Program-made: the position numbers and the translations under genes
Source: Octopus sinensis
Lineage: Eukaryota
Assembly: GCF_006345805.1 (NCBI RefSeq)
Contig: NW_021830313.1
Coordinates: 1 to 5,043, forward strand
Length of the DNA: 5,043 bases
Direction of reading: 5' to 3'
Shown: positions 1 to 5,043 of the stretch, piece after piece
How positions within the stretch are numbered: the first letter of the stretch is position 1
Layout: each line of letters starts with the position of its first letter
The notes under the pieces: model-generated
What the model was told of the DNA's origin: nothing
Database searches by the model: none
What the model saw: only the letters and a program-made list of their open reading frames with translations

Positions 1-113
1 ATGTCTGTTTCTGTGTGTCTTCGTGGCTCTGTCTGTCCTTCACCATCATTTGACAACCGGTGATGGTGTGCTTATGTCCTTGTAATCTAGTGGTTATGCA
101 AAAATATCGGTAC
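1..113 (+). mobile_element. Degenerate 3'-half fragment of family A SINE, cut by the window edge
   Basis: 'ttgacaaccggtgatggtgtgcttatgtccttgtaatctagtggtt...ggtact' aligns by eye with the reverse complement of 4580-4690 ('ttgacaaccgatgttggtgtgtttacgtccccataacttagcgttt...agtact'). Confidence 0.7.
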
Positions 114-137
114 TTCATTGTGCCATTTATTTGCTTT

Positions 138-158
138 TATATATATATATATATATAT
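138..158. repeat. (TA)n microsatellite
   Basis: Perfect alternating TA run of 21 nt. Confidence 0.95.
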
Positions 159-229
159 TAGTGAAAAAGTAAAGGGTTACCCAAAACGATTACCAGTTTG
201 CTCTCAGCTCTTATATTTTATAATATTAG

Positions 230-276
230 ATATATATATAATACACAAACACACATATATTTAAATATATATATAT
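230..276. repeat. Compound (TA)n/(CA)n low-complexity tract
   Basis: atatatatata-atacacaaacacacatatat-ttaa-atatatatatat. Confidence 0.85.
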
Positions 277-277
277 G

Positions 278-637
278 TTCTTTTTTTTATTTGTTCAAGT
301 CATTGCCCTGTGGCCATGCTGGAGCACCGCCCTTAGTCGAGCAAATCGAGCCCAAGACTTATTCTTTGTAAGCCTATTACTTATTCTGTCGGTCCCTTTT
401 GCCGAACCGCTACTTTACGGGAACGTAAACACACAAGCGATGTTGGGGGGACAAACTCAGACACACAAACATATACACACACATATATATATAAACATAT
501 ATACGAGCTTCTTTCAGTTTCCGTCTACCAAATCCAAAGCTTTGGTCGACCCAAGGCTATAGTAAAAGTCACTTCACCAAGACTGAACGCGGAACAACGT
601 GGTTGGTAAACAAGCTACTTATCACACAGCCACTCCT
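278..637 (-). mobile_element. Family A tRNA-derived SINE, near full length, with three internal deletions
   Basis: The minus strand begins aggagtggctgtg(t)gataagtag (A-box), like 1203-1220. The body is collinear with 4471-4837 (gtcgagcaaatcga, gccgaaccgc, acgtaaacacac, internal CA/TA microsatellite, cttctttcagtttcc, ctttggtcg..cc.aggcta). Confidence 0.9.
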
Positions 638-674
638 TCAACAAAATGTAAAATATTTTATGGAATTATATCGA

Positions 675-699
675 TATCTATCTATGTATCTATCTGTCT
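675..699. repeat. Imperfect (TATC)n tetranucleotide repeat
   Basis: atatctatctatgtatctatctgtc. Confidence 0.8.
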
Positions 700-1120
700 T
701 TTACCAACTTCAGTTATTGGGCTGCGCCCTCCCTGGGGTGCCGCGTTGCAGGGTCTTAATCGAACCAATCGACAAAAGTTTTTTTTTTTTTTTATTTTTA
801 AATTTTTATTTTTTGTCTTATTTTTGAAGTCCGATACTCATTCAATCAGTTCCCTACGATGAACCGCGCATTCGCTGGGACGTAAACAAACCAACACCAT
901 TTATGAATCATTGATGTTGGATATACGCAGAAACACATACGCACACTTATACACACACATATGTCTTCAACGAGCTTCTTACAGTTTCGCTCACTAAATC
1001 CACTCACAAAGCTTTGGTCGGCCCAGGGCTATTAGTAGGCACTTCTTCAAGGTACCTCGCTGAGGAACTGAACCCAGAACCATGTTTTTGCGACACAAAC
1101 TATTTACCACACAGCCATGC
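697..1120 (-). mobile_element. Family A SINE, older and divergent variant with an internal T15/T-rich expansion
   Basis: Collinear with 278-637: ggacgtaaacaaacc, aaatccactcacaaagctttggtcggccc, actgaacccagaaccatg, taccacacagcca. It has about 10 extra nt (gttgcagggtctta) before the aatcgaaccaatcgac motif and a T-rich tract at 779-825. Confidence 0.8.
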
Positions 1121-1207
1121 ATAAATGTAAGATCTTATACATATATTTGAAAAAGAGAAGAGAGGAAGAGATGAGAATTTACTTATATAGAGAGATAGGC
1201 GCAGGAG

Positions 1208-1260
1208 TGGCTGTGTGGTAGGAAACTTGCTTCCAACTTCATGGTTCCGGGTTCAGTCCC
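1208..1260 (+). promoter_or_regulatory. Type 2 RNA polymerase III internal promoter (A-box and B-box) of the SINE head
   Basis: A-box-like TGGCTGTGTGG at 1208-1218 and B-box-like GGTTCAGTCCC at 1250-1260, with tRNA-like spacing. Confidence 0.8.
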
Positions 1261-1360
1261 ACTGCGTGTCACGTTGGGCAAGTGTCTACTACTATTGCTA
1301 CGGTACAGACCAAAACCTTGTGAGTGGATTTGGTAGACAGAAACTGAAAGAAGCCTGGTG

Positions 1361-1385
1361 TATATATATATATATATATATATAT
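1361..1385. repeat. (TA)12 microsatellite
   Basis: Perfect TA run. Confidence 0.95.
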
Positions 1386-1563
1386 TCAAAATGTGACCGC
1401 GTGTGTATCGTTGGCGATTTATTTCCTCCGTCTTCCCTTCCTTGGATCTTTCCTTTACCTATATTTCTGATGGAAGAGCTCCGCCAAACGTTAAATCCTC
1501 CTTCTTTTCTTCCTTTCCTGAGCGTCCAATAACACGTCCTCGCGTTGTGTTTTCATTTTTGGT
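1386..1563 (+). mobile_element. Pyrimidine-rich ~180-bp element flanked by (TA)n; candidate Penelope-like terminal-repeat or retrozyme-type fragment
   Basis: Bounded by (TA)n on both sides, unrelated to families A and B, and carries a CTGATG(G)A...AAACGTT motif typical of Penelope-associated minimal hammerheads. The family assignment is inference. Confidence 0.5.
1463..1496 (+). ncRNA. Degenerate minimal type I hammerhead-ribozyme-like motif, probably inactive
   Basis: ATTT-CTGATGGA-AGAGCTCCGC-CAAAC-GTT-AAAT: stem I ATTT/AAAT, CUGAUG core, palindromic ACGT stem III. Deviations are an extra G in the core, C instead of G12, and a truncated stem II. Confidence 0.45.
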
Positions 1564-1605
1564 AATATATATATAATATATTATATATATATATATATAT
1601 ATATA
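1564..1605. repeat. Imperfect (TA)n microsatellite
   Basis: AT-only tract ending in a long perfect TA run that abuts the fold-back element. Confidence 0.95.
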
Positions 1606-1638
1606 ACATAAGGGACTAAAGCCATCTGAATATGGCTA

Positions 1639-1661
1639 GGGACAGGGCAGGGTGGGGGGGG
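1639..1661 (+). other. G-quadruplex-forming motif in the left TIR
   Basis: GGG-ACA-GGG-CA-GGG-T-GGGGGGGG fits the canonical G3+N1-7 four-tract pattern. Confidence 0.7.
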
Positions 1662-1838
1662 TGTTACTGTTGCATTTAGCCCCAGGCGAACATCGACGTC
1701 GCCAGATAGGCTTGACACATCACGGTGTCCTTTAACCTACAAAGGGAGATAATTCCCCGATGAAGCGGAAACCACACACGGACCATGGTTTCAAGGTGTA
1801 TTGCCTATCATCACCTGGGGCTAAATGCAACAGTAACA

Positions 1839-1861
1839 CCCCCACCACCCTGCCCTGTCCC
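1839..1861 (-). other. G-quadruplex-forming motif in the right TIR
   Basis: Minus strand reads GGG-ACA-GGG-CA-GGG-TGGT-GGGGG. Confidence 0.65.
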
Positions 1862-1944
1862 TAGCCATATTCAGATGGCTTTAGTCCCTTATGTTATGGA
1901 GCAGTTACTGTCTATATCTCATTTAGAGAATTATTATTGCTATG

Positions 1945-1963
1945 TATATATATATATATATAT
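1945..1963. repeat. (TA)9 microsatellite
   Basis: Perfect TA run. Confidence 0.95.
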
Positions 1964-2094
1964 GTAGTATACTATAAACAGTTGTACATCTTGACTGGTT
2001 CACGGTGTGTAGTTAAGTTTTGTTCTAAAATTGAGTGTACATGTACTACTGAGAGTCTAACGTGCGATTTACTCAATAGGTGGAGTATAATTCG

Positions 2095-2192
2095 TCGGCG
2101 AAATTTGAACTTGGAGCGTCGGAACGTGAAGACAGACGAAATGTTGTTAAGCATTTTGGCCGGCGTACTAACGATTCAGCCAGCTCGCCGCC
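2095..2192 (-). mobile_element. Family B SINE, tRNA-like head only
   Basis: The minus strand starts ggcggcgagctggctgaatcgttagtacgccggccaaaatgcttaac. It is collinear with 3430-3518 and has a B-box-like agttcaaattt. Confidence 0.88.
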
Positions 2193-2213
2193 TGGAGTTG
2201 AATAGAGATATTA

Positions 2214-2403
2214 GTTTCAAATTTTGGCACAAGGCCAGCAATTTCGAGGTAGAGGCTTAATCGATTAAATCGATCCGAGTGCTCAACTAGTACTTATTTC
2301 ATCGCCCCCAAAATGATGAAAAGCAAAGTGGATGTCAGTGGAATTTGAACTCAGAACCTAAATACAGATGAATTGTCACTACTGATTTTACCAACCTCTC
2401 TGC
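2214..2403 (-). mobile_element. Family B SINE with a deleted or decayed head
   Basis: gtttcaaattttggcacaaggccagcaattt...atcgattaaatcga...gtacttatttcatcg...gatgaaaagcaaag...ggaatttgaactcagaac is collinear with 4063-4277 and 4881-4980. Confidence 0.88.
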
Positions 2404-2441
2404 ATTAATATGATAATGTTTTCTAATTTAGACACAACTCA

Positions 2442-2590
2442 ATATTTATTTGCCGAGTTTACGTTCTGAGTTCAAATTCCGCCGGGGTCAACTTTACCTT
2501 TTATCCCTTCGGAGCCGATTTAATAAATACCAGTTGAACAGTAGGGGTTGATGTAATCAACTTAACACATCCTCCGAAATTATTGCCCTC
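2442..2590 (+). mobile_element. Family B SINE lacking the A-box; the only plus-strand family B copy
   Basis: acgttctgagttcaaattccgccggggtcaactttaccttttatcccttcgg is the reverse complement of 3400-3453. B-box-like GAGTTCAAATTCC at 2468-2480. Confidence 0.88.
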
Positions 2591-2619
2591 CAGTTGAAAA
2601 CTGAAGAACAATCAATTAT

Positions 2620-2777
2620 ATCTACTTCGATACTAAACGGATACATTAATTTGAAACCTTCAAAAAGATAAAAGGCCAACACGACTCTACCGGGTATGGA
2701 CTTAGAAAGTAAAAGAATGTAATTGAATACTAAAAGATCATTTCTTCGACGCTCGCCAATTATGCCTTCTCACCGCC
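2620..2777 (-). mobile_element. Highly decayed family B SINE
   Basis: gataaaaggccaacacgactctaccgggtatggacttagaaagtaaaag is similar to gatgaaaggcaaagtcgacctcggcggaatttgaactcagaacgtaaag. It ends with catttcttcgacgctc...aattatgccttctcaccgcc, like other family B heads. Confidence 0.6.
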
Positions 2778-2796
2778 CGTCCTCAACCTGAAAATA

Positions 2797-2910
2797 ATGA
2801 TTTCCAACATAAGGTACTAAACAAGAAGATTGATGGGGAAACCATTGATTTTATCAACCCCTGTACTTGAGTGGTACTTTATTTTATTGACGCAAGGAGA
2901 ATGAAAATAG
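2797..2910 (-). mobile_element. Decayed family B SINE 3' portion
   Basis: ttgattttatcaacccctgtacttgagtggtactttattttattgac closely matches 4114-4158 (aatacatcgacccctgtacttcgctaatactttattttatcgtc). Confidence 0.7.
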
Positions 2911-3056
2911 CATTGAGGTAAAGTGCCAGATTCAATTTAATCCATCGACTACTAATCTACGTCAGTATATAATTGGTTAGCAAGGTAATGGAACTGTTGA
3001 GCTTCAGTTTCCGGCCAACCACGCGCGAGGATTCGAGTTCTAGTGTACCTTCACGG

Positions 3057-3062
3057 AAAAAA
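3057..3062 (-). terminator. Candidate Pol III terminator (T6 on the minus strand) downstream of the dimeric SINE
   Basis: A6 on the plus strand. It is the first run of 4 or more T met on the minus strand after the SINE start at 3518. Confidence 0.4.
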
Positions 3063-3094
3063 GTCATGATACTTATGGCTAGAATGTCTCTTAT

Positions 3095-3518
3095 ATATTA
3101 CATTATTGCCAACAGGGGACTAAACATAGAGGGGGTAAACAAGGACAAACAAAGTGATTAAGGACAAACAAAGTGATCAACCCCAGTCCTTATTTAACTG
3201 GTCCTTATTTAACCGACCCGAAAGGTTGAAAGGCAAAGTCAACCACGGTGGAATTTGAACTCAGAACGTAACAGTAGATGTAATACCTATTTCTTTACTA
3301 CCCACAAGGGGCTAAACACAGAGAGGATAAACAAGGACAGACAAACGGATTAAGTCGATTATATCGACTCCAGTGCGCAACTGGTACTTAATTTATCGAC
3401 CCCGAAAGAATGAAAGGCAAAGTCGACCTCGGCGGAATTTGAACTCAGAACGTAACGGCAGACGAAATACCGCTAAGTATTTGGCCCGGCGTGCTAAAGA
3501 TTCTGCCAGCTCGCCACC
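3095..3518 (-). mobile_element. Dimeric family B SINE: complete head plus unit 1 (3287-3518), followed by an A-box-less repeat unit (3095-3286)
   Basis: Two tandem ~185-190-bp units (ggggctaaacacagag.../ggggactaaacatagag...; gaaaggcaaagtc...ggaatttgaactcagaacgtaac) join at aatac|ctatttc (3286/3287). A-box-like TGGCAGAATCT at 3498-3508 and B-box-like GAGTTCAAATTCC at 3434-3446. The central block resembles the Meta/MESC SINE core (recalled). It may be the Octopus 'Twin' SINE (unverified). Confidence 0.9.
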
Positions 3519-3660
3519 CTAATGCCTCTTATAATAGGTCCCACAATCAATGCTCGCCTGGGACAAAATAGCAAGTGGAATTACCGCAAAAAATTTTACC
3601 TTTTCATTTAGAGATTCAGCTCCCACATCGTCCTATAAAAATGATAATAATAATTTATCA

Positions 3661-3864
3661 CACACACACAAAAAAAGGGTCAAAAATTCGAAGTAGGAGG
3701 ACAGTCGATTATATCAACTTCAGTACTTGTCTGGTATCTGATTTTATTGACCACGGAAGAACGAAAGCCAAAACTGACCTCGGTGGGATTTGAACTCAGG
3801 ACAAAATGTCGAAATAAATACGTAAAAATGTTTTGCCTGACCCTAATAATTCGCAATGCACCAC
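3661..3864 (-). mobile_element. Decayed near-full-length family B SINE
   Basis: agtcgattatatcaacttcagtacttgtctggta...gacctcggtgggatttgaactcagga is collinear with 3352-3450. Confidence 0.8.
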
Positions 3865-3868
3865 TACA

Positions 3869-4020
3869 TTTCTTAAATAGTTACAAGGCCAGAAATATGG
3901 GTGTTGGGAACAGTTGAAAAAGTTGATACCGGAGCTGTATTGATATTTTCTTTTATCGATCCCAGAAGGATGAAAGGTAAGTTGGGCGCAGGAAAGACTT
4001 GAAAACAGGACATCAGAAGC
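3869..4020 (-). mobile_element. Decayed family B SINE, 3' two-thirds
   Basis: acaaggccagaaat...ttttatcgatcccagaaggatgaaaggtaagt matches the family B 3' and central segments. Confidence 0.7.
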
Positions 4021-4062
4021 TGCATCAATGGAATCGATACCATTGTAATGTTCAAAATAATT

Positions 4063-4277
4063 GTTTCAAAGTTTGGTACAATGCCTGAAGCTGTACGGGA
4101 AGGGCGCTAGGCAAATACATCGACCCCTGTACTTCGCTAATACTTTATTTTATCGTCCCTGAAAGGATGAAAGGCAAAATAGAACCACGGTAGATTTTGA
4201 GCTCAAAGCTTAAAGACACAGAACGAATGTCGCTAAGAAGTTTTTGCTTGATACACCAACAATTCTGCCAGCTCGTC
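4063..4277 (-). mobile_element. Full-length decayed family B SINE
   Basis: Runs from gtttcaaagtttggtaca through gaaaggatgaaaggcaaa to aattctgccagctcgtc (head). Confidence 0.85.
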
Positions 4278-4285
4278 TCTTATTA

Positions 4286-4470
4286 ATAATCGACTTTACT
4301 TAAGACACAAGGCTTGAAAGTTTGTGTGAAAGGGCCAGTCGATTACCTCAATATTTTGGGGGGTAATCGACTGGTACATATTTTATCGACCACGAAAGGA
4401 TGAAAGGCAGAATTTGAACTAATGATGTACAGACGGACGAAATACTGCTAAGCATTTTGTCTGGCATACT
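4286..4470 (-). mobile_element. Family B SINE, main part, interrupted at 4470 by a family A insertion
   Basis: gacacaaggcttgaaa...ttttatcgaccacgaaaggatgaaaggc..gaatttgaact...gacgaaatactgctaagcattttgtctggcatact. Confidence 0.88.
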
Positions 4471-4837
4471 CTCTTTACTCTTTTGCTCTTTTTCTTGTTT
4501 CAGACATTTGACTGCGGCCATACTGGAACACCGCCTTTAGTCGAGCAAATCGACTCCAGGACATATTTTTGTAAGCCTTAGTACTTATTCTATCGTTCTC
4601 TTATGCCGAAACGCTAAGTTATGGGGACGTAAACACACCAACATCGGTTGTCAAGTGATGTTGGGGAGGGGGGACAAACACAGACACACAAACATATACG
4701 CACACATACACACATATATGTATACATATATACGACGGGCTTCTTTCAGTTTCCATCATAAGGCTTTGGTCGGCCCGAGGCTATACTAGAAGACACTTGC
4801 CCAAAGTGTCACGCAGCGGGACTGAACCCGGAACCAT
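4471..4837 (-). mobile_element. 5'-truncated family A SINE nested in family B, with CATACT target-site duplication
   Basis: Collinear with 278-637 but stops at gaacccggaaccat, so it lacks the A-box. The 3' tail is ~8-nt ctcttt(t)a-like repeats at 4471-4495. CATACT is present at 4465-4470 and 4835-4840. Confidence 0.92.
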
Positions 4838-4840
4838 ACT

Positions 4841-4864
4841 AACGATTCTACAAGATTTTCGCCT
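4841..4864 (-). mobile_element. Displaced 5' tip of the interrupted family B SINE
   Basis: aacgattctacaag...gcct continues the head sequence (compare ctaacgattcagccagctcgccgcct at 2168-2193). Confidence 0.7.
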
Positions 4865-4880
4865 TTTGCTGTTTATTAAT

Positions 4881-4980
4881 TATGGTTTTAAATTTTGGCA
4901 CTGGGTCAGCAATTTTTGAGGGGAGGAGAAAAGTCGATTACATTGACTCCAGTACTTGACTTCTTCGTCTTTTATCGACC
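4881..4980 (-). mobile_element. Family B SINE 3' portion
   Basis: tatggttttaaattttggcactgggtcagcaattttt...aagtcgattacattgactccagtacttgac...ttttatcgacc is collinear with 2214-2305. Confidence 0.85.
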
Positions 4981-5043
4981 AAGCTGAAAACCAGGATACT
5001 ATGGCCCCGGTTTTCAACATGGTAGCCATGACTGGGAGTGGTT

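Follow-up and report, generated by a model that had tools for sequence, protein, structure and literature searches.

The window analysed here, a stretch of 5,043 nt of Octopus sinensis DNA, contains a fold-back of 295 bp with sharp boundaries, which adjoins an older host repeat, has no coding capacity, and carries arms with diverged relatives at other Octopus loci. Our results point to a MITE-like non-autonomous DNA transposon, most likely of the Tc1/mariner type, a reading to which we give somewhat better than an even chance. It is the best-supported of the explanations considered, on the grounds of its symmetric clean ends, matching flank dinucleotides, GC step, non-coding content and repeat-derived arms, together with the documented recent activity of terminal inverted repeat (TIR) elements in Octopus.

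Structure of the fold-back

The features of the fold-back and its insertion site, numbered on the window, are the following:

1603-1897, no strand: whole fold-back, 295 bp, bounded by the inverted repeat
1603-1689, forward strand: left arm, 87 nt; its first 84 nt hold 30 G and 14 C and no CpG
1811-1897, reverse strand: right arm, reverse complement of the left arm at 85 of 87 positions
1690-1810, no strand: spacer or loop, 121 nt, GC 0.49, CpG observed/expected about 1
1620-1637, forward strand: nested hairpin AGCCAT-CTGAAT-ATGGCT, with a mirror copy at 1863-1880
1604-1605, no strand: candidate left target-site duplication TA; alternative reading AT at 1603-1604
1895-1896, no strand: candidate right target-site duplication TA; alternative reading AT at 1896-1897
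1406-1605, forward strand: host repeat of the insertion, older, about 190 bp, with a (TA)n tail at 1565-1605

A repeat search of the window returned arms of 87 nt (1603-1689 and 1811-1897) that are 98% complementary, with 121 nt between them. The first-pass annotation had described arms of 84 nt matching at 83 positions; our own alignment gave the same value for 1603-1686 and 1814-1897, with the sole mismatch at 1656(G)/1844, and extended the match to 85 of 87, as the inverted repeat runs 3 nt beyond the 84-nt arms, the second difference being located at 1687(C)/1813 (CpG on the left, TpG on the right). The spacer measures 127 nt with the shorter arms and 121 nt with the longer ones. The same annotation had reported an arm share of 57%, the nested hairpin and a CpG contrast between arms and spacer, all of which were recovered: the 84-nt arms account for 168 of the 295 bp, the hairpin is present in both arms, and the CpG counts are 0 in the left arm, 8 in the 127-nt spacer and 0 in the right arm, the left-arm count referring to the first 84 nt, outside which the inner-edge CpG falls. 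No tandem sub-repeats occur inside the arms, and TRF picked up just the flanking (TA)n arrays. The termini of the fold-back read (AT)AACATAAGGG...CCCTTATGTT(AT), the outer ends of the inverted repeat being ATAACATAAGGG...CCCTTATGTTAT, and the GC content steps at both boundaries, from 0.35 in the left flank to 0.505 in the fold-back and 0.32 in the right flank.

Open reading frames inside the fold-back do not exceed 45 aa. A stop-free frame of 44 aa, which runs through half of the spacer and the right arm, had no protein relatives in a 5.8-billion word-indexed search or in a HMMER scan of 1.84 billion representatives, and exact look-ups of two window ORFs returned no record; since a SINE-derived ORF used as control likewise matched nothing, these protein-search negatives are uninformative on copy number. 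Rfam gave no match inside 1603-1897 at E <= 1, and ARAGORN found no tRNA in the fold-back.

The inverted-repeat structure is far beyond chance: the longest stretch of exact inverted match is 53 nt, whereas 200 shuffled versions of the window never exceeded 15, and the RNA fold of the fold-back reaches -205.9 kcal/mol, against -88.9 +/- 5.3 for shuffled sequences (z = -22.3). The nested hairpin taken alone is weak evidence, as a hairpin with a 6-bp stem was present in about 7% of shuffled arms. The CpG-free state of the arm has P = 0.0013 by shuffling; as one arm is a copy of the other, this counts as a single observation and not two. Methylation-driven decay after formation of the fold-back was considered as its origin and rejected; independent decay would have made the arms diverge, and the CpG-free state must therefore predate the arm duplication. 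The inner-edge CpG (1687/1813) decayed in one arm only.

Palindromic chimeras occur in amplified or long-read libraries, and an assembly or sequencing artefact, for example a fold-back chimera, could in principle yield a palindromic arrangement. However, such chimeras are usually long-armed with little or no unique loop, whereas here a unique spacer of 121 nt separates arms with two differences, and the flanks are clean and lie inside ordinary octopus repeats; we find this origin scarcely credible.

Insertion site and flanking dinucleotides

The fold-back lies precisely where the (TA)n tail of the host repeat ends on its 3' side, and interrupts nothing. The methylcrotonoyl-CoA carboxylase beta gene of O. 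vulgaris and O. sinensis carries, in an intron, a paralogue of the host repeat that is 84% identical and likewise has (TA)n at either end (L005:17259-17051 and L003:17227-17020). Because the fold-back directly follows the (TA)n tail, and the paralogue ends in the same tail, the fold-back arrived later than the host repeat. We considered this paralogue for an empty-site comparison and discarded it, as it ends in its own (TA)n tail and does not span the insertion point. The host repeat, of about 190 bp, shows no obvious SINE head. To the right of the fold-back, the flank matches nothing else in the window or in 445 kb of Octopus DNA.

Under a TA duplication, the element proper spans 1606-1894 (289 bp) and reads TA-ACATAAGGG...CCCTTATGT-TA, a Tc1/mariner-like arrangement; under an AT duplication, it spans 1605-1895 (291 bp) and reads AT-AACATAAGGG...CCCTTATGTT-AT, which is ISL2EU-like. 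Both alternatives had been put forward in the first-pass annotation, and the flanks do fit both, but the two are not distinguishable in a TA microsatellite. With a TA microsatellite as the left flank, and with TA and AT both palindromic, a 2-bp duplication is nearly uninformative here; the frequency of the TA dinucleotide in the window is 8.5%, and from a single copy neither duplication can be preferred. Regarding other superfamilies, the 3-bp TWA duplication of PIF/Harbinger was looked for, and the flanks would give TAA at the left end but TTA at the right, with no direct repeat; the 8-bp, 7-8-bp, 9-10-bp or TTAA duplications (hAT, P, Mutator and piggyBac) are absent at the repeat boundaries.

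Copy number in sampled Octopus DNA

Copy number was assessed in 445,268 bp of Octopus genomic loci (O. sinensis, 170 kb; O. vulgaris, 165 kb; O. bimaculoides, 110 kb), chosen via annotated Octopus proteins that were matched from translated O. vulgaris transcripts (supplement of PMC9115989). No second full or near-identical fold-back was found in these loci of three Octopus species or elsewhere in the window, and no relatives of the spacer were found in either. This result corresponds to a 95% upper bound of about 20,000 copies in a genome of 2.8 Gb, which holds only if the family is common to the sampled species; the sample rules out SINE-like abundance only, and is far too small to exclude further full copies. 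Two arm segments had no match in metagenome contigs, viral contigs or prokaryote genomes, where an octopus SINE used as control was absent too, so these negatives are uninformative on copy number. In the O. vulgaris transcriptome supplement, the first 400 kb do not contain the arm, and a full-text literature search returned no occurrence of arm or SINE strings.

These findings bear on the main alternative, in which the structure would be a single-locus inverted duplication: an old repeat fragment (the arm) would have lain beside a unique spacer, and an inverted copy of the arm would have been added locally, by template switching or hairpin-primed repair near the fragile (TA)n tract. The lack of another full copy in 445 kb, the unique spacer and the position of the fold-back next to the (TA)n tract all agree with such an event, as do the solitary arm relatives described below, none of which is a fold-back, and the CpG counts of 0 in the arm versus 8 in the spacer, which are expected if the two differ in origin. 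Furthermore, the structure-based 'MITE' class of O. vulgaris comprises 65 families for 65 young insertions (PMC13282606), which we read as indicating that many structure-based octopus MITE calls are singletons. On the other hand, both ends of the repeat are clean and carry matching TA/AT dinucleotides, the full 295 bp and not one arm alone differs in GC content from both flanks, and the searched sample is far too small to establish a single copy. Weighing these points, we regard a local duplication, including the proposed repair mechanism, as possible though rather unlikely.

Other long-arm fold-backs are present in the sample (L007:29026-29498, with its orthologue in L008; L001:8483-9183; L001:6605-7244), each at a single locus plus orthologue, and such structures occur about once per 30-50 kb; one of them has 141-nt arms, 98% complementary, around 191 nt. 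An abundant repeat with an internal palindrome (arms of about 90 nt) was also observed (L003:4305-4653, 13065-13385 and 13938-14104; L004:7297-7642; L007:20747-20854); the sequence outside its palindrome, gttctatatttaagagatgaggaat, is conserved from copy to copy, so that the palindrome belongs to a larger element. A fold-back of about 340 bp in L003 and L004 (arms of about 90 nt, 23-24 BLAST matches) was examined as a possible comparator and rejected: its apparent flanks are conserved between copies, so it is a palindrome within a larger repeat and not a clean MITE.

Diverged relatives of the arm

The arm has two diverged relatives in the sampled loci. The first (L003:36659-36695, equivalent to L005:36118-36154) matches arm positions 55-91, at 27/30 and then 31/37 positions (blastn E ~1e-4), and extends a few bases past the arm into sequence resembling the spacer. 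The second (L013:3030-3089, equivalent to L012:1574-1632) matches arm positions 7-75 at 47/69 positions (E 6e-4), and retains the hairpin motif AGCCATCTcAATATGGCT at L013:3040-3057 as well as the block GGGGGGTGTTACTGT. With the single fold-back as query, nhmmer gave E values of 0.008-0.01 for each relative; considering both methods, the matches are statistically marginal (E ~1e-4 to 1e-2). Both relatives are solitary, each occupies orthologous sites in the genomes of O. sinensis and O. vulgaris, and a partner arm or spacer is absent at both loci. The second one constitutes a unit of about 84 nt. Its start coincides with the homologue of the arm terminus, and a 12/13-nt direct repeat, CATTTTTAGAGA, encloses it (L013:3015-3124, equivalent to L012:1559-1668). 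This enclosing repeat resembles either a local tandem duplication or a long target-site duplication, and does not agree with a Tc1/mariner origin of the arm family.

Together, the two matches suggest that the arm descends from an old dispersed repeat family, and solitary decayed relatives of this kind fit the leftovers of an old transposon family. The evidence for these relatives is suggestive, not strong, and bears on the arm; the mobility of the whole fold-back unit is inferred.

The L013 relative also bears on a further explanation, namely that an ~85-nt mobile unit inserted twice, independently and head to head, 121 nt apart, in the manner of an inverted SINE pair. This relative is indeed a solitary unit of about 84 nt with a direct repeat, and inverted SINE pairs are common in the window (e.g., 2275-2362 and 2458-2545); however, the two arms are 99% identical and have the same inner end position, neither has its own flanking direct repeat, and the L003 relative continues past the arm into spacer-like sequence. 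Two insertions are, in our view, very unlikely.

Positions 2806-2821 of the window (AACATAAGGTACTAAA), which belong to the head of a SINE-like repeat (cf. 3116-3124 and 3305-3316), match the fold-back terminus AACATAAGGGACTAAA at 15/16 positions (E 0.04). The match is short and was noticed post hoc, and we treated it as coincidence; the same was done with ATAACATAAGG, which also lies inside the terminal repeat of the Drosophila P element and is likewise a short, post hoc match.

Assignment to a transposon group

According to the transposon reading, the unit would consist of two terminal inverted repeats of 84-87 bp around an unrelated spacer of about 121 bp, measuring 289-291 bp in total and encoding nothing. 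A DDE transposase supplied in trans would recognise the terminal repeats, cut the unit out and paste it in, and the landing site would have been a TA (Tc1/mariner-type) or an AT (ISL2EU-type) where the (TA)n tail of the older repeat ends on its 3' side. Of the features by which MITEs are recognised, terminal inverted repeats are present (85/87), the size is below about 800 bp with no coding content (295 bp, ORFs of at most 45 aa), and TA/TA or AT/AT dinucleotides flank the repeats as candidate duplications, the left one within a (TA)n microsatellite. The first-pass annotation had proposed a MITE, and its proposal is partly supported, by the short, non-coding body, the long TIRs, the sharp boundaries, the TA/TA (or AT/AT) flanks and the arm relatives, whereas multiple whole copies were not found in 445 kb. 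The lack of a second full copy in 445,268 bp, the marginal arm relatives and the near-worthless 2-bp duplication stand against this reading, as do the direct repeat around the L013 relative, which a Tc1/mariner insertion would not leave, and the 65 'MITE' families for 65 young insertions in O. vulgaris.

Tc1/mariner-derived MITEs include the plant Stowaway elements, and human MADE1 is an 80-bp palindromic MITE derived from Hsmar1, which gave rise to the miR-548 hairpins. Like these elements, the fold-back is short, non-coding, composed mostly of TIR and flanked by TA, and would form a long hairpin if transcribed; unlike classic mariner MITEs, it has longer arms (84-87 bp) and a candidate TA duplication that is non-diagnostic in a microsatellite. 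Its terminus under this reading would be ACATAAGGG. In Drosophila Foldback (FB) elements, the arms are built of tandem sub-repeats and measure hundreds to thousands of bp, with duplications of 7-9 bp. The fold-back resembles FB and Galileo fold-back transposons in that the arms make up most of it, and differs from FB in that TRF finds no arm sub-repeats and there is no 7-9-bp duplication. ISL2EU, of the PHIS superfamily, makes 2-bp duplications, typically AT (PMC4122938); an AT/AT reading of the flanks and the AT-rich target would suit it, but the same flank bases read equally as TA/TA.

In O. vulgaris, TIR elements have been recently active, with Tc1-Mariner constituting the largest group (73 families and 1553 young insertions; PMC13282606). 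We consider a TA landing of the Tc1/mariner type more likely than an AT landing of the ISL2EU type; the superfamily and any present activity are inferred. The fold-back is probably a small transposon of an ordinary kind, set in octopus repeat DNA. If a MITE, it would add one more small DNA transposon to a genome of which about two-thirds are repeats, with hundreds of TIR families already known, a result that would be unsurprising, yet useful for repeat annotation and possibly as a presence/absence marker.

Regarding its age, the near-identity of the arms had been taken to indicate recent activity. This does not follow, because the arms of a MITE move as one copied unit, so that arm identity does not date transposition. 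Under the local-duplication model, which like conversion lets the arms begin identical, as the estimate assumes, 1/84 to 2/87 arm differences correspond to about 2-3 My with a very wide error, using the calibration of a Jukes-Cantor distance of 0.09 for 25 My per lineage (PMC13282606).

Potential for double-stranded RNA

If read through, the locus would give a transcript forming a duplex of 84-87 bp with 1-2 mismatches, as the first-pass annotation had anticipated, and as a conditional statement this is sound in view of the in silico fold given above. Such a duplex would be a plausible ADAR or Dicer substrate, as a by-product and not a demonstrated function. An exceptional fraction of octopus loci can form long near-perfect dsRNA, and octopus gave the strongest hyper-editing signal among 19 species surveyed; near-perfect dsRNA-forming structures are commonplace in its genome (PMC5625713). 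Inverted repeats that form ADAR-edited dsRNA include the octopus loci just mentioned and a palindromic frog repeat with heavy editing (PMC5625713); like them, the fold-back has a potential intramolecular duplex that is near-perfect, exceeds 50 bp and is formed from repeat sequence. Fold-back elements are obvious contributors to the octopus dsRNA load, and a family-level census could help explain that load.

Two less ordinary interpretations concern this potential. The fold-back could be a hairpin-RNA gene under selection, serving as a source of endogenous siRNA or as a miRNA-like precursor; its stem is extremely stable, and octopus has an exceptional number of near-perfect dsRNA-forming loci with heavy hyper-editing (PMC5625713), but Rfam has no match in the fold-back, the arm relatives at other loci are not hairpins, and a perfect stem of 84 bp is not miRNA-like, all of which makes this function highly improbable. 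More broadly, it is quite unlikely that the fold-back represents either a lineage-specific, still mobile family of long-TIR octopus MITEs adding 84-bp hairpins to the dsRNA and ADAR hyper-editing load, or a young hairpin-RNA gene. We return to the transposon reading as the preferred one.

Surrounding repeats

Apart from the fold-back, the window consists almost wholly of old SINE copies, which recur dozens of times in the sampled loci of O. sinensis, O. vulgaris and O. bimaculoides at 78-90% identity and mark the window as Octopus nuclear DNA. The neighbouring repeats had been described as heavily decayed, in agreement with identities of 62-90% among the SINE copies of the window and 78-90% to copies elsewhere. 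A tRNA-derived SINE with an internal CA/TA microsatellite is present in four copies in both orientations (285-640, 700-1120, 1195-1385 and 4474-4838), which share 75-87% identity with each other and 78-87% with many copies in the three Octopus species. A second octopus SINE, characterized by GGAATTTGAACTCAGAACGTAA, is present in at least 10 decayed copies (62-90% identity) at 2090-4470 and 4860-4990, and is the element making up the O. vulgaris transcript comp3721 (PMC9115989 supplement): a 14-mer of the window SINE matches this transcript, the whole of which is that SINE.

In L007 of O. sinensis, a gene call at 4423-5052 carries an integrase core domain (PF00665 rve) and lies upstream of a THAP-domain gene; it is likely a retroelement or DNA-transposon remnant, and is not called in the orthologous locus of O. 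vulgaris. Within the window, about 400 bp downstream of the fold-back, the inverted SINE pair at 2275-2362 and 2458-2545 (88-nt arms, 75% complementary, 95 nt apart) constitutes a second, much weaker potential dsRNA former (2275-2545).
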